Origin: Coraliomargaritaceae bacterium
GTDB lineage: Bacteria > Verrucomicrobiota > Verrucomicrobiia > Opitutales > Coraliomargaritaceae
Assembly (NCBI GenBank): GCA_965656495.1
Contig: CBFHKU010000001.1
Span: 82,781-146,780 of the forward strand
DNA: 64,000 bases
Reading direction: 5' to 3'
Positions within the stretch are counted from its first letter, which is position 1. The number at the start of each line of letters is the position of its first letter. Under the pieces are notes generated by a model. The model was not told the DNA's origin. It saw only the letters and a program-made list of their open reading frames with translations, and did no database searches. Made by a program: the position numbers and the translations under genes. Below, piece by piece: positions 1 to 64,000 of the stretch.

Positions 1-435
1 TTCCGCAATCGCTTTGGTGTGGGCGTAATGACAGAGCCAACGGGAACCGTAGGGGAGGGATTCATCTGCGCCGGAAAATGCTTGCCGATTAAAGACCACG
101 CTGGGGGTGCTGGTATACACCAAACGCCCGATGCCGTGCTTGCGGCAGGCCGCCACCACGTGCCGCGCGCCCAGAACGTTGGGTTGATAAAAACTGTTCC
201 AGTTGCCCCAGATGCCCGCTTTGGCAGCGACGTGAAAGACCGCGTCCATGCCCGCGCAGGCGGTCGCGACCGCTGCGGCGTCGGCGAGGTCGCCGGTATG
301 GCATGCAACGCCCAGCGCTTCCAGTTCCGGCTGGGGGCTGCGTCCAAAACTCCGCACCGTGTAACCGCGCGCCAAGAGGCGGTCGATCAAATGCCGCCCG
401 ACGAATCCGCCCCCTCCGGTTACGAGGACTTTCAT
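1..435 (-). CDS. oleD: OleD-like NAD(P)-dependent epimerase/dehydratase (3-beta-HSD family), runs off the left edge of the window
   Basis: Hand translation from ATG 435: MKVLVTGGGGFVGRHL...VFHVAAKAGIWG...LVYTSTPSVVF...HYAHTKAIAE (Rossmann GxxGxxG, YxxxK). The start overlaps the oleC stop (ATGA). Not in the ORF track because it is truncated. Confidence 0.85.
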   Translation of the reverse strand, partial: MKVLVTGGGGFVGRHLIDRLLARGYTVRSFGRSPQPELEALGVACHTGDLADAAAVATACAGMDAVFHVAAKAGIWGNWNSFYQPNVLGARHVVAACRKHGIGRLVYTSTPSVVFNRQAFSGADESLPYGSRWLCHYAHTKAIAE

Positions 436-2045
436 GCGCCGCCCTCCTGTTTGTTGTTCCATTTGCGGCGGAGGCTGAGGCGGTGAATTTTGGCATTGTG
501 CCGCACGTCCACCGGGAATTTTTCCTGAAAGAAGAATGTATCAATGCTCGCGGTCATGGAGTTTTCCTCACAGAGGGTGCGCAGTTCGTTTTCAAAGGCA
601 AGGCGCTGGTCGGAGTTTCGGGGCAAGGCGCCCGATTCCGGTTCGATGACGACTGCGGCTTGATCGCCAAATTGAATGAGGGCCGAGCGAAAGACGCGGG
701 GGTGTTGATTCACGATCGCCTCGCAACAATCGGGGTAAAGCATTCCGGCGGCGGTCTCAACTTTTTCGGCCTGACGCCCGCAGAACCAGAGACGACCCTC
801 CCCATCGAGGTAACCGAGGTCGCCCATGCGGTGCCAAAAGCCGAGCCCGTCCTGAATCTTGGCGCGGGTGGTGGCGTCGGGTAATTGATCGTAGCGGCGG
901 GTGGCGGTGGGACTGCGGGCGATGATTTCACCGACCGTTCCGGTGGGGCAGGGACGGGTGGCGCCGAGTTCCGCGATGGGGCCGTCGGTCGCTTCAATGA
1001 TGCGGATCTCGACTCCGGGGAGGGCTTTCCCGACGCAGGAACCCGCGCCGGTGCGGGTGCGCTCGGCGGTCTCGTTGAGGATTTCGCGCGCCTCGATGGA
1101 ACAGAGCGGGAGGGCTTCAGTCGCGCCATAGGGGGTATGGAGTTCCGCGCCCGGGAAGACGGTTTGCATTTCGGCGAGGAGGTCGGGCGGGACGGAAGCC
1201 CCGGCGAGGAGGATACGCTTCATGCCGGGCAGGGTGATTGACTGGGCTCGGCAATGGCGGGTGATCTTTGCCCAGAGCGCGGGTGAACCGAAACTATTAG
1301 TGACTTGGTTTTGCCGGATCGCCTGCACAATTTTTCCGGGATCGACGCTCGCGGGTCGACTGGGGTTCATCTCAGGAACGACCGTGCACATTCCGAGGGC
1401 GGGATTAAAAAGCGCAAAGACCGGCAGCATTGGGAGGTCGACTTCGCCCGGCGCGATGCCGTAACCACTGCGGATCGCCTCCACTTGGGCGGCAAACATC
1501 CCGTGTTCGTAGCAGACCCCTTTGGCGGGACCGGTGGAACCGGAGGTGAAGAGGATTGCGGCGAGTTCATCCGGCGCGGAATCGACTACGGGGAAAGCGG
1601 TGCGGGGGGCGTTCGGCGGGAGCTTGGGCGCGAGGCGGATGCGGACTCCGGAAAAACTGCGGCGGGCGAGGATCGCGACCAGGCGGGCGGCGGGGATCCC
1701 GATGAGGGCTTCCGGTTGGGAATGCCGCACGCAATTCAGGAAACGGCGAAGCCCCATCCCGGGGTCAATCACGATGGGAACCGCGCCCATTTTAAAGAGG
1801 GCAAAGACGGTGCGGATGAGGTCGAGCCCGGGGCGCACCATGAGGAGGACCCGGGTGCCGCGTTGGATGCCGCGCTCTTGAAAGTGGTGGGCGAGGGCGG
1901 CGGCCTCCGTTTCCAGTTCCGCGAAGCTGCGCTCGAGGTAGCGGATCACCCCTGCGGGGTTGCGTCCGGAGGGCGCGCGCACCGCGGCCTGCCCGGGGTG
2001 AAGGCGGGCTTGCTCGGCGAGGAAGTGGGCGACGTTGTGTGGCAT
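432..2045 (-). CDS. oleC: OleC-like AMP-dependent ligase (olefin beta-lactone synthetase / fatty acid-CoA ligase family)
   Basis: AMP-binding motifs FTSGSTGPAKG, TPYGATEALP and HRMGD; C-terminal FPVDVRHNAKI typical of OleC; adjacent to oleD. Start chosen at MPHNVAHFL. Confidence 0.85.
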   Translation of the reverse strand: MPHNVAHFLAEQARLHPGQAAVRAPSGRNPAGVIRYLERSFAELETEAAALAHHFQERGIQRGTRVLLMVRPGLDLIRTVFALFKMGAVPIVIDPGMGLRRFLNCVRHSQPEALIGIPAARLVAILARRSFSGVRIRLAPKLPPNAPRTAFPVVDSAPDELAAILFTSGSTGPAKGVCYEHGMFAAQVEAIRSGYGIAPGEVDLPMLPVFALFNPALGMCTVVPEMNPSRPASVDPGKIVQAIRQNQVTNSFGSPALWAKITRHCRAQSITLPGMKRILLAGASVPPDLLAEMQTVFPGAELHTPYGATEALPLCSIEAREILNETAERTRTGAGSCVGKALPGVEIRIIEATDGPIAELGATRPCPTGTVGEIIARSPTATRRYDQLPDATTRAKIQDGLGFWHRMGDLGYLDGEGRLWFCGRQAEKVETAAGMLYPDCCEAIVNQHPRVFRSALIQFGDQAAVVIEPESGALPRNSDQRLAFENELRTLCEENSMTASIDTFFFQEKFPVDVRHNAKIHRLSLRRKWNNKQEGGA

Positions 2046-2119
2046 GGCAACGCTCCCTATGACGAAGCGCGGAGCCGCTCCTGCCAAGCTCAAAGCGTGC
2101 CTTGCCGCACCGGCGGAAC

Positions 2120-4024
2120 TTAGAATTTCAAGCGCGCCCCGAGGTAAGCGGCGCAACCGGAGTTACTGAATCCCCGAGTATAGGTGAAGTGCTGGTCGAA
2201 TAGATTTTCCACTCTGCCATAGAGCGTGAATGCGCTGTTCAGTTGCCAATCACCGTAGAGACGGAAAAGTTCGTAATCTTCATGTCGGGTTCCTGCAGGT
2301 TCTTCCCGGTCGATCGCAGCTTGAAAGCCGAGGCCGAGACGAATGCTTTGGCTGGCTTCCCAATCGAGGTTGGCCGCGATGCTGTGCTTGGGGCGGCGAA
2401 TCAGGCGCGCTCCGGGGCCATCGGCGTAAAAATAGGTGCCTGCACTGACCTCGGCTTGTAGGTAGGTGTAGGCGAGGCGACTGGAAACGGTCTTTGTAAT
2501 TTGCCAAGTGAGTTCCGATTCCACGCCGTCTTGCTCTGTATCGACCACTTCATAATTGGTAACTGGATAGCCGCTGTCGTCATCAACAAGGTTTTTTATC
2601 CGTGAGTTGAAATAAATCATGCCGAGGTTTAACCGTGCATCGTTGAACGACTGCTTGAAGCCGATTTCCCATGACTGGCTCTCTTCGGGTTCAAGCTTAC
2701 CTGCGAGTCGGGCGATGTCATTTGCCTCGGCGGGAGCCATACCGGTGCCGTATTTCAGGAAGAGCCGAGTGTCGCTACTTGGAAAGTAGTAGCTAAATTC
2801 AGCGTTGCCAGTGGTGAAATTTTTAAAGCGGTCGAAGCGGTCATAACGCATTGAACCGATGAAGCGCAGTGAGTCGGAGATGTCGCAGATCGCCTGAGCG
2901 AAAGCAGCCTGATTGCGGTAGCTGTATTGAAAAGGACGGGTTGAGGGTGAGCCATCATTATCTTTTGGTGCACGATCATAATTGAGTTCCAGATAGTTGA
3001 ATCCCGCAGTGATTAAAAAAGGCAGATCATCCGGCATGAAATGGGTCATGGCCTGAACCTCATTGACGCTTTCTTTGAAAGTAAAATTACCGTTACCCCA
3101 AAAGTTGTAGTAGGGCGATTCACTAGCCTCGAAGCTATTGCGGGAAAAAGAATATAAGAGACTTGCGCTGAGGACTTCACTGGCACTGAAGCTGAGGCCT
3201 GGGGAGAGGAGAAAACTCTCGGTCTTATTTATTTCCTCGGCGGGATAGATTGAGGAACTTTCACTGCCCGGAACACCGAGTTTGCTGTCATAATAGAGTC
3301 CCTGAAAATCAAACTTAAGTTTCGGGTTGATTGCATAGCTCGCATAGAGGTTCCCAGCGGTTCGCTCGTAATCACTGTTGGGACGGTCGTTTTCGGTCTC
3401 AAAATAACTTACGCCCGCCGAGACGCTGAAATTTTCACCACCGATCAAGGTTTCATACTTCCCAAGCAAACTATTAAAAGAGCCATACTCCGCCGTTAAA
3501 ACCGTGCTCTCTTCGTTGGGGCTCGCCTCACGACTTCTCAAGTCAATGACCCCTCCGATTGCATCCGATCCATAAAGGCTCGAAGAGGGTCCGCGTACAA
3601 ACTCCACCGAGCTTAAATTTTCAATTCCCAGAGAACTCAAGTCATATTGTCCAAAGGTCCCTGCAGGGAGGCGGCGACCGTTCAAAAAAATAGCGGTATG
3701 GTTGGATTCGGTGCCACGGGTAAATAGACTCGCGAGCGCTCCTGTGTGTCCATTCTGAACGACTGTGGTGCCCGGAAGCTCTTTGAGCACGTCGGGAAGG
3801 CTGAAGTACTGCCGTTGCTCGAGAGTTGCGGCATCGATGAAACTGGTCGAAATACTCAGTTTTCCCAGTTCAACCGGCGTGCGGGTCGCCACCACCACGT
3901 AGGGATTCAGCTCATGCTCCATTTCCGGTCCCTTTTCGGTGGGAGCGGCGAGTAATGCCGAGCCAATGAATAATCCACTGCAGAAGAGCGCTGCGGTGCT
4001 TTTATGAGTTTTTTCCGATGTCAT
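2120..4024 (-). CDS. TonB-dependent outer membrane receptor (BtuB-like size)
   Basis: Signal peptide, plug motifs VVVATRT, RGTESNHT and EFVRGPSSSLYGSDAIGGVI, C-terminal ENLFD...LKF. Confidence 0.9.
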   Translation of the reverse strand: MTSEKTHKSTAALFCSGLFIGSALLAAPTEKGPEMEHELNPYVVVATRTPVELGKLSISTSFIDAATLEQRQYFSLPDVLKELPGTTVVQNGHTGALASLFTRGTESNHTAIFLNGRRLPAGTFGQYDLSSLGIENLSSVEFVRGPSSSLYGSDAIGGVIDLRSREASPNEESTVLTAEYGSFNSLLGKYETLIGGENFSVSAGVSYFETENDRPNSDYERTAGNLYASYAINPKLKFDFQGLYYDSKLGVPGSESSSIYPAEEINKTESFLLSPGLSFSASEVLSASLLYSFSRNSFEASESPYYNFWGNGNFTFKESVNEVQAMTHFMPDDLPFLITAGFNYLELNYDRAPKDNDGSPSTRPFQYSYRNQAAFAQAICDISDSLRFIGSMRYDRFDRFKNFTTGNAEFSYYFPSSDTRLFLKYGTGMAPAEANDIARLAGKLEPEESQSWEIGFKQSFNDARLNLGMIYFNSRIKNLVDDDSGYPVTNYEVVDTEQDGVESELTWQITKTVSSRLAYTYLQAEVSAGTYFYADGPGARLIRRPKHSIAANLDWEASQSIRLGLGFQAAIDREEPAGTRHEDYELFRLYGDWQLNSAFTLYGRVENLFDQHFTYTRGFSNSGCAAYLGARLKF

Positions 4025-4045
4025 GCATGGGGTATATTCCGCCTT

Positions 4046-4091
4046 GATAATGAGAATCAAGGATAATTAATCTATGAGAATCAATCTCATA
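4046..4091. promoter_or_regulatory. Two Fur-box-like sites upstream of the TonB-dependent receptor
   Basis: GATAATGAGAATCAA (4046-4060) and palindromic TATGAGAATCAATCTCATA (4073-4091) resemble the Fur consensus GATAATGATAATCATTATC. Confidence 0.6.
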
Positions 4092-4222
4092 AAAACTCAG
4101 TCTGCTCCGATGGGACAGAGCGAGCGTGATGCTGGCTTAAAAAGCGGGATGGGCGGGATGCGCGCGGTATTTTGAGACAAATTCTCAGCCAAACAAAATT
4201 TTTACGCTTGGGGTGTGGATTG

Positions 4223-5041
4223 CTAGTTATTTGCTGCTGGTTGGCGTTGTCGACGCGCTTCGTAGAGGCAGACTGCGGCGGTGGCGGCGACATTGAGGGA
4301 ATCGGCCTGCCCTGTCATCGGGATGAGGATGGTCTGAGCGGCGGACTGAATCCAGTAATCGGAGAGGCCGGAGTGTTCACTGCCGAGGATGAGGGCGGAG
4401 GCTTGGGTGAAGTCACAGTCCCAGTGGAGGGTGCTGGCGGCGGGGGTGGTGGCGCAGGTTTGGATCTGGTGCTTGGTGAGCCATTGGGCGAGGGCGTCGC
4501 GCTCGGCGGTGACAAGGGGAAGGGCAAAGAGGAGACCCTGCGAGGAGCGAATGGCGTTGGGATTGTAGGGGTCGAGGACGCAGTCGACGAGGATGACGGC
4601 ATCGGCGCCGGCGCCATCGGCAGAGCGAAGGATTGCGCCGAGGTTGCCGGGTTTTTCAATGCCCTCGAGGATGAGGAGGAGGGGGTTCTCGGGGAGCTGG
4701 AGTGCTTCGAGGGCGTGGCTTTGTTGATGACCGACCGCGATGATACCATCGGGGCCTTCGCGCTGGGTGGCTTTGTCGAAGGCCTCGGGGCTGAGGCGGA
4801 CTAGGGCGGGCTGTTCGGAGGCGCGGCGGGTACGGATAAATTCGGAATGCGCCTCGGTGGGGAAATGCTCGGGGCAATAGTAGATGGTTTCAATGGCATA
4901 GCCCGCTTGGAGGGCGTGACTGAGTTCGCGAAGCCCTTCCACCAGGAAACGTTCCTGTCGGTCGCGGTATTTGCGCTCGCGCAGCTTCACGAGGTTTTTG
5001 ATCTGCTCGTTGTGGCGGCTCTGGATGTAGGCGTCTTCCAT
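4223..5041 (-). CDS. TrmH/SpoU-family RNA 2'-O-methyltransferase
   Basis: Motifs EKPGNLGAILRSAD, LGSEHSGLS and IPMTGQADSLNVA; start at MEDAYIQS. Confidence 0.9.
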   Translation of the reverse strand: MEDAYIQSRHNEQIKNLVKLRERKYRDRQERFLVEGLRELSHALQAGYAIETIYYCPEHFPTEAHSEFIRTRRASEQPALVRLSPEAFDKATQREGPDGIIAVGHQQSHALEALQLPENPLLLILEGIEKPGNLGAILRSADGAGADAVILVDCVLDPYNPNAIRSSQGLLFALPLVTAERDALAQWLTKHQIQTCATTPAASTLHWDCDFTQASALILGSEHSGLSDYWIQSAAQTILIPMTGQADSLNVAATAAVCLYEARRQRQPAANN

Positions 5042-5131
5042 CTTGTCATAGGAGGTTGTTCGAAGGAGGGGCGGCTGTGAAGTTAGAATTCTAATCTTTT
5101 CCTGCGCCCAAAATATGTCCAGTAGTGAAGG

Positions 5132-6355
5132 ATGCCGAGTGACGTGCCCAAAAATTTTATACCTGAACCCTTCGCCTATCATGAAGAGGTCTGCTTTGAA
5201 GTAGAGCGCCTCACCAATCTTGGAATGGGAGTGGGTCGGGTGAACGGCTGGGTGGTGATGGTTCCGTTTGTGATACCCGGTGAACGGGTGCGGGCTCGCA
5301 TCTTCCGGAATTTCTCGAATTATTCCGACGCCGATTTATTGGGGGTGCAGGAGGCCTCGCCCGATCGGGTGGAGCCCGGCTGTCCGCTATTTCAAAAATG
5401 CGGGGGCTGCCAGTATCAACATATTGAATACAAGCGGCAGTTGGGGGCGAAGCGCGAACAGGTGGTGGAGTTAATGGAGCGACTCGGTGGTATCACGCAT
5501 CCGGTGGAGCGGCCCATTGGTTCCCCGCAGCTTTATGGCTACCGCTCAAAGCTAACTCCGCATTATAATCGTCCCGCCGCAGATGGTTCCCAACCGATTG
5601 GGTTTCTGCGATATGGTCGGCGGCGGGAGATTGTGGACGCCCCGCAATGCCCGATTGCGACGGAGGCGATCAATGCCGCTTTGCCGGAAGCCCGGGCAGA
5701 GGCGCAGCGAGCGGGAGGGAAGAAACGGCGCCAACGGGGCGGCACTTTGCTGTTGCGCGATGTTTTGGAAGGGGTCGTCAGTGATCCACAGGCGGTGGTT
5801 TCCGAGCGGGTCGGGGAGGTAACCTTCCAATACAAGGCAGGGGAGTTCTTCCAAAACAATCCCTTTATCCTCCCTGAATTGGTTCGCTATGTCGCGGCGG
5901 AAGCGCAGTCGGAGGGCGCGCGATATTTGGTGGATGCCTATTGCGGGGTCGGGCTTTTTGCCTTGTCGCTGGCGCGGGATTTTGAATCGGTCGTTGGGGT
6001 CGAGATCAGTCAGGCCTCGGTTTTATGGGCGCAGGCGAATGCGCGCATCAGCGGGATTGATAACGCGCGTTTCTTGATCGGAAAAGCGGAGGCGATTTTC
6101 AAGGGGCTGGACTTTCCGGCAGAAGAGACCGCCCTTGTAATTGACCCGCCGCGCAAGGGTTGCGACCCGGACTTCCGGGAGCAACTGCTAGCCTTTAGGC
6201 CCGCCCGCTTGGTTTATGTCTCGTGTGACCCCGCCACGCAGGCGCGTGATTTAGAGGTATTTACCGCCGGCGGTTACCGCATCACCCGGATTCAGCCCTT
6301 CGATCTTTTCCCGCACACCCGCCATATCGAAAATGTGGTGAGTCTTGCCCTCTAG
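5132..6355 (+). CDS. RlmD/TrmA-family RNA (uracil-5)-methyltransferase with TRAM domain
   Basis: CPLFQKCGGCQYQH Fe-S motif, FFQNN, DAYCGVG, DPPRKG, YVSCDPATQARD, DLFPHTRHIE. Confidence 0.9.
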   Translation: MPSDVPKNFIPEPFAYHEEVCFEVERLTNLGMGVGRVNGWVVMVPFVIPGERVRARIFRNFSNYSDADLLGVQEASPDRVEPGCPLFQKCGGCQYQHIEYKRQLGAKREQVVELMERLGGITHPVERPIGSPQLYGYRSKLTPHYNRPAADGSQPIGFLRYGRRREIVDAPQCPIATEAINAALPEARAEAQRAGGKKRRQRGGTLLLRDVLEGVVSDPQAVVSERVGEVTFQYKAGEFFQNNPFILPELVRYVAAEAQSEGARYLVDAYCGVGLFALSLARDFESVVGVEISQASVLWAQANARISGIDNARFLIGKAEAIFKGLDFPAEETALVIDPPRKGCDPDFREQLLAFRPARLVYVSCDPATQARDLEVFTAGGYRITRIQPFDLFPHTRHIENVVSLAL

Positions 6356-6446
6356 GGCGTTTTTCAGGAGGTCTTTAAATAGGATTGACTCGGCGCGCCT
6401 GGATCCTTTTATTGGTGGGCTTTTTCACTTAATAGGAGAATTATTT

Positions 6447-6647
6447 ATGTCATTAGATGTCCAAGTCCGCAAAGGAGAACCGATGGAGCGCGCCCTGCGT
6501 CGCCTCAAGAAACGCCTCGACCGTGAGGGCGTGATTCGCGACGTGCGCGCGAAGCGTTATTTTGAAAAGCCTTCACAGGCGAAGCGTCGCAAGAACAAGG
6601 AGCTCGATTTCAACAACATGCTCCGTGTTCGCTATTCCAAAATGTAG
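6447..6647 (+). CDS. rpsU: 30S ribosomal protein S21
   Basis: VQVRKGEPMERALRRLKK...RYFEKPS; AGGAG Shine-Dalgarno upstream of ATG 6447. Confidence 0.95.
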   Translation: MSLDVQVRKGEPMERALRRLKKRLDREGVIRDVRAKRYFEKPSQAKRRKNKELDFNNMLRVRYSKM

Positions 6648-6690
6648 CGCCTGAAGGCTGAGGTTTTAACTAGCTTCAATGATTTTTTTC

Positions 6691-6729
6691 GACCCCGGTG
6701 ATGCTCTCTAGGCACTCGGGGTCTTTTTA
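6691..6729 (+). terminator. Probable intrinsic terminator after rpsU
   Basis: GACCCCGGTG...CACTCGGGGTC stem followed by TTTTT. Confidence 0.6.
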
Positions 6730-6738
6730 TTTAATACA

Positions 6739-7773
6739 ATGAGTTCACTTTCTGATCGCCTCGCTCTGTCATCCTGTTGGTGCTCTGCCCGACACGAGGA
6801 CGGTTACGCGATGGTTGAGGAAATGGTGGAGCTGGGCTTCAAGCGGATTGAGTTGAGCCACGGGATTCGCATCGCCTTGGTGCCGGGTATTTTGAAGGCG
6901 GTCGAGGAAAAGCTGGTGGAAGTAGGCTCGGTGCACAATTTTTGCCCTTTGCCGCCGAGTGCCTGGCAAGCGGCCCCCAATCTTTTTGAGCCGGCTTCAG
7001 CCGACAAACGGGAGCGGGCTCTCTGGCAACGCTACACTGAGCAAACCCTTGATTTCGCGGTCAAAGTCGGGGCGCCCAAGGTTGTTATGCATTCCGGGAG
7101 CGCTTGGTTTTTCTTCAGCTCAGCGGAGGCAAAATTCGAGCGTTGGCTCTCTGCGCAGAAACGCGAGCGTATCGAAGCGGAGCGCGCCAAATTGAAGGGC
7201 GAGGATGCCGATGCCAGCGAATTGGTGGAGGTCAATGAATTTGAATTGGAAACGGAACTCTACGCCAGCGCCGCCTTCAAGCGCCGACGTGACCGCGCCC
7301 TGCGCCGTATCAAACGCGCCTCCAAGAAAAACCTGCGATTCCTGAATGAGAGCTATGCCACCATCTTGCCCTACGCCAAGGAACGCGGTCTGCACCTGGG
7401 CCTTGAAAATCGCGAGGGGTTGGAGGAATTACCGCTGGATGCCGCCTTCCCTGATTTTCTGGAAGCACTGGAAGACACCAGCACTTTTGGTTATTGGCAT
7501 GACACCGGACACGCCCAGTTGAAGCACCGCCTCGGTTTGCTCGATCACCGCGCCCACCTCGAAGCGATGGCACCGCGTTTGATTGGCTTCCATTTGCACG
7601 ATGTCTCAGAGGGCGGGCGCGATCACCGCGTGCCCGGCACCGGGACGATTGATTTTAAGATGGTCTCGGAATTTATCCGCCCCGAGCACGCGCTCGTCCT
7701 GGAACTGAGCCCCTCCCTCAGTCGCGATCAGGTGCGCGCCTCGCGGGACTACTTGCTCGAAACCCTCACATAA
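6739..7773 (+). CDS. Sugar phosphate isomerase/epimerase (AP endonuclease 2 TIM barrel) family protein
   Basis: Motifs SVHNF, VVMHSG, LGLENR, WHDTGH, FHLHD, DHRVPGTG and LELS. Confidence 0.8.
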   Translation: MSSLSDRLALSSCWCSARHEDGYAMVEEMVELGFKRIELSHGIRIALVPGILKAVEEKLVEVGSVHNFCPLPPSAWQAAPNLFEPASADKRERALWQRYTEQTLDFAVKVGAPKVVMHSGSAWFFFSSAEAKFERWLSAQKRERIEAERAKLKGEDADASELVEVNEFELETELYASAAFKRRRDRALRRIKRASKKNLRFLNESYATILPYAKERGLHLGLENREGLEELPLDAAFPDFLEALEDTSTFGYWHDTGHAQLKHRLGLLDHRAHLEAMAPRLIGFHLHDVSEGGRDHRVPGTGTIDFKMVSEFIRPEHALVLELSPSLSRDQVRASRDYLLETLT

Positions 7774-7939
7774 AATTCGATTATAGCGGTCTTTGGGCTT
7801 GCTTCCGCAGGGACTTTTAACCACTTTGATGCGCTTGTTTCGGGTGTTTTGCCTTGGAACAAGTACAAATCAACAACAACCAACCAACAAAAGAAATTAT
7901 CATTTCTCCCGGGGTTCACGCTCCGGGCTTTGAACGATC

Positions 7940-8761
7940 ATGATCAATACAACTCCACAAGACCTGCTCGATGCAGGCGTCCATTTCGGTCACCAGCTTC
8001 GCCGCTGGAATCCGAAGTCCAAGCCCTACGTTTACGATAACCGTAACGGCATCTCCATCATCGACCTCGCGCAGACCCACGCCCTCTTGGGGAAAGCCTG
8101 TGAATTTGTCGAAAGCACCATTGCCTCCGGTAAGGATATTCTTTTCGTCGGCACCAAGAAGCAGGCGCAGGAAATCATGCGCGAGGCAGCGACCGCCAGC
8201 CAGATGCCATTCTGTGTGAATCGCTGGATGGGTGGAGGACTCACCAATTTTGCCACTATTAAGACCTCGCTCGCGAAATACCGCAAGTTCCTCAAAATGG
8301 AACAGGACGGCGAGCTCGAAAAACTCCCCGGTAAGGAAGAAGCCGCGATCCGTCGGCAAATGTCCCGTATGAATCGGAATTTTGAAGGAATCCTCGAGAT
8401 TAAGGAATTACCGGCTGCTCTTTTCGTGGTCGATACCCTCAACGAGGAAATCGCAGTCGCAGAAGCCAACCGTCTCGGCATCCCCGTTATCGGATTGGTC
8501 GATACCAATTCCGACCCCAGCGTGATCGACTACCCCATCCCGGGGAACGATGACGCCGTGAAGTCAATCCGCATCATTGTGGAAGCCATCATGGAGGCGG
8601 CTCAAAACGGACTTGCCCAGCGCGAAAGCAAGAGCGTCCAAAAAGACGTAACCCCGCTCCCCCGCGAACAGGTCTTTGAGCAGGAAGACGTTGAAGTCAC
8701 CCTCCCTGCAGGTTACGGCGAAGAAGAGGAAAACGCCGAAGCAAATAATGCGGAGCAGTAA
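7940..8761 (+). CDS. rpsB: 30S ribosomal protein S2
   Basis: LLDAGVHFGHQLRRWNPK, FVGTKKQA, DTNSDP, IPGNDDAVKSI. Confidence 0.98.
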   Translation: MINTTPQDLLDAGVHFGHQLRRWNPKSKPYVYDNRNGISIIDLAQTHALLGKACEFVESTIASGKDILFVGTKKQAQEIMREAATASQMPFCVNRWMGGGLTNFATIKTSLAKYRKFLKMEQDGELEKLPGKEEAAIRRQMSRMNRNFEGILEIKELPAALFVVDTLNEEIAVAEANRLGIPVIGLVDTNSDPSVIDYPIPGNDDAVKSIRIIVEAIMEAAQNGLAQRESKSVQKDVTPLPREQVFEQEDVEVTLPAGYGEEEENAEANNAEQ

Positions 8762-8806
8762 ACTGTTCGCCGCGAAATCTTAACATAACTTCGATAGAAT
8801 CGTATC

Positions 8807-9400
8807 ATGAGTGTACAAATTAATGCTAAAATGGTCGGCGAGCTGCGCGAGAGCACAGGCGCTGGATTGATGGACTGCAAAAAAGCCCTGGTTGAATGCG
8901 AGGGCGATTTTGAAAAAGCCGGAGAATGGCTCCGCAAAAAGGGAATCGCTTCCGCCGCCAAAAAAGCGGGTCGCGATGCCAGCGAGGGCTTGATCGACAC
9001 CTACATCCACCTCGGTGGCAAGGTCGGCGTGCTCTGTGAAATTAACTGCGAAAGCGATTTCGTCGCCAAGACCGACGACTTCAAGCAATTCGTTCGCGAC
9101 ATCGCCATGCACATTGCGGCTGCCAGCCCGGTCTGCGTGTCCCGCGATGACATCGATCCTGCGCTGCTTGAAAAAGAGCGCGAAGTCGCACGCGGTCAGG
9201 CCGAGGGCAAGCCCGCTCAGGCGGTTGAGAAAATCGTGGAGGGCAAGGTCAACAAATACCTCAGCGAGAATTGCCTCCTCGAGCAGGCGTACGTCAAGGA
9301 TCCCGATCAAACCGTGCAACAGGTTTTGACCGCCATGATCGCCAAGATGGGTGAGAACATGATGATCAAGCGTTTTGCCCGTTTCCAGATCGGCGCTTAA
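8807..9400 (+). CDS. tsf: Elongation factor Ts (short form)
   Basis: ELRESTGAGLMDCKKAL and EINCESDFVAK; follows rpsB. Confidence 0.97.
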   Translation: MSVQINAKMVGELRESTGAGLMDCKKALVECEGDFEKAGEWLRKKGIASAAKKAGRDASEGLIDTYIHLGGKVGVLCEINCESDFVAKTDDFKQFVRDIAMHIAAASPVCVSRDDIDPALLEKEREVARGQAEGKPAQAVEKIVEGKVNKYLSENCLLEQAYVKDPDQTVQQVLTAMIAKMGENMMIKRFARFQIGA

Positions 9401-9424
9401 AATCCGCAACAAACAAGTTTCAAG

Positions 9425-9454
9425 AAACCAGCCCCGCAAGCGGCTGGTTTTTTT
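9425..9454 (+). terminator. Intrinsic terminator after tsf
   Basis: AAACCAGCC-loop-GGCTGGTTT stem followed by a T run. Confidence 0.8.
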
Positions 9455-9531
9455 GGCTTCCGATTCTTCGCGCAGCCCGTCCAATCAAAGATCACGCTTG
9501 CCTTTATCGGCATCCTTAAGAGCCTTTGCGC

Positions 9532-10626
9532 ATGGGGAAAAAACGTTATGTTGTCATCATGGCAGGTGGGCGCGGGGAGCGTTTTTGGCCGGAGAGTCGC
9601 CTCGCGCAACCGAAGCAATTGCTGCCGATCGTAGGGGAGAAGGCGATGCTCGCGCAGACAATCGACCGGTTGGAGGGCCTCGTTGCAACGGAGGATATTT
9701 TTGTCATTACCAATGCGGAGCAACGCGAGGCGGTCCTAAAGGTTTGCCCGGAGCTTGACCCCGCGAATGTGATCGGGGAACCGGTCGGTCGTGATACCGC
9801 CGCCGCGGTGGGTCTCGCGACGATTTTGGTGAGGCGATTGGATGCGGAGGCGAGTTTCGCGATGTTGCCCGCCGATGCCGTCATTCATGATGCGGCGGGT
9901 TTGCGTGCGAGTCTGCTGGCGGCATTTGAAGCAGCGGAGGCGGACCCGGTCCTCGCAACGATTGGAATCACCGCGACCCATCCCGCCACCGGTTACGGCT
10001 ATATTCAACAGGGCAAAGCGCGGGGGGAATACGCCGGCAGCACGGTTTACAAGGTGGCGCGTTTTGTTGAAAAACCCGATGCCGCGACTGCGCAGGCATA
10101 CCTGGACGCCGGCGATTATTTTTGGAATGCCGGCATGTTTATATGGTCCGTTAATGCCATCGCGACCGAACTGGAACGGAATACCCCCGGGCTTTGGGCG
10201 GCGCTACAGGCGATTGCCGCGGGATTGGATGCAGGTGAAAATCTCGATGCCCTCCTCGCGGAACATTATCCCGCTTTGGAAAAAATTTCGGTCGATTACG
10301 CCATCATCGAGAAGGCTGCGGAGGTCGTCATGCTGGAGAGCCGTTTCGATTGGGATGACGTCGGCGAATGGCCGGCGGTGGCGCGTCATTACCCGGCGGA
10401 CGAGCAGGGCAATGTCATTCGTGGAACCGCGCATCTCGAGGAATCCAAGGGGAATATTGTTTTTAGCCGTGACCCCGATCACTTGGTCGCGCTCCTGGGG
10501 GTCGAGGATTTGATTGTGGTGAAGACTGATGATGCCACCCTGGTTTGCCATAAGGATCAGGCACAGGCCATCAAGCATATGGTGAAGGCGATTGGTGCGC
10601 AGGCCGCCCTCAAGCATCTGATGTAA
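9532..10626 (+). CDS. manC: Mannose-1-phosphate guanylyltransferase
   Basis: IMAGGRGERFWPESR, EPVGRDTAAA, FVEKP, WNAGMF, ISVDYAIIEK, WDDVGEW. Confidence 0.92.
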   Translation: MGKKRYVVIMAGGRGERFWPESRLAQPKQLLPIVGEKAMLAQTIDRLEGLVATEDIFVITNAEQREAVLKVCPELDPANVIGEPVGRDTAAAVGLATILVRRLDAEASFAMLPADAVIHDAAGLRASLLAAFEAAEADPVLATIGITATHPATGYGYIQQGKARGEYAGSTVYKVARFVEKPDAATAQAYLDAGDYFWNAGMFIWSVNAIATELERNTPGLWAALQAIAAGLDAGENLDALLAEHYPALEKISVDYAIIEKAAEVVMLESRFDWDDVGEWPAVARHYPADEQGNVIRGTAHLEESKGNIVFSRDPDHLVALLGVEDLIVVKTDDATLVCHKDQAQAIKHMVKAIGAQAALKHLM

Positions 10627-10634
10627 ATGCCGCA

Positions 10635-11087
10635 ATGAATTATTTGGGAATCGATTGGGGTGAAAAACGGATCGGGTTGGCGTTTGCGGATTCTCTGGGC
10701 ATCGCGGTGCCTTTGCCCGCCGCGGTGGCCAGTACCAAGCAAGCGCGGATGCAGCAGATCGAAGCCGCCATCACCGAGCGGAAGGTCGATGCCCTCGTGG
10801 TCGGTTACCCCTTGAATATGGACGGCAGCGTCGGCTTTAAAGCCAAGGAAGTGGACGCCTTTATTGCAGTCTTGGAAGGCCGCTTCAAATTACCCGTACA
10901 TCGCCTCGACGAACGTTTGTCGAGTCATTCAGTGGAGCAGCATCTGAAGGGATCAAAGAAAAAACCCGACCGCAAGAGCGGGGCGATCGATTCCAGCGCT
11001 GCCGCGCTCATCCTGCAGGATTTTATCGAAGAGCAGCGTTTCCGGAGCGGCTTTGATGAAGAAGACGAGGGGAACTTTGAACATTGA
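10635..11087 (+). CDS. ruvX: Holliday junction resolvase RuvX / YqgF
   Basis: LGIDWGEKRIGLA, VVGYPLNMDG, DERLSS, DSSAAALILQ. Confidence 0.93.
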   Translation: MNYLGIDWGEKRIGLAFADSLGIAVPLPAAVASTKQARMQQIEAAITERKVDALVVGYPLNMDGSVGFKAKEVDAFIAVLEGRFKLPVHRLDERLSSHSVEQHLKGSKKKPDRKSGAIDSSAAALILQDFIEEQRFRSGFDEEDEGNFEH

Positions 11088-12062
11088 ATATTGAACGTTG
11101 AAGAGGTTGTTCGTTGATGGTTGTTAGTTGGGATTACTCTTAATCTTATTCTTAATCCTAATCTTACTCTTAGGGACGTTGAACCGCGTATTTTTAACCA
11201 CGAATGGACACGAATGGGCACGAATGGGAGGTGGGAGAACTTCCAACATTCAACTAACAACATATAACTCCACACTCCTAATCTTACTCTTAATAAGAAA
11301 AGTGTTGTATTACGTGGAAGCGGCAATCCTGCCGCTTTGGAATCAAGGTTTTGTTTTCACCACCGTGGCGCGGAGAACACGGAGATTAAATGGTGGGAAA
11401 GTGGGAAGGTTGAAGAACTTCGAACATTGAACATCGAACATCGAACGTTGAAGGGAATTTGGTGGTGGGAAAGTATGAAGGTGGGAAGGTATGAAAGTTG
11501 AAGTTCGGCGTTCGAGGTTCGATGTTCAGTGTTCGATGTTGGACGTTTATCCGGTGCTCTGCCCTGAGGCCAGCTTAGCTGGCGACCGCTGATGGGCGCT
11601 TATTTTCGCTAATCCTTAAAATGGAACTATTAGTGTTTATAAGCTAGAATGGGGTTGGCGTTGTAGGTTGTTAGATGGGATCAGTCTTAATCTTAATCTT
11701 ATTCTTACTCTTAGGAACGTTGAACCGCGTATTTTTAACCACGAATGGACACGAATGGGCACGAATGGGAGGTGGGAGAACTTCCAACATTCAACTAACA
11801 ACATATAACTCCACACTCCTAATCTTACTCTTAATAAGAAAAGTGTTGTATTACGTGGAAGCGGCAATCCTGCCGCTTTGGAATCAAGGTTTTGTTTTCA
11901 CCACCGTGGCGCGGAGAACACGGAGATTAAATGGTGGGAAAGTGGGAAGGTTGGAAAGTAGGAATGTTTGAAATATTCAACTTAACCACTTTGTGTCCTT
12001 TGTGCCTCAGTGGTGAGTTCGAAGGGGAGTAAGATTAAGATTAGGATTAAGAGTAAGATTAA
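11063..12062. repeat. Composite intergenic repeat cluster including a ~250-bp near-identical direct duplication (11162-11412 / 11703-11953)
   Basis: Offset of 541 bp. Built from modules (TAATCT)n, (AACATCG)n with an inverted copy, (CACGAATGG)n, GTGGGAAAG units and a GTGG-headed hairpin. Confidence 0.9.
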
Positions 12063-12080
12063 AAGGAGGGAGGGGTGCTG

Positions 12081-13898
12081 CTAATCGCGTTCGCCCTGTT
12101 TGAGTTGGTCGCGGACGGGATCAATATAAATCGAGACGTTGGCTTCTTCGTGCCCGAGTTGTTCTTTGGCGCGTTTGAGGGCCTTGGCAGTTGAAAGGGT
12201 GGGGTTGTGGGGTTCGTCCTCAAAGATGTTGCGGTGCTCGATGTAATCATAGAGACGGGCGTTTTTCAGGACGCGAATGAGGTCGGCCTTCGCTTCGCTG
12301 AGAATGAGGTAACGTCCCTTCTCGTTCATGTAGTGCATGAGTTCTTCGAGTGCCATGACGCCGGAGGCGTCCATGTGATGGGCGTTGCGCATTTTAAGGA
12401 TGACAATCTTGAGGTTGGGGTCTTCGCAGATGCGGCGCATTTGGTCGCGGAAGAGATCGGCGGCGCCAAAGAAAAGTTCGCCCTCGACGTGCACGATGGA
12501 GACTTCGGGGGTATTGCGTTCTTCGGGCTTTGCCATCTCGGCGAGTTGACCGCTGTCGTTGAAGGTGTACTCGACCATTTCCGGGCGGGCGGCTTTTTTG
12601 AGGAAGAGCATGATGGAAATCGCGACGCCGGAATAGATGGCGGTGTCGAGGGGGAGGAGGAGGCCGCTGAGGAAGGTCACCCCAAAGACGATGGCATCGG
12701 AACGGGTTGCGTGCGTGACGATGCGGATGCTCTTTGTGTTGATGAGTGCAATGCCGATCGTGATGACGAGGACCGCGAGCACGCATTGCGGGATATAACC
12801 GGTGAGGGGGCCGATGAGAAAAGCTCCGACCAGAACGATGACGCCGCTGATGAGACTGGCGATGGGGGTGCGGCCCTTGCTGGCTTCGCTGAGGGTGGAA
12901 CGGGTGAGGGAACCCGAGGCGGGCATCCCGGAGGCAAAGGCACAGGCGATGTTGGACATCCCGATGGAGAACATGGCCTGATTGGCGTTGAGGCGTGCGC
13001 CGGTTTTGGCGGCGAGGGATTTCCCGATGGAGAGGCCTTCCAGGACGCAGAGGAGGGCGATTGCGAGGGCGGGGCTGACCAGCATGCTGAGGGATTCGCC
13101 ATTGATGGTGGGCAACCCGAGTTGCCAGGAGCTGGCATCAATGGCGTTGAGGTGCTGGATTCCGGTCGCGGACTCGGGGCCGATTAAGAGGGCATTGAGG
13201 GCACTGACGACCACGAGGCAAATCGCGACATTGGGCAGGAATCGAAGCCGCCAGTTCAGGAGCAGGTAAATGATGGCGGTGATGCAACTGACCGCGATGG
13301 TCAACCAATGGACGGAGTCGACCGAAGCAGCCATGAGGCTGATCGATTCAAAAAAAGTCGCGCCCTTCGCCTCCATTTCAAGGCCGAGGGTCTTGGGGAT
13401 TTGATTGGTGATAATCAAGAGCGCGGCGGCGGTGATATAACCGGTGATAACGGAACGGGAAATATATTGCACCAGGTTGGCGACTTTGAAGTAGGCACCC
13501 ACCGCAATGAAGCAACCGGTCAGGAGAATGAGCAGCGGGACGTAGGTAATTTTTTCAGCCCCGGTAATCCCCATGCTGGCAAACGCGGAGAACAGCATGA
13601 CCGCAGTCGCGTTAGTCGGGCCCAGCGTAATGAATCGGCTCTTTGAAAAGATCGGTGAAATAAGGCACGCCACCGCAGAACCGTAGATGCCGTATTGGAT
13701 CGGGAGGCCTGCGATAAGGGCGTATGCCATGCCCTGAGGGAAGGCGAGGAGGGCAACGTTGATTCCGGCGCGAAGATCACCGGAAAAGTCGCTGCTTTGG
13801 TAGCCCCCTATAGTGTGGCGCAGCGGGAAGAATTGAAGCGCGTTATAGCGTCGCGCTGCTTGCAGGGAACTCTTAAAAAACTCGATAATCGCGGCCAC
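12081..13898 (-). CDS. SulP/SLC26 family anion transporter with STAS domain
   Basis: DLRAGINVALLAFPQGMAYALIAGLP, GPT, SGSLTRS, C-terminal GELFFGAA...DASG. Confidence 0.93.
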   Translation of the reverse strand: MAAIIEFFKSSLQAARRYNALQFFPLRHTIGGYQSSDFSGDLRAGINVALLAFPQGMAYALIAGLPIQYGIYGSAVACLISPIFSKSRFITLGPTNATAVMLFSAFASMGITGAEKITYVPLLILLTGCFIAVGAYFKVANLVQYISRSVITGYITAAALLIITNQIPKTLGLEMEAKGATFFESISLMAASVDSVHWLTIAVSCITAIIYLLLNWRLRFLPNVAICLVVVSALNALLIGPESATGIQHLNAIDASSWQLGLPTINGESLSMLVSPALAIALLCVLEGLSIGKSLAAKTGARLNANQAMFSIGMSNIACAFASGMPASGSLTRSTLSEASKGRTPIASLISGVIVLVGAFLIGPLTGYIPQCVLAVLVITIGIALINTKSIRIVTHATRSDAIVFGVTFLSGLLLPLDTAIYSGVAISIMLFLKKAARPEMVEYTFNDSGQLAEMAKPEERNTPEVSIVHVEGELFFGAADLFRDQMRRICEDPNLKIVILKMRNAHHMDASGVMALEELMHYMNEKGRYLILSEAKADLIRVLKNARLYDYIEHRNIFEDEPHNPTLSTAKALKRAKEQLGHEEANVSIYIDPVRDQLKQGERD

Positions 13899-13991
13899 AA
13901 TTGAAGCAATGACGGAAGCAAAGTTAAAGCGAGCTTCGCTTTGTTGTTAGAACCCCATAATTCTTCATCCAGACCCGCCGTTTGGCAACGT

Positions 13992-14777
13992 TTAATCGCC
14001 CGGATAAAGGCTTGCCATGACCTGCGCGTGAAGGGCGGGTTTCGCGGCAATGATGCAACGTTCGTCAAAGGCATCGCCGCCTTTCCAACCGGTTGCCTTA
14101 AAGCCCGCGCCCTCGAGGCAGGGCAGGATCGCGGCGCAATCCCAGATCTCCATGAGGGGATCGCACATGATATCGATGAAGCCCGAGCACAAGAGGATGT
14201 AGCCCCCCGCGTCGCCCCAGGAGCGGTAGAGCGCGGTCTTGGGCGGGAGTTCGTCCCAACGCGCTTCGTTTTGCCAGAGCGTTGGGCGGATCGGATCGGT
14301 AGTGCAAAGAGTCGCCTCCGCAAGGCTCGCGGTTTCCCGTCCCTGCACCGGTTTGCCGTTCAGGGTGGTGACCTTGCCGTCCCCTAGGATGAGTTGTTCC
14401 GTGACCGGTTGATTGATCGCTCCGATTACGGGGCGACCCTTATAAAGGAGCGCGATGAGCGTCGCAAAAAGCGGCACCCCGGAAATAAAGGATTTCGTGC
14501 CGTCCACCGGATCCAGAACCCAGACAAATTCGGCGTCCTCGCGCACGCGGCCATATTCCTCCCCGATGATCCCGTGTTCGGGATAGCGCGCCTCGATGAT
14601 TTCGCGGATGCGTTTTTCGGCATTGCGGTCGGCGAGCGTTACCGGGGTGGCATCGGACTTGCGCTCGATTTCGACCTCGGGCCCGTAGTGCGGGAGGATC
14701 TCTTTGGCGGCTTCGTGGCAGAGTTCCACCGCAAAGGCTTTGAAGGTTTCGTTTTGTTCAGAGCTGAGTTCAGACAT
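13992..14777 (-). CDS. Inositol monophosphatase family, probable histidinol-phosphatase HisN
   Basis: TPVTLADRNAE, GEEYG, WVLDPVDGTKSF, WGDAGGY, IWDCAA. Confidence 0.8.
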   Translation of the reverse strand: MSELSSEQNETFKAFAVELCHEAAKEILPHYGPEVEIERKSDATPVTLADRNAEKRIREIIEARYPEHGIIGEEYGRVREDAEFVWVLDPVDGTKSFISGVPLFATLIALLYKGRPVIGAINQPVTEQLILGDGKVTTLNGKPVQGRETASLAEATLCTTDPIRPTLWQNEARWDELPPKTALYRSWGDAGGYILLCSGFIDIMCDPLMEIWDCAAILPCLEGAGFKATGWKGGDAFDERCIIAAKPALHAQVMASLYPGD

Positions 14778-14895
14778 GACAATTCATTCGTTCTTGATGG
14801 AACTTGTGCTTTCTCCCCTGCGGAAGCAATCGCAGAAGTTTGAAAAAACGCACTCGGGGTTCGACCTGCGGGAAAGGATTGTCAAGCTGGGCGGT

Positions 14896-15576
14896 ATGTT
14901 GGGAATTCCGATCCACGTCATTGACTTTGAGGGGAGCCGCCGGAGCGGCATCGTGGAGTATGGGGTGGTCACCCTCGAAGGGGCGGCAATCACCGCAGCG
15001 CAGACTCGTTTGTGCGCGCCGATTGGTGCGATGCAGGCGCGGGAAATCCAGCAACACGGCATCGGGGAGAAGCTGCTGGCGGGAGCCAAACCTTTCAGTG
15101 AGGACTGGGATTACTTTGCGGGCCTGCGTGCTACCGGGCCGCTCTGTGCCCACAACGCCGGCTATGAGGCCGCCCTTTTAACGGACGTCTGGGCGTGCCC
15201 GCGCCGTTCGCCCGACTTCGCGCGGCCCGATTCGGATGCCGGTATCGCGGACTGGGGCCCTTGGCTCGATACCCTGCAACTATACCGTCGGCTCTATCCC
15301 GATCTCGAACGACACAACCTCGGCGACCTGATCGGGTTCTTCGATTTGAGCCAAAGCCTTGAATCCTTGGCGGCGGAATATTGCCCGGAAAATCGCCGCC
15401 GGTATCACTCCGCCCTTTACGATGCCCTTGCCTCGGCTTGCCTGCTCTTGCATTTATTCAAAGAACCCGCCTTAAAGGAAATAAGCCTTGTCTGGTTGCT
15501 CCAACAAAGCGCCCCCTCCGGAGCGGCCCGCGAAGCCCTCAGCCAAACTGAATTCCCTGACGATGCCGGATGCTAA
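14896..15576 (+). CDS. DEDDh 3'-5' exonuclease family protein
   Basis: VIDFEG (ExoI), CAHNA, WLDTLQL, HSALYDA. Confidence 0.8.
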   Translation: MLGIPIHVIDFEGSRRSGIVEYGVVTLEGAAITAAQTRLCAPIGAMQAREIQQHGIGEKLLAGAKPFSEDWDYFAGLRATGPLCAHNAGYEAALLTDVWACPRRSPDFARPDSDAGIADWGPWLDTLQLYRRLYPDLERHNLGDLIGFFDLSQSLESLAAEYCPENRRRYHSALYDALASACLLLHLFKEPALKEISLVWLLQQSAPSGAAREALSQTEFPDDAGC

Positions 15577-16543
15577 ACTTATCTTTTTTGGATCGGACGC
15601 GATTTGCCTACCGGTCTTGAACTACCTGCACGGGATCGCGGGACAGGGCGCGGTTTTGCGGGCGGTGGTTTCGCAACCCGATCGCCCGCGGGGGCGGGGC
15701 AAGCAATTACAAGCCAACCCCGCCGCGGCATGGGCGCGGGAAAAGGGGGTGGAATTGCTGCAACCCGCGCAACCCGATTCCGACTTGGCGGATTGGATTC
15801 AGGCGGAGGGGATTCAAGCCTCCCTCGTGATGGCATACGGGCATTTTTTACCGCGGATAGTGCGCGAGGCGAGCCCCGGCGGGATGGTGAATTTTCACGG
15901 CTCCCTGCTCCCCGCATACCGGGGCGCTTCGCCGGTTGAGACGGCCCTTGCGGAGGGTGACGCCGAGACCGGGGTCTGTCTCATGGCGGTGGGCAAGGAA
16001 ATGGATGCCGGCGGGGTCGCGGATGTGGAACGTGTTTGTATCGAGGAAACGGATACAGCCGTCAGCCTGCGCGCCCGCATCGGGGAAGCGGTGGTGCCCT
16101 TGCTCGAACGCAATTTGTCCGACCTGCTGGAAGGTCGGCTCCGCTTTGCGCCGCAGGATCCCGCTGCGGCGACTTATTGCCGCAAAATTCAAAAGAGCGA
16201 CGGGATCCTGGATTTCGATTTGAGTGCGGCGCGTTTGGATTGCCGTCTGCGCGCCTTTACTCCCTGGCCGGGTGGTTCCTTTGAGTATGCGGAAATGACG
16301 ATCAAGGTCGGGCGGGCGGAAGCGATCCCGCGCGGCAGCGAGGCGGCACCCGGTACGGTTTTGTCGGCGGATGCCAATGGTCTGGTGGTGGCGACCGGTT
16401 CGGGGATGCTGTGTCTTTATGAATTGCAACGCCCCGGCGGGCGTATGTTGGCGGTGGGGGAATTTCTGCGCGGGTTTCCCATTGCGGTGGGCGAACGGCT
16501 TACGGGCGCGTGCGCTGCGCCACTGGTGCGCGAAACCCTTTAA
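15563..16543 (+). CDS. fmt: Methionyl-tRNA formyltransferase
   Basis: VVSQPDRPRGRG, NFHGSLLPAYRGASP, MDAG, RAFTPWPG. Confidence 0.95.
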   Translation: MPDAKLIFFGSDAICLPVLNYLHGIAGQGAVLRAVVSQPDRPRGRGKQLQANPAAAWAREKGVELLQPAQPDSDLADWIQAEGIQASLVMAYGHFLPRIVREASPGGMVNFHGSLLPAYRGASPVETALAEGDAETGVCLMAVGKEMDAGGVADVERVCIEETDTAVSLRARIGEAVVPLLERNLSDLLEGRLRFAPQDPAAATYCRKIQKSDGILDFDLSAARLDCRLRAFTPWPGGSFEYAEMTIKVGRAEAIPRGSEAAPGTVLSADANGLVVATGSGMLCLYELQRPGGRMLAVGEFLRGFPIAVGERLTGACAAPLVRETL

Positions 16544-17595
16544 CTCGCGCAACAGCTCCCCTGTTTGGGGCGGCGGTTTCGGAGCCAGGCGCCCAGCAGG
16601 AGCGCGACCAGCAATGCCCCGGCAAAATGTTGCCATATTTGCAACGAGGTCTCGTGGACATGTGAATGCTCCGAAAAATCCCAGTTACCGGAGAGCGCGT
16701 CGAACGCTGCACCCGCGACCCACGCCACCAATAACAGACCCGCGAGGTAGAGCAGGGTGGCGCGTTGCCCGAGCATTTTCCAAGCGGCAATCACAGTGGT
16801 GGTATTGGTCGCCGGTCCCACGATGAGAAAGACCAACGCCGCCCCGGGGCTGAGTCCCGCCATCAAGAGGGCATAGGCGAGCGGAATGGAAGCGGTGGCA
16901 CAGACATAGAGCGGCAGGCTCAAAAGCGTCGCGAGGGTGTAGGCGGCGATGGGGCTGTTGATTTGCGCCCCCAGCCATTGCTCCGGCAGGAGCACCGTCA
17001 GGAGACCCGCGAGTAGGAGGCCCAAGCCCAGCGCGGGGGCGAGGTCGGCGGGGAGGGTTAGGAGCCCGTGCCGTAAACCCGCCTGCAGATTCGGGGATTC
17101 CGGCTTCGCGCAACAAGGGGCGGGGGCTTCCTTGAGCGGGGTGAAAATCGGGGCGCTGACCGGTTTGAAGGTCGGCGTTTCCCGCGCAAAGCGATCAATC
17201 AAAGCGCCGCTCAAAAACCCGCTGATAAAAGCCACTCCGACCCGGATGAGGGCAAAGGGGCCACCCATGAGGGCATAGGTCGCGAGCATACTGTCGATTC
17301 CGGTCTGGGGGGTGGAACTGAGAAAGGCGGCGGTGGCGGCGCGGTTCGCACCGTTTTTGCGCAGGGATCCCGCCACCGGAATGACCGAGCAGGAACAAAG
17401 CGGGAGGGGCACGCCGAGGAGGGCGGCCTTCACCACGCCCGCAAATCCGGGTTTGCCAAGTTGTGCTTGAATGTAGCTTGGGCGAATCAACCAATGCAGC
17501 AGGCCCGCCGCGAGAAAGCCAAAGAGGAGATAGGGCGCCATCGCTGCAATCAATTGCCAGGTCGTTATCAAAAAGAACTGCACTTGGGATGCCAT
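16540..17595 (-). CDS. SO_0444-like / ArsP permease (DUF318), probable metal efflux transporter
   Basis: Multi-TM protein with PLCSCSVIP and LYVCATASIP motifs; Cys/His-rich loops (PCC, HSHVH, SCC). Confidence 0.85.
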   Translation of the reverse strand: MASQVQFFLITTWQLIAAMAPYLLFGFLAAGLLHWLIRPSYIQAQLGKPGFAGVVKAALLGVPLPLCSCSVIPVAGSLRKNGANRAATAAFLSSTPQTGIDSMLATYALMGGPFALIRVGVAFISGFLSGALIDRFARETPTFKPVSAPIFTPLKEAPAPCCAKPESPNLQAGLRHGLLTLPADLAPALGLGLLLAGLLTVLLPEQWLGAQINSPIAAYTLATLLSLPLYVCATASIPLAYALLMAGLSPGAALVFLIVGPATNTTTVIAAWKMLGQRATLLYLAGLLLVAWVAGAAFDALSGNWDFSEHSHVHETSLQIWQHFAGALLVALLLGAWLRNRRPKQGSCCAS

Positions 17596-17686
17596 GTGCA
17601 GAGCTTACGCGAGATGCGCCACCCGAGACAACACGGATTTAAAAATTGGACTTGGCGCGGCGGCGGGATGAATGAATGTTGTTGGG

Positions 17687-18361
17687 ATGCCCAGCTCGAC
17701 GGTCGAGGACTACATTAAACACATCTACGCGCTCGCGGAAGCTTCCGAGAGCGGGGAAGCCCCGATGGGTCGCGTCGCGGAGGCGCTGGGGGTGGTCCCC
17801 GGAACTGCGACCACCATGGTGAAGGCCCTCGCGGAGGCAGGTCTGGCAAGTTATTCCCCGCGCGTCGGCGTGCAACTCACCCCGCAGGGACGCGCCCTCG
17901 CGCTGCACGTCCTGCGCCGCCACCGCCTCATTGAACAATTCCTCGTCGAGGTGCTCGGTTTCGACTGGTCGGAGGTCCATGAAGAGGCGGAATTACTGGA
18001 GCACGTTATTTCCGACCGCCTCCTCGAGCGCATTGATCAACGACTCGGTCACCCCACTGAGGATCCGCACGGGGATCCCATCCCCAGCGCCGAGGGTGAA
18101 TTGCCGCAAGATTCGCTCCAAACCCTTGCGGATTGTGACTTCGGGGTTCCCTACGAAGTGGCGCGGGTTTCCGATCAGGATAATGCCTTCCTCAATTATT
18201 TGACCGAAGTAGGATTGAATCCCGGGGCACGTATTATGGTAACGGCGCGTTCCGCCGGTGCCGATTCCGTGACCCTCGTCGTGGGGGATCCTTCCCGGGA
18301 ACTGACACTCGGGCTCAGCGCCGCCGGAAAACTTTTGGTGCGGGAGGTTACGGAGGTTTGA
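17687..18361 (+). CDS. DtxR/MntR-family metal-dependent transcriptional regulator
   Basis: VEDYIKHIY, RRHRLIEQFL, VHEEAELLEH, DPHGDPIP and a FeoA-like tail. Confidence 0.92.
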   Translation: MPSSTVEDYIKHIYALAEASESGEAPMGRVAEALGVVPGTATTMVKALAEAGLASYSPRVGVQLTPQGRALALHVLRRHRLIEQFLVEVLGFDWSEVHEEAELLEHVISDRLLERIDQRLGHPTEDPHGDPIPSAEGELPQDSLQTLADCDFGVPYEVARVSDQDNAFLNYLTEVGLNPGARIMVTARSAGADSVTLVVGDPSRELTLGLSAAGKLLVREVTEV

Positions 18362-18990
18362 GGGGAGTTGTTCGTTGAAGGTTGTTAGTTGTTCGTTGGG
18401 ATTACTTCTACTCTTAATCTTATTCTTAATCCTAATCTTACTCTTAATAAGAGGTAATATTCACCACGGAGGCGCGGAGAGCACGGAGATTAAATGGTGG
18501 GAAAGTATGAAGGTTGGGATCAGTCTTAATCATAATCTTGCTCTTAATATCGTGGAAGCGACACTCTTGTCGCTTTGCTTGGGCGGCTTGTGAAGGAACC
18601 ACGAAAAGTAAGAAAAGGGTGTTGGGGTCACTGACTTGTTACCATGGGCCCGGCATAGCCGGGAACCACTAATCTTCACTAATAGACACTAATGGGGAAG
18701 GGGTAATGGTGGGAAAGTGGGAAGGCGTATAGGTGGGAAGGTATGAAAGTGGGAAAGTGGGAAGGTTGGGATCAGTCTTACTCTTATTCTTAATCATAAT
18801 CTTAATCACGTGGAAGCGACAATCCTGTCGCTTTGCTTGTTGCTGGAAAGCGACAGGATTGTCGCTTCCACGGCCGGTGGTTGAAGGTCGAACGTTGAGG
18901 GGGAGTAAGATTAAGATTAGGATTAAGAATAAGATTAAGAGATGGTGGTTCCAACGAACAACGAACAACGTTCAACTAACAACCACTAAC
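18362..18990. repeat. Composite nested-palindrome repeat cluster containing a REPIN-like inverted pair (18809-18834 / 18847-18872)
   Basis: Same modules as 11063-12062; perfect 26-bp inverted repeat CGTGGAAGCGACAATCCTGTCGCTTT. Confidence 0.88.
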
Positions 18991-19024
18991 CCCATACTTC
19001 TGTTCCTCTGCTGCTTTGCGTTAC

Positions 19025-19055
19025 AAAAAGGCCGCAGCGGTGAAGCTGCGGCCTT
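19025..19055 (-). terminator. Intrinsic terminator of pnp
   Basis: AAGGCCGCAGC-loop-GCTGCGGCCTT with a U-tract on the minus strand. Confidence 0.8.
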
Positions 19056-19082
19056 GTGTGAATGGATGGGTTGCGTGGCGGT

Positions 19083-21248
<2,166 letters not shown>

Positions 21249-21418
21249 ACTGTTGTTTTTGTTTTGGTATCAATCCACGGCAGTTTGGGGGTAGGACCCT
21301 CGGTGCCGCGGCCGCCCGAGATAAGGTGGACGGCCTGCGAAAAATTGTTTTTTCAGCGAATGCTCAAAAATGATAAAAGCCGGACCTGCATTGCAGGACC
21401 CGGCTGAAAGGGGTGTTT

Positions 21419-21691
21419 TTACCGGCGCAGTTTGAGCTTCTCGAGGATCGCGGAGTAGCGATTGAAGTCGGTGCGCTTGAGGTAGTCGAGGAGTTTGCGA
21501 CGGCGCGCGGTCATGGCGATCAAACCCCGGCGGGAGTGAAAGTCCTTGCGGTGGGTGCGCAAATGCTCGGTTAGGTGTTTGACGCGTGCGGTGAGCAGCG
21601 CGATTTGAACTTCACAGGAACCGGTGTCATTTTCATTTTCACCGAATTCCTTGATGATGGCTTCTTTATTTACAGTTGTATCTTCTGACAT
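21419..21691 (-). CDS. rpsO: 30S ribosomal protein S15
   Basis: [13 protein letters not shown]...[11 protein letters not shown]...RRKLLDYL; upstream of pnp. Confidence 0.97.
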
Positions 21692-21885
21692 GTTTTTTGG
21701 ATGTGATTTCACAACTTTGGAACCCGAGTTTTCGGGGTCGAACCGGTCGCCCCAAGGCCACCGGAACCGTTGAACCCGCCGCATGGCGGGAAGTTGAGGA
21801 GTGAGCGCTTCGCAACGCGCACTCTAACGCTAAGTGGAAGAAAGAAGCGTAAGCGGGGCGAGGGGGCAAGTAAAAAAGGGTTGTT

Positions 21886-22014
21886 TATTTAAACGCAGAG
21901 GATGGGAGGGTAGGTTATATTTAAACACGGAGGATGGGAGGATTTATGTTCAAACACGGAGGATCGGAGGATGGGAGGATTTATGTTCAAACACGGAGGA
22001 TCGGAGGATGGGAG
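21886..22014. repeat. Short tandem repeat with a 37-bp unit (GGAGGATGGGAGGATTTATGTTCAAACACGGAGGATC), ~2.3 copies plus a degenerate copy
   Basis: GATTTATGTT at 21941 and 21978. Confidence 0.8.
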
Positions 22015-22026
22015 AGTGGCTATGTT

Positions 22027-23652
22027 TTAGGGTGAGCGGAGGAGCCAGCGTGCACAGAGAGCTTCGGGTTGATCGGGTGGGCCGTGCTGGGCGGCGATTT
22101 TGAGGAGTTCGCGGGTGGCGGGTGGATCGGCCTGGGCGAGGGGGCTGTGTGCCATGAAGAAGGCGATGGCGGCGATTTGTTGACGGGCGGCGGCGGGGGT
22201 GGGGGCTTTGCCGGCGGCATCGAGGAGGGCTTTGCGGGAGATTTTGCCCTCGCAGTAGCGGGTGAAATCGCTGGGGGCGGCGGTGGTGGGCTGGAGGTTG
22301 AGGAGGTAGGCGAGTTGGTGGGCGGTGGCGGGGGCGGCGGCCCCGGCTGCGGTTTGTTGGGCGAAGTAGTGTTGGAGGGATTGGCGTGCTTCGGGGCGTT
22401 GTTGGGTGGTGAATTGGAGGAGGGCGGTGAGGAGGGTGATTTCGTTTTGTTGGGGGAGTTGTTGGGCGGCGGCTTGAAGTTGGGCGGCGGCGGCGGGGAT
22501 TTGTTCGAGTTGGAGGAGGGTGAGTCCGCGGGCGTAGTGGAGGGCGGGGTTATGGGGGTCGAGTTGGTGGGCTTTTTCGTAGCCGGCAAGGGCGCCGTGG
22601 AGGTCGCGGATTTGCCTTAGGAGTCCGGCGCGAAGGGCGAGGGTGGGTGCCTGATCGGGTTGGAGGCGGAGGGATTGGTTGAAGGCGCTGAGGGCGAGGG
22701 CGGTGGCGTTGTTGAGCCGGTGGGCGCGTCCGAGGAGGTTCCATGCTTCGGTGCTGTTGTTGAGTTGGTTGAGGGTAAGGGCTTCGAGGAGGGTGATGGC
22801 GCGGGTAGCTTCGTCGTGCCGGAGGAGGGCGCGGGCGGCGGTGAGTGCTTCGTTGGTGCTTTCGGGGCGGAAGTCGGTATCGAAGGCTTTGAGGAGATCG
22901 GCGCGGGCTTCAGCGGGGCGGTTGAGGGCGTCGAGGCATTGACTGCGGTAGAAATAAAGGGAGGGGCTGAGGCGGTTGGCGCGGTTGGGTTGGGTTTCAA
23001 GGGCGGCTTCGAATTTTGCGCGGGCGCGGCCGATGCGACCGCGTGCGAAGGCGGTGCGTCCTTCGAGGTAGAGGGCGAGGTCGATGAGGGCGGGTTGTTG
23101 TGCGAGGGCGGGGATGAGTTGTTGGACGGACTGCCAGCGGTTGGCGGCGGCGTAAAGGGCGACGAGGGTGAGGGTGGCTTCGAGGTGGTGGGGGTGTTGA
23201 CTGGTGAGGGATTGGAGTTCGCGGATTGCGGCCTCGGTATCGCCAGAGCGGGCGAGGAGTTTGGCGTGGGCGAGGCGGAGGTCGGTATTAGCGGGGGCAT
23301 TGGGGTGGTTGTTGCTTTGGGCGAGGCTTTGTTGAATGGCTTGCAGGGTGCGATCTTTGGAGTGCTCCGGTTCTTGAAGGCTGGGCTTGAGGAGGATCTC
23401 GGCCTGCAAGGCGAGTGCTTGGGGATGGTGAGCATCGAGGCGAAGGATTTGATCGAGGGCGACTTGGGCAGCGCGGTGGTTTCCGGTGAGGAGGTGACCC
23501 TGTGCGAGTCCGAGGTACATTTGAATGCGGCTTTTTTGGGGTTCGGTATTGGCGGAGGCGGGGACGGGTGAGAGGCTCAAGAGGGTCGCAGCGAGGCATA
23601 AGCGTGCGATGCTTATGGGAGCGAGGCGGTGCCTGAAAGGGAGCGAGGGCAT
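22027..23652 (-). CDS. Secreted tetratricopeptide repeat protein
   Basis: N-terminal signal peptide and repeated TPR-like helices (AWNLLGRAH...AFNQSLRLQP; ALHYARGLTLL). Confidence 0.8.
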   Translation of the reverse strand: MPSLPFRHRLAPISIARLCLAATLLSLSPVPASANTEPQKSRIQMYLGLAQGHLLTGNHRAAQVALDQILRLDAHHPQALALQAEILLKPSLQEPEHSKDRTLQAIQQSLAQSNNHPNAPANTDLRLAHAKLLARSGDTEAAIRELQSLTSQHPHHLEATLTLVALYAAANRWQSVQQLIPALAQQPALIDLALYLEGRTAFARGRIGRARAKFEAALETQPNRANRLSPSLYFYRSQCLDALNRPAEARADLLKAFDTDFRPESTNEALTAARALLRHDEATRAITLLEALTLNQLNNSTEAWNLLGRAHRLNNATALALSAFNQSLRLQPDQAPTLALRAGLLRQIRDLHGALAGYEKAHQLDPHNPALHYARGLTLLQLEQIPAAAAQLQAAAQQLPQQNEITLLTALLQFTTQQRPEARQSLQHYFAQQTAAGAAAPATAHQLAYLLNLQPTTAAPSDFTRYCEGKISRKALLDAAGKAPTPAAARQQIAAIAFFMAHSPLAQADPPATRELLKIAAQHGPPDQPEALCARWLLRSP

Positions 23653-23780
23653 GATTTCGATGAGTGTGCAGGATTTTTGAGGGTGCTCTAGATAAAAAGA
23701 GGCGATGGGTATGAATCATTTTAGGGCTTGTATTTAAACAAAGTAGTGTATATTTGTTTTGTATATAACTTTAAAACATC

Positions 23781-26700
23781 ATGCGTAAAAAACACAAAAA
23801 GGGAATAATTTGGTTTATTAGTTTTATTTTTTATCAGGCTGTACAGGGGGTACCGGTTGGGCATGCGGACATTGCGCTGACAGTGACAAACACTGCGGTA
23901 GCAATACCGGTATTATTGAATGATGAGGGCAGTTCGGGCGGGGTTTTGGAGTTGGCAGCGATTGAGACGGACCCGCAGCACGGCACGCTTAGCTTTGATA
24001 GTGATGGGGTGGTTTATACGCCGAACGATGGTTTTGAGGGAATCGATCGCTTTAGTTACACTTTGGTGGAGGTGGTGCAAGGGGTGGAGAGTGAGGGTGT
24101 TGCAGTGGCGGTGGAGGTGGCGGTGAATGAGGCCTTGGATGTGGAGGCGACGCGGGATGCTTTGCTGGATGGGGTGAATGGTATCTATAGTGGGGGTTTG
24201 CCGACTCCGATTTATTCCTATGGGCCGAGTTCACTGGTAGTGACGCGTTATGGCGCGGAGTTGGATTCGGGTGCGATGGTGGTGGCTTCGACGTTGGGGG
24301 CAGGCCGGGTGGTAGCGGTTCCGTATGGGATGCCGGATATTGAATGGCACAAGGATAAGGCGGAGAGTGAAGTATTTTTTAAAAATATGCTGAAGTGGTT
24401 GCAGGGTGGGAGTGTGGATAAATCGGTGCGCATAAAAACGCGTATTGGACAGATACGGGATTGGTTAGTGAGGGAAGGGTATACAAATGTTACGCATATC
24501 AATGGAAATTTTACGGCTGCGTTGGTGGAAGATACGGATTTAATTTTAGGGCATATCGGTACTGGGGTTAGTGCGAGTGGGGTGGCTGCAATTGTGGAGG
24601 CGTTGTCGAATGGAATGGGTTTATACGTAGCAGAGTTTGGATTGGGTTATGACTGGTGGTGGAGCCGAGAGTTGTGGGAAGTGCCGATCAATCAAGTTTT
24701 GGAGTATAGTGGGGTGATTTATGCGAAGGATTGGTATAAAGCGGAAAAAATTTATGCGATTGAACGCCCGAGTGAGAATACGGGGTACTTGTCTTTTGAG
24801 TCGCAGTTGGCGGTTGTCGAGGATTCGGCGAGCGCAACGGTTGAGGACAAGGCGCATACGATGGATTGTATGCCGGTGTTGTTGCGTGGGTTGGATTTGA
24901 ATTCATTGATGCGTGCTCGGTTGATCGCTTCGTCAAAAGCGGGTTATCAGAGTTTGATGCCGAGTCGTACGAATCCGATTGATGATGCTTTTGATAAGTT
25001 TTTGCTGGAGATGGAATCGGATGTTTTGCAACGCGAGGGGATCGATGAAATCGAGAAGCATCGGATGGCGGATACGTGGTATGGCGCGGTTCCGGATGAT
25101 GCGGATCGTAGTCATAAAGTGGTGGAGTTGGATTTGGAACGGGCGCGTTGGCGTCCGCTGGGGATGTATGCGCCTCCGGGTGAGGTGGTGACTCTGGAGT
25201 TTCCGGCGGAGTTGGTGGGTCGGGGGTATCGGGTTTTGGTGAGTCCGCATGCGGATGATATAACGCGGCGTGCGGTGTGGTACCGGATTCCGGAGGTGCA
25301 ACGTAGTTATGCGATGGATACAAGCACGCTGGAAGTGGGTTCTGCTTTTGGAGGTAGTTTATTTGTGGATTTGGGTGAAACGATTCCGGGAGGAGGAACG
25401 GTTCAAGTAGGAGTGAGCGGAGCGGTGGAGCAGGCGTATTTTATTTTAGGGAAGCATCGGAATTCGGACTGGAACACGGAATTAAAGCATCGACCTGCGC
25501 CGTATGGGATTATTGAAGGGCCGAGTTTCATATTGCATGATCGGATGGATCTGGATCCGTATGCGAAGGGTAAGGATTTGGTGGATGCGGAACATTTGGC
25601 GGGTTTTTGGAACCGTATGGTGGAGATGGAGGATTGGTTGAATACCAAATTTGAGAATGGGCGGACGTATGCGGAGTTGATGAACCGGGACTACCAAATT
25701 TCGGCGGGGTATGCGCATGCGGGTTATCCGTATCAGGTGGAATGGAATTGGGTGCCGGATCCCTTTGATGTGGAGTTTCTTCGTAAACGGGGTGCGTGGG
25801 GAGACTTCCACGAGGTGGGTCATAATCATCAAGATGGTTGGTGGACGCGAACGATGGAAACAGAGGTGACGGTGAATGTTTTTTCAAATTATATTATGGA
25901 AGCTTTAGTGACGGATTCAACGGAGTGGTCGGTTGTGCCGGCACAAGTCTGGAGTCGAGCGTTGGGGGCCCATGAAGCCGGGGAAAGTTATGAGGCGATG
26001 GATGTGTGGGAGCGTCTCTGTTTTTATCTAATCCTGGCGGACCAATTTGGCTGGGAGGCGTTTCATGAATTTTATGGGAGTTATCGAGCGGACAATAAGG
26101 ATAATCCCGATGCCCTGCCGAGTGGGGATGCGGAGGAGCTGGATCAGGTTTTGACGCGGTTCTCAAGGATTGTTGGGCGCGACATTTCTCCGTTTATGAA
26201 TGATTATGGTATGTTTCCATCAACTGCGGCGAAGGATGCGGTGAGTGATTTAGAGGGATGGAACCCGTTCGATTTATATGTGGTGCCGGATGCCTTGAAT
26301 CCAGAAATTGGGAGTACGATTCAGGTGCATGTGTATGTCCCTGAAGCGACTACAAGCGTAAGTTTAGAAGTGGATGGGGTTCCTGTAGCGCTCAATGCAG
26401 TTTCGTCAAAACACTATAGTTGTGATTTGGTTTGCGATACCTTGGGTGCGGTGATGTTGGAGGCGGTTTTGGATAACGGACTTAAGGAAACGCAAACCGT
26501 GACGGTGGTTGCGGTGGATGTGGATGTGGATGACGATGGGATGACGGATACCTGGGAAGCGGCGCATGATTTGAATACTCTATGGGATGATACCGCGTTG
26601 GATTGGGATAAGGACGGGCTCAGTAATCTTGAGGAATTTATTGCAGGGAGTGATCCGCAAGACTTGGGTTCTTTTTTTAAGACGACCCTTGAAAATATGG

Positions 26701-26894
26701 ACGGAACAACACTCTCGTTGAGTTGCCCAAGCATTGCAGGACGCTCGTATCAATTATACCGCAGTGATGATTTGATAGATTGGGTGCCGTATGGGGCTGC
26801 GCAAAATTCAAACCCCCCAAAGAATAGCTTTGCGATACCGATGGATCCCTCCGAGGGAGATAAGTTTTTTTACCGCATTGAGGTGAGTCAGTGA
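23781..26894 (+). CDS. Secreted M60-family (enhancin/mucinase-like) zinc metallopeptidase with N-terminal Ig-like domain
   Basis: DYQISAGYAHAGYP, WGDFHEVGHNHQ (HExxH) and ETEVTVNVFS; Big_9-like VLLND...YTPNDGFEGIDRFSY; C-terminal DKDGLSNLEEFIAGSDP...FFYRIEV. Confidence 0.85.
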   Translation: MRKKHKKGIIWFISFIFYQAVQGVPVGHADIALTVTNTAVAIPVLLNDEGSSGGVLELAAIETDPQHGTLSFDSDGVVYTPNDGFEGIDRFSYTLVEVVQGVESEGVAVAVEVAVNEALDVEATRDALLDGVNGIYSGGLPTPIYSYGPSSLVVTRYGAELDSGAMVVASTLGAGRVVAVPYGMPDIEWHKDKAESEVFFKNMLKWLQGGSVDKSVRIKTRIGQIRDWLVREGYTNVTHINGNFTAALVEDTDLILGHIGTGVSASGVAAIVEALSNGMGLYVAEFGLGYDWWWSRELWEVPINQVLEYSGVIYAKDWYKAEKIYAIERPSENTGYLSFESQLAVVEDSASATVEDKAHTMDCMPVLLRGLDLNSLMRARLIASSKAGYQSLMPSRTNPIDDAFDKFLLEMESDVLQREGIDEIEKHRMADTWYGAVPDDADRSHKVVELDLERARWRPLGMYAPPGEVVTLEFPAELVGRGYRVLVSPHADDITRRAVWYRIPEVQRSYAMDTSTLEVGSAFGGSLFVDLGETIPGGGTVQVGVSGAVEQAYFILGKHRNSDWNTELKHRPAPYGIIEGPSFILHDRMDLDPYAKGKDLVDAEHLAGFWNRMVEMEDWLNTKFENGRTYAELMNRDYQISAGYAHAGYPYQVEWNWVPDPFDVEFLRKRGAWGDFHEVGHNHQDGWWTRTMETEVTVNVFSNYIMEALVTDSTEWSVVPAQVWSRALGAHEAGESYEAMDVWERLCFYLILADQFGWEAFHEFYGSYRADNKDNPDALPSGDAEELDQVLTRFSRIVGRDISPFMNDYGMFPSTAAKDAVSDLEGWNPFDLYVVPDALNPEIGSTIQVHVYVPEATTSVSLEVDGVPVALNAVSSKHYSCDLVCDTLGAVMLEAVLDNGLKETQTVTVVAVDVDVDDDGMTDTWEAAHDLNTLWDDTALDWDKDGLSNLEEFIAGSDPQDLGSFFKTTLENMDGTTLSLSCPSIAGRSYQLYRSDDLIDWVPYGAAQNSNPPKNSFAIPMDPSEGDKFFYRIEVSQ

Positions 26895-26907
26895 GGGTAG
26901 CTTGAAT

Positions 26908-26977
26908 TGCGTTCTCATCCCGCGCCTTCGGGGTAGAGTGTTTTGACTGCGTCAAAAATGGCGGAGAAGGCGGGATT
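26908..26977. repeat. Duplicate of the tRNA-Ser 3' end plus trailer (70 bp, identical to 27017-27086)
   Basis: Direct repeat, offset 109 bp. Confidence 0.9.
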
Positions 26978-27067
26978 GCTGCGCCCTCTTCAGTCGCGTT
27001 GCTCCTTGCGTCGAACTGCGTTCTCATCCCGCGCCTTCGGGGTAGAGTGTTTTGACTGCGTCAAAAA

Positions 27068-27166
<99 letters not shown>

Positions 27167-27328
27167 CTGAATAAATAAGCAATTGGAGCGTTGGAGTTCA
27201 ACCATAAAGTTGTGTCATGGTGTGCGAAGTTCGGCCATTGTTCGCTCGCTGCCCGGAGGGCACCCGCTCGCTCACCCCTGCGGGGCAAAAGCCCTTGGCT
27301 TTTACCATCTCCGCGCGTTTGCGCGTCG

Positions 27329-27396
27329 TCAGCCACTTCTCCCTGCCAGACTGAATAAGTAAGCAATTGGAGCGTTGGAGTTCAGCCATAAAGTTG
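27329..27396. repeat. Duplicate of the tRNA-Ser 5' end plus upstream leader (68 bp, 2 mismatches vs 27145-27212)
   Basis: Direct repeat, offset 184 bp. Confidence 0.9.
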
Positions 27397-27464
27397 AGGC
27401 TTCGCTTGAAGAAGGATTCCTCCTTTCTGCTTTACGCGGGTGCGGGCAGGGCTAGTTTCGGGGC

Positions 27465-28250
27465 ATGTCTGCTACTGTATTTACGATTGCGAATCAAAAA
27501 GGGGGGGTGGGGAAGACCACCACCGCGATCAATTTGTGTTATGCGCTTGCGGAGCGTGGTGTGCGGACGGTGCTGGTGGATCTGGATCCACAGGCGAACG
27601 CCACGAGTGGGCTGGGTCTTGAAAAATATGAAGGGGCGAGTCTTTACGGGCCGCTGTGTGGTGAGGGGACTGCGCTGGAGAAAGTGCAACCGGTCGGTGC
27701 GAGCGGGAATTTGTTTTTGATTCCTTCGGAGGTCGATATGGCGGCGATCGAAATTGAATTGGTGCAACGTGAAAATTATTTGCTGCAGTTGCGGGAAGTG
27801 CTGGCGCCGCTGCGCGCTTCGGGTGATTTCGATGCGGTGGTGCTGGATTGTCCACCGGCTTTGGGGATGCTCTCGATGAACAGCCTCGCGGCGGCGGATT
27901 ATTTGTTGATTGCGTTGCAGTGCGAATACCTCGCGATGGAGGGCTTGGGGCAGATTTTGAAAGTGGTTGAGAAGTTGCGCGATGCCGGGGTGAATGACGG
28001 GATTGAGCTGGGTGGAATCCTGATGACGATGTTTGATCAACGCACCAATCTGGCGCACCAGGTGGTGGGCGAGGTGCGGAACCATTTTGATGAGTTGGTC
28101 TTCCGCAGTATGATTCCACGGTCGATTCGCTTGAGCGAGGCGCCGAGTTTCGGGCAGTCGATTTTTGAATATGACCCGAATTGCAACGGGGCACATGCCT
28201 ACGGTTATTTTGCGGATGAGGTGATCGAGCGGTTTAAACTCCGGGATTAG
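27465..28250 (+). CDS. parA: ParA/Soj family ATPase
   Basis: ANQKGGVGKTTT, DLDPQANAT, DCPPALG, QCEYLAMEG, IPRSIRLSEAPSFG. Confidence 0.93.
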   Translation: MSATVFTIANQKGGVGKTTTAINLCYALAERGVRTVLVDLDPQANATSGLGLEKYEGASLYGPLCGEGTALEKVQPVGASGNLFLIPSEVDMAAIEIELVQRENYLLQLREVLAPLRASGDFDAVVLDCPPALGMLSMNSLAAADYLLIALQCEYLAMEGLGQILKVVEKLRDAGVNDGIELGGILMTMFDQRTNLAHQVVGEVRNHFDELVFRSMIPRSIRLSEAPSFGQSIFEYDPNCNGAHAYGYFADEVIERFKLRD

Positions 28251-29248
28251 GGGCGCGTTTAATTGGTGATACCGAGGGTATTGGTCGCAAGGCAGGCGGC
28301 AGTGAGGTCTAGGTTTCTGGAATTTATTTGCTTTTTATATGATATGGGTAAATAGTTTACTTTGTAAATATAACCAGAGGAACCAATTATGAATATAAGT
28401 AAAGCGGTGTTAGTGGTGGATTGTGGCTTAACACTTAAAGACGAGCTGGTGGTAGGCTGCACCGATGGGGATCGACAGCTTCCCGACAGTTTGGACTATC
28501 CCCTTTTCTCGGGCTTCTTGGGCAGTGAGGAACGAGGCTTCCAGAAAGAGTGCAAGGAGTTCCTTGGTCTCAATCTTACTGCGTTCGGCGATGATATTTG
28601 CGATGAGGGTTTGGTCACTGCGTATGCTTTTTAGAGCCTCGTTCAGGTCTTTTTCCTCAACTCTTCTTCCGGCGGCGACCTGCTGTCCAACGCCATGAAA
28701 CATGAACCTTGAGTGCGGACAGGCGTAGCGGTGATCCCCTGCAAGGTAGATTACGTTTCCAATGGAATCAACATTGCTGGTGTTATAGGTGCTGACGGTG
28801 ATTGGCAGTGCGCGAAGGGTGTTGTAAATGTTGATGCCGCAGGAAACTTGCCCACCCGGACTCGAAATGAGCAAATGAATATGCTTTGTCCCGCGTTGAA
28901 CAAAGTTGCCGATAGTCGATAAGAGACCTTGCGTGGTGTTTGGATTTACATCGGATGAAAATGAAAGATAGACCTCTTCAGGAGTCGCTTGTTTAATTGG
29001 GTTCATTGATTTACGATATAGGCTATAAGCCTTCTATTTGTCAAATAAACCTTTCGCTTTGGAGAACGCGCAAGCGATTAGTTGACAGTCCTTAAGTGTA
29101 CCTATTGCTTCTTTTTGATGTGGAAGGAACCGGTGAGTTTTGGGGTTTTAGTGCTTAAGAACCATTGTGGTGCATGGTTTGAGACTTACGCTATAAGGGC
29201 GGATGCGGTGATCGAGCGGTTTAAACTCCGGGGCTAGGAGCGCGTTTA
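28212..29248. mobile_element. ~1-kb AT-richer islet bounded by 50-bp direct repeats of the parA 3' end
   Basis: GCGGATGAGGTGATCGAGCGGTTTAAACTCCGGGATTAGGGGCGCGTTTA (28212-28261) vs GCGGATGCGGTGATCGAGCGGTTTAAACTCCGGGGCTAGGAGCGCGTTTA (29199-29248). Confidence 0.75.
28428..29006 (-). CDS. Divergent ClpP-like (S14) serine protease
   Basis: IHLLISSPGGQV, VDSIG (catalytic Ser position), RFMFHG (His), FLTAQEAREKGIV. Confidence 0.82.
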   Translation of the reverse strand: MNPIKQATPEEVYLSFSSDVNPNTTQGLLSTIGNFVQRGTKHIHLLISSPGGQVSCGINIYNTLRALPITVSTYNTSNVDSIGNVIYLAGDHRYACPHSRFMFHGVGQQVAAGRRVEEKDLNEALKSIRSDQTLIANIIAERSKIETKELLALFLEASFLTAQEAREKGIVQTVGKLSIPIGAAYHQLVFKC

Positions 29249-30171
29249 TGGCAGATACAAATGCGGCGGAACATCCCGATTTGGTGGGATTTTGTGCGCA
29301 TTTAAAATTGGAGCGGCGGGTCTCGGATTACACTTTGCGGAATTACCGTCAGGCGGGGGAACGCTTCGTGGAGTGGCTCGGTGGGCAGGAGGCGTGGACG
29401 GGGGATTTTGCGGTGGTGAACGCGCGGCAGGCGCGTTCGTATTTGGTGGAATTGCGGCGCGATTTGGGGCGGCGAACGATTCATAATCACGTCTCGGGTT
29501 TGCGAGGGCTGTATCGTTTCCTGCGGGAACAGGGCAAGGCGGATTCGAATCCCTTTGACGGGGTGAATTTGCCGAAGCTGGAAAAACCGCTCCCGAAGTT
29601 TTTAACGGAGACCCAGATGCGGGCCTTACTGGAAGCACCGGCGAAGTTGTATCAGGCGGGCGAGATGGATGATTTCACGGCCTTGCGTGACAGTGTGATT
29701 TTAGAGCTGCTCTACGGCGGCGGTTTGCGGGTCAGTGAATTGTGTGAGTTGAATCTCGGGCAGATCGACCTGGAACAGGGGGTGGCGCGGGTGCTGGGCA
29801 AGGGCGGGAAGGAACGATTGTGTCCGCTGGGCCGGGTGGCCTTGGAATGTTTGCGGCGGTTTTTGGACTTGAGCGGCGCGTCGATGGATGCGGCGGCACC
29901 GGCGGTTTTCACAGGAAAAGGCAAACGTCTGAAGCCCGCGCAGGTGCAGCGTCTCCTGAAGACGCACCTCAAAGCGGCGGGGCTTCCGCTCGATATGACC
30001 CCGCACAAATTGCGGCATAGTTTCGCGACGCATTTGCTCGACCACGGTGCCGATCTGCGCTCCGTGCAAGAACTCCTCGGTCACGCCAGTCTTTCAACCA
30101 CGCAGGTCTACACCCACGTTTCGGTCGCCCGCTTAAAAGAAGCGCACCGCCAGGCGCATCCAAGGGCTTAG
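29248..30171 (+). CDS. xerC: Tyrosine recombinase XerC
   Basis: LLYGGGLRVSEL, GKGGKER, PHKLRHSFATHLL, QELLGHASLSTTQVYTHV. Confidence 0.9.
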   Translation: MADTNAAEHPDLVGFCAHLKLERRVSDYTLRNYRQAGERFVEWLGGQEAWTGDFAVVNARQARSYLVELRRDLGRRTIHNHVSGLRGLYRFLREQGKADSNPFDGVNLPKLEKPLPKFLTETQMRALLEAPAKLYQAGEMDDFTALRDSVILELLYGGGLRVSELCELNLGQIDLEQGVARVLGKGGKERLCPLGRVALECLRRFLDLSGASMDAAAPAVFTGKGKRLKPAQVQRLLKTHLKAAGLPLDMTPHKLRHSFATHLLDHGADLRSVQELLGHASLSTTQVYTHVSVARLKEAHRQAHPRA

Positions 30172-32024
30172 CTTTTTGCCTGAGCAAACTGGCTGCGCCA
30201 AAATTTGAAGGGCAGGAGGGCGAGGGCGATGCAGAGGAGTTGGCTGAGGGCGAAGGCGCACATCCAGAGGAAGCCGCTGTCGGTGAAGCCGTAGGAGTGG
30301 AGTCCGACTCCGAGGAGGTTGGTGCCGAACCAGGACCAGGCGGTGATGATGTTGCCGAGGATGGCGAGTGCCATGATGCCGCGTTCGCGTACCAGTCCGC
30401 CCCAGCGGGCGTGGAGGGTGATGGCGCACATGATGACGATCATGAGGGCGCCGTTTTCTTTGGGGTCCCAACCCCAGAAGCGGCCCCAGCTTTGGTCGGC
30501 CCAGATGCCGCCGAGGATGGTACCGACGAGGCTGAAGAGGGCGGCAAAACAGGTGATGCCGTAAACCATCCCGGCGAGGGAACGGGCGGCGGGTTTGTCA
30601 AAGCCGCGCCGGAGGATTCCGAGGAAGGTGAAGGCGATGGCAAGGGCTCCGGCGAAGAACATGGCGGAGTAGCCGAGGGTGATGATGACGACGTGGGTCG
30701 CGAGCCAGAAGTTGGAGTCGAGGACGGCGCGCATCATCTCAAGGGTGTCGCCGGTCATAGCGAGGTGGTGGGCAATGATGAGGGTGGCGAATCCGACGAG
30801 GGCGGCCATGGCGGCACCGACGCCGTTGCGATTGAAGCGTTCGAGGAAGGCGCCGAGGAGGACGGCGCCCCAACCGACGAAGACGGCGGAGGAGTAGAGG
30901 TTGGTGACGGGTGGGCGGTCCTGAATATACATGCGTGCCGCGAGTCCAAAGGTGTGGAGGGCAAAGGCGAGGCAGAGGGTCCAGAAAGCGGCGTTGCCGA
31001 GGGCCTGGGGCCAGCGGAGCCAGGAGATGCAAACAAAGAGGAAGACGAGGATGTAAAGCTCGATGGCGATGGCGAAGGGTTTGTAGCCGTTGAAGACGCG
31101 TTCGAAATGGACGCGTCCGATATCGTCGGGGAAATCGGCAGTGACGCGTTCTTTAACTTGGGTGAGGGTCTTATTGAAGGTCTCAGCGTCGCCGGCGCGG
31201 TATGCCATGATGAGGCTGGCGTAGCTCATGGCGTAGGGGCTGAGTTGTCCGGTCTGGATGACGTTGAGGAGTTCGTCGCCAAGGTTCAGCCAATCATCCA
31301 TGGGATCGACGGGGGCGGGTGGTGGGATGACGCGGAGGTGGGCGGTCTGGGAAAGGCGGAGGTAGTCCTCGCCGTAGCCGAGGAAGTTTTTGACGAGGGC
31401 GGCATTGTATTCTTCGCCGGCCTGTTGTTTGCGGAGTTCCGCCATGGCGGGCTGGAGGAGGCTGAGGTAGCTGCGGTATTCATCGGCGAGTTGGTCCAAG
31501 CGCTGGGGGTCTCCGATGGGATGGAGGGAATGCATGACGCGGTGGTAGAGGCTGAGCCCGTTATTGAGCTCGGCGATCTGGCGTTGGTAGGCGTCGCGTT
31601 TTTTCGGCTCGGGGTCGATCTCGCGGAACTGTTGATTGATGGTCTCGAAGTGGGGGCGGAGGTCGTTGAAGGAGTAGTGGCGCTTGCCCGGTTGGGCGAG
31701 GCCTTCGAGTCCGAGGTCATCGGGGAATTCAATTTTAAAGACGGGGTGGGTGTCGGCGTGCTCGGGTCGCATGGTGAGGTCGAGGAACCATTCGATCGGG
31801 CTGAGGGTTTGACCGTCGAGGGTTTCAACTTTTTGTCGGGCGGCGAGGACGAGGAGGGTATTGCGTGCGACGGAATCGAGGGGTTTGATGCGCCCGCCGA
31901 CCTGCACGGGGAGTTCCGCAAAACCCGCGAGGTCATAGCCCGAGTCCTGTGCGGCGGGGCGCAGGTAACGACCGAGGACTAAAAGGACGAGGAGCGCGGC
32001 GAGACTGTAGATGATTTTCTTCAC
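30168..32024 (-). CDS. ccsA: Cytochrome c biogenesis protein CcsA/ResC (system II)
   Basis: WWD domain GGIWADQSWGRFWGWDPKE, WLATHV, GLHSYG. The GTG start overlaps the resB stop. Confidence 0.9.
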   Translation of the reverse strand: MKKIIYSLAALLVLLVLGRYLRPAAQDSGYDLAGFAELPVQVGGRIKPLDSVARNTLLVLAARQKVETLDGQTLSPIEWFLDLTMRPEHADTHPVFKIEFPDDLGLEGLAQPGKRHYSFNDLRPHFETINQQFREIDPEPKKRDAYQRQIAELNNGLSLYHRVMHSLHPIGDPQRLDQLADEYRSYLSLLQPAMAELRKQQAGEEYNAALVKNFLGYGEDYLRLSQTAHLRVIPPPAPVDPMDDWLNLGDELLNVIQTGQLSPYAMSYASLIMAYRAGDAETFNKTLTQVKERVTADFPDDIGRVHFERVFNGYKPFAIAIELYILVFLFVCISWLRWPQALGNAAFWTLCLAFALHTFGLAARMYIQDRPPVTNLYSSAVFVGWGAVLLGAFLERFNRNGVGAAMAALVGFATLIIAHHLAMTGDTLEMMRAVLDSNFWLATHVVIITLGYSAMFFAGALAIAFTFLGILRRGFDKPAARSLAGMVYGITCFAALFSLVGTILGGIWADQSWGRFWGWDPKENGALMIVIMCAITLHARWGGLVRERGIMALAILGNIITAWSWFGTNLLGVGLHSYGFTDSGFLWMCAFALSQLLCIALALLPFKFWRSQFAQAKS

Positions 32025-33193
32025 GCGGTTTTCCTTTTTTTGAGGTATTTGGAGAAGTGGAGTCCGAATTGGTAGGTCATGCCGAGGCCCATGAGGAGGA
32101 CGCTGAAATAGGGGAGGAGCCAACCGGGGTTGCGGACGACTTGCAGGACGGTGGCGGTTTCGTCGGGTGAAAAGGAGGCTTGGTAGAAGGTGAGTCCTTC
32201 GTAGCGCAGGGGGTGGTTCATGTAGATGAGGGCCTGCTGTTTTTTGGCGGGGTCGGGATGGTGGGTGATGACTTTGCTGGAGAAGTTGAAGGGGATTTCG
32301 GTGCCGGGGTATTTGTCGTGGGCGAAGTCGAGGAGTTCGATTTCGAAGGGGTGGTAGTGGCGTTGGAAACGGAGGGCGATTTCGTATTCGCCCTGATCGG
32401 CCTGAATGGTTTGCGGGGGGAAGCGGTCGTCAATGAGGTTGGAGAGGAGCCAGACCCCGAGGGATGTATCGCCTTCGAGGATTTCGATGTAGGCGGTGGC
32501 GGTATTGATGGCTTTTTCGGAATAGTCGGGTGCTTGTGGAATGGCGGTCACACCCATTTTGGCGGCGACTCCACGGTTGGCGGGGTTGCGGGAACCTTGG
32601 GCCTGCACGAGTTGGGCGTTGGGGTAGAAGTGCAGGACGCGGGCGCGGAGGGTGGTGTCGGGGATATCGAGGGTACGTCCGGGTTTGAGGTCTTGCGCGG
32701 GGATGGTATGAACGCGGTCGAATTCGGTGTTGGAGCGGTCGATGAGAACAAGCTCATTGGCGCGGATGGTTTGGGAATAATTGGCGCGGCCACCTTCGGG
32801 GACGGTCATTTGGCTTTCGACGGCGAGGAGGTCGGTGAGGAGTTCGCTGACGATGAGGAGCATGAGCCCCAGGTGAATGGCGTAGAGTCCGAGCTTGGCG
32901 GCTTTGAGGGAGAAGCGGCGGCTGTAGGCGACGGTGAGGTTGATGAGCATGAGGCCCCCAATGGTGTAGCCACCGAACATGGGGATGCGAAGCCAGGTGA
33001 GTTGTTCGCCGGCAGGCCAGACGGCGGGGTATTGCCATGCGACGACGAAGCTTTCGAAGTAAAGCTTTTGGGTGTGCCAGATCCCGTATTCCACTTGGTC
33101 GATCGTGCCAAAGAAGATGAGCACCATCGAAGCGCTCAGAAGAATAACAGTAAGTTTGAGGGAACTGAAAATCTGTAGGAGGGCGGACAACAT
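32021..33193 (-). CDS. Cytochrome c biogenesis protein ResB/CcsB-like
   Basis: FSSLKLTVILL, GLYAIHLG, MNHPLRYEGLTFYQASF, RNPGWLLPY. Confidence 0.85.
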   Translation of the reverse strand: MLSALLQIFSSLKLTVILLSASMVLIFFGTIDQVEYGIWHTQKLYFESFVVAWQYPAVWPAGEQLTWLRIPMFGGYTIGGLMLINLTVAYSRRFSLKAAKLGLYAIHLGLMLLIVSELLTDLLAVESQMTVPEGGRANYSQTIRANELVLIDRSNTEFDRVHTIPAQDLKPGRTLDIPDTTLRARVLHFYPNAQLVQAQGSRNPANRGVAAKMGVTAIPQAPDYSEKAINTATAYIEILEGDTSLGVWLLSNLIDDRFPPQTIQADQGEYEIALRFQRHYHPFEIELLDFAHDKYPGTEIPFNFSSKVITHHPDPAKKQQALIYMNHPLRYEGLTFYQASFSPDETATVLQVVRNPGWLLPYFSVLLMGLGMTYQFGLHFSKYLKKRKTA

Positions 33194-33197
33194 TGTG

Positions 33198-33842
33198 CTA
33201 GTGGTGGTGATCCTCGATTTGGACGGAGTCTAGGAATTGCTGAAAGGCGGGTTCCTGACTGAGGACGGTTTTGGTATCGCCGAGCATTTTAAAGAACCAA
33301 GTCTTGCCGTGAAAGGGGAGGAGCACGCCGAGGATGGATTGGGTATCACCCGCCAAGCGCACATAGGTGGCGCGGTGATTGGAGACGGTGCTAGGGGTGG
33401 TGGCTTGCGGGAGGTCGGCGTTAGTGATGGCGGGGAGCCCGACTTGCTGGCGCCAGCGGTTGATGTTGGAGAGGAGTCCGCCCACGTCGCCGGGGAAGAC
33501 CGTGACGGTGATGGTGGCGGTGCCATCGGGACTGCTGTAATTGAGTTGAGCTTTGCGAATCCCGGAGGGGGATTGCTTGACCCAGCCCCCGGGGGTATCG
33601 AATTGAAGGTCGCCGGCAGCTTGTGCGGCTTCTGCCATACCCGGGAGGATTTGCATGTTACCGGGAGTCGCCGGTTTGGCGGGGGCGGGTGTTTGCGCGG
33701 GGGCGGTGATGGTGGCGGGCGGTCGTTCTTCCTTGGGGATGGTATAGCTGTGTGGCTTGGCGCGATCGCAGGACGCGAGGAGGCCGCCGCACAAGAGGAG
33801 GGCAAGTGGTTTCATTTTGCCAAGGTGATGTTGCTTTTGCAT
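33198..33842 (-). CDS. Hypothetical lipoprotein, first gene of the resB-ccsA operon
   Basis: Lipobox LLASC; NINRWRQQVGL and TWFFKMLG segments; 4-bp gap to resB. Confidence 0.75.
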   Translation of the reverse strand: MQKQHHLGKMKPLALLLCGGLLASCDRAKPHSYTIPKEERPPATITAPAQTPAPAKPATPGNMQILPGMAEAAQAAGDLQFDTPGGWVKQSPSGIRKAQLNYSSPDGTATITVTVFPGDVGGLLSNINRWRQQVGLPAITNADLPQATTPSTVSNHRATYVRLAGDTQSILGVLLPFHGKTWFFKMLGDTKTVLSQEPAFQQFLDSVQIEDHHH

Positions 33843-33920
33843 ATCCGTTTAAGGGATTTCGACCGCTCGAAATGTCAACCTGTGGCCTGCGATGCAGTCC
33901 TGCTATTAGTAATTCTGCTA

Positions 33921-35024
33921 TTAATTATTAAAACGAAAGAGGGCGACATCGCCGTCTTTGAATTCGTAGTCTTTGCCTTCGAGGCGGTATTTGCCGGCCT
34001 CGCGGGCACCGGCGGTACTGCCCGCGGCGATGAGGTCGTCGTAGCTGACGACCTCAGCTTTGATGAAGCCTTTTTCAAAATCGGTATGGATGACCCCGGC
34101 GCATTGGGGGGCTTTCATGCCGTTGCGGAAGGTCCAGGCGCGGACTTCCTGTTCGCCTGCGGTAAAGTAGGAGGCGAGTCCGAGAAGGTCGTAGGCGGCG
34201 CGAATGAGGAGGGAGACGCCGGAATCGGTGATACCGAGGGATTCGAGGTATTCGGCGGCTTCGGCTTCATCAAAGTCGATGAGTTCTGCTTCGACGGCGG
34301 CGGAGACGATACAGATGCCGGCGCCGTAATGCTCGCGGGCGTAGGTTTCGACTTTCTGGACGTAGGGGTTCTGGCTGGGGTCGGCGAGGTCACCTTCCGC
34401 GACATTGCAGGCGTAGAGGACGCGTTTGGCGCTCAGGAGGCAAAGGCGTTTGAGGGTGATTTTTTCTTCGTCGGAAAGTTCGAGGGTAAGGGCGGGTTTG
34501 TTTTCGTTGAGATGCGGGAGGAGGCGATCGATCAGTTCGATATTCTCGGCGGCTTCTTTGTCGCCACCCCGGGCTTTTTTGGTGCTCTTTTCTTTTTGGC
34601 TTTCGAGGGAGGCGAGGTCGGCGAGGATGAGTTCGGTATTGATGACCTCGATATCGCGGAGGGGGTCAATCGATCCCATGTTGTGAATGATGTCTTCATC
34701 CTCGAAGCAACGCACCACGTGGACGACGGCATCGACTTCTCGGATATTGGCGAGGAATTTGTTGCCGAGTCCTTCGCCCTTACTGGCACCGGCGACGAGC
34801 CCGGCGATGTCGACAAATTCGATGGCGGCGGGAATGACGCGATCGGTTTTGGCGATGGCGCGGAGGGGTTCGAGGCGTGCGTCCGGCACTTGCACCACTC
34901 CGACGTTTGGGTCGATGGTGCAGAAAGGATAGTTGGCTGATTCAGCCTTGCGGGTACGGGTAAGGGCGTTGAAGAGGGTGCTCTTCCCGACATTGGGTAA
35001 ACCTACGATTCCAGCTTGTAGCAT
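33921..35024 (-). CDS. ychF: Redox-regulated ATPase YchF
   Basis: [55 protein letters not shown]. Confidence 0.97.
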
Positions 35025-35126
35025 AAGGGAGGAAGGTTGGCTTTTGGTGGATGCGGTGCAATGTTAAATCGTCGCGGAATGGTGGTGGGGCTTGCCTGAG
35101 GGCGGGGTTTTTGTATTTTGCGGGTT

Positions 35127-36575
35127 ATGGCATCTAAAAAATCCAGCACCGCGGCATTGGCGCTCCGGGCCTTGCGCCGGAAATTACCCGGGCGGGTTTC
35201 GGTGACGGAGGCGGCGCGTTTCAAGGCCTCGGTGGATAATTTGCGGCTTTCGTTTATGCCGGATGCGGTAGTGCGGGTCGCGGCGGCGGAGGAAGTGGGG
35301 GTAGTTTTGAAATTGGCGCACCAATACGGGATTCCGGTGACGGCGCGTGGGGCGGGTTCATCGGCGACCGGTTCGGCGGTTCCCTTGCGGGGTGGATGGG
35401 CTTTGGATTTGAGCGGTTTAAATGGCGTGAAGATCGATGCGGTCTCACGTATTGCGACGGTGGGGGCGGGGGTCGTGACGGCGGATTTGCAAGCACGTGC
35501 GGAAAAAGTGGGTTTGTTTTATCCACCGGATCCGTCCTCGAAAAACTACAGCACGATCGGGGGTAACATCGCCTGCAATGCGGGGGGGATGCGTTGTGTG
35601 AAGTATGGGGTGACGCGGGATTACGTGCTCGGCCTGAGTGGATTTTTGGCGGATGGAAGTCCGGTGCAATGGGGCTTGCCGCTGAAGAAGTATGTCTCGG
35701 GTTTAAACCTGAAGGATTTGTGGATTGGATCGGAGGGCACGCTGGGTGTGGTGACGGAGGCAAATCTGCGTTTGGTGCGCCAACCGGAGCAACGTTGGAT
35801 GGGTTTGTTTGCCTTTCGCACTGAAGCGGGAGCCTTGCGGGCAGTACGGGATTTATTGAAGGCGGGGATCGAGCCCTCGATTCTGGAATTTCTGGACCGG
35901 CAAAGCGTCGCCTGCGCGGAAGCTTATAGTGATAGGGTACTGGTGGAGGGGATGCCGGGTGCCGCGATTCTCTTGATTGAATTGGATGGGGCAGGCTCGG
36001 AGGTTCGCAGGCAACGAGCGCAACTGAAGGAATTTATGGCGGGCAAAGCGGCGGTTTCAAAGGAAGCACGGACGACCGCGCAGGCGGAAAAACTGTGGCA
36101 GGTGCGCCGGACTTGTTCGCAGTCGATGTATTCCCTGGGTGATACCAAGTTGAATGAGGATGTGGTTGTGCCGATTGGGAAACAGGCAGAATTAATCCGT
36201 TATACCATAGCCTTGAAAAAAGAGATTGGATTGCCGACTCCGACCTATGGTCATGCGGGGGATGGAAATCTGCATGTGCACATCATGTATAATCGGGGCG
36301 AGTCCTCGGAGGCGAAGCGCGCCAAGGCGGGGATTCGAAAGCTCATGAAAAAGGTCGTGGATTTGGGCGGTGCGATAACCGGGGAGCACGGGATCGGTTT
36401 GGCGAAAATTCCGTTTATGGAACTGCAACACAGCAAAGCGGAAATCAAGGCAATGCGGGCGGTCAAGGCGGCCCTGGATCCAAAGGGGATCCTCAACCCC
36501 GGGAAAATGTTTGAACCGTTTGAAGTTTGGGATCACGAACCGGTCGAGGTGAAGCTTTCCTGGGATCACCATTAA
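35127..36575 (+). CDS. FAD-linked oxidase, GlcD / D-2-hydroxyacid dehydrogenase family
   Basis: YPPDPSS, TIGGNIACNAGG, GSEGTLG, GHAGDGNLH, GEHGIG, LNPGK. Confidence 0.88.
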   Translation: MASKKSSTAALALRALRRKLPGRVSVTEAARFKASVDNLRLSFMPDAVVRVAAAEEVGVVLKLAHQYGIPVTARGAGSSATGSAVPLRGGWALDLSGLNGVKIDAVSRIATVGAGVVTADLQARAEKVGLFYPPDPSSKNYSTIGGNIACNAGGMRCVKYGVTRDYVLGLSGFLADGSPVQWGLPLKKYVSGLNLKDLWIGSEGTLGVVTEANLRLVRQPEQRWMGLFAFRTEAGALRAVRDLLKAGIEPSILEFLDRQSVACAEAYSDRVLVEGMPGAAILLIELDGAGSEVRRQRAQLKEFMAGKAAVSKEARTTAQAEKLWQVRRTCSQSMYSLGDTKLNEDVVVPIGKQAELIRYTIALKKEIGLPTPTYGHAGDGNLHVHIMYNRGESSEAKRAKAGIRKLMKKVVDLGGAITGEHGIGLAKIPFMELQHSKAEIKAMRAVKAALDPKGILNPGKMFEPFEVWDHEPVEVKLSWDHH

Positions 36576-36580
36576 GGGCG

Positions 36581-36895
36581 ATGGAGCAGGCTTTACTCAT
36601 TGGATGGACTACGGTTGGCAGCGAAGCGGCGGCGGAGCAACTGGCGCAGGCATTAGTTGAGGCAGGTCTGGCGGCCTGTGTGCAGATTGAGGCCGGTCTG
36701 GTTTCGCACTACCAATGGAAAGGGAAGCACTGCCGGGAATCGGAGTGGCGCTTAACGGTGAAATTTGCCGCTGCCAAAGGGGAGGCCGTGGAGGCATATC
36801 TCTTGGAGGCGCATCCCTACGAGACTCCGGAATGGGTGGTGGTGCGAGCGGAGGCGGTTGCGCCCGCTTACTTGCGCTGGGTTTTGGGTGAATAG
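36581..36895 (+). CDS. cutA: Divalent-cation tolerance protein CutA
   Basis: LVEAGLAACVQ, SHYQWKG, HPYETPE. Confidence 0.9.
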   Translation: MEQALLIGWTTVGSEAAAEQLAQALVEAGLAACVQIEAGLVSHYQWKGKHCRESEWRLTVKFAAAKGEAVEAYLLEAHPYETPEWVVVRAEAVAPAYLRWVLGE

Positions 36896-37045
36896 AGTTT
36901 CGTGGTTCCCAAAAGCCGTAAAATAGGCTATATATCCTATATAAATATAGGTTAAAAATAAACATTGCAAAAATTATGCATTTCGGGTGATACTCAGAGC
37001 TTGGATCCTATGAAGGGATGGATTATTAAAAGCGATGGAAGGGAG

Positions 37046-37216
37046 ATGCGCACTATGAGGGAATATGATTTATTATTGGCAGTCGTCTTACTGATGGTTT
37101 TTGGCTTGCTGGGTTACCACTATGGGCAGACTTTGAAGGATTCGGGCGCAACGGCGGAGACTTCACAGCAGACATACTCGGCGGCGGCATCAGCAGCGGT
37201 TCCCTTTGGGAAGTAA
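37046..37216 (+). CDS. Small hypothetical single-TM protein (start uncertain)
   Basis: GGGAG upstream of the ATG; hydrophobic stretch LLLAVVLLMVFGLLG. Confidence 0.4.
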   Translation: MRTMREYDLLLAVVLLMVFGLLGYHYGQTLKDSGATAETSQQTYSAAASAAVPFGK

Positions 37217-37411
37217 GGCTGCGCAGCTTTCAGCACAAAGGATGGGTCCTACTTGGTTCGAGCAAGCTTTAGGGCAAATTAAATTTATTTTAAATAGAAT
37301 TAACATTATACAAAAAAATAATAATACCTAATATGTTTGCATATTTGTTTTAATGGAACAAGTTTGCATGAGTCGCTAACTAAAGTCCTACCCTCCTCAA
37401 TCCAATATATT

Positions 37412-40400
37412 ATGCGAAATCGCTATACTTTAATCATTCTGCTCTTGATCGCATTTTTGGGAGGACTCGCTTATTTTTTAGGAAGCCGGGCGAGTGATGA
37501 CGTGGCAGCGGCAAGCGTCAATGAAAGCGAAGCTGGAAGCAATCCAGCCCAGATGAACAGTGATGCGGCTTTGGAAGGAGCGATGGAGGAGCAAGAGCCA
37601 GAACCGGGTTCTATTGGGGTGGCAGGCGCTGTTAATGATGAAAATAAGGTTGGAGATAAAGGTGCCGGGCTTGCCCGAAGCGGGCAAACGCATATCATGC
37701 AGCTTATCAAGGGCGCCAAGCTTTTGGATGAGGCCACGGTTACAGGAGCCAAGGGTCAGAAGACGATTCGCGTCTATGATGTTGGGAGTCGCTTTAAATA
37801 CCCGTTCGTGCGGGTTGAAACCCTTGAGGCTGAGACGGGGGCGGGTCCAATGACCGCGATGGTGGCGGATCATTTGATCGTTCGGGTCAAGGATCTTGAG
37901 GCTTCTTCGGAGCAGGTAGGTGATAGGATGCAGGAAATGGGTCTTATGGTGCGCAAAACGATGCACACTGCGGGGCATTTTCTGGTTAGTCCAAATCCGG
38001 AGAGCACCGTGCGGCCTTCATTTTTGCTGGAGTCGCTGCAGGATCAACTTGGTAATGCCGTGGAAGTGGCGGAGCCGGACTTTATTGTTTTCACAACGGA
38101 AGTTATTCCCGATGACCCAAGTTTTGACCGGTTGTGGGGTTTGCATAATACCGGACCCGGAAGCGCGGTTGAGGATGCAGATATCGATGCACCGGAGGCT
38201 TGGGAAATTACGACGGGGTCGCGGAGTATTAAAGTTGGCGTAATTGATACGGGGGTGGATTATGATCACCCCGACCTAGCAGCCAATATGTGGACCAATC
38301 CGGGTGAAATTGCGGGAGATGGGATTGATAATGATAATAATGGATTTGTGGATGACATTCATGGATGGGATTTTGCGTATGATGACAGTGATCCGATGGA
38401 TGTACAGAATCATGGAACGCACTGTGCGGGGACTATTGGTGCGGTAGGCGACAATGGCTTGGGAGTCGCCGGAGTAAACTGGGAAGTAACGATTGTAGCG
38501 TTGAAGTTCCTCAACGATCGTGGGAGTGGAGCGATTTCAGATGCGATTGATGCGCTCAATTATGCGGTATTGATGGATCTTGATTTGACTTCGAACAGTT
38601 GGGGCGGGGGAGGTTCCAGTGAATTGATGAAGGCGGCGATTGGGCGTGCAGGTGAGGCGAACCAACTGTTTGTTGCGGCGGCAGGTAATGATAGCTCAAA
38701 CATGGAGTATCAAGCCCACTATCCGGCGAGTTATAGTTTTGATGCAGAGTTGGATAATATAATCTCGGTGGCTTCTTTGGATTCGGCGGATCATCTTTCA
38801 GGATTTTCAAATTATGGGATAACTACTACTGATTTGGGGGCTCCTGGGTCGGCAATTTACAGCACCATTCCCGGGGCCCGATATGCTAGTTTTTCGGGGA
38901 CTTCAATGGCAGCTCCACATGTGTCGGGTGCTTTGGCTTTATATTTGAGTGTGACGGATGTGGAATTTAAAAAAGCAAAAGAAGATCTCTTAGAGTCGGT
39001 AGATGAAATTCCAGCCCTGACAGATCGTTGTGTCTCTGAGGGTCGTCTGAATGTTTTTAATCTTTTGATGAAAGCCAAGGTGCCGTTTTTGAAGGTAGCT
39101 TCGATTGTAGAGGCAAGTGACTTAGGGGAGTCTCAGATTCATAGCCCAGGGGAGACGGTTACGATGGAGCTGGAATTTGAAAATAAAGGCCTGGAAGATG
39201 CGATGGATGTAGTGGCTGAGTTGAGGACTACGGATTCGGAAATTGAGTTATTGGTGGATCGCCTTGAATTGGGTGATATTGGAGCGCAGTCAGTCCAAAA
39301 GGCGGCGAGTTTGTTTCGTTTTCGCATTCCGGAAAGTGTGGTGGCACCCAAGGGGATCCCATTCGAGATTGTTATGAAAGACGGAGCGGGGCAGGAGTGG
39401 TTGCATGCATTTGAGGCTAAGGTAAATGATGAAATAACGATTACCGGAAGGGTGCAGGTTTTTGGCAGCGGTAGCCCACTTGAGGGAGTAGCGGTCGCAT
39501 ACAGTAGTGCAAATAATAGTAATGGCCCGAGTTTGTCGGGTGAGGTGGTTACCGATGCGAATGGTGTCTTTAGTTTTCAGGGGATTGCCGGCCAAGTTAT
39601 GGTAAGGTTAGAAAAGGCGGGTTATCTTACCATGAACCGTGAGATTATCGCGGGTGCCGGGGAGTTGAATCCTTTTGTAATGCGTTCTCCGCGTATCGAG
39701 TATGATAGCGATCGCTTGGTTATTGAAGTACTAGAGGGAGAAACCGCCGAGGCTGCTTTTGAATTCAGTAATGTAGGGGATAGTTATATGTCTTATCAGG
39801 TGGGCAGCGGTGGAAGCGGTCGAATTGGCTTGCGTGCACCGGTTCCGGTCACGGTTGAGCATACGATCGAGGATTCTTTTGTATGGTCGGATATATCTGA
39901 GTCGGGGACGGTAATCGAACTGGGTGATGACACGGTTTCGGAGCGTATAAATTTAGGATTTAATTTTCATCTTTATGAAAAGGATTATCAATCACTGAAG
40001 GTAGGATCCAATGGGCTATTGCTATTCAAGGGGGAAACCAATCCGTATGCTAATGTTAGCTTGAGAGAGGTGAATGCCCCCAATGAAGCCCTCGCTTATT
40101 TTTGGAGTGATTTAAATTTTGAGAGCTCAGGGGCGACTGCCTTTTACAAGCGGGAGCCCGGTAAAATAATTTTTCAATTTAAAGAGGTTCCTTTTTTTGT
40201 TTTCAGTACGAAAAAAGTTAGTGCGCAAGTTATATTAAGTGATGATGATAGCGTAACGGTTTATTATAAAAAGATTGATAATCCGACTGGAGGTACAGTG
40301 GGCATTAGGGGTGATGGGCTTGCGCAGGTGCATGAGGTGTCTTATGGGCATTCAGTTTTGAGTTCAGGATCAACGCTCTTGATAAAGCAAAATAACGGTA

Positions 40401-42526
40401 AGTTTGGTTACGTAAACGATTCAGGTTCTGGAGTTTTGCAGGCGGGTGATACGAAGCGGATAGGTATTAAGCTGAATGCCGGTTCCCTGACGCCGGGCGT
40501 TTACCGCGATTCGTTTAAGCTAACGGGTGAATGGGCCGATTACGATGGGGGTAAGGAAATTGAAATCGAATTGCGGGTATTACCGGCGCCGAATTTTCAA
40601 GTTGCGGAAACCTCACTAACTGAAACCGGAATTGAGTTTGAGGGTGTAAGTCAAAACGATGGTGATGGATTTGTTGAGGCGGGCGAAACGGCAGAATTGG
40701 CGCTTTCCCTCGAAAATGTTGGGTCTGTAGATTCAAGCCTTTTGTCAGCGGAAATTGTCAGTGACAGTCCCCACGTAGAGGTAGTGCAACAGGACAGTTC
40801 TTTTGAGGCTATTGTTGCGGGGGAGACTGGGACCTGTGAGTTACCTTTCGCAGTTAAGTTTGATGAAATGGCAGCATTGGGAGATCCCCTAAAAATGTAT
40901 GTGAAATTACTGGATACGAACCAGCGCATACAGAGCATACCGTTTGAACTGGAAGTTCTTTATAATCATGAAATAAGTGGGCACGTGACTGAACTTGGAG
41001 CCGGGGAACCCTTGTCAGGTGTGACCATACGCTGTGGGGAAGAAATAACCCAAACAGACTTAGCGGGTTTCTATAGACTGGAAATGAGTCAGCCCGGATC
41101 CTATAGCCTGACTGCCAGCAAAGAGCATTACGAATCGATTGAGCAATCGCTTGAACTTCCTGAACGTCCTTCCAGAGGAGTGGTTGATTTTGCATTGTCG
41201 AGTCCAATGATTGGCGCGAGCGCCGACTTGTTGGACTTTGTTTTATATCAGGGCGAGGTCTTTGAAGGGGAAATTGAACTCTTAAATCGTGGTACCGGGT
41301 CTTTACAGTGGGAAATTACTTCAAGTATGGAGTGGAAGAATTTCAAAGGATACGAATTAAAATTGGATACGCCGTATGTGTGGGATGATATCTCAACTCG
41401 TGGTAGAAATATTTCCATGAATGATGATGTGGTGATAGGGCCCGTTTCACTTGAGCAAAGCTTTGAATTTTACGGAAAGCGTTTTGAGAATCTTTATGTA
41501 AGTTCCAATGGATTCATAAGTTTTGATGAAGATTTCGCGCCCAGATATGACAATACAGCTTTAGAGGATAGCAGTACGGGCCTGAATAAGTTGGCTTTTT
41601 TCTGGAAGGATTTAGTGATTGATGGAGGTTCGAGTGGTCGCTGTTACACACACACCGAGGCAGATGGAACCTTTGTCCTGCAGTTTTCGAATGTACCCGA
41701 ATACTTCTATGGTCATAGGGTATGGGCGCAAGCGAGACTCAAGCCGGATGGTTCCATTCGTCTCATCTACAGTCAGGTCGATAATGCCGATGAGGTTGTG
41801 GTTGGATTAAAAGGAAATAACAGTCGGGAAGTTTTTGATGTGCTATCGCACGTCCCTGAAATTAAGGCGAGAAGTGTTTTTGAGCTAAAACCCCAGGCAG
41901 GTCTTTTCGGAAAATGGGAAGATTCAATGGGCGGGACGATTGATAAGGATTCCGTTAAATTGAGGTTTACAATTGATGCCACTGGATTAGCGCCGGGACG
42001 CTATCACCATTACATTGAGATCAATTCCAATGATGTGCACGGTAAGAAGTTACTCCGGATTCCGGTTCGTTTGGTCGTGTATCAAAATGATAGTTATGAA
42101 TCATTTATGAAGCAGCATCAGGTGCCGGATGACCGACGGGGAATTCTTGAGGATTTGGATCATGACGGCTTAAGCAATCTCGAAGAATTTGCCTTTGGTT
42201 TGGATCCGACTTCCGGTGAGGGTGCTTCCGGTCTTAACCTGCTCTCAATCATATCGACCGCAAATGAGGGAAGCCTCGGGACGCAGAATACGCCATCCAA
42301 TGAGAAAGTTCTCAATTTTGAATATAGCCGTCGGACGGATGAAGCCGGTCTCGATTATTTGCTTCAATCTTGCGAGGAATTGATGGGCGAGTGGCAAACC
42401 ATTGAGGCCCGGAGTGAGACGACCCGCGTCACAAGCGATGCCAATATTGAAAAAGTGCACGTCACCATCCCGCTTGATGCCACCAAGCCGAACCGGTTCT
42501 ACCGTATTGAGGTTGTTCCAAGATAA
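37412..42526 (+). CDS. Large secreted S8 subtilisin-like serine protease with multiple beta-sandwich domains
   Basis: Triad VIDTG / HGTHCAG / GTSMAAPHV and NSWGG; N-terminal TM; two internal repeats (..WxDIS..SNG..FFWxDL..); C-terminal DHDGLSNLEEFAFGLDP...RFYRIEV. Confidence 0.9.
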   Translation: MRNRYTLIILLLIAFLGGLAYFLGSRASDDVAAASVNESEAGSNPAQMNSDAALEGAMEEQEPEPGSIGVAGAVNDENKVGDKGAGLARSGQTHIMQLIKGAKLLDEATVTGAKGQKTIRVYDVGSRFKYPFVRVETLEAETGAGPMTAMVADHLIVRVKDLEASSEQVGDRMQEMGLMVRKTMHTAGHFLVSPNPESTVRPSFLLESLQDQLGNAVEVAEPDFIVFTTEVIPDDPSFDRLWGLHNTGPGSAVEDADIDAPEAWEITTGSRSIKVGVIDTGVDYDHPDLAANMWTNPGEIAGDGIDNDNNGFVDDIHGWDFAYDDSDPMDVQNHGTHCAGTIGAVGDNGLGVAGVNWEVTIVALKFLNDRGSGAISDAIDALNYAVLMDLDLTSNSWGGGGSSELMKAAIGRAGEANQLFVAAAGNDSSNMEYQAHYPASYSFDAELDNIISVASLDSADHLSGFSNYGITTTDLGAPGSAIYSTIPGARYASFSGTSMAAPHVSGALALYLSVTDVEFKKAKEDLLESVDEIPALTDRCVSEGRLNVFNLLMKAKVPFLKVASIVEASDLGESQIHSPGETVTMELEFENKGLEDAMDVVAELRTTDSEIELLVDRLELGDIGAQSVQKAASLFRFRIPESVVAPKGIPFEIVMKDGAGQEWLHAFEAKVNDEITITGRVQVFGSGSPLEGVAVAYSSANNSNGPSLSGEVVTDANGVFSFQGIAGQVMVRLEKAGYLTMNREIIAGAGELNPFVMRSPRIEYDSDRLVIEVLEGETAEAAFEFSNVGDSYMSYQVGSGGSGRIGLRAPVPVTVEHTIEDSFVWSDISESGTVIELGDDTVSERINLGFNFHLYEKDYQSLKVGSNGLLLFKGETNPYANVSLREVNAPNEALAYFWSDLNFESSGATAFYKREPGKIIFQFKEVPFFVFSTKKVSAQVILSDDDSVTVYYKKIDNPTGGTVGIRGDGLAQVHEVSYGHSVLSSGSTLLIKQNNGKFGYVNDSGSGVLQAGDTKRIGIKLNAGSLTPGVYRDSFKLTGEWADYDGGKEIEIELRVLPAPNFQVAETSLTETGIEFEGVSQNDGDGFVEAGETAELALSLENVGSVDSSLLSAEIVSDSPHVEVVQQDSSFEAIVAGETGTCELPFAVKFDEMAALGDPLKMYVKLLDTNQRIQSIPFELEVLYNHEISGHVTELGAGEPLSGVTIRCGEEITQTDLAGFYRLEMSQPGSYSLTASKEHYESIEQSLELPERPSRGVVDFALSSPMIGASADLLDFVLYQGEVFEGEIELLNRGTGSLQWEITSSMEWKNFKGYELKLDTPYVWDDISTRGRNISMNDDVVIGPVSLEQSFEFYGKRFENLYVSSNGFISFDEDFAPRYDNTALEDSSTGLNKLAFFWKDLVIDGGSSGRCYTHTEADGTFVLQFSNVPEYFYGHRVWAQARLKPDGSIRLIYSQVDNADEVVVGLKGNNSREVFDVLSHVPEIKARSVFELKPQAGLFGKWEDSMGGTIDKDSVKLRFTIDATGLAPGRYHHYIEINSNDVHGKKLLRIPVRLVVYQNDSYESFMKQHQVPDDRRGILEDLDHDGLSNLEEFAFGLDPTSGEGASGLNLLSIISTANEGSLGTQNTPSNEKVLNFEYSRRTDEAGLDYLLQSCEELMGEWQTIEARSETTRVTSDANIEKVHVTIPLDATKPNRFYRIEVVPR

Positions 42527-42596
42527 AACTTAGTTCGTCGGCTTATTGCGTCACTTTTTGCTTTATTTAAAGCGGCTGCGGGTGCGATGTTAGGGT

Positions 42597-43755
42597 ATGC
42601 AACAATTGACACCAGAACATCGGGCCCAAATTGAGGACATCGCGCGTCGCGCAGGTCATATATGGAGGTATCTTTGACGGGGATGGTAAGTTAAGCGCTA
42701 TCGGGGAACTGGAGTCCCGCATGGCGGCGCCGGGATTTTGGGAGGATCAGGCTGCCGCGCAAAAGGTCATTAATGAAGCCAACCGCCTCAAGACGGTGGT
42801 CAATCCGGTGAAGGCATTTCGTGAGGAGCTTGCCGACCTCGAGGCGATGCTTGAACTCGTCGATGAATCCGGGGCGGACGAGGCCGAGGAATACGCGGAT
42901 GAAATCGTCACAACCCTCGCCGCGCTGTTCCCGAAACTCGATGCCCTTGAGCTTTCCTCGTTCTTGACCGGACCGCGTGACGCTTCCAATGCCCTCCTCA
43001 CGATCCACGCCGGAGCGGGAGGCACCGAAAGTTGCGATTGGGCGGATATGCTCCTGCGTATGTACACACGCTGGGGCGAGCGGGCGGGGTTTGAGGTCGA
43101 GACCCTCGACATTATGCCTGGTGAAGAAGCCGGAATCAGTTCCGCCACCCTACGCATCGCGGGGCCGCACGCCTTTGGCTATGCCAAGGCGGAACGGGGG
43201 GTGCACCGCCTTGTACGCATCAGTCCCTTCGATTCCAACGCCCGCCGTCACACTTCTTTTTGCTCGGTCGATGTCGTGGCGGAGGTCGAGGACGATGTTG
43301 AGATTGAAATCAACGAAGCCGATATTCGCACCGATGTGTATCGTGCGAGCGGGAAGGGTGGTCAGCACGTCAACCGCACCGAGTCGGCGGTACGTCTCAC
43401 GCACCTGCCCACCAATATCGTGGTGACCTGCCAGAACGAGCGCTCCCAGATCAAGAACAAGGCGACTGCGATGCGCACCCTCAAATCCCGCCTCCTTGAG
43501 AAAATAGAAGACGAGAAACGCAGCGAGCAGGAGAAATTCTACGGGGAGAAAGGCGAAATCGCCTGGGGTAATCAGATCCGTTCCTACGTTTTTCAGCCCT
43601 ACCAATTGGTGAAGGATTTACGCACCGGCGCGGAAACCGGAAATGTGCAGGCGGTTATGGACGGTGAGCTTGACCCCTTCATTCATGCATGGCTTCGTGC
43701 AGGGGGGCCGACTTCGCGCCAAAGAGCCAGTGAGCGGGATTCGAACGATGAGTAA
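42597..43755 (+). CDS. prfB: Peptide chain release factor 2 with programmed +1 frameshift
   Basis: ATG 42597 reads [26 protein letters not shown], then CTT-TGA-C at 42672-42678 with GGAGG just upstream. The +1 frame continues DGDGK... and has the SPF and GGQ motifs. Confidence 0.96.
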
Positions 43756-45178
43756 AACGGGAAACAGTCAGGCAGGATTGAGTTACGCCGAAGCGCAGTC
43801 TGCTTTTGCGGAGCACGACCTCTTTGAGAACAAGACCTGGCGTTATTCCCCCTCCGCATTTCCCCTTTCTCCCGAACAAGTGGCAACAATCCGTAAAATC
43901 GGGCAGGCTTGTTATGATTTCTACCGCGCGCAGGAATTGCTCTACCTGCGTTCCGCAACCGGAAAAAACCTCCTGCGCAACCGCGAACTCCAGGCGCCCT
44001 GGGTGGCGGAATACCTCGACCGAGGTAAACCGGAGACCTTGGTTCGCCACGCCCGCTCTGCCGCTGTCCGCGGGACCCAGCCCATGGTCTTGCGCCCCGA
44101 CCTTATCATTACCGATGACGGCTTTGCGCTGACCGAGATTGATTCCGTTCCCGGTGGCATCGGGCTGACGGCCTTCCTGAACCGCCTTTATGCCGACCAG
44201 TATGGCGATGCCCTCATCGGCGCCGCTTCCGAGGATATGTTGGAGGCGTTTTATCAAGTCTTGGCGAGCCGTGCTCCGCAGGTTTCCTCGCCTTACATTG
44301 CGATTCTGGTCAGTGATGAGGCTGCCACCTACCGTCCTGAGATGGAATGGCTGGCTTCACAATTGCGCCAGCAGGGCCGCCGCGTGCATGTCTATCATCC
44401 CAACGATGTCATGCCGCTCGGCGATGCCATTTGTGTGGGGATTGACGGCGACCCTCAGGAAGTCGATATAATCTATCGTTTCTGGGAACTGTTTGACCTC
44501 GCAAACGTACCCATCGCCGAGCATTTTCTTGCCGCCCGTCAGACCGCTCTGCTCAGCCTGACTCCGCCGATGCGTCATTTTCAGGAAGAGAAATTGAACC
44601 TCGCGCTCTTTCACCACCACATTCTGGAGGATTTTTGGCGGGAGAATTTACCGAAGGAATCCTTCCGAATTTTGCAGGAAGTAATTCCGATGACCTGGGT
44701 GATGGATCCGGTGGAACTGCCGCCCAATGCGGTGCTGGATGCCCCCTTGGTCGGCGGCAAACCCATTTCGCAATGGCAGCAACTCATCGAGGCGGGCAAA
44801 AAAGAACGCAATCTTATCATTAAGATCAGCGGTTACCACGAAACCGCCTGGGGCGCGCGCAGCGTTACGCTCGGCAGTGACTGTTCGCGCCACGAATGGG
44901 AAGACGCGATCTGGCAGGCCGTCACGATGGCGGAAAATTCCCTGCACGTTTTGCAGAATTATGAGAAACCCAAGCGCGTGACTCACCCGGTCTACACCGC
45001 CGATGGTGCCGTCCAGACCATGAATAGCCGCGTCCGCCTTTGCCCTTACTACTTCGTTGATGAGAAAAAGCAGGCCGCCAATCTGCACGGAGTCCTCGCC
45101 ACCCTCTGCCCCGCCGATAAGAAGATTATCCACGGTATGAAAGACGCGGCGCTTTTGCCCTGTTACGAGCGGTCCTAG
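43748..45178 (+). CDS. Hypothetical protein, probable ATP-grasp (glutathionylspermidine synthase / circularly permuted ATP-grasp-like) ligase
   Basis: RPDLIIT...[16 protein letters not shown]...WGARSV, VLQNY; overlaps the prfB stop. Confidence 0.6.
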
Positions 45179-45314
45179 CGCCTGCGGGTCATTTGTGTGA
45201 CGGTTGAGCGAGATATGGCTTTTAATCTGCTTTAAGTCTTTTAAACGAGAGATATTTTTATTACTTTCTCCAGTTTTGAAGAAGCCCTTCAGGATCTAAA
45301 ACAGTAAATTTTCC

Positions 45315-47843
45315 ATGCCAAAAAAAACCACCACTAAAAAGGCTGCGGTCGCCAAGACTAAGCCTACCAAAAGCCCGCGCAACGGCTTCAAATTTCAGAT
45401 CGATTCCGATACCGCATCGTTGAAGGTCTCGATCCTGAACCACCTGCGGTTTACGCTGGCGCGACATGCTGAAAACGCCTCCCCGCAGGAATGGTGGACC
45501 GCTACCTGTTTTGCGGTGCGCGACCGTCTCCTCGACCGCTTCATGACCACCCAGGAAACCCATCATAAAAAGAAGGTGCGCCGCGCCTACTACCTCAGTC
45601 TTGAGTATTTGATGGGTCGACTCCTTTTGAATAATCTCCACAACGCCGGTCTCTACGATGCCACCCGTGACGCGCTCGGTGAATTGGGGCAGGATCTCGA
45701 TCAAATTGCCGCTGAAGAAGCGGACATGGGTCTCGGCAACGGCGGTCTGGGACGGCTGGCTTCTTGTTTTCTCGATTCCCTCGCCACCCTGGATCTCCCG
45801 GCGATTGGTTACGGCATCCACTACGAATTTGGTCTCTTCCGGCAGGAGTTCCGCGACGGTCACCAGATTGAACACCCCGACGTCTGGCAGGAGAAAGGTT
45901 GCCCCTGGGAAGTCATGCGTCCCAATTTTGCGCAGGAGGTGAAGCTTTACGGACGTATCGAACACCAGATGGATGACAGTGGAAATTTTCATCCCCAATG
46001 GGTTGATTACAAAACCGTGGAAGGCGTACCCTTTGATATTGGCATTGTGGGCTACGGCGGCAGCAGCGTGAATTTCCTGCGCCTCTGGGATTCCCGCGCT
46101 TCACAGGAATTCGACCTCGAAACCTTCAATGCCGGCGGCTACGTGGAGGCGGTCCGTGAAAAAGCCATCGGTGAAACCATTTCCAAGGTCCTTTATCCCA
46201 ATGATTCCACCGAGAACGGCAAGGAACTGCGCCTCGTTCAGCAATACTTCTTCGTGAGTTGCTCCCTGCAGGACATCATCCGCCGTTTCTTCGACAGCCA
46301 CGATGACTGGCAGGAATTCCCCAAGTTTAACGCCATCCAACTCAACGATACGCACCCTGCCATCACCATTGCAGAGCTCATGCGCCTCTTGGTGGATCAA
46401 TACGAAATGGAGTGGGAGGCCGCCTGGGAAATCACCCGTGCGAGCTGTAACTACACCAACCATACCCTTCTGCCCGAAGCGCTCGAAAAATGGAGCGTTG
46501 ATTTGCTCGGTCGCGTCCTGCCCCGCCACCTTGAAATCATTTTTGAAATCAACCGCCGTTTCCTCGAGCGCGAAGTGGAGGCCAAATGGCCGGGCGACGC
46601 CGCCAAAAAGACAGCGCTTTCACTCATCGAAGAAGGACAACCCAAGATGGTGCGCATGGCCTACCTCTCAGTGGTCGGCTCCACCAAAGTCAACGGAGTC
46701 GCCGCGCTCCACACCGAGCTCCTCAAGAAGCATCTCTTTGCAGACTTCCACGCCCTCTATCCCGATAAACTGATCAATATGACCAACGGCATCACGCCCC
46801 GCCGTTGGTTACTGGCATGTAACCCGGGACTCAGTACCCTTGTCTCCAAGAAAGTCGGTTGCGATTGGCCCCGCGATCTCGACAAACTTCAAAGCCTGTC
46901 AGATTACGCAGATGACCCGGCCTTTCAAAAGCAATTCATGGCAGTGAAGCGCGCCAACAAAGTTGCCTTTGCGGAATACGCCCTCGAGCACTGCGGTGTC
47001 AAAATCAACCCCGATGCTTTGTTTGATGTGCAAATCAAGCGCCTTCACGAATACAAGCGCCAGCACCTCAACCTCCTACATATTCTCACCCTTTACCGGC
47101 GCATCCTTCAAAATCCGGATTATGTGATGCAGCCCCGCGTCTTTATTTTTGGCGCCAAGGCCGCTCCCGGTTACGCCCTCGCCAAAAATATCATCCGTGC
47201 CATCAACAAAGTGGCGGAGGTCGTCAACAATGACCCCCGCATCGAGGATAAGATTAAAATCGTCTTTCCCCAAAACTATCGCATCACGATGGCGGAGCGC
47301 ATTATTCCCGCCGCCGATCTCTCCGAGCAAATTTCCACTGCCGGCAAGGAGGCCTCCGGTACCGGCAACATGAAGCTGGCACTCAATGGCGCCCTCACCA
47401 TCGGTACCCTGGACGGCGCCAATGTCGAAATTCAGGAAGAAGTCGGTGAGGACAACATCTTCATTTTCGGCAATACCGTTGAACAGGTTGAAGCCCTCCG
47501 CGCCCGCGGTTACAATCCCTACGATCTGTACAATGCCAATTGGGAACTCAAGGCCGTCATCGATTGGCTTCACTCCGATTACTTCACCCCCGGTGAGCAG
47601 GATGCCTTTGCGCCCTTGTGCCGGAGCCTTCTGGAGGAGGGCGATCCCTACCTCTGCCTCGCCGACTACGACAGCTATATCAAGGCTCAGGAATCTGTTG
47701 ACCGCGCCTACCGCGATCCCACCCAATGGGCACGCATGGCGATTCTCAATACCGCCCGCGTCGGAAAATTCTCCTCCGACCGTACGATCAGCGAATACGC
47801 CAAGCAGATTTGGAAACTCAAGCCCGTTGCGGTTCAAGCCTAG
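45315..47843 (+). CDS. glgP: Glycogen/starch/alpha-glucan phosphorylase
   Basis: [35 protein letters not shown] (PLP lysine), GTLDGANVE. Confidence 0.97.
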
Positions 47844-47865
47844 GCACTGGCAACGGCCCGCTCAG

Positions 47866-48117
47866 TTAATCCTCAAGTGTGTCCCGTTTGCGAATGAGCA
47901 CCTTGCTCTCGTAAATCCAACGGTAGGGTTTTTTGCTGCCGCGATTGACCCGCCGTTTTTTAAACTGCACCGGCCTATCATGTCCGTTCGCCGAAACGGC
48001 GCTGGTATAGCTGGATGCCGGCCATTCCTCCGGATCCGGTAATTGCTCCATCGCCTGCTTTAGTTGGTGGATATTTGGTATGAACTTATTCGAATGGGTT
48101 CTATCAGATTCAGGCAT
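47866..48117 (-). CDS. Small hypothetical protein
   Basis: 83-aa ORF filling the gap between glgP and tRNA-Cys; protein-like composition. Confidence 0.55.
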   Translation of the reverse strand: MPESDRTHSNKFIPNIHQLKQAMEQLPDPEEWPASSYTSAVSANGHDRPVQFKKRRVNRGSKKPYRWIYESKVLIRKRDTLED

Positions 48118-48231
48118 AATTTTGGGGCAAAAAATTAAATTTTTAGCTTAAGAATACTTATGACTTAATAGTGTAGATTAATTTAAAACTTGTCTTTCAG
48201 GCAAAACTTTTTCTTTATGAAAAATGGATAG

Positions 48232-48305
<74 letters not shown>

Positions 48306-48321
48306 CCTTTTCCCCAAAGCG

Positions 48322-48475
48322 GGGTCTACACCAAAGATTGGGGACAAGGCATATATTTTGTAATTGTTGTAGTGTGATTAACCGCACTGTGCGATGACGG
48401 GTCTACACCAAAGATTGGGGACAAGGCATATATTTTGTAAGTGTTGTTGTGTGATTAACCGCACTGGACGATGAC
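48322..48475. repeat. 77-bp tandem duplication immediately downstream of tRNA-Cys
   Basis: GGGTCTACACCAAAGATTGGGGACAAGG...GATGAC at 48322-48398 and 48399-48475, with few mismatches. Confidence 0.9.
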
Positions 48476-48640
48476 CCTGAGACGGTAGTTATTAAAGTTT
48501 TTGAATCCGTATGCTCGACGCTGAATGAGCTTCATTTTTTCTGTCCGCATCTGTTGATCCTAAGCGTAGCTTGAATGTGGTCTGCGCCACGTCTTCGCTT
48601 GACGCTTGACTTTGACGGACACTTGTCCGACGGTAGTTTT

Positions 48641-48946
48641 ATGGTATCTTTTGTGACAACACGCGAGCTTTCTAAACGACCAGGACAAGTCATGTCAAAA
48701 ATGTCGGAGGAGGGGCCGCAGGTGATTACTCAAAACGGAGTACCTGCGGCTTACTTGATTCCAACAAGTGGGCGCGGGATTGAGGCGGATCTCGATAGTT
48801 TACGTCGCCTCTTACTAGGTCGCGCCTTGGATGCCGCGCAAGCTGAAGCGGCGTGCGCCGGTGCATCGAAATTAAGCATGGATGCGATCAACGATGAGAT
48901 TTCGGCCATGCGTAAAGAGCGGCGTAAAGCTGGGTCTGGCAAGTAG
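48641..48946 (+). CDS. Phd/YefM-family antitoxin
   Basis: FVTTRELSKRPGQV...PQVITQNGVPAAYLI; coupled to the PIN gene. Confidence 0.8.
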   Translation: MVSFVTTRELSKRPGQVMSKMSEEGPQVITQNGVPAAYLIPTSGRGIEADLDSLRRLLLGRALDAAQAEAACAGASKLSMDAINDEISAMRKERRKAGSGK

Positions 48947-49365
48947 TGGGAAAGTCGGCACCAGCTTGGGTGATCGATACCAATGTGTTAGTCTCGGCTG
49001 CATTATCAGCAGGTGGCACTTGCGACAAAATTCTGCGCGCGGCGGTAGAAGGAAAAATACGCTTTGCTTGGTCTGCTCCCATCCTTGCAGAGTATCGGGA
49101 GGTACTCTTGCGCCCAAAATTCGGTTTCTCGCCGCAGGTCATTGCATCGTTTCTGACCGTTTTTGCGCCTGGTGATCAAGTTGGGCCAGAATCGGCTCGA
49201 TCACTTCCTGATGCGGAGGATGAAATTTTCCTTGCGGCAGCACTCGCCACAACAGACCGTATCTTAATTACTGGTAATCAGGTGCACTTTCCAAGCGATC
49301 TGTGTGCCCCGGTAAGGGTTCTTTCGCCAGCCGAGGCCGTTCGATTGCTTGGTGCAGTAGAATGA
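48946..49365 (+). CDS. PIN-domain toxin (VapC-like, PIN_3 type)
   Basis: VIDTNVLVSA, EYREVL, DAEDEIFLAAA, LITGN. Confidence 0.85.
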   Translation: MGKSAPAWVIDTNVLVSAALSAGGTCDKILRAAVEGKIRFAWSAPILAEYREVLLRPKFGFSPQVIASFLTVFAPGDQVGPESARSLPDAEDEIFLAAALATTDRILITGNQVHFPSDLCAPVRVLSPAEAVRLLGAVE

Positions 49366-49804
49366 GCGATGTGAGCGCAGTCATGCGGTCGAATTGTTTA
49401 ATTCTGGCTCTGATTGTTTTGATTTGATCGACAAGCTGCAAGGACAAGAGATCTTTCCTGCAGTTTCTACTGACCGCACGTATCTCATTTGCTTTACTTA
49501 AGGTTTGGATTAGCGCCTGCGCTTCTTTGGAGAGTTCCATCTATTTGAGCACGTGCGAGACCGCCCCATTGTTCAATGATTTGTGCCGAGCAAATGCATT
49601 CTGCCATCGGATGGCTCGGTGGATTTCATGCTCCGTCTTCTTCGGGCGCTTTCGGATTTTAGGTGCTTTATGGCCACACTCTTTATGAACAGGGGAGAGA
49701 ATCGCACAGTTTTCCATGGGCTTCTTTCGGCAGAGGGCGATTTCGAGGGGGAGGGTGAATCCGCTTTGTCGCTCTCTGGGCACCGAATGCCTTGTAGCCC
49801 ACAA
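49268..49804 (-). pseudogene. Probable decayed mobile-element gene (HTH-like), split by an in-frame TAG at 49541-49543
   Basis: Two ORFs in the same frame read ...HRAIRWQ...VSHVLK*MELSKEAQALI, reminiscent of 'RVSQILxLLxLAPEIQ' HTH proteins seen next to recombinases. This is recalled similarity, not a search result. Confidence 0.4.
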
Positions 49805-49956
49805 TTTTACTGCATCAAGAAAGTAATCGCTCCAACGGAAATGTTACATTCTGTGTGCCAAAGTGTCGATTTTGTGAAAAAAACGTAATTTTTCCTTCCC
49901 AACGGTATATAAACGCATACACTTTGTATTCCAGTGAAGCGTATTACTATGCAAAC

Positions 49957-50100
49957 TGGATGTACACAAGGCAGCGTTGCCTTAGAGTCCATTCGCTTCA
50001 CCACTTTAGGTTCCGCGTGGAGCCGCTTTGTTTTCCCGGCAGTGCCGCATTCCCATTCGGATCGTGGCTTGATGCTGCCGGTTAACCCCAACAAAGGAGA
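49957..50100 (+). promoter_or_regulatory. Structured 5' leader (three hairpins, last one pairing into the SD) of the twin small-protein operon
   Basis: AAGGCA-GCGT-TGCCTT; GGTTCC-GCGT-GGAGCC; CTTTGTT/AACAAAG plus CCGGCAGT/GCTGCCGG plus GCCGC/GTGGC. Confidence 0.55.
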
Positions 50101-50103
50101 TAA

Positions 50104-50337
50104 ATGGAAAAAATAACCTCACAGCTGACTGATGTGATTAAGGGCATATCCGAACTCGGAATTGGCCTGATTGCACTTGGAATCATTGCTGAAATTGTCT
50201 TCGGCCAAGGCGCTATATTTGGTGCCAGCGTGGTCGGAAACTTATCCTCAATCGTGGCCGCCATCGGCGGTGAAAACGGTTTTATTGGCCTCGTTGCCAT
50301 CATCCTTATCTTCGCTCTGCTGCGCAAACGCGCTTAG
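50104..50337 (+). CDS. Small two-TM membrane protein, paralog A
   Basis: Strong AAGGAG SD; two hydrophobic segments; basic C-terminus (RKRA). Confidence 0.85.
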   Translation: MEKITSQLTDVIKGISELGIGLIALGIIAEIVFGQGAIFGASVVGNLSSIVAAIGGENGFIGLVAIILIFALLRKRA

Positions 50338-50384
50338 TGGAACTCAGAAAACAAAAGCAAAACTAACGTAAACCAACTACTACT

Positions 50385-50612
50385 ATGGAAGATATATCCA
50401 ACAAACTGAAATCCCTGATCGGTAATCTCTCCGATATCCTCATTGCTGCTATTGGCCTGCTCGTTGTGGTGCAGGTGGTATTCGGCACCGCAGGCAACCT
50501 CGATGTCATCAGCAACCTTACTGCTCTGGTTGACAGCTTTATCGGCAGCGGCGCAAGCCTTGCCAGCCTGGTGACGCTCGTCCTGATTATGGGCGTGCTC
50601 TCCAGAAAATAA
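50385..50612 (+). CDS. Small two-TM membrane protein, paralog B
   Basis: Aligns by eye with paralog A (ME.I...L...I...S......I.L.....VFG...V..NL...V........LV...LI...L.RK). Confidence 0.85.
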   Translation: MEDISNKLKSLIGNLSDILIAAIGLLVVVQVVFGTAGNLDVISNLTALVDSFIGSGASLASLVTLVLIMGVLSRK

Positions 50613-50643
50613 ACCTCAAGATCGCTACTTGAAGTTTGGAACT

Positions 50644-50673
50644 GGGAGTCCCTGAGAGGGGGCTCCCTTTTTT
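50644..50673 (+). terminator. Intrinsic terminator after the twin small genes
   Basis: GGGAGTCCCT-GAGA-GGGGGCTCCC followed by TTTTTT. Confidence 0.8.
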
Positions 50674-50727
50674 ATGTCCGGATAAAGCCTGCTGCTTATA
50701 CCATTTTGAAAAAGGTGTGGCCTGAAA

Positions 50728-50858
50728 TACCCCTCCCACCTGACAAGCAGGTGACCTCCCCTTCGCAGGGGAGGAGCTTTTTAGCTCCCCTCCTTGACGA
50801 GGAGGGGTGGCTCGCCCGCCCTGAGCCTGTCGAAGGTGCGTAGCGAGACGGGGTGGTG
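50728..50858. repeat. REP-like palindromic element containing a CCCTGAGCCTGTCGAAGG module
   Basis: Multiple short hairpins; the module is the near reverse complement of CCTTCGACAAGCTCAGGG at ~61364. Confidence 0.55.
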
Positions 50859-50927
50859 CCATTTAGGCCAAACCTTTATCGAAGTGGTATTAAAAGCTCG
50901 GATCCCTCTAAAACGACAACCGACCGA

Positions 50928-53900
50928 TTAGAAGGTAAAGGTTGCAGAGGCAGTTACCGATTTAGAGTCGGTGTAGCGGGCATTATTGGAGCCGGTGCTC
51001 ACCAGATTAATGTTATCAAATACATTATTAACGATTACCTGGAAGCGAGCCCGGGGGGCGTTTCTGCCCTTGCCCAGCTTGCCCTGCCAGCCCGCAAAAA
51101 TGTCGGTGCTGTGTTGTGCCTCCAGATAAACCTCATACCGGGGCGTGTCGCTTTCATAGTCGGCGTTGCCATCAAAATCCGTATCGGCAAAATAGGTGTT
51201 CAACAAGGCTGCGGAGCGATACTTCTGGTTGGCTCCAATGAAGCAATTTTTCAGCTTTCCGGACGGGAAGGTATAGCGCGCCGTGAAGTTGGCGCTGTGA
51301 TTGGAGGTGCCGGGAATGGTGAGGTCTATCAGTTCTTCGAGCGAAGATTTCAATTTGATGGTGTCCAGATAGGCGTAGCCAAAGAAAAGTGATAATTGCT
51401 TGGTTGGATTGTAGTATAAATCCAATTCAACGCCCTCGCTGCGGGTCTCCTCGTTCGCCACACGATTTCCCTTGGGGTCGAATGAATACCCGGTGATGTC
51501 GCCATCATCGTTCCTGCGGGGAACCCAAAGAGATGCGTTCGCAGCAATTGCGGTGCTGTCATCCATGACATTACCCGAGGCGGTGCGGGGAAAAATTTCC
51601 TGCAGTTGGGAGTAGGTGATGTTAGTGTTTTTTTCGTTTTTCTTCTCGATGCGGAAAGCGGTGAGCTGGGCGTTGATCTTGCCGTCACCGGAGCTGTATT
51701 TGAGACCCAGTTCGATGCCCCGACCGGTCTCGGGCGGGGTGATTTCACCGAAAACATCGTATTCGAAACCGGAGGGCGAGAGCACCGACTCGGCATAATT
51801 GCCAAAGACTCCCAATTCAGGGGTCAGCCAATACAGGCCTCCGATCGAGGGCGAAAATTCCACAAAAGTGAGCTGACTGTTATTTCTAAAGGGATCGCCA
51901 TCTTTGACGCTGGTATCGGTACCATCGACCAAATAATCGGTTAGGTCGGTATTTACTTTAATGGCGTCCATGCGCAAACCAATCAGGGAGCGGGCGCGGC
52001 CATCAAAATACGAGCCTGAAGCGGCGAACCAAGTCCCGAGGGTTTCCACGGTTGTTTCATTGTGATTGGTTTTGTGCATCACGTTGCTTTCCAGTGGAGA
52101 TGCCGCTAATTTTCCATCACGCACCAAGGCGGAATTGGGCTGGTTTAGATCCGTTTCATCGGAAATAAATCCGGACTGTGTGTTGTTGTAACGAATGACA
52201 TCATCGGCAAGTCCTGCGAGAAAATCGGACAGGTAGATGTAGTCGGCAGCGCGGTCATTGGTCATGACGACTCCGCTGGGTCCGGTAGTGGTGCCGGGTT
52301 GAAACTCCTGAAATTGCGTGAGTGTGGCCCCGCGCCGGTCTGCATCGATACCGATCAACAACTGTTGTTTGCCGATGGTGTAATCTTCATTGAGTTCCCA
52401 ATTTAAGGTGGTGCGGACGGAGATATTGTTATCTTCCCGGTCCTGCTCCTGCCAGTAGGGCGCAACGTAGAGCTTGAGTGTTTCATTTGCCCGACCTGCC
52501 ACTGCGGGATTGATGGAGCCGTCATCATTGACGGGGTCGGGCGTGGTATACATCAGGTTACCGGAAGCGAACAGTTCATCGATTCGGCTGTTCACAAAAC
52601 CACGGGTGGAGCCGTTATCCAGTTGCTCGGTATGATCGGTTACGGCTTCTTCAAGGGCTTGTTGGAATTCGGTCTGGCTGGCGTTTTCAAGCGCGCCGCC
52701 CGCTAAGTAAGCTTGAAGATCAGTATTGATGGACGCCGCTAATTCCGCTCTCTTTGCGTCTTTTTCCGCGTTGGTATTGGCGATGCCGTCACTGTTGGTG
52801 TCAATTGCATTCGATACGGACATTCCGGTGACCCAAAATCTTCCAATAGAGTTGTACACATTATTTTCGAAACTGGCCGCATCGTCTCTCAGCGCCTGTA
52901 CGTCTGTGTAGAGTCCGATGCGAGTACCGAGTTGCTCTTTGCTTTTCAATCCATTGGCATCCCAGTCATCATAGGTAGCATTACCCGGAGCGTTGGGGAG
53001 GTTGATGTTTGGTCCATAGCCGATGGAGTGTTTGAGCGTATTGGCAGCTCCCCGAGTGCGTGAGTAGCCGTCGAGTTTTTCGCCGGAGATTGCAACCTTA
53101 AGCTGCATGCGATCATTTATAATGTGCGAGATTTCACCAATCACATAATTGCCTTCATTCTCCTGGTAGGCGTCTGGGCCTACAATCGTGCCGGTGTTCT
53201 TGGAGTCGATACCAGCGTAGAAGTCGCGGATGCTGGCGCGTTTTTCTTCCATCGTGTTGCCGCTAAAATAATCCGGGATTAACAAGCCGGTTCGGCCGGT
53301 TCGGTCGGGGTCACTTGCAACGGTGCCGTTTGGATACTGACTGCGGAGAATGTTGCCGTTGTCGGGATCGTTGTAATCAACGATGTAATTGACCAGATCA
53401 TCGCTCATTAGGTCTGCAATTTTGGGGTCTGCTACAATATTCTGCGGCATGCCGGTGAAGCCGGATAAAGCCGTCCCATCTTGGAAGGAATTATTGAGTC
53501 GGGGCTTTTTGGAATAGGTGTTTTCGAGGTGGAGGCGGAGGTTCGTCTTTTTGCCCACCTTGGCCATCGCCTCCAGCGTCACTCCCCGGAAATCATCATA
53601 TTTATAATCCTGGTTAAACTCTTTGTATTTATCGGTCGCCATAACGCGCACCGCGGCGTTGTCACCGATGAGGCGGTTGGCATCGAACACATAACGCCTT
53701 GTAGCGTTATCTCCAAATTCCACCGTGTAACGCGTTTCGTTCTTACTGAAATTCGCGGTCTTTGAGATGAGGTTAATTTTGCCCCCGGGATCCGCTTGCC
53801 CATAAATCAAGCTATTGGCACCGCGAATGACATCGGCGCGTTGGATGTTGTAGTAGTCAACCGGAGAATAGCGCGGCATGAATTCATACAGTTGGTTCTT

Positions 53901-54356
53901 GGAGAGGAATCCCCGGAAGCGAATTTCGGAATTCGACCAACTGTTTCCTTCCCATTCGATACTGGGGACCAGATTCCCCAGATCGCCCAGCGTGTTCAAC
54001 CCAAAGTCCTCCAGCATCTCCTGATTGACGGTCGAAATCGTCATGGGGATGTTTTTGGTCAGCTCATTGGTACGGGTACCGGCAAGGGTGTTGGCGGAGT
54101 AGTACCCTTGGTCGTCCTCTGCGGAGACCACAAAGTCGTCCATGAGGTAAAGCATTTCATCCTCCGGCTCAGAATCGTCGCTCACGGGGACTGCGATTTC
54201 TGCGGTCTTCGCTTTTTCCCCGGTCGCCTCGGGGGCGGTTCCGGCATTTTCCATGATTTCGCTTTCCTGGGCACAGAGTGCGCTGGCGAGCAGACCAATG
54301 AATGTGAGCCTACAGGCGGTAAGCATGCAGGCACGAATGAGGTTTAATGGTTGCAT
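50928..54356 (-). CDS. Large (~1140 aa) TonB-dependent receptor
   Basis: Signal peptide, DFVVSAE..GYYSANTLAGTRT, RFRGF, IRGANSLIYGQADPGG, C-terminal SATFTF. Confidence 0.9.
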   Translation of the reverse strand: MQPLNLIRACMLTACRLTFIGLLASALCAQESEIMENAGTAPEATGEKAKTAEIAVPVSDDSEPEDEMLYLMDDFVVSAEDDQGYYSANTLAGTRTNELTKNIPMTISTVNQEMLEDFGLNTLGDLGNLVPSIEWEGNSWSNSEIRFRGFLSKNQLYEFMPRYSPVDYYNIQRADVIRGANSLIYGQADPGGKINLISKTANFSKNETRYTVEFGDNATRRYVFDANRLIGDNAAVRVMATDKYKEFNQDYKYDDFRGVTLEAMAKVGKKTNLRLHLENTYSKKPRLNNSFQDGTALSGFTGMPQNIVADPKIADLMSDDLVNYIVDYNDPDNGNILRSQYPNGTVASDPDRTGRTGLLIPDYFSGNTMEEKRASIRDFYAGIDSKNTGTIVGPDAYQENEGNYVIGEISHIINDRMQLKVAISGEKLDGYSRTRGAANTLKHSIGYGPNINLPNAPGNATYDDWDANGLKSKEQLGTRIGLYTDVQALRDDAASFENNVYNSIGRFWVTGMSVSNAIDTNSDGIANTNAEKDAKRAELAASINTDLQAYLAGGALENASQTEFQQALEEAVTDHTEQLDNGSTRGFVNSRIDELFASGNLMYTTPDPVNDDGSINPAVAGRANETLKLYVAPYWQEQDREDNNISVRTTLNWELNEDYTIGKQQLLIGIDADRRGATLTQFQEFQPGTTTGPSGVVMTNDRAADYIYLSDFLAGLADDVIRYNNTQSGFISDETDLNQPNSALVRDGKLAASPLESNVMHKTNHNETTVETLGTWFAASGSYFDGRARSLIGLRMDAIKVNTDLTDYLVDGTDTSVKDGDPFRNNSQLTFVEFSPSIGGLYWLTPELGVFGNYAESVLSPSGFEYDVFGEITPPETGRGIELGLKYSSGDGKINAQLTAFRIEKKNEKNTNITYSQLQEIFPRTASGNVMDDSTAIAANASLWVPRRNDDGDITGYSFDPKGNRVANEETRSEGVELDLYYNPTKQLSLFFGYAYLDTIKLKSSLEELIDLTIPGTSNHSANFTARYTFPSGKLKNCFIGANQKYRSAALLNTYFADTDFDGNADYESDTPRYEVYLEAQHSTDIFAGWQGKLGKGRNAPRARFQVIVNNVFDNINLVSTGSNNARYTDSKSVTASATFTF

Positions 54357-54524
54357 AAGTGGGTTTCGGAACAGGGAGCGAATGAATCCTAAATTATAAA
54401 ATTTGGAGCGATTATTCGCAACCCATATAAATGAAGAGGGAATAAGGGTTTTTGAAACGTTCTGCGTGGCGCGTTGATCAACATTGACTCGCCTTCCGGG
54501 GCTGCTTGTCTTTGTTGTTTTGCC

Positions 54525-55889
54525 ATGAGTGAGGTACGCGTTCGATTTGCCCCCAGTCCGACTGGGTTTTTTCACATAGGCAGCGCCCGTACGGCGTTGT
54601 TTAACTGGCTCTATGCCCGGCACACCGGCGGTCGCTTCATTTTGCGGATTGAGGACACTGACAAGGAGCGCAATACGGAGGAGGCCTTGCGGGTCTTGAT
54701 CGATGGAATGCGCTGGCTGGGCTTGGATTGGGATGAGGGGCCGGAAGCGGGCGGTGACTACGGGCCATATTTCCAGAGCGAGCGGCAGGCGATTTACGAC
54801 CAGTATTTACAACGCCTCGTGGATGCGGGGCGCACCTACGAGAAGGATGGGGCGGTCTGGTTCAAGCTCGAGGGCGAGCGCTACACCGAATATGACGACT
54901 ACAAGAAAGCGGAGGTCGAGAAAGTGCGTGCCGCGCCGGTGGTGATCGAGGACGCAGTGCGGGGCCGGGTGGAGCGGGCCGAGGAACGGGATTTCGTGCT
55001 GGTGCGTGCCGATGGCAGCCCCGTCTTTCATTTTGTCAATGTGGTGGACGATATCGCGATGGGGATCACGCACGTCATCCGGGGCGAGGATCACCTCTCC
55101 AATACCAGTAAACACGTCGAGCTCTTCAAGGCATTCGGAGTCGAGCCGCCTGTCTTTGCGCATATCCCCCTCATTCTGAAGGAATCCGGGCCGGGTAAAA
55201 TGAGCAAGCGTGACGCCGGTGCCTTGATTGATACTTACGAGGAGCGCGGGTTTTTGCCTGCCGCAGTACGGAATTACATCGCCCTGCTTGGATGGAATCC
55301 AAAGGACGATCGCGAGAAACTCGAAATCGATACTATCATCGAGTTGTTCGACTTCCCGGGGATCAACAAGGGCAATGCCCGTTTTGATGAACGCAAACTC
55401 TCCGCCCTGAACGCGGAATACCTGCGGGAATTGAACCTCGAGAGCTTCGCATTTCTCGCGCGTCCCCGTCTCAACGCCGCCGGATTGGTCCCCGAGGACT
55501 GCGATGAGGATTATCTACAGGCGGTCCTGGGGCTCTGCCAACCGAAAGCCCGTTCCCTCGATAGCCTCGGGGAATTATGCGATTATTTTTTCAGCGATAC
55601 CTACGAACTGGACGCCAAGCAGGGGGAGAAACTCGCGAAGAAGGGCGACCCGAAAGTGATCCTCAGGGAACTGCTGCCGATCCTTGAAGGGCTTTCCAGT
55701 TTTGATGCGGAAGCCCTGCAGGGCGCCTTGGAAGGGCATGCCGCCGCGCAGGAGCAAAAGGTTTTTGCGTACTTTCCGGCCTTGCGCTACGCGGTGAGCG
55801 GGCGGGCCGGCGGGCCGGATCTACTGCCCCTGTTGGCGGTGTTGGGGCGCGACCGGGTCCTTGACCGCATCCGCGCTTTCGTGGCGTAA
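54525..55889 (+). CDS. gltX: Glutamate--tRNA ligase
   Basis: [34 protein letters not shown]. Confidence 0.96.
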
Positions 55890-55948
55890 GCAGCCCGCCG
55901 CTTGTTTTAATCTGGCGCAGTTCCCTTTGCTGCCTTTCTATTTTCAAG

Positions 55949-57613
55949 ATGTCTGAATCCAAAGAAAAGCCGATTGATTTCGTTCGCCAAATGGTGGCTG
56001 CCGACGTAGCCGCCGGGAAACATGATGGGCGGGTGCAGACACGTTTCCCGCCGGAACCGAACGGCTACCTGCAGATCGGGCACGCCAAGGCGATATGCCT
56101 GAATTTTGAGATCGCCCGTGAATTCAAGGGGCTTTGCAACCTGCGTTTTGACGACACCAACCCCGAGAAGGAGAGCGAGGAGTTCGTGCAGGCGATTGAG
56201 GACGATATTCGCTGGCTTGGTTTTGAATGGGCAAAGGTTTGTTTTGCGAGTGATTACTTTGAACAGCTCTTTGACTGGGCCTGCCAGCTCATTGAATCCG
56301 GCGATGCCTACGTGGACGATTTGAGCTTTGATGAAATGCGGGAATACCGTGGCAGCATCACCGCCCCCGGCAAGGCGAGTCCCTACCGCGAGCGACCCGC
56401 TGCCGAGAGCCTCGACCTCTTTAAACGGATGCGGGCCGGCGAGTTTGCCGATGGCGAGAAAGTCCTGCGCGCGAAAATCGACATGGCGCATCCCAATATG
56501 AATATGCGCGACCCCGTGATGTATCGCATCAAGCGGATGCATCACCACCGCGTCGGGGATGCCTGGTGTATTTATCCGAGTTACGACTTCACACATGGGC
56601 AAAGCGATTCGCTTGAGCAAATAACCCATTCGCTTTGCTCGCTGGAGTTTGAGGATCACCGCCCCCTTTACGATTGGTTCATCGAAAAGCTCGGCATCTT
56701 TCCCTCCAAGCAAACCGAATTTGCCCGCCTCAATCTGACCTACACCGTCGTCAGTAAGCGCAAACTGCGCACCCTCGTGGAAGGGGGCTACGTCTCCGGT
56801 TGGGACGATCCCCGTCTGCCGACCTTGCGCGGCATGCGTCGTCGGGGTTACCCCGCCGAGGCGATCCGCAATTTCTGCGCCACGGTAGGCGTGACAAAGG
56901 TGCCCTCCACCAGTGATGTCGCCCTCTTGGAACATGCAGTGCGCGAGGTCCTGAACCGCACCGCCTCCCGCCGGATGGCAGTCCTCAACCCGCTTGAAGT
57001 CGAACTCACCAACTGGCCCGAGGATGAAGTGATCGAAGTGGAGGGAGTCAATAACCCCGAAGATCCCGATGCCGGAACCCGTAAAATCCCATTTGCAAAG
57101 CGGCTCCTGATTGAACAGGAAGATTTCCGCGAGGAGGCCAATCGCAAATTTTTCCGCCTCAAGCTCGGCGGGGAAGTGCGCCTGCGGGGTGCCTATATTA
57201 TTAAATGCGATTCCGTTGAAAAAGACGCGGACGGTAAGGTCATCAAGCTGCTTTGTAGTGTGGATTTGGATACACTGAACAAGAACCCCGAAGATCGCAA
57301 AGTGAAGGGCGTGATCCACTGGGTGAGCGCCGCGCACGCCATCGAAGCGCCGGTCCGGCTTTTTGACCGTCTCTTCTCCGAGGAAAAACCGGAGGCGGAT
57401 AAAGCGTTGGAGTTCACCGAGTTCGTGAATCCCGACTCGCTGGAGGAAGGGATTGCCTATTGCGAACCGAGCCTTGCTGAGATCGAAGCGGGCGCGACCT
57501 GCCAGTTTGAGCGGGTGGGGTATTTCTGTGCCGACTCCGAACTTTCAAAACCCGGGCAACCGGTCTTCAACCGCACCGTCGGCCTCCGCGATACCTGGGC
57601 TAAAAAGAATTAG
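55949..57613 (+). CDS. glnS: Glutamine--tRNA ligase
   Basis: [57 protein letters not shown]. Confidence 0.96.
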
Positions 57614-57624
57614 AAAATTACGTT

Positions 57625-58782
57625 ATGTCAGAAGCAACGCTAACTCTCTTTCAGGAACAATACGGCGCGGCGCCCGAGCAAATGGCGTTTGCTCCGGGGC
57701 GCATTGAATTCATCGGGAATCACACCGATTACAACGGCGGCCTTGTGATGGGTGCGGCGGTTGCGGAGGGGATAACGCTCGCAGTGCGCCGGCGCGAGGA
57801 CCGGGAGCTCCATTTCGCAAGTGGTGGAATAGAACCGGTGATCGCCAATCTCGATGCGATCCGTCCCTTAAATGGCAAGGCATCGTGGGCAAACTATCCT
57901 CTGGGTGTCATTCAGGCGCTCCTCGAGTCGGGCATGGAAATGCCGGTGGGCTGTGAAATCGCGGTGACCAGCACCCTCCCGAGTGGTGCGGGCATGAGCA
58001 GCAGTGCGGCCTTTGAACTCTCCACCGCCTACGCGCTCGCAGCCCTTTACGGATATGAGAGCGACAAAGCCGGATTTGCCCGCATCGGACGAAAGGCCGA
58101 AAACGAATTTGTCGGAATGCCCTGCGGTATTCTCGACCAAGGGGTCTCCGCCTTTGGCGAGCGCAACGCCCTTGTCCGGATCGACTGCGCCAGCGAAAGC
58201 TACCGCACCGAGGCGATGCCCGCCGATACCCATTTCTGGATCTTTGATTCCAACGAAAAGCACGCCTTGGTGGATTCCGCCTACGCGGACCGCCACCGCG
58301 AATGTCACGAGGCCCTCGCCATTCTGCAACAGCAACATCCCGAGGCGAAGACCCTTTCGGATCTCACCTGCGAACAGGTCAAAGCGCAGTCTGCCGAACT
58401 GGGCGAACTCCTCACCCGCCGCGCCCTCCACATCACCGGTGAAAACGCCCGGGTGCGGGCGGTGGAGGCCGCCCTGAAAAGCGGGGACCTCCGGGCAGTC
58501 GGTGCCGCCCTTTACGCTTCCCATGAAAGCTCCCGCGTGAATTTCGAAAACAGCACCCCCGCGCTCGATTGTTTGGTCCGCGAACTTGCCGGTCAACCCG
58601 AGGTCTATGGCGCCCGCCTGACCGGGGGTGGATTTGGGGGCGCTGTGATGGCCTTTACCAGCGCCGATTTCGATGCGGATGCCGCCGCTGCGGTAGCCCA
58701 GGCCTATGAAGCGCAGGGCGGACGCAAGGCCACGGTCATTCACACCCATGCCGGGGCCGGCGCTCGCTTGCTCGAACTGTAG
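57625..58782 (+). CDS. galK: Galactokinase
   Basis: APGRIEFIGNHTDYN, PSGAGMSSSAA, CGILDQ, GARLTGGGFGG. Confidence 0.92.
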   Translation: MSEATLTLFQEQYGAAPEQMAFAPGRIEFIGNHTDYNGGLVMGAAVAEGITLAVRRREDRELHFASGGIEPVIANLDAIRPLNGKASWANYPLGVIQALLESGMEMPVGCEIAVTSTLPSGAGMSSSAAFELSTAYALAALYGYESDKAGFARIGRKAENEFVGMPCGILDQGVSAFGERNALVRIDCASESYRTEAMPADTHFWIFDSNEKHALVDSAYADRHRECHEALAILQQQHPEAKTLSDLTCEQVKAQSAELGELLTRRALHITGENARVRAVEAALKSGDLRAVGAALYASHESSRVNFENSTPALDCLVRELAGQPEVYGARLTGGGFGGAVMAFTSADFDADAAAAVAQAYEAQGGRKATVIHTHAGAGARLLEL

Positions 58783-58840
58783 GATCGCGCTTTGAGATGC
58801 GGCGTTGACAAATTTCGCCCTGCCGATGTCAATGCTTTCA

Positions 58841-59911
58841 ATGAGCGACGCTAAAAAAGTCATCCTGACCTGCGCCCAACCCACCGGGGTACTCACGATG
58901 GGCAATTACCTAGGCGCAGTGAAGAACTGGGCCACCATGCAGGACGACTACGAGTGTTACTTTGGAGTGGTGGATCAGCACGCCATCACGGTGAAATACA
59001 ACCCCGCAGAATTGCGCAAAAACACCCTTTCCTGCGTCGCGCAATACCTTGCCTGCGGTCTCGATCCCGAGCGCAGCGCCGTCTTTGTGCAGTCACACAT
59101 TACCGGACATACCGAGCTCGCCTGGGTCCTCAGTTGCATGACCCCCATCGGCGAATTGCAGCGCATGACCCAGTTCAAGGAGAAGGCCGCCAAACTCGGG
59201 TTTAACCTCGCGGAAGGAGAGGACACCAACGCTCTGAAGTTTGCGCATGACGGCGCCCGCGCCGGCGCATCCGTCAATTCCGGTCTCCTGATGTACCCCG
59301 TCCTCATGGCGGCCGATATCCTGCTCTACAATGCCGATGCCGTCCCGGTCGGGAACGATCAACGCCAACACCTCGAGCTCTGCCGCGATCTCGCCCAGCG
59401 TTTTAACAATCAATATTCCGAGACCTTCAACGTTCCCGAGCCCTACATCGCTCCCGCCGGTGCCCGCATCATGTCGCTCCAGGATCCCACCCGAAAAATG
59501 TCCAAGAGCGACGACAACCAGGGCGCGACCCTTTTCATCCTCGATACCCCCGACCAGCTCCGCAAAAAAATCATGAGCGCGGTCACCGATTCCGGTAGTG
59601 AAATCCGCGCCGCCGAGGACAAGCCCGGCGTCAGCAACCTCCTGCAAATCCACAGCGCCCTCAGTGGTGAAAGCATCGCCCAACTCGAGGAACATTTTAC
59701 CGGAAAAGGCTATGGCGACCTCAAAAAGGAAGTCGCGGAGGTGGTCATTGCTGCCCTCGAACCGGTGCGCACCCGCTATGAAGCCCTCATTGCCGACAAA
59801 GCCTATCTAGAGTCCGTTTTACGGGATGGCGCCGCCGCCGCTCAGAAACGCGCCTACAAGATGCTCGCTAAGGTTTACCGCAAGGCGGGATTTGTGGAAC
59901 GCCCCCGCTAA
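58841..59911 (+). CDS. trpS: Tryptophan--tRNA ligase
   Basis: QPTGVLTMGNYLGA, YPVLMAADIL, VPVGNDQRQHLE, KMSKS. Confidence 0.96.
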   Translation: MSDAKKVILTCAQPTGVLTMGNYLGAVKNWATMQDDYECYFGVVDQHAITVKYNPAELRKNTLSCVAQYLACGLDPERSAVFVQSHITGHTELAWVLSCMTPIGELQRMTQFKEKAAKLGFNLAEGEDTNALKFAHDGARAGASVNSGLLMYPVLMAADILLYNADAVPVGNDQRQHLELCRDLAQRFNNQYSETFNVPEPYIAPAGARIMSLQDPTRKMSKSDDNQGATLFILDTPDQLRKKIMSAVTDSGSEIRAAEDKPGVSNLLQIHSALSGESIAQLEEHFTGKGYGDLKKEVAEVVIAALEPVRTRYEALIADKAYLESVLRDGAAAAQKRAYKMLAKVYRKAGFVERPR

Positions 59912-59964
59912 GAACAAAAGACATTGCAGACCCCGCACCCTCAGGCATAATTTAAACCATCCAA

Positions 59965-61314
59965 ATGTTTCGAAAGCATTCCGATGATATCCCCGAGCTG
60001 ACGCTCCCGAAGTGGCCCTTTATTTTGGGCGACCTCCTCCTCGTCGCCATTGCGCTCGCGATTGCGATCCTCGGCAACTGGCAACTCACCGATTGGCAAG
60101 TGGTCGCCTGCGTTCTCGCGGTCGCCCTTGGCGCGGCCCTCTTCGTCTTGCCTTTCATCGTCGAATACCACGCCCGCGAACAGGAAAATTCCAGTGCCTC
60201 CGCCTCCCAGTCAGCTTTGCTCGCTCGGCATGTGGAGGATCTTGAAGCACGCAACGCGGTCATGGCGGATCAAATTACCCGCTTGGAAGTAACGCAGGCC
60301 AAAGCTGCCAAAGCCCAACCACCCGCCGCTTTCGATGCCGCCGCGCTCCGCGTCATCGAAGACCGCCTCGACCGGCAGACGAAGCAATTGGAAGCCGCCG
60401 AGCAATCCCTCGAAAAAATACGCGCCGCGCAGACCACTCCCAGCCCCGCACCCGCCAAACCTGAACCCGCACCCGAGAAGCAACCCGCTCCCGCTCCCGC
60501 CGCGACCCCCAAAGCAAAGCCCGCACCCACGCCCACGACCACGCCCGAAGCCCGTCCCCGCAAACCCGCAGAGTCCCAACTCCTCAAACGCGCCATTCAC
60601 GAAAAACAAGACCGCGCCGCGCAGGCAGTTGACCGCATCATCGAGTCCAAACCCAGCGAGCAAAAAAAAGAAACGCCGCAGGTGGAACCGGATAAAAAAG
60701 ATACCGACGCGGCAACAAAACCCGAAGCGACCGAAACCCCGAAGCCCAAACCCGCGCCCGAGGTGAAACCCGCGCTGGAACCGGAGGCCAAGCCCACCGC
60801 ACCGCAACCAAAAGAAACCGCGCCGCTCAAGACCCCTGAAGCGACCCCGAAGCCCGAACCGGAGGCAAAGCCCGAACCGGAGGCAAAGCCCGAGAGTAAG
60901 GCTCAGCCCGAACCCAAGCCCGAAAGGAAGCCCGCGTCCGTGCCGGAACCCCAACCGGAACCGAAACCCCAACCGGAAGCGGCACCATCACTCTTTGAAG
61001 TCGACGAAGCGCCCACCAATCTCGTTCCTGCGAAGAAACGCCGCAAGAAAAACGAGACCGCTTGCACCGTCAACAGCCTCATTGGAATTGGCAACAAACC
61101 CTATCTTCGCGGCAGCGGCGGCGGCCTTAACTGGGACAGCGGAGTCGTGATGGAATTTGAGGCGATTGGGAAATGGCGCTGGGCAGTGCCAGCCGATTTA
61201 GACGGTCCCATTGAGGTGCAGGTCTATCGCAACGACGAGGACCCCGACACCAGCGGCAAGCATACCCTCAATCCGGGCGAAGCGCTTGTGATTGATGCCA
61301 AGTTTCAAGGCTAA
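59965..61314 (+). CDS. Hypothetical membrane-anchored protein: 2 TM, coiled coil, long P/K/E-rich linker, small C-terminal beta domain (CBM20-like)
   Basis: Hydrophobic N-terminus; repeated PEPEAK; C-terminal IGIGNKPYLRGSGGGLNWDSG...KWRW. Confidence 0.75.
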   Translation: MFRKHSDDIPELTLPKWPFILGDLLLVAIALAIAILGNWQLTDWQVVACVLAVALGAALFVLPFIVEYHAREQENSSASASQSALLARHVEDLEARNAVMADQITRLEVTQAKAAKAQPPAAFDAAALRVIEDRLDRQTKQLEAAEQSLEKIRAAQTTPSPAPAKPEPAPEKQPAPAPAATPKAKPAPTPTTTPEARPRKPAESQLLKRAIHEKQDRAAQAVDRIIESKPSEQKKETPQVEPDKKDTDAATKPEATETPKPKPAPEVKPALEPEAKPTAPQPKETAPLKTPEATPKPEPEAKPEPEAKPESKAQPEPKPERKPASVPEPQPEPKPQPEAAPSLFEVDEAPTNLVPAKKRRKKNETACTVNSLIGIGNKPYLRGSGGGLNWDSGVVMEFEAIGKWRWAVPADLDGPIEVQVYRNDEDPDTSGKHTLNPGEALVIDAKFQG

Positions 61315-61345
61315 TACCAATCTTATATAGGTCTGGCCGGAAATA

Positions 61346-61500
61346 TCCCTCCCGCCCTTCGACCCTTCGACAAGCTCAGGGTGGCGCACCTTTTGACCTC
61401 TCAACAAGCTCAGGGTTCTCCATTCTTTAACTCTTCAACAAGCTCAGGGTTCTCTTTGGGGAGGGGGGCCGCCCGGAGTTTGCGGACGGCGGGGGAGGGA
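61346..61500. repeat. REP-like element with three CAAGCTCAGGG copies (period 34 bp) inside TCCCTCCC/GGGAGGGA inverted ends
   Basis: Copies at 61371, 61405 and 61439. Confidence 0.65.
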
Positions 61501-61508
61501 TTGGAAGC

Positions 61509-62206
61509 TTAGGGGTTTATTCGGGAGCGACGCCTCAGTAGAGTGGTGATGAGGGCGAGGGTGCTAAAGATGAGGGCGTAGGTTTGTGGTTCGGGGATAA
61601 TCAAATCGCTCTGAAACTGGATGGATTTAAGGTAGATGGGGCCGCCGATTCCGTCGAGATTGTAGGTTTTCCACAGGGTGTCGAAACCGGTGAATCCCGC
61701 GACGGGAAGGGTGTACCAACCGGGAGAGGGGATGGTGAACTCATGGTAATTAGAGTTATTTCCAAAATAAGCAATGCGCAGTTTCTCATCACCGCTAAGG
61801 GCGGTGTCAAACATTCCAAATTCAATACCTTTGATCAGGGCGCTGGTGTCATATGCATTGCTGGTGTTATTACGGGTTTCCAGAAGAAGAGAATCGCGAT
61901 AATTTAGAGCACCCACAGGTAGTTGTAAGCCCCGGGCGGTAAAGCTGGTGCCAGGTTCCGCGTAAAAATAAAATTTGGCGTTATCGACCACAACCTCGAA
62001 ACTGCGTAGATTGGCATATTGCGTGAGGTCAATAGTAGCGAATCCCCGGGCCTGAGCCAAAGAAGGGAAGGCGGCACCAAGACCGAGGAGGCAAATAGTT
62101 AGGGCTTGAAAGCTTGCCGTCTTAAAAGGCTTAAAGATTAAGCACCCACTCTCGCGCGGGGGGGGGGGGTATGTCTAGGCTGTCTCGAATTAAATTTAAT
62201 ATCCAT
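61509..62206 (-). CDS. PEP-CTERM exosortase substrate, frameshifted at a C12 tract (phase-OFF or sequencing error)
   Basis: C-terminal IPEPQTYALIFSTLALITTLLRRR. The signal peptide lies in the main frame but ATG 62206 is out of frame across G12 at 62158-62169. Confidence 0.8.
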
Positions 62207-62408
62207 AGTAATTAACCGAAACAAATGGGCCTTATTACGTCAAACGTAAATTTAAAAAAATTTATTATTTAGCCGCATTGATTTTGTTGGGGTAGGCAGA
62301 CGGCAGCTTTGAGGTGCTCGATACCTACGGGTGGGATCGAGTTTGTGGCTGCGGCTACAGTAATCCCTGCTCCTCAATCTTGGGTCTAGGCCCGGCTAAG
62401 CTCTTGAG

Positions 62409-62493
62409 TGGTACCCAGGGTGGGCCTCGAACCCACACTCCCGAAGGAACCGGATTTTGAATCCGGCGCGTCTGCCAATTCCGCCACCTGGGC
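62409..62493 (-). tRNA. tRNA-Leu(CAA)
   Basis: GCCCAGG acceptor, CCGGA-TTCAAAA-TCCGG anticodon arm, variable arm, GGTTCGAG, CCA. Confidence 0.95.
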
Positions 62494-62603
62494 AGGTGGA
62501 AAGGTAGAGGTATGCAAGGACCCCGCGGGAAGGCAAGTGCATTCCGATGGTCTCAAGTTGCGGTTTGTCTTTCTTTGGGCAATGGTGTTGAAGCATATCT
62601 AAG

Positions 62604-64000
62604 ATGAAAAACAATGGGCAGGGTGGGGCGCGCAGACTCCGGCAGGGTGTGGTTTTGGGAATCCTCTTGCTGAGTTTTTTGTTGGGTGGCTTTGGCGGGG
62701 GTGCCTGGTTGGCGCTTTGGCCGAGTGTGGTGGCGCTGGGAACGGTTTTGTTGCTGCGGAGTGCCTTGCTGGGATTGCTGGTGGGCGCGGTGAGCGGCGC
62801 GATTCTGCTGGCGAGGGGCGATCCTTTGGCGGCGCTGGGGCATTTGTGGAGTCTGCAATTTTTGCCGATATTCGGGTCTTCCTGGAAGGTAAGTGCGCTG
62901 GTCTTTACCCTGATCTTGGGAGGATTTGTGGCGTTGGTGGAGGCGGGCGGTGGCTTGCAGGCATTGGTGCGGGGCTTGCTGGGTTCGGGGCAAGCCTGCG
63001 CGCGACGGATGCAGTCCACGGTCTTTGGTCTGGGCTTGTTGGTTTTTTTTGATGGTCTCGCCAACACAATGCTGGTGGGGCGTCTCTTGCGCAGTGCCGC
63101 CGATCGTGCGGGGGTCGCGCGCGTGAAGCTCGCTTATCTCGCGGATGTCACCGGTTCGGCGGTGGCGTGCCTCGCGTTCATCTCGACTTGGATTGCCTTT
63201 CAATTGGCGATGATACGGGAGGGGTATGCGGCCTTGGGTTTGGAGGTGAATGCCTACGCGCTCTTCTTCAAGTCTTTGCCGATGAATTTTTACTGCTGGT
63301 TTGCGCTGGTCTTGGCCTTGGTTTCGGTCTTCCGGGGTTTTAATCCCGGGTCGATGGGCCGGGCTGAACGGGCGGCGCGCCGGGACGTAAACCGGCTTGT
63401 GGGAGAAGCGCAGCCTTCGTCGGGAACCAAGGGGGCGTGGTTGGGCGCGATCGTGCCAATCGGGGTGCTGGCTTTTTCGGTGCCGGTTTTGACCTACTGG
63501 ATGGGTGCTGAATCGCTCTGGCCTATCAGTCTCTCAAAGTTTGCAACTGCCTACGCCGTTGCGGAGCAACACGTCCCTGTGATTCTCGTGGCATCCAGCG
63601 TGCTGGCTTCCCTTGTGGCAGCAGCGTTCCTTTTCATAGGCAAAACCGGGGCGGCGGTGAAGCAAGCGGCAGTGGGTCGGGTTTTTCTGGGCGGGGTGCG
63701 TGATTTGCTGGGGCCGCTCGCCATTCTGCTGGCGGCGTGGATGTTGGGCGCGGTGATAACAGAGCTCGGAGCCTCCGCCGTTCTTTCGAGTCTGCTCGGG
63801 GAACGTTTGCCCCTTGCGTGGATGCCCGCGCTCATCTTTTTGGCGGGTGCCCTGATTTCCTTTTCGACCGGAACTTCATGGGGAACGATGGCGGTGCTCA
63901 TGCCGCTTTCGATTCCGCTGGTTTTTGGCATGGCGGGGGAGTTGCCGGATTTGGAACGCGAGCATTATATCGTGGCGGCGATTGGGGCGGTTTTCAGCGG
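62604..64000 (+). CDS. Na+/H+ antiporter NhaC family transporter, runs off the right edge of the window
   Basis: Hand translation from ATG 62604: ...VFFDGLANTMLVG...KLAYLAD...ISTWIA...FSTGTSWGTMA, typical of the NhaC family. Not in the ORF track because there is no stop in the window. Confidence 0.85.
   Translation, partial: MKNNGQGGARRLRQGVVLGILLLSFLLGGFGGGAWLALWPSVVALGTVLLLRSALLGLLVGAVSGAILLARGDPLAALGHLWSLQFLPIFGSSWKVSALVFTLILGGFVALVEAGGGLQALVRGLLGSGQACARRMQSTVFGLGLLVFFDGLANTMLVGRLLRSAADRAGVARVKLAYLADVTGSAVACLAFISTWIAFQLAMIREGYAALGLEVNAYALFFKSLPMNFYCWFALVLALVSVFRGFNPGSMGRAERAARRDVNRLVGEAQPSSGTKGAWLGAIVPIGVLAFSVPVLTYWMGAESLWPISLSKFATAYAVAEQHVPVILVASSVLASLVAAAFLFIGKTGAAVKQAAVGRVFLGGVRDLLGPLAILLAAWMLGAVITELGASAVLSSLLGERLPLAWMPALIFLAGALISFSTGTSWGTMAVLMPLSIPLVFGMAGELPDLEREHYIVAAIGAVFS

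Follow-up and report, generated by a model that had tools for sequence, protein, structure and literature searches.

The leader of ompA is a stabilising 5' UTR with a stem-loop at its 5' terminus and is not known to be spanned by an ORF. The hok/mok mRNA encodes a small hydrophobic toxin on a folded transcript, and translation of the toxin needs an overlapping upstream frame. In mycobacteria, leaderless short ORFs head polycistronic mRNAs; as far as the cited accounts describe them, a 5'-terminal AUG or GUG opens an unannotated first cistron, the translation of which affects the downstream genes (PMC4633059; bioRxiv 10.1101/834739). Termination-reinitiation is a mode of translational coupling and, in the parts of these sources that treat it, the upstream stop overlaps or abuts the downstream start (PMC6728339; review PMC12548453).

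The locus studied here lies in a stretch of 64,000 nucleotides from a marine verrucomicrobium of the Coraliomargaritaceae, hereafter the window. Its leader, like that of ompA, is long and structured, has a hairpin at the predicted 5' end and precedes a presumably abundant envelope protein; unlike that of ompA, it is spanned by an ORF (uORF), and the two have no sequence relationship. In hok/mok as at this locus the product is small and hydrophobic, the mRNA folded and the upstream frame overlapping, whereas here two conserved paralogues with two transmembrane (TM) helices are encoded, from a family occurring across phyla in one copy per genome, and a consensus scan flagged no antisense promoter over the leader. 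The predicted 5'-terminal start codon recalls the mycobacterial leaderless ORFs. However, the verrucomicrobial uORF crosses a covarying RNA structure of 175 nt, tolerates frame shifts, is free of conserved codons such as Cys runs and would be preceded by a 5' UTR of 3-4 nt rather than 0. The junctions between uORF and main gene (ATGA, TAA-ATG, or a stop between -7 and +13) are similar to those of termination-reinitiation systems, but here the upstream cistron does not encode a conserved protein and meets the main gene inside a conserved hairpin.

The locus is a stand-alone bicistronic operon of two paralogous small inner-membrane proteins, A and B, each a two-helix hairpin with many conserved glycines (Table 1). 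The tandem ORFs of 77 and 75 aa are paralogous as the earlier note had claimed (30% identity, E 6e-9 in a protein comparison), the strong terminator that it had placed at the end of the operon is present, and all the motifs that it quoted were found where it had located them. The 47-nt spacer between A and B is A/C-rich and without an evident Shine-Dalgarno sequence (SD) ahead of B. The AF2 model of A has helices at residues 2-33, 43-55 and 59-76 (pLDDT 82). Contigs of four RNA libraries from four studies fall on the locus, one of them spanning hairpin 1 into A (49985-50131) and four bridging A and B; such contigs may include DNA and cannot show transcript starts, ends or levels, and none from the four runs lies on 49700-49950 or past 50707.

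Table 1. Features of the A/B operon and its leader, in positions of the window
Feature	Positions	Strand	Remarks
Element at the -35 position, CTTCCC	49895-49900	+	Non-canonical, conserved: C-36 in 29/30, T-35 in 29/30 and C-31 in 28/30 distinct upstream regions
-10 element, TACACT (TAnnnT)	49918-49923	+	T-13 in 29/30, A-12 in 29/30, T-8 in 30/30; three inner positions variable
Transcription start (predicted)	49929-49933, about 49930	+	7-10 nt 3' of the conserved -10 element
Hairpin P1, 5'-terminal (CCAGU/ACUGG)	49931-49959	+	93.5% paired; pair 14-37 is GC 17, GU 11, AU 6
uORF, GTG to TAA	49934-50116	+	60 codons; spans the whole leader and overlaps the start of A by 13 nt
P1 inner stem	49939-43/49948-52	+	83.5% paired, zero compensatory changes
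Hairpin 1 upper stem, AAGGCA/UGCCUU	49968-49983	+	4-nt loop; 5/6 pairs changed on both sides; 90% paired
Hairpin 2, then U-rich tract GCUUUGUUUUC	50009-50035 (hairpin 50009-50024)	+	4/6 pairs compensatory; 98.5% paired; terminator-like in scan
Hairpin 3	50026-50096	+	Base 50026-32/50090-96; middle 50036-43/50074-81; top 50044-68
Shine-Dalgarno of A, AAGGAG	50093-50098	+	AAAGGAG in 27/34, AAAGTAG in 7/34 leaders
Gene A	50104-50337	+	77 aa: N-terminal amphipathic helix, TM1, FG turn, short helix, TM2, basic tail
Gene B	50385-50612	+	75 aa; paralogue of A
Intrinsic terminator	50644-50673	+	10-bp stem (50644-50667) with 7 GC pairs, then TTTTTT

The proteins were previously described as orphans, which they are not: 159 and 84 database relatives were found, and the unnamed family comprises 353 representative clusters at 50% identity, from marine Opitutales, Alphaproteobacteria, one Phycisphaeraceae MAG and T4-like viral contigs. 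Identity across genera is 64-96% and members are still recognisable across phyla and phage contigs; there is one family locus per genome, and tandem pairs recur in two phyla. No conserved gene neighbourhood was found, the flanks in Opitutales being different (phosphorylase, sulfatases, MDH, T2SS-F, GH16). In L064 the gene is followed by RecX, and in L065 by an ORF of similar size at that position.

Profile searches with A and B returned no Pfam family at E<=10, only NCBIfam rows far under the cut-offs (E 0.16-0.44), and no match above threshold in PHROGs (best E 0.019), PADLOC (best E 0.042) or the PDB sequence profiles (best E 0.76). Foldseek, run on the AF2 model of A against the PDB, gave a single row (E 8.7) and the wide VIA-align search with that model a best Z of 4.1, which is meaningless for a helical hairpin; the ESM Atlas yielded only unnamed clusters (0.91-0.93) and no usable named match. 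A tblastn search of GenBank phage records with A and a viral-contig homologue gave nothing at E<=1e-3, a result in which low-complexity filtering may hide matches, and literature searches on the protein family or the leader found nothing relevant. VirB2/TrbC-like and ICE pilin-like proteins (PF04956, PF18895, PF11190) are of similar size (~75-100 aa) and also have two hydrophobic helices. However, only distant members of the A/B family gave matches to them, all sub-threshold (PF11190 E 0.15-0.59; PF18895 E 0.18), and a signal peptide is not evident by eye. Identity as a type IV secretion pilin is not supported, as the cognate ATPase VirB4 (PF03135) was not found in the 99.36%-complete genome of the organism, while a Caulobacter positive control was matched. 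Our guess is that A and B assemble into a hetero-oligomer in the membrane and act in the envelope or under stress; the prediction of an A + B complex scored 0.00 in a run without controls and weighs neither way on binding.

Gene A is preceded by a conserved, covarying structured leader. In the window the leader folds better than its shuffles (z -3.6 and -3.2; 1/200 shuffles as good per run). In an alignment of 34 distinct homologous leaders (group G1) with 45 pairs, 89.3% of the cells are paired, against 33.5-43.6% in slid controls, and compensatory changes on both sides occur in 21/45 pairs, which was matched by 0/500 shuffles. RNAalifold recovered hairpins 1, 2 and 3 independently (27 pairs, 14 compensatory). 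All three hairpins of the earlier note exist, and compensatory changes among the 34 leaders preserve the upper stem of hairpin 1, hairpin 2 and the middle stem of hairpin 3; in hairpin 3 the middle stem has 6/8 pairs compensatory and is 99.6% paired, the base is invariant and the top is 73.5% paired. Several finer features did not hold up. The GCGU loop common to hairpins 1 and 2 is a coincidence (hairpin 1 in 5/34 leaders, hairpin 2 in 10/34, both in 4/34), and the upstream palindrome AATGTTACATT occurs in 1/40 distinct related upstream regions, namely the window's own. The outer pairing GUGAAGCG/CGCUUCAC is part of the window's own MFE structure but is clade-specific, being 62.5% paired over the alignment; UGGA/UCCA is 58.8% paired. 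None of these three being conserved, they are not supported as a regulatory signature. The stem CUUUG(UU)/(AA)CAAAG proposed to occlude the SD is present but covers only AAG of AAGGAG, and its two extension pairs break in 18/34 and 9/34 leaders; covariation is uninformative on this stem because its five core pairs hardly vary.

The leader differs strongly in architecture between clades, with forms of about 95, 175 and 271 nt and an AT-rich form, and whole hairpins come and go. The leader matched no Rfam family at E<=10 beyond chance level: cmscan of 49700-50750 against Rfam 15 gave six chance-level rows at E<=10, the best scoring 17 bits where the gathering score is 45, and the only row inside the leader was RF01079 on the minus strand (16.4 bits, cut-off 50). 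Weinberg-type RNA motifs are reportedly included in Rfam. A covariance model of the leader had one match in its own genome, at the operon (E 5e-63), and matched 23/101 family genomes, 21 of which have it at one locus only. The leader adjoins gene A in 10/10 genomes where both were located; wherever the position was checked the match was at gene A, and recurrence ahead of functionally linked genes was not seen.

In the putative promoter a good -10 element (49918-49923) stands with a -35 region that is conserved but unusual, and poor enough for the sigma-70 scan to have missed the -10 element. L051-type relatives have TTGACG-N17-TTAAAT in the same register, with TTGACG where CTTCCC stands. The motif CCA[G/A]TG has a fixed position in the G1 leaders, 172-174 nt ahead of the ATG of A. 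Judged from the position of the -10 element, the transcript probably begins at about 49930, at most ~4 nt before a conserved GUG/AUG, and the leader, which had been put at ~145 nt, would measure about 175 nt from this start.

From this codon the uORF runs across the leader. The RTG start (alignment columns 14-16) is present in 34/34 leaders, as GTG in 28 and ATG in 6, and in all 34 no stop interrupts the frame until -7 or -3 relative to the ATG of A, or until past this ATG, up to +13. Indels of 1 nt have put subclades of the leader in three different frames, and openness is kept in each; in 6/7 of the AAAGTAG leaders the G-to-T change itself supplies the uORF stop codon. Per-sequence shuffling gave P = 0.03-0.18 for the open uORF, values that are modest for single sequences and that come from related sequences and a test devised after the pattern had been seen. 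Stops in all frames are not depleted in the leader (6 in the window, shuffle mean 7.3). In the long-insert leaders L032 and L036 the same GTG opens a uORF of 74 codons (P 0.04), and AT-rich leaders (30-39% GC) have uORFs of 54-75 codons from a conserved 5' ATG (P 0.010-0.034), others 62-129 codons. In short leaders the GTG is invariant (22/22) and the uORF ends at ATGA or TAA-ATG in most, two more being fused in frame with A; the open frame is no better than chance in these classes (P 0.2-0.7 and 0.36-0.65). Alphaproteobacterial and Phycisphaeraceae homologues lack the uORF (1/14 with P<0.05). The frame appears to be held open by selection in the 34 G1 leaders, in L032/L036 and in the AT-rich leaders, the exceptions being L116 and L117 (no such open frame; P 0.82 and 0.94). 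It is not the uORF peptide that is conserved, because the same nucleotides are read in different frames by different subgroups. For the same reason, and because the peptides are unrelated, the leader was rejected as a conserved protein-coding gene.

The explanation that we tentatively prefer, at slightly less than an even chance, is a near-leaderless uORF coupled to the translation of A through a folded, probably stabilising leader. The non-conserved uORF would open within about 4 nt of the transcript 5' end, cross the folded leader and end at the ribosome-binding region of A. Ribosomes initiating at the 5' end in a leaderless or nearly leaderless manner would melt hairpins 1-3 and terminate beside the SD and AUG of A, and hand-over to A could follow by termination-reinitiation or by unmasking. 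When the uORF is not translated, the leader would fold into the 5'-terminal hairpin and a long hairpin 3 that extends at its base into the SD, and this fold may protect the mRNA and damp direct initiation at A. Control at the translation level, as proposed before, is plausible, with the uORF, which the earlier note had overlooked, as the likely gate. Direct hand-over is less obvious in L032/L036 and L043/L120 because the uORF ends 46 nt and about 30 nt, respectively, before A. Two points argue against this explanation: in model bacteria, a GUG that lacks an SD, has 3-4 nt ahead of it and lies within stem P1 makes a poor start site, and constant ribosome transit fits oddly with strong selection on the helices.

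The leader could alternatively be only a structured 5' UTR that stabilises, as in ompA, the mRNA of a highly expressed membrane protein, the open frame being untranslated and without function. We regard this as fairly unlikely, even though P1 begins at the predicted 5' end, the leader is specific to this gene and present in single copy, and modest metatranscriptomes from several studies suffice to assemble the gene. Also in its favour, a TTGACA-type promoter and a strong SD accompany, in the alphaproteobacterial homologues, a short leader that bears a hairpin but no uORF. This reading leaves unexplained that the RTG frame is open after frame-shifting indels and in leaders of 27-39% GC, that the first base of RTG changes only from G to A, and that the stop lies at the ribosome-binding region of A in most classes. 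A sensor leader, i.e., a riboswitch, a protein-bound leader (autoregulation by A/B or a dedicated regulator) or an attenuator acting via hairpin 2 and the U-tract, seems quite improbable. Strong covariation in four helices together with the lack of an Rfam match, the terminator-like succession of hairpin 2 and GCUUUGUUUU, the mutually exclusive pairings of the 5' domain (P1 vs outer stem) and the conserved non-canonical -35 region, as at activator-dependent promoters, are all in its favour. However, a conserved unpaired core is not evident and the loops vary, and one contig from the RNA libraries continues past hairpin 2 into A. A ligand-binding aptamer in particular is disfavoured, since whole hairpins differ between clades (about 95 to 271 nt) and each genome has a single copy of the leader, in every case at this operon. 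Hairpin 2 and its U-rich tract were flagged in the terminator scan, no covarying antiterminator was identified, and the uORF runs through hairpin 2 rather than stopping before it. An attenuator of the trp/his type, with regulatory codons in a leader peptide, is not supported: although there is a leader ORF, it encodes no conserved peptide and is in different frames in different subclades.

A type I toxin-antitoxin-like module in the hok/mok/sok manner, in which small hydrophobic proteins are translated only via the overlapping upstream frame of a stable folded mRNA, would agree with the size and hydrophobicity of the products, with a folded leader whose spanning frame ends at the start of the main gene, and with the invariant 4-bp pairing of UCCA at the 5' end with UGGA at the start codon of A in the alifold consensus. 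It is nevertheless highly improbable, as proteins of 75-77 aa with two TM helices and the conservation described above, at one locus per genome, are not in concordance with it. Moreover, the consensus scan found no minus-strand promoter-like site over 49930-50104, and the only one, at 49869-49841, points away.

To return to the coupled uORF, a broader version of it is possible, though somewhat doubtful: a sequence-free 'pioneer' frame at the mRNA 5' end would have to be translated across the fold to license the A/B pair, so that expression would report the capacity for SD-independent leaderless initiation (e.g., in stress or slow growth), and marine T4-like phages might have captured the family alongside hsp20 and porin-like genes. 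If the coupled uORF is real, it would be an unusual way of gating translation, by a throw-away uORF read through the leader from its very start, and a clear natural case in which selection acts on an RNA fold and on an open frame with an irrelevant product in the same nucleotides. It would also be a useful model for the balance between ribosome transit and mRNA structure, and would caution users of motif finders that translation is possible in a leader taken as 'non-coding'. The A/B family is abundant in streamlined marine heterotrophs and occurs on marine phage-like contigs as well; being without a name, a fold match or a function, it is a sensible target for small-membrane-protein biology.

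The leader of the A/B operon is a conserved RNA structure. Its fold was better than those of 199 of 200 dinucleotide shuffles (z -3.6; z -3.2 counted from the inferred 5' end). From upstream regions in genome and metagenome contigs, 34 distinct leaders of the same type as the window's own were gathered and aligned (alignment A3). On this alignment 89.3% of cells were paired in the full proposed structure, against 33.5-43.6% when partners were slid by 1-3 columns. RNAalifold, run blind to the earlier proposal, returned 27 pairs, 14 with compensatory change, and recovered the upper stem of hairpin 1, hairpin 2, and the base and middle of hairpin 3. The covariation check that the earlier note had suggested found changes on both sides in 21 of the 45 proposed pairs, a number reached by none of 500 shuffles. 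Every motif quoted in that note was found where it had been placed, and its three hairpins stand in the parts that covary (see the table). However, the base of hairpin 3 (CUUUG/CAAAG) varies only from C-G to U-G, and covariation is therefore silent for or against it. This base, proposed as occluding the Shine-Dalgarno (SD) sequence, does overlap AAGGAG but only its AAG, and of the two outer pairs one is broken in 18 and the other in 9 of the 34 leaders. Other details of the proposal were not borne out among relatives. The GCGU loop, described as common to hairpins 1 and 2, occurs in 5 and 10 of the 34 leaders, respectively, and in both hairpins in four; the upstream palindrome is confined to the window's own copy among 40 distinct related upstream regions; and the outer stem (62.5% paired) and the UGGA/UCCA extension (58.8%) compete with the better-kept 5' stem, yet are present in the window's own minimum free energy fold. 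No Rfam match to the leader was found, in agreement with the note, and the operon fell into none of the curated RNA and protein families tested.

Promoter positions were compared across 30 distinct upstream regions, with the first C of CCAGTG as the reference point for numbering. T-13 and A-12 were each kept in 29 and T-8 in all 30 while the three bases between vary, and the -10 hexamer was assigned on this ground; C-36, T-35 and C-31 were likewise conserved. Relatives of the L051 type, which have short leaders, carry TTGACG-N17-TTAAAT in the same register. With the start so placed, the 5' stem would therefore lie at the very end of the RNA.

Features of the operon and its surroundings in the window, with covariation of leader stems in 34 leaders
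Feature	Position	Compensatory pairs	Cells paired	Remarks
Glycogen phosphorylase gene	45315-47843			upstream of operon
tRNA-Cys	48232-48305			
Antitoxin/toxin pair	48575-49365			Phd/YefM-like antitoxin 48575-48946, then PIN-domain toxin 48946-49365
90-aa minus-strand ORF				between toxin pair and operon; no family
-35-position CTTCCC	49895-49900			inferred
-10 TACACT	49918-49923			inferred
Transcript start	about 49929-49933			inferred
5' stem CCAGU/ACUGG		1/5 (plus G-U)	93.5%	
Upstream frame (uORF)	49934-50116			60 codons, GTG start; covers whole leader
Hairpin 1, upper stem	49968-49983	5/6	90.2%	
Hairpin 2	50009-50024	4/6	98.5%	
Hairpin 3	50026-50096	6/8 (middle)	99.6% (middle)	
Gene A	50104-50337			77 aa
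Spacer	50338-50384			47 nt, A/C-rich
Gene B	50385-50612			75 aa; no recognisable SD
Terminator	50644-50667			10-bp stem, then six T
G+C-rich stretch	50700-50870			several CCCCTCC/GGAGGGG-type inverted repeats
Second terminator-like hairpin	50755-50774			within G+C-rich stretch
TonB-dependent receptor gene				downstream of operon, convergent with it

The strong terminator of the earlier note was confirmed. The antitoxin/toxin pair and the 90-aa ORF (within 48232-49540) look like an insertion at the tRNA, since the distance from the phosphorylase gene to A is 2261 nt in the window and ~750-925 nt in relatives L031 and L037. No conserved cellular neighbour gene of the family emerged from the neighbourhood comparison, and a search of the window's own genome (2.06 Mb, 99.4% complete; window at G000:C1:82781-146780) found no VirB4.

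The window-type leader is tied to the A/B operon only. A covariance model built from A3 (R1) matched exactly one site in the own genome and had sites in 23 of 101 family genomes, at a single locus in 21; the exceptions are G076 (6% contamination), with two loci, and G068, with two partial adjacent matches. The match adjoins gene A in all 10 genomes with both coordinate sets. In other clades the same operon stands behind other leader forms: a short form of ~95-100 nt with TTGACA-type promoters upstream (G2 and L051 types, which align together in a common long three-part hairpin of 18 pairs, 7 compensatory), a 271-nt form with an insertion of ~98 nt (L032, L036 and copies with the last 191 nt identical), and an AT-rich form of ~200-300 nt without SD.

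The leader is also spanned by the uORF. Its start codon has a homologue in all 34 leaders (GTG in 28, ATG in 6), and the frame is open to -7, -3 or past the ATG of A in every one. Each of three subclades uses a different frame, still open, as a result of 1-nt indels at columns 26 and 150, and the peptides of the subclades are unrelated. In the column-150-deletion subclade the stop is a TAG made by the SD variant AAGTAG. An open frame arose in 3-18% of dinucleotide-shuffle trials per sequence, and stop triplets over all frames were ordinary (6 in the window, shuffle mean 7.3). In L032 and L036 the frame opened by the same GTG is 74 codons long (P 0.04) and stops 46 nt upstream of A; AT-rich leaders have frames of 54-129 codons from a conserved 5' ATG (P 0.010-0.034 for four tested), ending at -5, about -30 or inside A. 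In short leaders the GTG is invariant (22/22), most rows close the frame at ATGA or TAA-ATG, and in two more it is fused in frame with A, but over 25-30 codons an open frame is the chance expectation. L116 and L117 are exceptions to the pattern, and alphaproteobacterial and Phycisphaeraceae homologues have short leaders, strong SDs and no such frame (1/14 at P<0.05). The test was made post hoc on related sequences, and its outcome is therefore taken as good, though not conclusive, evidence for selection against stop codons in this single frame of the leader. In-frame fusion of the uORF with A probably accounts for the 97-106-aa 'long forms' in databases. Some 'long' homologues of A (90-106 aa; P0106, P0111, L045, L056, L122 and L129) are the uORF called with A, by in-frame fusion or a start at an upstream ATG, and could be either annotation artefacts or real N-terminal extensions in those lineages.

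A tentative reading, a little short of an even chance, is that translation of A is coupled to that of the uORF. Ribosomes would initiate at the 5'-proximal RUG, cross the folded leader while translating a frame whose product is irrelevant, and terminate at the ribosome-binding region of A; without translation, the leader would fold, shield its 5' end and damp direct initiation. The leader resembles ompA-type stabilising leaders, and a purely stabilising untranslated region, which would leave the uORF frame silent, is possible but rather doubtful. That the leader senses a ligand or protein, or attenuates transcription through hairpin 2, is unlikely; one RNA-library contig (49985-50131) begins on the 3' side of hairpin 1 and extends across hairpin 2 and the U-tract into A. 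The operon also resembles hok/mok, but a toxin module of that kind is very improbable.

Parts of the stretch were found in 24 sequencing runs, 19 of them on record as RNA, from 14 studies (shares 0.12-0.27). Four RNA libraries, each from a different study, have contigs on the operon; these speak for presence in RNA libraries and not for starts, strands or levels. Four contigs bridge A and B (50266-50451, 50094-50459 and two at 50304-50438), and contig ends lie at 50628 and 50689. For the coupling to the uORF, the two known systems closest in working would be the leaderless-uORF-led operons of mycobacteria (PMC4633059; bioRxiv 10.1101/834739) and termination-reinitiation coupling (PMC6728339; PMC12548453).

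A and B are tandem paralogues, as previously described (30% identity, E 6e-9), but not orphans. Relatives at E<=0.01 in a set of 5.8 billion proteins numbered 159 for A and 84 for B, and a profile of both found 353 representative clusters at E<=1e-3 (37 at E<=1e-10). All relatives with a source name are labelled 'hypothetical' or 'uncharacterised'; the sources named are marine Opitutia or Verrucomicrobiota, except for two rows given as 'marine metagenome'. A and B had no matches in Pfam, NCBIfam, PHROGs, PADLOC or PDB sequences. None of 56 family representatives scanned against Pfam exceeded the threshold, the sole recurring lead being a non-significant full-length alignment to DUF2976 on two of them (E 0.15-0.59). 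In the AF2 model of A (pLDDT 82), residues 2-33 form a long helix and 43-55 a short one, with a further helix at 59-76, and structure searches found no fold match for the model.

The family is present in 13 of 61 related genomes, the own genome included, and 12 of the 13 have A and B as distinct genes in tandem. G033 instead has one ORF of 105 aa in which A(1-54) is fused to B(about 25-74), through either recombination between paralogues or assembly collapse; it lies at L015 1345-1662, minus strand, behind a normal leader (R1 match E 4.6e-33). A precedes B at all 36 verrucomicrobial loci collected, while the Phycisphaeraceae locus and all four from Alphaproteobacteria have one gene only. In the class of G125, which holds alphaproteobacterial locus L064, the family occurs in 20 of 301 sampled genomes, six of which have two matches within ~0.5 kb (L168, L176/L188, L181/L189, L184/L194, L178/L195 and L177), and the two-gene arrangement is thus not peculiar to Opitutales. 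Homologues are also encoded on sixteen IMG/VR contigs (L149-L164), assigned to T4-like marine myovirus-type from neighbours that include RegA, dUTPase, ribonucleotide reductase and ferredoxin, with Hsp20 within ~1 kb of the homologue on L152, L158, L161 and L162, and a 216-217-aa porin/Phage_OMP-like protein gene directly before it on L157 and L158. A tblastn search of GenBank phage records at E<=1e-3 gave no such homologue, although low-complexity filtering may have masked some.

A and B may be produced in unequal amounts, since B lacks a recognisable SD and follows the A/C-rich spacer. Our guess is that the proteins are N-in/C-in helical hairpins with conserved glycines, which would assemble into A/B hetero-oligomers acting in the envelope or in stress, as hinted by the tandem pairs recurring in two phyla and the hsp20 and porin-like neighbours of the phage-contig homologues.
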